DNA from: Eledone cirrhosa
Lineage: Eukaryota
Direction of reading: 5' to 3'
Assembly (NCBI GenBank): GCA_964016885.1
Contig: OZ024746.1
Span: 93,744,001 to 93,808,000 of the forward strand
DNA: 64,000 nucleotides
The notes beneath the pieces were generated by a model that saw only the letters and a program-made list of their open reading frames with translations, made no database searches and was not told the origin of the DNA. A program made the position numbers and the translations under genes. Shown one piece after another: positions 1 through 64,000 of this stretch. Positions within the stretch are counted from its first letter, which is position 1. Every line of letters begins with the position of its first letter.

Positions 1-503
1 ATAGCTACTGTGAGACATGTAACCATATTAATAGATAGCTACTGTAAGGCATGTAACCATATTAATAGATAGTTACTGTAAGGCATGTAACCATATTAAT
101 AGATAGCTACTGTGAGACATGTAACCATATTAATAGATAGTTACTGTAAGGCATGTAACCATATTAATAGATAGCTACTGTGAGGCAAGTAACCATATTA
201 ATAGATAGTTACTGTAAGGCATGTAACCATATTAATAGATAGCTACTGTGAGGCATGTAACCATATTAATAGATAGTTACTGTGAGGCATGTAACCATAT
301 TAATAGATAGTTACTGTAAGGCATGTAACCATATTAATAGATAGTTACTGTAAGGCATGTAACCATATTAATAGCTAGCTACTGTAAGGCATGTAACCAT
401 ATTCACAGATAGTTACTGTAAGGCATGTAACCATATTAATAGCTAGCTACACTAGGGCATGTAACCATATTCACAGATAGTTACAGTGATGTATGAACCA
501 TAT
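1..503. repeat. 34-bp minisatellite (~14 copies, runs off the window start)
   Basis: Unit ATAGCTACTGTAAGGCATGTAACCATATTAATAG starts at 1, 35, 69 and so on; it degenerates near 480-500. Confidence 0.95.
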
Positions 504-745
504 CTGTATCCCTATCTTAAGCTATGATAACAACAGATATGGCTGCAACACAAAGTGAAGTTGTTCTACGTGTTTCATGTAACAGCCATTAACCATCAAT
601 AAACACCTTGCTGGCTTTGAAAGGAAAAGAAAACCCCAAATACTCATAATACAAAATAAAAATACATGTCTCTTCACCCTTTTGATACTAAACCACACCT
701 GAGTCCAGGATTGGTAGACCATATATATATCATGGATATATGACC

Positions 746-1050
746 AGGTGGCTTAGTGGTTAGAGCGTTGAGTTCAAAATCGTAAGGTTGTGAGTTCGAA
801 TCCCGGACCGGGCAGTGTATTGTGTCCTTGAGCAAGGCACTTTATTTCATGTTGCTTCAGTTTACTCAGCTACAGAAATGAGTCGCGATGTCACTAGTGT
901 CAAGCTGTATCAGCTATTGCTTTTCCCTTGGACATCATCGGTGGTGTGGAGAGGGGAGACTGGTATGCATGAACGGCTGCTGGTCTTCTACAAACAACCT
1001 TGCCCGGACTTGTGCCTCGGAGGAGAACTTCTTGGTGCATATCTCGTGCT
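746..1050 (+). mobile_element. tRNA-derived SINE (family B)
   Basis: A box TGGCTTAGTGG, B box GTTCGAATCC, then body TTGTGTCCTTGAGCAAGGCACTTTATTTCA shared with copies at ~3115, ~22740(-), ~34160(-), ~42430. Confidence 0.85.
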
Positions 1051-1065
1051 CATATATACATTCTT

Positions 1066-1101
1066 TCTTCTGATGAAGCACTAGCATCCAAAACGTTAAG
1101 A
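1066..1101 (+). ncRNA. Degenerate minimal type I hammerhead motif heading a PLE-like tail
   Basis: TCTT-CTGATGA-13nt-AAAA(G12 to A)-CG-T-T-AAGA; stem I TCTT/AAGA; the tail 1095-1180 recurs on the - strand at ~19875-19975. Confidence 0.5.
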
Positions 1102-1177
1102 CCCTCTTCCTGCTATTTCAAGCGTTAAACTAATATGTTCCTGTATCGTTTGTGTTGTTATTTCTGTTTACCTTTTA

Positions 1178-1369
<192 letters not shown>

Positions 1370-1414
1370 TCAATGATATTAAATAAATGGAAACTATATT
1401 TATAAAACCATATT

Positions 1415-1475
1415 TATTCTATTATATATATTTCAAGGGCACCAAAACTTTGGTACGCTTTCATCAGATAAAATA
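1415..1475 (-). ncRNA. Minimal type I hammerhead ribozyme, family H1 copy 1
   Basis: - strand: TATTTTAT CTGATGA AAGCGTACCAAAGTTTTGGTGCCCTT GAAA TATATA T A ATAGAATA; full core, 8-bp stem I, stem II hairpin, palindromic stem III. Confidence 0.8.
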
Positions 1476-1654
1476 CAAAGTTTGTTTTATAAATTTTGAC
1501 ATAACCAAGGAAAGATACCTTAACGATTCAAGTTTTCCACTATCCAAGGAATGTTTAGTGATTTATTTATTAATCACAGGATATTATTATATATTTAATT
1601 TAAATTGATTAGACAAATTTATATAATTTTTTTTTTAGAGCTCAAATATGACAC

Positions 1655-1995
1655 AGCCATTTGGGAGGATGAAATTCGGCCCAAGATGTTAAAAGCCTTA
1701 AATAAAGAAGGTATTTTCTGGATGACTTGTGTGTGCTGGGTGGCCTGGATCTCTGGAAAGACACCTAAACAATGTCAATTGGGAGTGATAATCCCAATTT
1801 TCAAAAAGGGTGACAAGAGAGATTGTTCCTATTATAGAGAGATCTCCTTGTGAAGCCTCCCTGGTAAAGTCTATGCTAAGTGTCTGGCAAAGAGATGTAG
1901 GGAGATTGTCAATTCCAAGTTAGCTGACGAACGCAGCACATTCAACCAAATATTAACACTGGGGCAGGTCTTTGAGAACTCTTGGGAGTATTGTC
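1655..1995 (+). pseudogene. RTE-clade LINE reverse transcriptase fragment
   Basis: EDEIRPKMLKAL...GVIIPIFKKGDKRDCSYYREISL*SLPGKVYAKCL, an RT N-terminal motif with a stop. Confidence 0.85.
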
Positions 1996-2044
1996 ATGAA
2001 CAGAATTGACATACGCAGCCAGGTTCGAAGTAATATCACAACCT

Positions 2045-2312
2045 CCGTCGGTTACGACGACGAGTGTCCCAGTTCAAAAGAACAGCCTGCTCGTAAAATT
2101 AACTTGCAAGTGACTGAGCATTCAACAGACATTGTACCATTAAAAACTCGTGTCACAGAGTGTGAAAAGTCTGGCCCCTTTTCATCACAGATACAACTCA
2201 TATTTTTTCTAGCTGAGTGAACTTGAAATAAAGTATTTTGCTCAAAATTTCGACGGATCGAACTCATGATGTTACGACTGTGAGCCAAATACTCTAACCA
2301 CTAAGCCATGTA
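2045..2312 (-). mobile_element. tRNA-derived SINE (family B)
   Basis: Reverse complement of TGGCTTAGTGGTTAGAG head and GAGTTCGATCC B box, with shared body. Confidence 0.75.
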
Positions 2313-3114
2313 CCTTCTCTACGTATGCTATGGTATTCTGACAACTTTATCGATGGTGTGTGCGGAGAAAAGTAAATTGCATCATCATCATCATACTCAT
2401 CATCATCTCCATCAATGTCATCATTACCATCGTCATCATCATCACCATCATCACCGCCACCACCATCACCATCACCGTCTTATGTTTATTTTCCATGTTT
2501 GCATGGGCCAGATGTGTTGACACATTCTGAGGCCAGGCGTGTCAGATGTCTGCCTCTTGATCACAAAATATATATTTTTTCAATACCAGTCACTGAGATT
2601 AAGATGTTTTATGTTCTCTGCGTAAAATAATTCAATACATCGATTTACACATAAATTGTCTGAATTGACAGTATTTTTCTTTTTTAAAAAAGACAGCAAA
2701 GAGCTGTTTGAGAGATGTGGTTTCTGCTCCAGCGTCAACTTGGGTCAGTTTTAAAAAATGAGTGACGTCGAATTTGTTAGGAGTTGTACACCTTGGAATT
2801 TTTTCTTCTTCCCTGAGCACAGTTGGTCGACTTGATGGAATATCGAATGATCCGAAAGGTTGGGAGTTCGCATCGTGTAGACCAGTAATGGGGAAACTGC
2901 GGTCCGTTTGGCTATCTGAATAGTAGTGCGGCCCACTCCTCGAAAAAGGTTGCCCATGCCTGGTGTAGCCAATATATTGTTAAGTTTGTGGCTGGCCACA
3001 CGCTTCAAATCTTAAATAGTTCAGTCTACCTACGTTAAACATAGATGGCCCAGGAGCAGGATAACTTTGCCACTTTAAACAACATTATAAAATTGTTGTA
3101 ACTTAATGGCGAGG

Positions 3115-3410
3115 GTGATCGGCTCACTGCATTATGGTTGTAAGTTCGATTCCCGGTGATGCGTTGTGTCTTTGAGCAAGACATTTTATTTCACGTTGCT
3201 CCAGTCCACTCAGCTGACGAAAATGTGTTGTACCTGTGATTCAAAATGCCAGACTTGTCACATTCTGTATCACGCTGAATCTCCCTGAGAACTACGTTAA
3301 AGATATACATGTCTATGGAATGTTCAACCAATTGCACTTTAATTTTACGAACAAGATCTTCCGTTTTTCGAACAACTGGGAAACTTGTCGTCAGAACCAA
3401 TGAAGGTCCA
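3115..3410 (+). mobile_element. tRNA-derived SINE (family B)
   Basis: GTTCGATTCC B box plus CGTTGTGTCTTTGAGCAAGACATTTTATTTCACGTTGCTCCAGTCCACTCAGCTG body. Confidence 0.8.
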
Positions 3411-3939
3411 ACACACACACACACACACACAGAATAAAATTGATGTGTGATTGTTAGCATGTAGTCTTGAGTTCAGATTCCTATTGTGTGGTTGTGGACG
3501 GCAAGGGGAGATCACTCTCGTGGTATTTTCTTACGTAGAAACACCATGTGAGCAATTTTTCGTTGCTGTCCCAACAAATAACCGGATTATGTGATTCCCT
3601 AACATGACGCAGTACATTAGAACACATTGTAAACTCGCCAAAACCTTTAAACTGAACAAGTAATCCTACATGCGGGGCTGGCGTTACCATTAAGGCCAAC
3701 TAGGGAGCAGCCTCGGGCACAGACCTCAAAAGGGTGCATTACTGAACCTTAAAAACTGAGGTTGATGTAAAATTGTATGATTAAATTAAATATATAATAA
3801 TTTCCTGCGATCAGTAAATAAATAAGTCGTTAAACATCCTTGTCACAGAGCAATAGGAATATCCGAAACAGTGGAGAAGGTCGTATGGCATTATGTCTTG
3901 TTACATGATTTGGCGTGGGTGAGTGTGGTCTGTGTAGTG

Positions 3940-4400
3940 TCTAACACACTTGGGCATGTCTACAAAGTCAGAAAACAGCTCAGTTCCCATGACTTTCGGA
4001 AACATTTTTTCACGCTCAGAGTTGCTGAAGCATGGAACAAACTCCCTGCATCAGTTGTTAGCTGCCGAGACACTGCATCCTTTAAAACCTCCATAGAACA
4101 AACTCCCTGCATCAGTTGTTAGCTGTTGAGACACTGCATCCTTTAAAACCTCCATGGAACAAACTACCTGCATCAGTTGTTAGCTGTCGAGACACTGCAT
4201 CCTTTAAAACCTACATGCTTCCTGAGATTCACTAACACTACATCTGATATCCCCCTCCATACACACGTACACATATATATCATGATTCATACACTGTTCA
4301 TTTTCTTGACATTTGTACATTGTTCTATGTACTATACTTACACCTTTGATTAGTTGTAGTACTCCTGAGCACACTACACAATCATTTCATTATTATTATT
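3940..4400 (+). mobile_element. CR1/L2-type LINE 3' end with a 3x internal ~60-bp tandem duplication
   Basis: TLGHVYKVRKQ...RKHFFTLRVAEAWNKLPASVVSCRDTASFK, the typical CR1 C-terminus; (ATT)n tail. Confidence 0.8.
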
Positions 4401-4549
4401 AAAGGCAGCAAAAAGTGTAAAAAATAAAGTTTATCGACTTTCTAATCTATAACTTGAAATTATTCTATTTTGGGAGAAACGGACACATAACTGAGAAAAT
4501 GTGACATACGTTGTAAAGGTAGCCTAGTGAGCTAAATATCCATGAAAGC

Positions 4550-4840
4550 ATCATCGCCCCATGCCCCTTTTAAGCTTGGATAGCACACGTTTAAAGCTTT
4601 CGCGATCACTCCAAGTGCTGGGCCTCACAATCACAATCTCTCATGGAGAACATATATCCTTAACAAAGCTAGAATCGTATCTTTTCGAAGCCAAAGTATA
4701 CTTTAATCTCCAGCAACCAATAACTCTGTACAGAGACTACGTACGATTCCCAATGGACACTGCTCACACATCTGCGGGCGGGGAAGGCGATGCAGTTGTT
4801 GCCCATGCTGCCATCCTAGACCGCATCCAGAAAAATCTCT
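4550..4840 (+). pseudogene. Decayed L2/CR1-group LINE RT C-terminal fragment
   Basis: LYRDYVRFPMD...AILDRIQK resembles the LYKxxVRPxMEY...LDRIQ motif. Confidence 0.55.
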
Positions 4841-4961
4841 AATTGGTTTAAATACACTCACTGAGGAGTGATGGAAGGCAGGAGGCTGAATTAAGTGCAA
4901 GAATCAAAAGCTGATGCAGTAATTAGAAGGGAAGTAGGCGTAAAAGCCAAATTATTAATAC

Positions 4962-5093
<132 letters not shown>

Positions 5094-5126
5094 ATATATG
5101 TATATATATATATGTGCGTGTGTATG

Positions 5127-5164
<38 letters not shown>

Positions 5165-5165
<1 letters not shown>

Positions 5166-5300
5166 CGAAGGAAATGTGGTAAGGAACCAGATGGACCATA
5201 ACGCACCAAAGTACTCAATACTTAGGGTAGTAGAGTGGGTAATAGGAACGAGTAGGACCCCGACGGCTGAGCTAAAAAATAACCGAGGTGTCCTACACGA
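5165..5300 (-). mobile_element. Short PLE-like tail element abutting (TA)n
   Basis: ~90 bp near-identical to 27530-27612 (+): TACCCACTCTACTACCCTAAGTATTGAGTAC...CCTTCGTT followed by (TA)n. Confidence 0.6.
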
Positions 5301-5318
5301 GTGAAAGTATAAAGAAAG

Positions 5319-5397
5319 AGAGATGAAATCGAAAATGCAACTGGAGTCTTATTTTTTTTTTTAAATAAGACTCCAGTTGCATTTTCGATTTCATCTC

Positions 5398-5398
<1 letters not shown>
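5319..5398. repeat. Perfect inverted repeat (~36-bp arms, T-rich loop)
   Basis: AGAGATGAAATCGAAAATGCAACTGGAGTCTTATTT ... AAATAAGACTCCAGTTGCATTTTCGATTTCATCTCT. Confidence 0.95.
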
Positions 5399-5444
<46 letters not shown>

Positions 5445-5691
5445 ATGTATATATATATTTGTAGCATAGACTCTCACACGGGTAGTTTTTACATTGAAAT
5501 TTTTATTTTGAAATAATAATTGTTTCTACTTTAGGCAAATACCCAGTGTATTACTGGTACTTTATTTTATCGACCTCGTAAGGATGAAAGGCAAAGTCAA
5601 CCTCGAGAAAAAATATATCTCCATATTTATTGTTTACTAATCTGAATAAGAACAGCAGTAACCCAGCAACACTGGGTCATTCAGCTAGTAA

Positions 5692-5747
<56 letters not shown>

Positions 5748-6001
5748 TGAAACAAACAATGTCAAAGAGTTTCTGAGAAATCTCCACAATATTCTATGGT
5801 ATGGTCCCGTAACTCCCGATAGAGCCGTAGGGGCACCGTAGTTACATACATCTTGGGCATCTTAAGCCTGGCGGAGCTCATTCCTCTCCAGGCCTGAGTA
5901 CAGTAGATTTCTTCTGAGAAAGATAGAAAGTGAGAGAGAGGAAATGCGAAAGATATATAGAGGAAGAATCGATCCCCGTACTGGATTGGTACTTTTTTTT
6001 A

Positions 6002-6185
6002 TTTGTTTGTTTGTTTGTTTGTTTGTTTGTTTGTTTGTTTGTTTGTTTGTTTGTTTGTTTGTTTGTTTGTTTGTATGTATGTATGTATGTATGTATGTAT
6101 GTATGTATGTATGTATGTATGTATGTATGTTTGTATGTATGTGTGTATGTATGTATGTATGTATGTATGGATGGATGGATGGATG
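6002..6185. repeat. Compound (TTTG)n(TATG)n(GATG)n microsatellite
   Basis: Direct inspection. Confidence 0.95.
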
Positions 6186-6329
6186 TTGACTTGTTCTTCT
6201 TTTTGGTAAATATCATCTTGGTTAAGAGAGTGGGACTGGCTTTGTGCAGTGCCTTTGCTCACTATAAAAGCTTCACGGCACAGGCATTGCTTTATATCTG
6301 GAGATCTCTCTGCACTTGTCGTGACATGG

Positions 6330-6600
6330 TACCATGGGCCCAGCACTATGTGTCAATAATTGTCACAAGTGTAGTGTTTGTACCAGAGTTTTCAAGTCGC
6401 TGGCTGGACTGAAAAGTCACACTCGTTCAGCTCATCGGTAGGGCTTCTCCTACATGGATATAAAGTAGTGGCCGTACTCGAAAACGAGTTGGCAGCCACC
6501 ATGTATGTATGTATGTATGTATGTATGTATATGTATGTATGTATGTATGTATATGTATGTATGTATGTATGTATATGTATGTATGTATGTATGTATGTAT
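6330..6600 (+). mobile_element. LINE (RTE-like) 3' end with a C-terminal C2H2 finger and (ATGT)n tail
   Basis: Frame reads CSVCTRVFKSLAGLKSHTRSAHR*, then a short 3' UTR and (ATGT)n. Confidence 0.55.
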
Positions 6601-6603
6601 ATA

Positions 6604-7144
6604 CAGGGGTTGGACAAAATAATGGAAACACCTAGCATCATAGCATCATAATTTTGAAATATCTATAAAACCGTCAAAAGCTTGTGGTCATTAAGCTCTG
6701 CAGTAATTTTGGGAGCTGTATTTTTGTGATCCTTTCTAACAATTCGCGTAAGAGTCCGACGGTCCCTGTCTGAAAATTTTGGTTTTCTTCCAGAGTTTTG
6801 TTTCGAGGAGGAGGTTTTTCCCTCTTTCTCAAAGGCTGGTATTACTTTCGAGACAGCACCTCTTGATACACCAAACATTTCGGCTGTTTTCGTTATGCTA
6901 GCGTCTGCCATACGAGCACCAACAGTTTGACCTGTTTGAAAGTCCGATAGATCTGTCATTTTAATGAATTTTAATTACCTTTTTCTGATGATATCTGAAA
7001 AGAAACAGCAATTTTAACAAAACATATTAAGCAACACTAATAATAAATAAAAAAACATAAAAATAAACAAGCTTTTGACGGTTTTATAGATATTTCATAA
7101 TTATGATGCTATGATGGTGTTTCCATTATTTTGTCCAACCCCTG
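6604..7144 (-). mobile_element. Internally deleted Tc1/mariner element
   Basis: ~70-80-bp TIRs CAGGGGTTGGACAAAATAATGGAAACACC..., TA on both flanks, inserted in a TA-rich microsatellite. Confidence 0.92.
6663..6959 (-). CDS. Truncated Tc1 transposase: N-terminal HTH DNA-binding region only (98 aa, no DDE)
   Basis: MTDLSDFQTGQTVGARMADASITKTAEMFGVSRGAVSKV...GRKPKFSDRDRRTLTRIV, Tc1/Tc3 HTH with GRPR-like motif; the ORF runs into the TIR. Confidence 0.65.
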   Translation of the reverse strand: MTDLSDFQTGQTVGARMADASITKTAEMFGVSRGAVSKVIPAFEKEGKTSSSKQNSGRKPKFSDRDRRTLTRIVRKDHKNTAPKITAELNDHKLLTVL

Positions 7145-7300
7145 TATATATGTATATGTATGTGTATATATATATGTATGTATATATATATATATGTATG
7201 TATATATATATGTATGTATATATATATATATGTATGTATATATATATGTATGTATATATATATGTATGTATGTATATATATATGTATGTATATATATATG

Positions 7301-7333
<33 letters not shown>

Positions 7334-7340
7334 GTGTATG

Positions 7341-7373
<33 letters not shown>

Positions 7374-7404
7374 GTGTATGTATATATATATGTATGTATG
7401 TATG

Positions 7405-7440
<36 letters not shown>

Positions 7441-7446
7441 TATATA

Positions 7447-7482
<36 letters not shown>

Positions 7483-7621
7483 TATATATATTTATATATA
7501 TATATATATATATGTAAATATATATGTATGTATATATATGTATGCATATATATATATGTGTGTATATATGTATACATATATATATATATATATATATACA
7601 TACATACATATATATTCATAT

Positions 7622-7654
<33 letters not shown>

Positions 7655-7681
7655 CATACATACATACATATATATTCATAT

Positions 7682-7720
<39 letters not shown>

Positions 7721-7743
7721 CATACATACATATATATTCATAT

Positions 7744-7786
<43 letters not shown>

Positions 7787-7857
7787 CATACATACATATA
7801 TATTCATATATACATACATATATATATACATACATACATACATATATATTCATATAA

Positions 7858-7896
<39 letters not shown>

Positions 7897-7995
7897 CATA
7901 CATATACATATATATATACATACATATATTTATATACATATATATATACATACATATATTTATATACATATATCTATATACATATATCTATATAC

Positions 7996-8053
<58 letters not shown>

Positions 8054-8138
8054 GTATATAGATATATGTATATAAATATATGTATGTATATATATGTATA
8101 TAGATATATGTATGTATATATATATATGTATATGTATG

Positions 8139-8177
<39 letters not shown>

Positions 8178-8222
8178 ATATGAATATATATATATATATG
8201 TATGTATATATGAATATATATG

Positions 8223-8271
<49 letters not shown>

Positions 8272-8380
8272 AAATATATATGTGTATGTATATATATATA
8301 TACATATGTATGTATATATATATATACATATGTATATATATGTATGCATGTATGTATGTGTATATATATATATATATACA
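7145..8380. repeat. 1.2-kb compound (TA)n-rich array
   Basis: Direct inspection. Confidence 0.95.
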
Positions 8381-9433
8381 GTTAGTGTAATAACCAGGTG
8401 GTTGTTTAGTTGTTGATTGCCAAAGCTCTTTCGTCATACATTCTGTAACCTCCTCAGTGATTACCTTTGTTGTTATTTTGTGTCTCTCCTTTGTTCTGTC
8501 CTTATATCGTCTTGTTTTTTGTGAGCTACGCATGGTTTAGTGTGTGTGTGAATATTTATCTACTTTAATATATTTATTTGTTTATTTATGTATACGTTTA
8601 TTTACTTGTCACCTGTTGGTTACTTATTCTATGTGTGTATTTGGTTTGTTTCATTATTTTAGTTCTTGTATGTCTCTGCATGTCTTTATCTTGTCTTTAA
8701 TTCCGAGTTGTGATGTTGCAATTCCACTAATATTTTCTGTTTGGTTTTAGTTGGAGTTCGTTTTATGTTTGTCGCTTCTGTAATTTGTCGGGGTATTGCA
8801 TCTTTTCTCTGTGTGGTTACGATTTTTATCTTGATGTTCTCTATTGTACCCTCATATTCCATTCTGGCAAGTTGGTGGGGTACTGATGAGTTTTTCCCAT
8901 CTTGGAGTTCTTTCCAGTATTTTTATCTTGATGTTCTCTAGTGTACCCTCATATTCAAAGTTGGTGGGGTACTGAGGAGTTTTTCCCATCTTGGAGTTCT
9001 CGCCAGTATTCATTTCTCCTTTCTCCTCTGCTACAGGCCATCTCATCTATGTCAGTCGTGTTCCTGTTTCTATATTGTCCCTCCGTACATCTCATTCTAT
9101 ACACTAGATTCCTAGTTTTGCAGTTAGTTGTGGGCTTAATTTGCAGACTATACATTTTCTATGGGAGCAAATTTTGGAATAGGATGGAGAGAACTAAGAA
9201 GAGAAACAAGATCAACTCGTGGTATGACAGCATCAAATACTAGAGTGTAATGTTCGTCAATGCAACCCCCAGAGGCGACCTAGCATACAGATTTAAAAGG
9301 GCGGGCGCTAGACAAGCTAAAATTAAACATTAACATAGTAGAAAAACGAGGTATTCCTATAAAAGCCCTAATTAGTAGAACATACCATTTTGGGAAAACC
9401 CCTTGCACTGATAGAAAATGTAGCCTGCAAATT
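8381..9433 (-). mobile_element. Decayed Penelope-like retroelement (Cys linker, GIY-YIG endonuclease, 3' end with hammerhead) with an inverted 5' segment
   Basis: - strand 9160 to ~8700, frameshifted: CIVCKL...NCKTRNLVYRMRC...DIDEMACSRGERRNEY...RQITEATNIK (decayed GIY-YIG); + strand 9160-9433: WNRMER...WY...SVMFVNATPRGDLA...IVEKRGIPIK...PCTDRKC (PLE linker). Confidence 0.75.
8415..8465 (-). ncRNA. Hammerhead motif in the PLE 3' end
   Basis: - strand: TCA CTGAGGA GGTTACAGAATGTATGAC GAAA GAGC T T TGG; core present, stems weak or decayed. Confidence 0.55.
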
Positions 9434-9454
9434 TATGGCAGGTGAACAGTGAAG

Positions 9455-9496
9455 TGCACTGATGAAGGATAATACCCAGAAACAATAGTGCCTGCA
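9455..9496 (+). ncRNA. Degenerate minimal hammerhead motif
   Basis: TGCA CTGATGA AGGATAATACCCA GAAA CAATAGTG C C TGCA; stem I TGCA/TGCA, U16.1 to C change. Confidence 0.55.
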
Positions 9497-9690
9497 ATTC
9501 TGTTCGCATGCCAACACAAGTGCAAGATGAGGGGCTCATTCTACTGACATGGCTTTAAAAATGAGGCTTGTTTGCATGATTGCAAACGAATCAAATATTA
9601 TTATTAATATTCGAAAAACTCAGATTACATTTATTGTATTCAGCCATGTAGAGCGAAAACATTTTTCTAATTATATATATGTATATATAT

Positions 9691-9786
<96 letters not shown>

Positions 9787-10419
9787 CGCGCACCCCTCAC
9801 TATGAATAAATAACCTAACCTGATACGAATATATCGGAAACTGGTCAACTTAATTATTTCTATCATGAGAAAAGAAGCTGATTTTTTTTAATAACAAAAA
9901 TAAAAAAAGGCAATCAACAAAAGTGATCGAGTTATCTCATTTAAAGGTACCATAATCGAACTATATAATTCATCGATTTTTGGAATTGAACCCCAATGTT
10001 TTTTTTTATTTCATTCAATTATGCATGCAAATATATGCAATTTATATTTTAAAAGCGAGAGAAAGGGGGAAGACACCACAATTTTTAAACAATAGGATTT
10101 TTTTCCATACCTTGACGTGTATATGTATATATGTGTGTATGTGTATATGTATATATGTGTGTATGTGCATATGTGTGTATATGTGTGTATGTGCATATGC
10201 ATACGTTTATATGTATGAGTATATAAATATAAATGTGCAAACACAGACACGCTTACAAAAACACAAATACATTCACGCAGGCAGCAGACGTAAAGAGAGA
10301 GGAGTAGTATGAGGTAGTCAAACTGCTCCTCTCTCTTTACGCGTTGTGACAGAATTGCAGAAAATTATATATAGAAGACAACACGCTCGTAGCAATGGCG
10401 CGAGTGATAACGAGGCTAA

Positions 10420-10800
10420 GACGCTGGAATAGCCAGGTACCTTCGCAGGTATCACCACGTTGTCAATATCTCAGCATCGCCAATGCAGAGGAAAGGAAGA
10501 CAAACAAATACTGGGGATTGTCTGGCCGCTGCTTCTTTGCACTGGTCGCCGTCGATTCTCAGGCATACTCGGACCCCGCACTGTCGAGTCCTCCACAAGA
10601 TCGGGACGTCAGCAGCCCTACGAGGTGGGGTGGCTGTTGCAGCGGGTGTCGCTGGCCATTGTCTGCGGAAATGCTTTTGCGGTCTTGTTCGTGGGGTGCA
10701 GCCCCAACACTGCCCTGCTCTAAGCCCAGACCCCACCACCCTCCCTTTCTTCTATGGCTCTAGAATCCTTGCTTTCTCCCTCCTTTTCCTTTCAATTATG
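10420..10800 (+). mobile_element. CRE-like (restriction-like endonuclease) non-LTR retrotransposon 3' fragment
   Basis: AEERKTNKYWGL...FALVAVD / EVGWLLQRVSLAIVCGNAFAVL across frameshifts. Confidence 0.7.
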
Positions 10801-11089
10801 ACTTTCATAGTCCTTTCCTCTACTTTCCCATACAGCCATATCTGCCCTTCTCTACCCCTTCTCCATTTTCTCATTACTTAATTTTGTTTTTATCTTTCTT
10901 TCTCATATTTTATTTATCTTTTAAAAATAAACTTCCTCTTTGATTAGAAATATTTACTTGGAAACAAAAATTATATTTATATAATGTATATGATTCACAA
11001 AAGAAACAAATCAGTAAAAGTGAGACAGAGAAAAGAGGGAAAAAAGCAGAGAAGACATGCTCCCTCGGTCAACCAAGCTATTCACAACA

Positions 11090-11450
11090 TTTCTTCTTCT
11101 TCTTCTTCTTGAGAGGGTCGTGGGGGCAGAGTCCTCCAGCACCCTTTCCAGCGGGTCCTGTCAGAAGCAACCATCTCCAACTGATCCAGCTGGATCCGCA
11201 AGCGAGACGATCCAAGCTCATGGATGTTATCCAACCATCTTGCTCAGCGCCTACCTCTGGGGCTCCTATACCAGTTGGTTTTGCCCGTAAAATCTGTCCA
11301 GCAATTCTTTCCTGAGACATTTTAACCACATGTCTATAGTACCGGAGCAGTGATCTCTCCATTAGGAGAAGTAGCGGCTCTACGTGGAGTGGCTGTGTGC
11401 GGAGTAACTCTATGATCTCCGAGCTACGCACTCTATCTAGTAACGTTACT
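11090..11450 (-). mobile_element. RTE LINE 3' end with (AAG)n tail
   Basis: RSSEIIELLRTQPLHVEPLLLLMERSLLRYYRHVVKMSQERIAGQIL; homologous to 31725-32160 and 36025-36220. Confidence 0.8.
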
Positions 11451-11605
11451 GGTACTTTATTTTATCGACCTCGAAAGGATGAAAGACAAAGTTGACCTCG
11501 CCTTTCAAACACATGACCTTTTTAATTAAGTTTTATTTGATAACTTGAATAAATAAAATGGATAGAACTAAACAGAATTTTATTCGTGAGTTTTATATCG
11601 AATAA

Positions 11606-11808
11606 TGATTTCTAGTATAGGCACAAAGCCAGTAATTTTGGGGGAGGGAAAAGTCGATTAAATCGACCCCCAGTACGTGACTGGTACTTTAATTTAAGCA
11701 AGAAAAGCAAAGTTAACATCGGATTTGAACTCAGATCACAAAGGGCCATAACTCTATGCTACAAAGCATGGTGTCCGACCCTCTACCGATTCTGCCAATC
11801 CACCGCCC
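11606..11808 (-). mobile_element. SINE family A with a 15-bp target-site duplication
   Basis: Reverse complement of GGCGGTGGATTGGCAGAATCGGTAGAG head; TSD TTTTATATCGAATAA at 11591-11605 and 11809-11823. Confidence 0.85.
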
Positions 11809-12277
11809 TTTTATATCGAATAACATTCGATTCGTTTGCAAGCCAACAGCCTCATTACGCTATGCAAACGAATCGAATATTATTATCATTCGATATAAAA
11901 CTCACGAATGTATTTACGAATCTGCTATATTAGATCGAAACTAATTTTATATCTAAATAATTATATTAATAAGAGTGTGAGGTGATAAACACTGAATCAC
12001 ACGCAACAACAAGGAACTTTGGACTTTCCCTCTAATCATTTTTGAAGCAAGCTAACATTTACAGCATTATGATAGCGAAGCTAAGATTCTGTAATAACCA
12101 AGTTCCTTTGTGGTCATCAGCTGACACATCGGTTAGGCGAACCACTGTAATGTCAAGTTCGCTACCAGTGGTCAGGTCACCCAAACTTTTCGAACGTCAC
12201 CAGCTGAAAATAAATTTACGATGATTGAAACAATAACAAAAGATAGTGACAAAAATTTTATTTATGGAATATAATGT

Positions 12278-12470
12278 GAATGGTTCTTCCAGCGCATCTC
12301 CCTTACCATCCTCCACGGAAACGCCTTCTCCATTCTGTCCGCCAGGGCTGTGGGGCGGCCAGCACCTGGGACCCCATTTGCTCACTATACAGAGAGATGG
12401 GGAGGGCAAGAGAGGTGGGGGCGATAACGGTGGGAGTTCGGCTCTTCCGTGTCCGGGACACATGTCAAGA
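12278..12470 (+). mobile_element. CRE-like retrotransposon 3' fragment
   Basis: WFFQRISLTILHGNAFSILSARAVGRP. Confidence 0.7.
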
Positions 12471-28187: not shown

Positions 28188-28619
28188 TTTTCTTAATTAT
28201 TTCAAACCTCATTCCATTGTCAATATATAACGTTTTTTTACCTTTATAGTAAAAGACAAAATCTCATGAAAGTATTTGTTTCATCTTTTTCAGTTTAATA
28301 CAAACCCTGTTTCATATTCAAGGAATTTTACTTCTCGATACTGAGGGATATTTAATCTTATAGGAATATAATTCAAGAAAATTTGGCAGGTAAGGCATCA
28401 CTTCTTTTGTCTGTGTGTGTGTGTTGATAGACAATTTCAACTTTATGTTGTTTTCACTCACCATCTTTGTCTTGACCATATGATGTGTTTCATCAAGGGG
28501 TTAGATTGGAAGTTCATCCTAGAAAAATCCTGGTTTATTTTTCATGGTTTAGTCAGAAGAGAAAGGACAGTGCTAGCTTGTATTCCTTTTGCAAGGCTTC
28601 CAAGAACATTGGGTGTATG

Positions 28620-28916
28620 TAGGGTCAGATTTAATGAGGGGGGGGGGGGGGGGGGCAAAGAGAGCAATTTCCCCGGGCCCCACCAGCGATGGCCAATGGC
28701 AATTTATTTCTGTCTTCTGCTGGGCTTTTTGGTTTTAGGATGGTTAGATTTTAAAAAATTTAATAGCCGTATGTATAATTTTTAAATTCTGATTATTTGC
28801 ACCAACCTGACTTGGATATGTAAAATTATGGGTTTGCTATGTATCCCCCCCCCCCCCTCCCCCCCAAAAAAAACTGAAGTGACCCGGGATCCCCCCAAAG
28901 CCTGAATCCGGATCAG
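28620..28916 (+). mobile_element. hAT-type MITE (family of 14346-14646)
   Basis: Colinear similarity across the whole length. Confidence 0.75.
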
Positions 28917-29369
28917 GATGCATGGGAAAAGGAAGAATAAAGCCATGACTCATAGTTAAGTGGGGAACAATCTAGTAGAAATTAGCACAACAGAAGTTTT
29001 GTTTTTTTGGCTCAGATCAAAAACCTGGTCCAAATGCTTGCAACAGAATGGACTCTGCTAAAGACACACAAGTAGCAAGTGACCAGAGTAAACTAAACAT
29101 AAGAATAACCATTCGAAAGAAATATCCTGTATGAGAATCAATTATTGAAGAATTCCAAAGAATTTACTAAAGTCATTTATTATTTCATTATAAAGATGGT
29201 ATTTGCTATATAACAACCCTTTCATGACCATATTTCTAATAGAATACACTCTGTTTCAATTAATTAATTAAGAATTTAGAGGGAATTACTAAAATTATTA
29301 ATTATTTCATTACTAAAATAGTAACTTAATGAAAGGTTCTTGTACAAAATTATGTTGGAAGATATTAGT

Positions 29370-29586
29370 TTAACCCTTTAGCATTCACATTACTATTATA
29401 TTTTCATGGTAAAGGCTTTAACTCACATAATTATCTCACATAATATCAAATCTATGAGATTTTGAAAGTATTTATTTTGAGAACAATACCTTAACATCAG
29501 TTTGAGCGACCAGTTACAGCCAGTTTCAACAGAAAGAGGTAGAGAATTCTGGCCGGTTTTGGCTGGTTTGAACATTAAAGGGTTAA
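29370..29586 (+). mobile_element. piggyBac-type MITE nested in a second TTAA-type MITE (~29215-29660)
   Basis: TTAA CCCTTTAGCATT...AAAGGG TTAA; the host sequence matches 50545-50768 in reverse. Confidence 0.75.
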
Positions 29587-30811
29587 AATGGAAACCTTTA
29601 AAATGGGTGGTTTTATTTCATAGAACCAGAGCTGGTTTTTGCCGGATTGATAACTAAGGAGTTCAAGGATTCTGATATAAAATTATGTTAGAAGGTTTTA
29701 ATTGTAGGTTGTCATCTAAAATTTAAAATGGATTGTTCTGTTTCATAAAATCAAGGACAGTTTTGGACAGGTTGGTATCAAAATGGTTATGTCTGTTATC
29801 CAGGAACATGTACAGTCCATTTCATGAGCTGCTGCATAATTTTTATCTACCCAATTTCACTCACAAGGCTTCGGTTGACCCATGATTATAGCAAATGACA
29901 TTTGCCCAAGATGCAAACACAGTGGGATCAAACCCAAATCTTAATGATTTCAAAGCAAACTTCTTAACTATTTGGCCATGCTGTGTCCCCAAAATAATAC
30001 AGGTACACACACACACACACACACCAAAATGTTACACCAAGAAGGAATATTTTGCCTCTTAGCCTGTATTTGTGTGTGGCCTCTGTGTATCACAGCTAAA
30101 CAACAACAACAATAACCACAACTCAGTAATCTCATTCTAAAGCTAACTTTCTTTCTTTATTTATTTATTTATCTCCTCCACCCCCCTCCCACTTTCTGAA
30201 AGCAAAGCATCCAACGTTAGGGGAGGTAATAATACTAGAAAGAAACCCCCTCTCTGAGTGCTGAGTTCATTGGCAGAGAAACAAAAATACGACTCTAAGC
30301 TGTGATAGTGTGTGTGTGTGTGTGTGCGTGGTGTGTATAATTAGTCATGTTCTATGAGTTATCTAGTCCTATAGTCTTAGTAACTTGTGACAATTACCAA
30401 CCCTATTCAGAATCTTCTCTGACCTATATCATAGCTTGTAAGATCAGTTCTAAAAATAAAGAGACCCACCACCACCTTCGACCTTACTTTTTGAACCCTT
30501 TTTTGTGTTGCTATCATTTTGTTTATATTTTTTGTATATATTTTACTTCCAATTATTATATTATATACTGGTTTCAATCATTAGACTGTGACTTATTTCA
30601 TCAAATCCCTAACCTAATGATTGTGAGTAGAATTTCTTAACCATTTAGCTTGTCATCCAAAAATGTTATAAAGTTCCCCATTAGGCCTAAGTGCCACAAT
30701 TTGCCCATACCTTATATGGAGGTTATTATTTGAATTCAAATCTTACCAAGGGCCACTTTATTTTTCATTTTTAAGTGCTGTTGTTGTTTTGGTTCCAGGT
30801 CAGTCCTATAA

Positions 30812-31447
30812 TTAACCCTTTAGCATTTACATTACTCTATATTTACACCTTCCCTTACGTACAAAGTTAAACCTACAGTCAGTAGGACCTCCTAACTAAA
30901 TATACACCCCAACCCACTACCCCTACTCCATCCTCCCACTACCACCAACACCACCCTTTCTCTGTAAACTTATGTTGGTACCACAGATCCTCCAGTCCAC
31001 ACTAAAAAGGTTGTGTAGATGTCACGACCAAAAGCACCCGGTCCATGCTGTAAAGTGGTCATGCAGGAGTCATGGTAAAAAGGCTCCCAGTCCACACTGT
31101 AAATGTGGTTGGTGTTAGGAAGGACATCCAGTAGTAGAAAACCTGCCAGATACAGTCCTATACAAGCGAGACATGGTCACCCGATCAATCTTGCCTCAAA
31201 TGGGACAATTCCCATTTAACCCATGCTAGCGTGGACGTTAAACGATAATGATGATGATGATACTATTATATTTTCATGGTAAAGGCTTTACCTCACATAA
31301 TTATCTCATATAATATTAAATCTATCAGATTTTGATATTGTTTATTTTGAGAACAATACCCTAACACCACTATGAGTGGCTGGTTTGAACAGAAAGAGAT
31401 GAGAGAATTCTGGCTGGATATGGCCAGTTTAAATGCTGAAGGGTTAA
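30812..31447 (+). mobile_element. piggyBac-type MITE interrupted by a ~420-bp insert ending in an RTE-like (GAT)n tail
   Basis: MITE 5' end at 30812-30845 resumes at ~31261; the insert ends GGACGTTAAACGATAATGATGATG. Confidence 0.7.
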
Positions 31448-31724
31448 AAGTTTACCAGTTGTGACTATCCCATTAATTGATATACCTGGGACTACATTGT
31501 CCAATCTATCCTTCTTATAAGACAATAAGATGTGATTTGAAGCAAATTTGACTGCCATCTCCTAGAGTCAAGCAACTGCATAGAAGTTTCCTCCTTGGTT
31601 TTTCCTTCCAATGTTGATAAAATAAGCATGACTCATGTAGGCTTATTAAAATCACTCCAGCCATGACTACCATGTCTTTTCACAAACATAGTGTGGAAAT
31701 TTTAGACTCTATGGTCTGAAACCT

Positions 31725-32160
31725 TCTCCTTCTTGAGAGAGTCATTGAGGCAGAGCCTTCAAACACTTCTTCCAGCAGGTCCTGTCAGAAGCAACCATCT
31801 CCAACTGATCTGGTTGGATCACCAAGCAAGACCAGCCAAGCTCGTCGATGTTCTCCAACCTTCTTGCTCTGGGTCTCCTGCTGGTCGGTTTTTGCCCATA
31901 AAATCTGCCCAGCGATTCTTTCCTGAGACATTCTAACCCCATGCCCATATCGGAGCTGTGATATCTCAATTCTAAGATGTAGCGGCTCTACCTGGAGTGA
32001 CTCTCTGATCTCCTGGGATATTCTAACCATATGCCCATAGTATTGGAGCAGTAATCTCTCAATTCAGAGAAGTAGCAGCTCTACCTGGAGTAACTCTCTG
32101 ATCTCCGAGCTATGCACTCTATCGAGTAACGTTACTCCAAAGACCCTTCGGAGGAACCAA
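31725..32160 (-). mobile_element. RTE LINE 3' end with an internal duplication
   Basis: EIRESLQVEPLHLRIEISQLRYGHGVRMSQERIAGQIL; homologous to 11090-11450. Confidence 0.8.
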
Positions 32161-32461
32161 TTTTTCAAAAGAAACACGACAATCCAATCCATTTTTGGTT
32201 TTATACAGTTTCTTTGAAGTTAACACAGAACCTTGTGGTTTCAAAACAAACATGTTAGCCACATGGCCATGCTTGCACACACGTTGTAAATATTTTCAAC
32301 AACATAAATGCCAAATGTGACAAAGAGACTGCCTGTGATACAGCAATCAATTTGTAAGACTTATGTGATGGGAGTTCCTAAGAGGCCTATATACCTGAAA
32401 GGTGTGGCAAAATTTTCATATTATATATATCATCATCATCATCATCATTATTTTATGCCCT

Positions 32462-32782
32462 GTTGGTGGATTGGCAGTATTGGTAGAGCATCAGACACCA
32501 TGCTTTGCAGCATAGAGTTATGGCTCTTTATGTTTTGAGTTCAAATCCCACCAAGGTTAACTTTGCCTTTCATCCTTACAGGATCGATAAAATAAAGTAC
32601 CAGTAATGCACTGGGGTCAATTTAATTGACTTTCCCTTTCCCCCAAATTGTTGGCTTTGTGCCTAAATCAGAAACCATTATTTTGTTGACTTTGCCTTTC
32701 ATCCTTACAGGGTCGATAAAATAAAGTACCAGTAATGTACTGCGTGATTGCTGGCCTTGTGCCTAAAGTAGAAACAATTATT
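32462..32782 (+). mobile_element. SINE family A plus a tandem partial copy
   Basis: Same head and body as 27996 and 38212. Confidence 0.8.
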
Positions 32783-33319
32783 TTATGTCCAGTTTCCATG
32801 ATGGTATGAGTTAGACAGGTTGTCACATTTAGAGACTTGATGATGATCATGCTGGGTTGGAGAACTACATCTTGTTCATACATTCTAATTTTGGATTGGT
32901 TTCTACACTTGGATGTCCTTTCTAACAACCTCTTACAGAATATATTAGGTGTATTTTATCATAGCATCACCACTAGAGAAGTTGTTTTGCCCTCAGCCGG
33001 ACCAAAAGGTCTTCTCAACCCTACATTGTCTCTGTTTGATTGATACCACTTTACAGAGTGTACTGGGTGCAAGTTACTATGGCACCAGCATTGGAACATT
33101 TGACGTGGATATCACAAGACTACTTTATGTTGTCTCCATTCATTCAAGGTAACATGGCAAAGAGGGTGAAAGGAAAGGATAGCAATGACAGAAAAAGTAT
33201 CAGAGTGAATGGCTGAAGGGTGAGGGAGAGAGAGAGATAATTGAAGTGAGGATGGAGCAGATATTATACTGGAGGGTGAATAGAGGAATAATAGTAATGG
33301 GAGAATAGACTCAGAAACT

Positions 33320-34171
33320 GATAGACAAACAGATATTACACTGTATACACTTACTGACACTGTCAAGATAAACTGATATTACACTGTATACACTTACTGA
33401 CACTCTGTCAAGATAAACAGATATTACACTGTATACACTTACTGACACTCTGTCGAGATAAACAGATATTACACTGTATACACTTACTGACACTCTGTCA
33501 AGATAAACTGATATTACACTGTATACACTTACTGACACTCTGTCAAGATAAACAGATATTACACTGTATACACTTAATGACACTCTGTCAAGATAAACAG
33601 ATATTACACTGTATACACTTACTGACACTCTGTCAAGATAAACAGATATTACACTGTATACACTTACTGACACTCTGTCAAGATAAACAGATATTACACT
33701 GTATACACTTACTGACACTCTGTCAAGATAAACAGATATTATACTGTATACACTTAATGACACTCCGTCAAAATAAACAGATATTACACTGTATACACTT
33801 ACTGACACTCCGTCAAGATAAACAGATATTACACTGTATACACTTACTGACACTCCGTCAAGATAAACAGATATTACACTGTATACACTTACTGACACTC
33901 TGTCAAGATAAACAGATATTACACTGTATACACTTAATGACACTCCGTCAAGATAAACAGATATTACACTGTATACACTTACTGACACTCCGTCAAGATA
34001 AACAGATATTACACTGTATACACTTAGTGAGACTGTCAAGATAAACTGATATTACACTGTATACACTTACTGACACTGTCAAGATAAACTGATATTACAC
34101 TGTATACACTTACTGACACTCTGTCGAGATAAACAGATATTACACTGTATACACTTACTGACACTCTGTCA
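33320..34171. repeat. 45-bp minisatellite (~19 copies)
   Basis: Unit AGATAAACAGATATTACACTGTATACACTTACTGACACTCTGTCA. Confidence 0.97.
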
Positions 34172-34475
34172 GTTACGATGATGAGTGTTCCAGTTGATCC
34201 AATCAACAGAACAGCCTGCTCGTGGAATTAACATGTTAGTGGCTGAGCATTCCACAAACATGCATCCCTTAACGTAGTTCTCAAAGAGATTCTGCATGAC
34301 ACAGATTGTGACAAGGCTGGCCATTCAAACTACAGACGCAATTCATTTTTGCTAGCTGGGTGGACTGGAGCAATGTGAAATAAAGTGTCTTGTTCAAGGA
34401 CACAACACACCACCAGGAATTGAACTCATTATGATTGTAAGCTGAATACACTAAACATAAGGCCACATACCTTCA
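34160..34475 (-). mobile_element. SINE family B
   Basis: Reverse complement of the tRNA head and TTGTGTCCTTGAACAAGACACTTTATTTCAC body. Confidence 0.8.
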
Positions 34476-34779
34476 CTATATATATACTGTATATATACTA
34501 GTGCTAACATGCTATTTTGAAGATAGTAGAGTTTTTCAAAATAAGGTTCACTTCAAATTATCAAATTTATTCAGACAGGTTTTATGCCTCTGGGACCTCA
34601 TTATGTATATGCTCTTACCTTTCTCATGAGAATAGGGTGTGATTTAAGGGAGATTTAGTTGCTATTTTGGGCAGATTAAGTAAGCACCTACAAATTTAAT
34701 TATTAGCTTCAGCTCCTTTATTAACTCTAAGTTATTGGACTTGATTTTAATATAGAGGTTTCTTGGTATACCAAGGTTA

Positions 34780-35050
34780 GACTAGGGTAGATAAGTCTAA
34801 TCTAGGGTAAGCTGTGGTTATCTGAGCTAGGTTAATATAGACCAGGGTAAGCTGGGCTAGGCCATGGTTCTCTGAGCTAGGTTTATATATATCAGGGTAA
34901 GTTGAGCTAGGCCATGGTTCTCTGAGCTAGGGTAAGTTGAGCTAGGCCATGGTTCCCTGAGCTAGATTGATATAAACGAGGGTAAGCTGGGCTAGGCCAT
35001 GGTTCTCTGAGCTAGGCTAATGTAGATCAAAGTAAGTTGGGCTAGATCAA
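34780..35050. repeat. Imperfect ~50-bp tandem repeat
   Basis: AGGGTAAGCTGGGCTAGGCCATGGTTCTCTGAGCTAGG repeated about 5 times. Confidence 0.8.
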
Positions 35051-37517
35051 GCAAGTTCAGTGCAATTTCAAAGCAAGTCCTAGGCTAGGTTTACCATAAA
35101 ACCTGGAAATACCTCTCACTGTGTGTAAGGTAAATTATATTTTCTTTTGGTTTGTGTCTAGAACATTCCAAGACACAATGACACTGTATGTATTTCAGGT
35201 ATCTCCAAGTTAAGACTGGGAATAAAATAAAATACAACAACAAATATGGCATCATGTTTACTGTTCCAACACGACCTTATACCATCCAGTGCATCATCAT
35301 CATCACTACTGCCACCAACAACTCACTACACCACCTTGCCCCCTACACTAACTCCACCCTGCCCCTACACTAACTCCATCACCAAGGTTGGGGTGCTATT
35401 ATTTGTTGTAAATATAAGAAGTGTGACAGCACCACCTCCAACAGCAACAGCAGAAAATGATCCCCGTCACCACCACCACTACCATCACCCCCACCCACCC
35501 ACCCTCCTCCATCACCACCGTCACCACCACCAACAACAACATAATCAATAGCAAAAAGAATAACAATAACAACAAAAAGAACAAATGAACATTTCTTTGT
35601 AATGTTTACAAAACATGTCCCTTGTTACATATTTAACAAAAACATATCCACCTTGGGTGTCTTGCTTCAAGTGACTAGCATCTCCACCACCACCATCACC
35701 ACTATCACCAACACTGTGGCCACCACCACCACCACCACTATCACTGCTACGCGACCATCACCACTATCACTGCCATCACCACCACCACCTCTATCACTGC
35801 CATCTCCACCACCACTGCCACCACAAAGCCAATAAGATGACCTCTGTATGGTGTCTAGACTTTCAAAACACACCTGTCAAATCACCATTTGTCTTAAAAT
35901 AAGGCACTTTAAATCAGTGGTGCCCAACTTTTTAATATAAAGGACCAATTTGAAGAGCTAAGTTTGAATGAGGGATGCATTTTGGAATTATATCAAAATA
36001 AGCATAATATACAGTTGGAGTTGTCGTCTTCTTCGCCCACTCCTTCCAGCAGGTCCTGTCAGAAGCAACTGTCTCCAACTGATCCGACTGGATCTTCAAG
36101 AGAAACTAGCCAAGCTCATTGATGTTATCCAACCATCTTTAAGGTCTACCCCTGGGTCTCCTGCCAGTTGTTTTTTACCTGTAAAATCTGTCCTACGATT
36201 CTTTCCTGCTAGTTTCCTGAGATATAAAACATATAAATATGAATACAGGCATGTTTAGTAGTTAAATAGTTCACTTCACAGTCATGAGGTCCTGAGTTCA
36301 GTCCCACAGCATGCCATCTTCAATAGATCTTACTGTCTCAAAAAAAAAGGGCATGTTGGATAATGTGGCCCTAGTGTTCCTACACATAGGAAAAGGGTGG
36401 GATAGTCACAGCTGAAATGCCTTTGATTATAGGCCTGCTTCATCAAGCCTGTTCAACCAGGGTTATGATTAAAAGAGAAGAGTAAAACAATTTAAGTTCT
36501 AAGTCCCTTTACCTCCGCCTCCTTCTCTCTCTCTTTCTCTGACTCCCACTCTCTCTTTCTCTCTGACCCCCACTTGCTCATTCTTGGCCCCTTTCCTCCT
36601 CAACAATGTTCTGTTCAAACAATGCCCACATTATTCATAAATGTTCTTCAAACTGTGTTTGTCTTGTCAGGATTCTTTGTACTTTTTTTATGTATTTTAT
36701 TTTATTTAGATTTTATTGTTTGTTTCTATTCATACCGAGCCCCCCCCCCCCACCACCACCACCACTTAAGATTTAACATTTTTATTGTTGTTGCTGTTGT
36801 TAAACCCCAGGTCAGCTCTGATCAAGCACAATTGTGGTCAAATAATCCTTCTCGCTGTGGCCATCCTTATCTTGTGAAGGAGAGGTGCTTATGGTGATGG
36901 TGATGGTGATGGTGGCTATGGTGGTTATGGTGGTGGTGGTGATGATGATGGTGGCGATGGTGGTTATAGTAGTGGTGATGGTGGTGGTGGTGGTAGTGGC
37001 TATGGTAATGGTGGTGGTGGTGGTGGTGGTGGCTATGGTGGTGGTGGTGATGATGTTGGTAGTGGCAGTGATCATGGTTGTGATATTGGTGATGATCATG
37101 GTTGTGATGCTTGTGTTGGTGGTGGTGGTGGTGACGGGGGTGGTGGTGGTTATGGTGATGGTGGTGGTGATGGTCGGTGTGATATTGTTTACACAAGGCT
37201 TTTGTGAACCTGTTTGCTTTGGTGCAATTTTGCACAAACAGAAAGAAGAAAAAAGGGCATAATTGCAATATTTTTGCAGTTTCTTAAACTCCTTTGGAGT
37301 CTTTTGAGAGAGTATTTAGTCGCTGGTTCCCATGCTCTATATCAGGGATCATCAAACCTTTTTTGGAGGTGGGCCACATTCATCATGATCATCATTATCA
37401 TACATCCTCTTTCCTTACTGGCACTGTGTGAGGCCAGATGGGTCGGTGCAACCAATTGGGTTTATCCCATCCCATATTTAGCATGGTATCTACTGTTAGA
37501 TGTAGTTGTAGTGTTCT

Positions 37518-37733
37518 TTAACCCTTTAGCATTTAAACCGGCCATATCCGACCAAAATTCTCATGTTCAAACTGGCTGTAACTGGCTACTCATACTGATG
37601 TCAAGTTAAGGTATTCAAAATAAATATCAAAATCTTATAGATTCGATATTATGAGAGATAAGTATGTGAGGTAAGGCTTTTACCGTGGAAATATAATAGT
37701 AAATATAGAGTAATGTAAATGCTAAAGGCTTAA
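37518..37733 (-). mobile_element. piggyBac-type MITE
   Basis: TTAA-flanked, reverse orientation of the 25261 family. Confidence 0.8.
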
Positions 37734-38011
37734 TCAGATCTAACCTAGTCGATATCATCAACATTAAATATTCTCTGATCAGAAAATCGATTCAAATTTG
37801 CCGCCAGTTATTGACAGTTACCTCCCTTAGATCTTAAATCTCAATGAATGCAAATTTATTTATATATATATATATCACCCACCCCCACACTCTTAAGCCT
37901 GAAGCTAATACTAACACTTTGTATTGCACTCTTCGCTTTGTTTTTGTTTTTGTTTTCTGTTTTAACTATAATATATATAATATATATATTTATTTATATA
38001 TATATATATAT

Positions 38012-38497
38012 AGAGAGAAAAGATGAAGTTAGAAATAACACGGAAGATATGTTTAAGGATCTGTTTTTCCTTTTTGATTCGTCAAAGTGACGTTATTGAA
38101 AAGATAATTTTATTAAAAAAAGAGTGACAATTCTTTTTTGAAAATTCTTTTATGAAGTATATAAAGTGTATAAACATTTTCAAAAAAGAATTGTCCCTCA
38201 TTTTTTACTTCGGCGGTGGATTGGCAGTATCGGTAGAGGATCGGACGCTATGCTTTGACGTATAGAGTTACGGCCCTTGCCATTCTGAGTTCAAATCCCG
38301 CCGAGGTTAACTTTGCCTTTCATCCTTACGGGGTCGATAAAATAAAGTACCAGTAATGCACTGGGTAATTGCTGGCCTTGTGCCAAAAGTAGAAACAATT
38401 ATCTTTTCAATAACCTCACTTTGACGAATCAAAAAAAAAAGAAAAACCGACCCTTAAACATATCTCCCGTGCTATTTCCAACTTCATCTTTTCTCTA
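38012..38497. repeat. Long diverged palindrome (~125-bp arms) interrupted by a SINE
   Basis: AGAGAAAAGATGAAGTTAGAAATAACACGG...GAAAAGATAATT versus AATTATCTTTTC...CCGTGCTATTTCCAACTTCATCTTTTCTCT; inner arms GACAATTCTTTTTTGAAAAT/ATTTTCAAAAAAGAATTGTC. Confidence 0.85.
38212..38400 (+). mobile_element. SINE family A (CpG-rich, young-looking copy)
   Basis: GGCGGTGGATTGGCAGTATCGGTAGAG...GAGTTCAAATCCCGCCGAGG...GTAGAAACAATT. Confidence 0.9.
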
Positions 38498-38529
38498 TAC
38501 CCACTGTTTTGTATAGAACCTCACTTCCC

Positions 38530-38581
<52 letters not shown>

Positions 38582-38621
38582 TGTTTGGGGAGAGTCATAT
38601 TGTTATAATATTGCCAGAAAT

Positions 38622-38808
38622 AATAATTTTCTACTTTTTGGCACAAGGCCAGCAATTACCCAGTGCATTACTGATACTTTATTTTATCTACCCCGTAAGG
38701 ATGAAAGGCAAAGTTAACCTTGGCGGGATTTGAACTCAGACCGTAAAGGGACGTAACTATGCTGGAAAGCATGTCGTCCGACCTTCTACTGATACTGCCA
38801 ATCCCCCA
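38622..38808 (-). mobile_element. SINE family A, inverted relative to the 38212 copy
   Basis: Reverse complement of 38212-38400. Confidence 0.85.
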
Positions 38809-38991
38809 ATAATAAAACACTCACTGTTTGGTTTGGATTGGTTTTCGCTTCTGTATATTTTATATCCCTATAGTTAATTTAGCTGGCAATCTGTGTTTAT
38901 CATTGATTGACCAACGGTTAAAAAATATATATATATATATATATATACAATGATATTGAATAAATGGAAACTATATTTATAAAACCATATT

Positions 38992-39055
38992 TATTTTATT
39001 ATATATATTTCAAGGGTACCAAGACAACATTGGTACGCTTTCATCAGATAAAATA
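38992..39055 (-). ncRNA. Minimal type I hammerhead ribozyme, family H1 copy 2
   Basis: - strand: TATTTTAT CTGATGA AAGC GTACCAA TGTTGTC TTGGTAC CCTT GAAA TATATA T A ATAAAATA; perfect 8-bp stem I. Confidence 0.85.
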
Positions 39056-40024
39056 CAAAGTTTGTTTTATAAATAGAGACATACCCATGAAAATCATACC
39101 TTATCGGTTGGAAATTCACTGGATAGTGAATATCCAGTGAATTTCCAACCTCATCCCAAGTCTTCCTACTCCATAGCTTCCATCAACTTTGAGTGTTCTG
39201 CATCTTTTTATGCAGCTCTTATCCTTCATACTCATCACATGTCCATACCAATTCAATCTCCTCCCCTGCACACTGCATCTGATTCCTCTTACGCCTATTC
39301 AAATATTATGCTGTAATTTGACATGCATTTTGGGGCAATGTGCATAAGATGTTGGTTTCGGGACCACATGTTTCTGGGTTTGATCCCACCATGTGGCATC
39401 TTGGACATATTTCTTTCTTCTAACCAATGCTGAGTTAGTGGAATTTGGTAGAGCATAACTATGCACAAGTCAGTCATGTGTGTGTGAAGGCAGAAGGCTT
39501 AACACTTTAGTTACCAATCTGGACAAAACTGGCTCTGTTCCTTTAGCATTTAAATTGCTCTATATTTACTATTATATTTCCATGGTAAAGTCTTTACCTC
39601 ACATAATTATCTCACATAATATGGAATCTATGAGATTTTGATGTGATCTTTTTTTAGAACAATACCTTAACAGCAGTATGGAAGGTCAGTTACAGCCGGT
39701 TTGAACAGAAAGAGGTGAGAGAATTCTAGCTGGATACGCCAGATTTAAATGCTAAAGTTTTCCAATTTAAATTGAAATCATCCAACATAACTTTATATAA
39801 GGACCTTACATTAAGTTACTTTGTTAGTCATGCAATAATTAATAATTGTAGTAAATCCCCCAAATTATTCATTAATTGATTAAAATAGAAGTGTATTTCA
39901 TTAGAAATGTGGTCATGAAAGGTTTAATGGTGATGGTGTTCAGCTGACAAGTGATGGCCTGAAAACTGTTCCATCACATCTGGTTTAGGGTGGGAGGAAG
40001 ATGGGTATATATATATATATATAA

Positions 40025-40099
<75 letters not shown>

Positions 40100-40118
40100 T
40101 ATATATATATATATATAA

Positions 40119-40210
<92 letters not shown>

Positions 40211-40215
<5 letters not shown>

Positions 40216-41760
40216 CAAAGACTGGTGCAGCAGTATTCTCATAAATTGCTACAAAGGTAAAGGGGATGCTTTGGAGAGGAGCAATTATAGGGGTATAAAA
40301 CTGATAGATCAGGTTATGAAAGTGGCAGAAAGGATTTTAGCACAACTAATTAGAGAAAGGGTCAAACTAGATGAGATGCAGTTTGGTTTTGTGCCTGGGA
40401 AGAGTACAACAGATGCCCTCTTCTTGGTGAGACAAATGCAAGAGAGGTTCTTAGAGAAGAATAAGCCACTATACTTAGCCTTTGTTGACCTAGAGAAGGC
40501 CTTTGATAGGGTACCCTGATCTGTCATCTGGTGGTCCCTAAGGAAGCTGGGTGTTGAGGAATGGCTTGTAAGGACAGTGCAAACTTTGTACAGAGGTACT
40601 CTCAGTAAAGTCAGGGTAGGAATGGAGTTTAGTGAGGAATTCCAGATACAAGTAGGAGTACATCAGGGTTCGGTCCTCAGCCCGCTCTTGTTCATTATAG
40701 TCCTCCAAGCCATAACAGAGGAGTTTAAGACTGGCTGTCCATGGGAACTTCTCTATGCTGACGATCTGGCTCTTATGGCAGAATCAGTAGAGGAGCTAGA
40801 GAATAAATTCCGGCTATGGAAACAGCAGTTGGAAGCAAGAGGACTGAGAGTAAATCTAGCTAAGACAAAAGTGTTGATGAGTAGAAAAGAGGACAAAACC
40901 CTGATTCCGTCAGGGAAATGGCCATGTTCGATATGCAGAAAAGGAACTGGCATAAATTCTATAAAATGCACACAATGTAGGTCCTGGGTACACAAGAGAT
41001 GTAGCGGGATAGCAGGCAAACTAACAGGTAGGGAGAACTATGTATGCAGTAGATGTACAGGGAAATTAGACAGTAGAAGTCGCACTGATAGACACATTTT
41101 TCAAATGCGAGAGGGCGCTATAGAAGTGGTGGATAGCTTCCGGTACCTAGGAGATCAGATTAGCATGGGAGGAGGGTGTTCCGAGGCCATAGTATCTAGA
41201 ATAAGGACGGGTTGGAAGAAGTTTAGGGAGCTGCTTCCTCTGTTGACGAAGAAGGGTTTCTCCCTGCGTACGAAAGGCCGGTTGTATGATGCCTGTGTGA
41301 GGAGCGCGATGCTGCATGGTAGTGAGACATGGGCAGCTAGCGCAGAAGATATGCGACGGCTGGAGAGAAATGAGGCAAGCATGCTCCGTTGGATGTGCAG
41401 TGTAAATGTGCGTGAACGACCCAGCATAAATGTGTTGAGAGAGAAACTGTGTCTGAGAGGGATAGAATGTAGTGTACGGGAGAGGAGACTGAGGTGGTAT
41501 GGACATGTGATGCGCGTGGAGGATGACCGATGGGTGAAGAAGTGCCAGGAAATGCCAGTTGAAGGAAGACGTGGTAGAGGTAGACCACGAAAAACATGGG
41601 CGGAGGTGGTGAGAACAGACCTCAGATCATTGAAGCTCACGGTGGAGATGACGAGGGACCGTGACGAGTGGAGAGATGCTGTGCTGAATAAGACCCGTCC
41701 CACCCTTGCAAGCAGGGAAAAGCGGACGTAAAATGATGATGATGATGATAATGATGATGA
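40211..41760 (+). mobile_element. 5'-truncated RTE-clade LINE (RT with an embedded PHD-like finger), one in-frame stop, (GAT)n tail, inserted in (TA)n
   Basis: [23 protein letters not shown](TGA 40517)..GVHQGSVLSPLLF..LYADD..FRYLG..LRWYGHV..GRPRKTW. Confidence 0.95.
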
Positions 41761-41982
41761 TATATATATATATATATGAGACTAGAGGAATTTTGGTAAA
41801 GTTTATATGCATTTTTTCTTCAAACTTCTATTTTATACCTAACTCCGTGTAGTTGATTATTTTGTCTAGTCAATTTCTACGGGCTAAAAGGAATGACTAG
41901 GTAAATTGTATCCAGCTGTCCCTCGCGGAAGATAGTCTCTATCATTTGTCTATTATTTCTTCATAGTTAAATGGGTTTGAAA

Positions 41983-42122
41983 TCTTCAGGTATGACCTCA
42001 TCAACTTGTTCAGGTGTTTACATTTAGAGAGGAAGGAGAGGGTAAAGAGGAATATGCTGCTTTCTATGTGTGAGTTGAGAACATGGCTCAAGTAGATGGG
42101 CTTATTTTCAGCATGTACTTAT
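41983..42122. repeat. ~140-bp dispersed repeat, near-identical to 47242-47381
   Basis: TCTTCAGGTATGACCTCATCAACTTG...CAGCATGTACTTATA in both places. Confidence 0.85.
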
Positions 42123-42217
42123 AGCCTCGTATAAATGATTATTTATGTGGTTGATTTATACGGACTAGGGAGAGGAAATACTGTATAGATTTTATCTAAT
42201 AATTCTTCAAACTCGCA

Positions 42218-42250
<33 letters not shown>

Positions 42251-42254
<4 letters not shown>

Positions 42255-55996: not shown

Positions 55997-56200
55997 AAGG
56001 CTAAAAAGTGAATCTTGTTACTCTGGAGTTTCGCCAGTTTATCACAGACCAGGACAGTTCTTGTCTGATGACCCTGTGATAAACAGGCGAAACTACAGAG
56101 TAACAAAACTCACTTTTTAGCCTTAATAAAAATGAATATTAATACTCCATACTTTCGGTATTGAGTCCCCCTTTCTCAGTCGTCAACCACATACGGATAT
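55997..56200 (+). mobile_element. PLE-like element with hammerhead (family H3) and an inverted 5' copy
   Basis: 51-bp arms at 55997-56047 and 56074-56124; tail GGTATTGAGTC then (TA)/(TACA)n; fragments at ~22460-22570 and ~55430-55495. Confidence 0.7.
56060..56106 (+). ncRNA. Minimal type I hammerhead motif, family H3
   Basis: TTGT CTGATGA CCCTGT GATAA ACAGGC GAAA CTACAGAG T A ACAA; the sister copy at ~55466 has palindromic stem III ACTCCGGAGT. Confidence 0.7.
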
Positions 56201-56699
56201 ATATACATACATACATACATACATATACACACACACACACACGCGAGAGAGAACGTTTGGAAAATGAATTTAAATAGTCCCTCTTTTATATAAGAAAACG
56301 TATTTATATACAATGTAAAGTATGAACACGCTCTTGTTTTAAATATTGCCTATAGGCAGGGACATCGGCTCGTTTTGCCGGCATGTTCGTTAAAAGGTAG
56401 CTGAGGGATTCTCACCTTGAAAGTTGTAGACAAAGATTCTACAGAACAATTTCAATTATCGGTTGGAACCAATTCCTTCATGCTGCTCTTAATTCTCTCC
56501 GAAATAGGAATATTCATCACACATGTATGAAGTTATGCTTAAATAATCGACCGATTCTTCTTCGTGGCTAGTGGGCTTCGCTTTCGGTATATAAAATGAA
56601 AAGCCGTTTTTCGTTGTGAATTTTCGATTTAATTTTTGTCGATAAACTGATTTGTTAGTTGGGTTTTTTTTTTTTTGTTTTGTTTCGGCACCAGCTTAC

Positions 56700-56870
56700 T
56701 TCCTCGTGAGACTTGGTTGCAGGCATTTGCCACCCACCAATAAATCAACTCACGGCGGCGAGAAAAGACATTCACTATTGCTGGACTGGGTTTGCGAAAA
56801 GAACATGCGCGCGAAACACAGGCAGGTGCCAAGTATATAAAATTTCGATTGCAATGTGAACCTTCGACTT
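56700..56870 (+). promoter_or_regulatory. Candidate core promoter of the Delta-like gene
   Basis: CCAAT at ~56737, GCAGGTG E-box at 56822-56828, TATATAAAA at 56834-56842, CpG-enriched and TE-free context. Confidence 0.35.
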
Positions 56871-58060
56871 ACCAACTTTCAATACTGCTTATTGGGGTTT
56901 CTGAACGAAAATAGAACTTCGATGAGAGAAACTGACGGGGTTGTGGTGGAAGGAGGAGAGAATAATATAAAGCGACACACGCTTACACCTTATGCTAATA
57001 TACTTTTATTATCGGCCTACTAACATCAGGTGCCGTCAGCAAGTGTTTATACTGAACTTCTAAAGAAAATGAGTTCGTTTCTCCGCTACAAGGTATATAT
57101 AGGTCTATCGCTCTCATATTTAAGAAATCATTTTGACAGAAGTATATTACATTAGCCAAAAAACTTTAACTAAATACCACAACAAAGTGAAGTTTATGTG
57201 ATATGGCAGTGGTGGGGAACCTTTTAAAAAGTTATTACTTGGTTTTGATTGGTTTCTCTCTCTCTCTTACTGTATTTAAAACACCCTCACCTATACCATC
57301 GTCTTTATATCAGTGTCCGCACGCTTCTTTGCTAATATTGTGTGCGTGTGTTCGGTACTTGATTGCTTGTGTGTCATCAGCACGTCTGGATTGTGTTCGT
57401 GTGTTCGTGCTTGCTTTACACGAGAGATAGCTTGTGTGTGTGTGTGTGTGTACTTGGATTACTGCTATATATTTTCTGTGTTCTCTTGTATTAAATATTT
57501 TGTAATCAAAAGTAGACAACTTTTGATAAAATAAAGTATTATATAGATCCATATTCATCTCACCGTAATATTTCTTATTTTTGTAACACCCAATTTTTTG
57601 TTCACTCGGTCATGGTATTTTTCTTCGTTTATACTCGGTACCAGTATCTATTTTTCTCATAAAAGAATTCTACTCGTATTTTATTCTTGTCTTGCAAAGC
57701 TCGCTCAGTCTGTTACACACACACCTTCGCCTACTCTGGTGTGTTCATAACACACACACACCTTCACCTACTCTGGTGTGTTCACACACACTCTTGAGTC
57801 TGAACCTTTTTATTTTCCGTATAGTTTTTTTTTTTCTTTTTAATAGCTTCATGTTATTCTGTTTGTGTCCATATATATTTTCTCAAAGAATTTATCTTTT
57901 TCTAACAGTGCTTGCTCTCTCTCTGTATATATACTGTGTGTGTGATAACCTGTCTCTCAACACTTGTCCACTCCATCTCTCTAGTTTCTCTCTCACTGTG
58001 TGTGCTTGCTTGCTACTAATTATCATATCTTTCCAGCTCCACTGCTGTCAATCAAGTTGT

Positions 58061-58105
58061 ATGGGGGCGGAGTCAAAATCTACCGTCAGACCGAGGCTAG
58101 TTTAG
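58061..58105 (+). other. Putative uORF (MGAESKSTVRPRLV*)
   Basis: ATG to TAG, ending 46 nt upstream of the Delta ATG; transcription not demonstrated. Confidence 0.35.
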
Positions 58106-58151
58106 ACAGTTATCAGCTACACAAGAGCAGGAACTTAAACGATAAACAAGG

Positions 58152-58211
58152 ATGCGCTCGACTACAGCAGCAGTTCTGGCTAGTTTTCTGGCTTTAATAA
58201 CTCTCAAGCAG
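58152..58211 (+). CDS. Delta: Delta-like Notch ligand coding exon 1 (signal peptide MRSTTAAVLASFLALITLKQ)
   Basis: ATG, hydrophobic stretch, CAG|GTGAGT donor, phase 0, joins exon 2 in frame (Q|VCGIGIFELQL). Confidence 0.8.
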
Positions 58212-58730
58212 GTGAGTGCCGCGTTTAATAACTCTCAAGCAGGTGAGTGCCGCGTTTTTCTCTTTTACATTCCATCCATCTATCTCATTATCTCTTCTCT
58301 TTTAGTTTAGTTTTCTTTATACCCACTTCTGTCGCCTCTATCTCTCCGACATTCCATTTGTCTTTCTCATTCGTTCTTTCTCTCTGTCTAGATATCTATT
58401 TGTCTTTCTCTATTTTGGTTTTGTTTTCATTATCTGGATCTTTTTATAAACCATCTCCATTCTTTTTTTTTTTTTTTAATTTGTCTCACTCTTCTTTATT
58501 TTGGATTAATTTTCTTTCATTCTTGCCTTTATCCACCTCCAACATTCCATCTCTCTCCTCTATTTTGGTTTTTCAATCACCTTTTCAACATTCCATCTCA
58601 CTTCTTTCCTCTTTTGCTCACCCCCCCCCCCTTCATTCTCATACATTCCATCACTCCCTCTCTTTTCTATATTTTTGTACTTTTAGTTTACGTTTTCATA
58701 TGCTCTTTGTCTGCATATATTATATAATTA

Positions 58731-58788
<58 letters not shown>

Positions 58789-59341
58789 GTACACATTCAC
58801 AGGCATATATGCATGCTTAAGATTCCCAAACACATGTAAGGACCAGAGAAATGATACATATACGTGTTTATAAATATATGTAAACGCATACACGTGTGTG
58901 TATATCTATATATATATTAGAAGTTGAGAGGTTTAACGTCTCTCTCTCAATCTCTCGTATATAAATATAACTGAAACAGTTCCTGTGTCCATATAACAAT
59001 TTCTACTTATAAGTAATCCACACTTTGAAAGTATTCCTTTGTTTCACATACATGTCTCGATTTTTACATACTTTTTTCTCTCTCCTTTTACAAGCGTGTC
59101 ACACTTGTGTGTCTGTTTGTTCGCGCGTGCCTGTGTGTATATATATATATATATATATTCTTATGTTAATGTCTTTCTTCTGTGTTTATGTGCTTTGTCT
59201 ATGATCACTGTGTTCGTGTGCTTGTATTTGTTTTGGTTTGTATTGTAATATTATCATAAAGGAGAAACAAAATAAAACCATTGATGTTGAAAAATATCCT
59301 AATTTTAATTATGTTTGTCTTTTACTTGTCCATCTGATCAG

Positions 59342-59644
59342 GTCTGTGGTATCGGGATATTCGAATTACAGCTGAAATCTTTTTGGAATAGAAAGGGATT
59401 ACTAGACAACGGCAACTGTTGCAGTAATGTGATCGCCGGCCAAGGTGGAAAAAACTGTACGGCCTGCTCTACGTTCTTTCGGATATGTCTTACCCATTAC
59501 ATGTCCAATATTGTGTTGGATGGAAATTGTTCATTTGCCTTCACAGAATTACCGGTTTTGGGGAGTAATGTTATAGATTTCACAAAGGATTTACCTAATA
59601 ATTTTACCAACCCGTTGAAATTTCTCATCAAGCCTTCTTGGCCG
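59342..59644 (+). CDS. Delta: Delta-like Notch ligand coding exon 2 (MNNL/C2 domain)
   Basis: CAG|VCGIGIFELQLKSFWNRKGLLDNGNCC...CSTFFRICLTHY...CSF...PVLGSN...FTNPLKFLIKPSWP|GTAAGT, 303 nt, phase 0/0; DSL-ligand N-terminal signature (Delta versus Serrate/Jagged cannot be fully resolved here). Confidence 0.92.
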
Positions 59645-61342
59645 GTAAGTTATTTTCTTTATTCATTCTTTTGTTCACAAAACCCTGCATCTAATACACT
59701 CTTGCTCTATATATTAGTTTGTTTGTAAAGTTTGTTAGTCTCTCTCCTCTCCCCCATTCCCCCCCCCTCTATCTCTCTCTTATCTATATTAATACGAATT
59801 ATATATAACTGCTACTACATGGTGCTGCCTATCGGATGTGCAGATAGTTTCGGGACTTAGCATCCCAGCCATAGACTTTACAACTCGTGTTTAGTTCCAG
59901 GTCAGATCTCATCCAGCGGAGATTTCTGATCAAAGTTGTTCCAGCTGTGACTATCCTGGCTTTGTTTACCGAGGTAGTTTATAACTACATTATCCAATGT
60001 TTTTGAAGCTGATGGGATGTGATTTGACTATTATTTTCAGTAGGTCAAGCGACCATATACAGCTTCCCCAATCTTAACTCTTTACCCGAAACACTGTTCA
60101 AAAGTGAAAAAACATGGTCTATTGTCTTATCACTGAGCGATTTTAATCTCACCTAAGAGCTTTGTATTTTTAATTTTAATCTCCTCGCTGTTTTCGGAGA
60201 GAATGAATTGGCATGTCGTTAGTGCATAGGGCAAAATATACTGTAGTATCAAGTTCAAATCCCTCCACCCCCGAAGTCAACCTTGCCCTTCATTCCCTTA
60301 GGGTATCAACAAAATAAAATACCACCCCAGGGCGGATCAACGGCAGAATTTATTAAAGTGTCAGGCGAGATGCCATGGGGTATCTGTTCCGTCTCTGCGT
60401 TCTCAGTTCTAATCCCATTAGGTGGTGAACATAATCCGTCGCTCGGTTTGACACAACAACTCGGCCCTTTGGGGCCTTTAGAAGAGTCCACTCTGTTGCA
60501 CCTGTTTGAATATACCTAACATTCAGTAAGGGTGGGGATTGGGGTGGTGGTGTTTGAGACATTCTTTCATTCTTTTGTTGGTTTCAGTGATTAAATTAAA
60601 AACAAACTGGAGCGTTATTGACTTCACGAGATAGCTTATAGTTGATTATAAAGTGACTTCCATGTCTCGTATATTGTTATCGATCCCTAGGCCAGAAAAG
60701 CCAAACATCAAGCTAATCATGCTCAATCGTTTGTTGTTCATCTCCAATCTATATTCGGTACTTTAGTGATAATCGTACCCCTGTGTAATTACTGTTTTTG
60801 TAGGGTGGAGGTGATGGGATATTACCATTACAACTATCTCTAGGAAGAGCCCTTTGATGGCTGCAGCACTGAAAACATGTGAATGTACACACGCACTATC
60901 TCTTATCTTCCTCTTGTTTCTTCCTTCCTTCTCTGTGTTTATTTCATAAACGTGGTAAATTTGTAGAAAAACACCCACCATAGGAAATAATTTTTTTCTT
61001 CTTCTTTTCTTCGTGTGCTTTAAATTATATGATACAAACGACTTTTTCCCCGAAAATGAAAGGGGGAACCTTCAAACATTCTCCGCCCTCACTCGTGTTT
61101 CTTTTACCATTTTTCCCCGTTGGAGGGAGTGAAAAGTCCAAGGATTCTTTTCTTCCCCCTTTTCCGAGAAAAAACCCTTTGCAGCCTGTTTAGGGGTATG
61201 GTAAATTTGTTTCTCTCGAAAAATATAATTTCCTACTGAAATCGATAAGTGATTTTCTATAATACCAAAAACCTTCCTATTTCTCTACCTAAAGAAATCC
61301 ACGTTGGTTAAGTGTTTATATTTGTTTGTTTTTATTTTCAAG

Positions 61343-61400
61343 AGGTCCTTTTCCTTGATCATAGAGGCTTGGCATAAAACGCGGAATGGACAGGCACACG
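61343..61400 (+). CDS. Delta: Delta-like Notch ligand coding exon 3
   Basis: Pyrimidine tract-AAG|RSFSLIIEAWHKTRNGQAH-G|GTAAGT, 58 nt, phase 0/1; matches the DSL-ligand GTFSLIIEAWH exon; the gene continues beyond the window. Confidence 0.9.
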
Positions 61401-64000
61401 GTAAGTTATTTTTATTCGGAAAATATTGTCGTGTATAAGATTGTGGTAGATATTTCTTACACCTTTTTCTTTTTCTCCCTCCCTCATACACCTCTTTCTT
61501 TCTCTCTTACATATTGCATTAACTGTTTGACTTTCTCTCTCTTACTCTCAATTTCTGTGTTTCTCAGTCTGTCCTTTTTTTTCTCTCCCAGCTCACACAC
61601 ACACAGTCCCACATTCCTACATTTATACGAATCTGTTAAGTCCATTAAGAAATCAGTTAGTTGTATTGAGCAGTGACCTATTCTCTACTGCCTTTGATAA
61701 TGCTGGTTAAAACCTCTTCCGTTGGGTATGAACTGAATTTTTAAGGATAAATTTCATCAGTTATTTAACCCGCTGTCAATTCTGATCCAGTTGTGATCAA
61801 AAGTGTTCCAGCTATGACCAACCTGTCTTTTTTTTTTTATTTTTCTTTAACACAGTCTATCTCGGACTACATTATTCCATGTTTTCCTTTTTTTTTTTTT
61901 TCTCAAGTTCGTTAATGATTTATAAGTTGAAAGAGAAAGGCACATTGGGCAGTCGTTTAGATATATTACACCTCAAAGGCGGTTTGATAAGCATAGCAAC
62001 AGCCTTAACATATACATACATGGATAGTTTTACACATTCCCCACTCTCAAATATATATATATTATATTATATATATATATTGCATGTGTTTCCGCTCTGC
62101 TGTTGAAACTGTTGTGGGGGTAGGAAGGAAACTTGTCTACGATAATGATGCTGTTGCCATGGAGACTATAGTAGAAAGTTAATGATTTTTTTTTTTTCCT
62201 TGCTGCCTTCAGTCATTGAACAGCAATGGGGCCCTTCATTCAACCCCACAACTTTGTGTAGTGCTATATATATTTTATCTTTCTATTAGTCGAACTACTA
62301 TTATAGAAGGGGCCCCTGAAACACAGGATTTAAGTGTAAACACACACACACGTATATCGGGGCTGTAAGATGTTTGTTCAAGTTACAATGGGCTCGATCC
62401 ACGAGTTTAAAAACGAACTTATCCATAAAGCCATACCTTTTTAAAACCAGTTTCTTTTATGTTGTGGTTTATCTTTGGGTCAATTTGATTGAACAAAACT
62501 TAAAGGCTATCCAGTCTTTTTTCTCAGTATATGTACAATTTACGTCATATTTTTGTATTTTTGTATGACTGTTGGGTGAGATTTGAAGATTTGGTTGCCC
62601 TTTCTAGACATCACTGTTCTTAAGTTGGGCTCCATCTCATTAAGGAAATGTCTGGAGTGAAATATGGTTGACGGAAATTGTGTGGAAGTCCGTTTTATGG
62701 ATTATTTCTAATCTTGGATGGTAGATTTAAGTCATTGCCAACTGGTACTTGCAGGCATTCAGGTCAAATCCCAGTTCTTCGGGTAACTTCCTTCCTTTCA
62801 AAATCGTTGAACAATCATCTTGAGGTTTTCTTTGTCTTGGTGGTTTAAACATATTTCTATCATCATCATCAAAGTGATGGATTGGCCGAACCGTTAGAGC
62901 TTTGGATGATATTCCTTACAGTATTTAATTACGGTCCTTACGTTCAAATTTTGTTGAGGACAGTTTTACCTTTCATCTTTCCGGTATCAATAAAGTACCC
63001 GTCAAGTTCTGAAGTCTAAATAATCGAATCCAGTAGTTAACTGGTTTTGTGCCTAAATCAGAACTACAGTTATTATAGTCATAGGCTGACCTTTGCAAAG
63101 ACCCCGATGTCCAGTTTGAACGTCTGAACTCCATATGATTAACCTTTGAATGTTGTAGTGTGCAGTATAGTCAGCAGCTGGGAAGAGGCAAGGGAGATCT
63201 GGGGTGGGGTTGCACTTACTCCCTCAGCTATCTACATGTAGGTCTCCGCTCGGTCAAAGCTGACCTGTGATAACATAGTGGACTTCCCTCAGGATGTTAT
63301 TGTTTAGCCTTAGATCAACCTTGATTGAACCGATCTGTTTATGGTGAAAGGTATTCAAGAGGTGACAACACTCTTCGTCTTTTGTCTAGCCTTACGCTAT
63401 AAAGAACCACATTATCCAAAAATGTCCTTCTCTATTTAAGTCGATAGGATATGATTTGATTGATATTTGGCTGCTGTTTCCACTAGGCTGAGCAACTGCC
63501 TATGAAGAATCTCCCTCTCGAACTGATGGCGGTGGTGTTAAACCGGGTTATTATTTAAGTCTACCACCATAGCTTATATTACAGCCTGTAGATCTCTTGC
63601 AGAGCTACAGGCTGTAAATGTTAATTTGTTTTATTTAAATTGTCATGCGTTTTAAGACTGTAGGGTGTGATCTAATCCATTCATGCGTATATTTACTCTG
63701 CTTTCTTAACTAGGGAGAGGAAGATAGGAAGCAAACTTTTTTTCTTTTTGATTCAAGCATAATATGCGGCATGCATTGTCATCTATATTGTGCATTGTTG
63801 ACAGACAGCAACGGTTCACTTGTCTTTCTGTTTCCCATGGGTGTTAACACATGCACTGTCACGTACTCTCTCTTATATGTTCAGAATTGCTCTTTGTCTC
63901 TCTCTTACGTTGACTATCACATCTTTTCGACTGAATCCACACATTTTTGAGGGATGGATCACTCCAATAACTGCACACACGCACACACATTGCTCCGTGT

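Follow-up and report, generated by a model that had tools for sequence, protein, structure and literature searches.

A dead Penelope-like element fragment with an inverted upstream segment, and the family of full-length relatives to which it points

The locus studied here raises the question of what a decayed endonuclease reading frame, split into two pieces on opposite strands and flanked by TA-rich arrays, represents, how its pieces came to lie head to head, and whether the element behind it has any part in mobilizing the short hammerhead elements found in its neighbourhood. The surrounding eukaryotic DNA is AT-rich and dense in repeats, both dispersed copies and numerous (TA)n arrays; a 64-kb stretch of it, referred to as the window, was analysed as a whole. 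The locus is almost certainly a fragment of a Penelope-like element (PLE) and, taken alone, is an unremarkable dead piece of a transposon; PLEs have already been described with hammerheads, with inverted arms and with (TA)n targets. Its value is that of a pointer to a uniform and apparently widespread PLE family.

Identity and state of the copy

In a six-frame translation, open pieces run from 9162 to a stop at 8686 on the − strand and from 9160 to about 9433 on the + strand. With the protein P0003 as tblastn query, residues 92–139 and 126–183 match +9160–9300 and +9272–9436, and residues 185–242 and 226–272 match −9134–8961 and −8922–8782. Because these ranges map collinearly to both strands, the two pieces are consecutive parts of one ORF. 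A profile built from the two natural frames found 16 matches among 1,835,955,588 proteins, with P0003 as the best (E 9e-16), and two of the 16 passed the Pfam cut-off for GIY-YIG. When the ORF is rejoined as a read-through with X at the breaks (212 residues, compared with about 1045 in full-length relatives), it shows 42% identity to P0003 over 186 columns (141 bits). A preliminary description of this DNA had proposed a decayed linker/GIY-YIG region on the − strand, its upstream part on the + strand and an ORF that can be rejoined, and all of this is borne out. In the ESM Atlas, a 78-residue piece came to lie, at 0.95, next to unnamed eukaryotic clusters, and the nearest cluster having a family carries GIY-YIG on 15% of its members. 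Pfam gave no GIY-YIG match on five window pieces, and none of 24 candidates from a word-indexed search with the 78-residue piece matched, since the ORF is decayed; a profile–profile comparison of the two window frames with the relatives' family gave a weak match (probability 20%, E 0.001).

The fragment is thus a decayed PLE of the EN+ type, with its upstream segment inverted and a hammerhead at its 3′ end. It retains the end of the reverse transcriptase (RT) thumb, the Cys linker and the GIY-YIG endonuclease (EN), about 20% of the ORF. Segment A (9160–9433, +) is the inverted part and comprises the thumb end and the start of the Cys linker, with a stop at 9241 and frameshifts near 9302 and 9421. 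Segment B (8686–9162, −), assigned by profile, tblastn and tree, comprises linker and endonuclease and has a third frameshift near 9135, an internal tandem duplication (8822–9007, −) and a decayed YIG motif that reads DID. The duplication, which the preliminary description had overlooked, consists of units of 97 and 89 nt that agree at 84 of 89 aligned bases and differ by an 8-nt indel. In the CCHH motif of the endonuclease the first Cys is kept and the two His, both conserved among the relatives, are replaced by L and Y. Even in this decayed copy, the mapping of P0003 places GIY-YIG at the C-terminus.

Between the ORF stop (8686–8688) and a TA-rich microsatellite array at 7145–8378 lies a 3′ untranslated, pseudo-LTR-type end (8381–8685, −). 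The array, reported before as a 1.2-kb TA array beside the 3′ end, is the likely insertion target, linker-bearing PLEs being described as targeting (TA)n (Craig et al. 2021, PMC8557442). On the right, the composite is bounded by a second (TA)n array (9672–9749). The whole window yielded no RT core, nor did queries with the family, Neptune-type and Poseidon-type proteins find an RT or other PLE coding remnant elsewhere in it. The window contains a single truncated copy of this PLE. A broken end-piece with one part flipped, this copy cannot move anything itself.

Hammerheads and the short hammerhead elements

The hammerhead at 8415–8465 on the − strand (HHR1), already seen in the preliminary description, lies 35 nt from the (TA)n array. 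It is a minimal type I motif with a full core, an extra base between A9 and G10.1, a G10.1–C11.1 pair, weak stems I and III and a predicted cut after 8423. It passes a strict type I descriptor that none of 5000 shuffles pass, the descriptor having been written after the motifs had been seen, and it is not the minimum-energy fold of its sequence (z 0.45). The same extra A9/G10.1 base and G10.1–C11.1 pair are described for the minimal hammerheads of PLEs, which cleave poorly and do so as dimers (Cervera 2014, PMC4209133). By these features, HHR1 qualifies as a PLE-type hammerhead near the 3′ end, with cleavage being a prediction. Rfam detected neither this motif nor the second one in the region, but it likewise failed on a clean short-element hammerhead that served as a control, and its scan of the whole window was swamped by microsatellite matches. 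The strict descriptor matches five times in the 64 kb, at 8457(−), 1467(−), 39047(−), 53059(−) and 56065(+), as compared with a mean of 0.2 matches in window shuffles even under a relaxed rule.

The second motif (HHR2) was previously placed at 9455–9496. A + strand motif does exist there, but it is larger (about 9437–9513, fold z −2.9), defective and probably part of another repeat. It is a type I hammerhead with a long stem I that passes the descriptor only if the essential U16.1 may be C (as do three of 5000 shuffles), and it is likely to be inactive because it carries C at 16.1 and A at 11.1. The repeat to which it probably belongs, segment C (9434–9671, +), seems to be the 3′ end of a different hammerhead-bearing family: compared with the 3′ end of B, 74 of 300 shuffles score as well. 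The distal approximately 90 bases of segment C are homologous to 11863–11951 (0 of 300 shuffles), which is the right arm of an inverted-repeat element at 11580–11951 that is apparently interrupted by a SINE-like insertion (about 11611–11805). One frequent short repeat in the window may be an octopus SINE, which it resembles.

Does this PLE, then, represent the autonomous partner that mobilizes the short hammerhead elements of the window, as had been suggested? The 3′ end of B and segment C were each compared with the six hammerhead-like elements in the window, and the best of these 12 tests was equalled by 7 of 300 shuffles, whereas none of 300 shuffles equalled the matches of the short element at 1467 to its counterparts at 39047 and 53059. 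The PLE 3′ end has no convincing similarity to any of the six, and the suggested partnership loses its footing here; in Xenopus, the link between retrozymes and PLEs rests on just such similarity of pseudo-LTRs, as far as the available part of that report goes (10.64898/2026.07.22.740005). Mobilization in trans without a common sequence would be conceivable, but nothing in this locus shows such a link, and the locus does not reveal what mobilizes the short elements.

Three of these elements (1348–1528, 38925–39109 and 52953–53070, all −) belong to one family of short elements, whose type I hammerhead is clean and has an 8-bp stem I and a stem III of TA repeats. In two copies the end lies at (TA)n, the copy at 39047 has a palindrome at its 5′ end (39106–39150), and no coding remnant lies near the copies. 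A palindrome of 128 bp (55997–56124), which contains a strict hammerhead with its core at 56065, resembles two PLE ends of another family joined head to head and has related pieces at 55449–55482 and 22540–22563. A 71-bp direct repeat (20230–20300 and 20546–20616, 92% identical) flanks a long hairpin (z −4.4), within which a hammerhead-like core at 20370 (−) fails the descriptor.

Clade placement and full-length relatives

The element had been called Neptune-like in the preliminary description, and it does have in common with Neptune a C-terminal endonuclease, a Cys linker, a hammerhead and a microsatellite target. However, the spacer from CxxC to C in its linker measures 20 bases, i.e. seven codons less one base. 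The linker pattern is matched by 119 of 172 proteins, 81 of which have a spacer of 7 and 116 one of 5–13 residues, whereas the two Neptune-type proteins among the matches have spacers of 23 and 24; hand counts from Fig. S2 of Craig et al. 2021 (PMC8557442) give about 25 for Neptune and 7 for Nematis. These two proteins (P0171 and P0172), the only Neptune-type comparators and typed from their motifs, score 22.7 and 25.8 bits against the read-through, compared with 141 for P0003. A tree of 208 columns and 43 rows, of which 39 were drawn from 101 eligible relatives, three were comparators and one was the window, groups the window with P0003 as its sister (100/98). Both belong to a 14-row clade (99/99) that also includes full-length RT–EN proteins, and the Neptune-type proteins fall outside it. 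To judge from linker, scores and tree, the window element is not Neptune, and the earlier assignment has to be given up.

The full-length relatives provide what the window lacks. Two family searches returned 47 and 121 proteins, one of the few named matches being a Stylophora gene model, and identity among 71 aligned members has a median of 39%. In all 77 relatives with the full set of three motifs, the nuclease lies at the C-terminus. Among 144 proteins of at least 490 residues, 119 carry the RT3 aspartate and a GG[PAS]IG motif in RT4 at a distance of 127–142 residues (median 132), and the remaining 25 lack a match to one of the two motifs. The corresponding distances are 55 and 59 residues in the two Neptune-type proteins and about 55–63 in canonical PLEs; hand counts from Fig. 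S1 of Craig et al. 2021 (PMC8557442) give approximately 63 for Nematis, 84 for a Naiad and 118–152 for telomerases (TERTs). The family profile still recognizes the Neptune-type P0171 (E 8e-23). An AlphaFold model of the full-length relative P0101 (pLDDT 90) has telomerases as its Foldseek ranks 1–3 and best 17 VIA rows, and against TERT it gives Z 11.0 with an rmsd of 4.3 over 390 aligned residues, a Z that is modest considering the size of the model. When the family profile was run against PDB sequences, it returned only a weak match to a bacterial RT and no TERT. By its best fold matches, the modelled RT of the relatives would thus be telomerase-like, and the insertion between RT3 and RT4 can be likened to the insertion-in-fingers region (IFD) by its length.

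Among the known clades, Nematis comes close in several respects (Craig et al. 2021, PMC8557442, Figs S1, S2 and S7): it also has a C-terminal GIY-YIG with a Cys pair between GIY and YIG, a short C..CxxC-x7-C linker and an E-A-x-x-I motif, and the reduced C..CxxC linker is indeed present in the window. In the ESM Atlas, most neighbours are eukaryotic clusters without a name, and nematode records occur in some of them. Yet the relatives read DKS, KDHK and GG[PA]IG where the Nematis rows in these figures read DKG or DKR, KTHK and GLAMG, and they have an RT3–RT4 spacing of about 132 as opposed to about 63 counted by hand for Nematis. Thus, judged on the relatives (119 of 144 with the 127–142 spacing and GG[PAS]IG), neither the short RT3–RT4 interval that goes with the absence of an IFD in Nematis nor its DKG-type and GxAMG motifs are found. 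The Hydra clade is similar in its C-terminal endonuclease, (TA)n insertion, hammerhead and KDHK motif, but it has a CxCx5C linker and neither the Cys pair in the endonuclease nor an IFD, whereas the relatives' family keeps CxxC and the Cys pair. Penelope and Poseidon lack the Cys linker that is present in the window element. Naiad and Chlamys, like TERT, have an insertion between RT3 and RT4; DKS occurs in Chlamys as well, and the best fold matches of the modelled relative are TERTs. In Naiad and Chlamys, however, the endonuclease is N-terminal, which is the reverse of the order in the relatives and in the window, and Naiads do not have canonical hammerheads.

Apparently, then, on figure motifs and hand-counted spacing, the relatives do not fit any clade that Craig et al. 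2021 (PMC8557442) show. According to the available part of that study, canonical PLEs with a C-terminal endonuclease lack an IFD, and this part lists no C-terminal-nuclease group with such an RT3–RT4 spacing; six motifs of the family have no occurrence in its supplement text. No description of such a group was found in the literature, mostly its openly readable part. The fragment may be the fossil of an undescribed major PLE clade that combines a C-terminal GIY-YIG, a linker of Nematis length and a hammerhead with an RT bearing DKS, KDHK, GG[PA]IG and an insertion-in-fingers region of telomerase size, a proposal that we make tentatively and would put at somewhat under even.

The interest of this proposal lies in the relationship of PLEs to telomerase. 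Telomerase has the PLE RTs as its sister group, and among the few characters used to link the two is the insertion-in-fingers region. If real, a clade that combines a C-terminal nuclease with an insertion as long as that of telomerase would break the published rule that among EN+ elements only PLEs with an N-terminal nuclease carry a telomerase-like insertion, and it would change the count of gains and losses of this region. More than 100 diverse members of the family are already present in public assemblies and, since intact ORFs exist, the lineage can be tested by phylogeny and biochemistry. Seven relatives (P0057, P0061–P0063, P0136, P0138 and P0139) form a sub-group of 1580–1760 residues, in which members with both motifs keep the RT3–RT4 spacing and P0057 has extra low-complexity inserts. 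The Stylophora gene model (P0052) appears to fuse a Poseidon-type RT–EN fragment with a fragment of the relatives' family.

Origin of the inverted arrangement

The head-to-head junction of segments A (+) and B (−) lies at 9160–9162. The last 23 bases of A (9411–9433, +) repeat the first 25 of B (9138–9162, −) apart from one substitution and an indel of 2 nt; the match score of 39.5 was reached by none of 2000 shuffles and none of 1668 control tiles. The preliminary description had reported a motif common to both pieces at the breakpoint. The shared stretch is real, but only the copy at the start of B lies at the inversion junction, the other being at the far end of the + arm. The divergence of the two copies resembles that of the internal duplication in B (5 in 89), as a single template would lead one to expect. 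At the junction itself (9160–9170), three bases are common to both readings, and the first 11 bases of A, read antisense, match the 11 bases leading into A's copy of the duplication at eight positions, an imperfect microhomology that is short, was delimited after the fact and is a weak sign of annealing. Target-site duplications amount to at most one base at the six boundaries tested, (TA)n is missing between A and C, the place at which a second primer would be expected, and the + arm beyond 9433 shows no trace of segment B or its UTR. A reading of the + strand beyond 9433 as a second linker and nuclease was rejected, because its Cys-containing frame aligns only loosely to about 9460, nuclease motifs are missing further on and these bases also make up the long hammerhead stem.

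The origin that we slightly favour resembles twin priming, with segment C as a separate neighbour. The locus would be the dead 3′ fifth of a PLE with its upstream part inverted, both strands of the (TA)n target having probably primed reverse transcription on one RNA. The GIY-YIG nuclease would have nicked the AT-rich target, as established in vitro for another PLE. One end would have been primed near the RNA's 3′ end, copying hammerhead, UTR and nuclease into segment B, and the other inside the linker, copying upstream into segment A; in this geometry, which the locus displays directly, 25 nt are copied twice. The two cDNAs may then have been joined through the short complementarity at 9160–9170, and the copy has since decayed. 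Segment C with the second hammerhead is likely a 3′ fragment of PLE type that has no relation to this element and was already present next to the target, and the parent lineage, as suggested by its relatives, would have combined the Nematis-length linker with the telomerase-sized insertion in the RT fingers. Consecutive segments lying head to head with microhomology at their junction define twin priming in L1 (PMC2912911), from which this locus differs by lacking a target-site duplication and poly(A) and by belonging to another element class. Among PLEs, the anole Poseidon element is reported to cut and extend both strands and to start reverse transcription internally (PMC11167929), and overlapping inverted ORF halves are known from rotifer Pen3 (PMC3846280). 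Against twin priming stands the usual PLE layout of an inverted 5′-truncated copy bearing its own 3′ end (PMC8557442), as the + arm here has no such end of its own.

The main rival, which we nevertheless consider unlikely, is an ordinary PLE head-to-head double insertion that was trimmed later: the + arm would once have comprised A and a second B, most of which was lost except for 25 nt, bringing C against A. An inverted 5′-truncated copy beside the 5′ end is the common PLE arrangement, the locus was rearranged later, as its internal duplication indicates, and long inverted repeats are unstable; yet the absence of B and UTR from the + arm leaves this reading requiring a deletion of about 750 nt as well as the loss of (TA)n between the neighbours. 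The seamless joining of A to C, and the symmetry of a unit that has (TA)n on both sides and a hammerhead plus short tail at the end of each arm, would also suit a single chimeric event, in which priming of the top strand took place on RNA from the hammerhead family of segment C and the RT jumped to the RNA of this PLE at the linker. This would be real cross-mobilization of a hammerhead element by this lineage, but it seems improbable for a single instance in which C and the element's own 3′ end have no common sequence, all the more as rotifer PLE types showed no cross-mobilization in the material reported (PMC3846280). Even less probable is a later genomic inversion, by repair or replication template switching, of part of a longer collinear copy: it would fit an old, rearranged copy without target-site duplication, but the upstream RT sequence is missing beyond C and throughout the window, and the 25-nt duplication with head-to-head 5′ ends is what an inversion at the time of insertion should produce. 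The version of the preliminary description, a Neptune element as autonomous partner of the short hammerhead elements, is the least credible of all. Type I hammerheads and an end at (TA)n are common to the PLE and the short elements, and Xenopus retrozymes are reported to match PLE pseudo-LTRs (10.64898/2026.07.22.740005), but this version has against it the linker of 7 instead of 23–25 residues, Neptune-type scores of 23–26 bits and the dissimilar 3′ ends.

Several further repeats accompany the locus. An element of about 540 bp at 6604–7145 has long terminal inverted repeats and is flanked by TA runs; we take it to resemble a non-autonomous Tc1/mariner DNA transposon. Minisatellites with periods of 34, 79, 45, 30 and 48 occupy 1–503, 13281–14344, 33323–34171, 42869–44753 and 49133–49712, respectively, and a TA-rich array of 2.8 kb extends over 17088–19862. 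Finally, 45843–45953 gives a weak 5S rRNA-like match of 34.9 bits, under the gathering score of 38.
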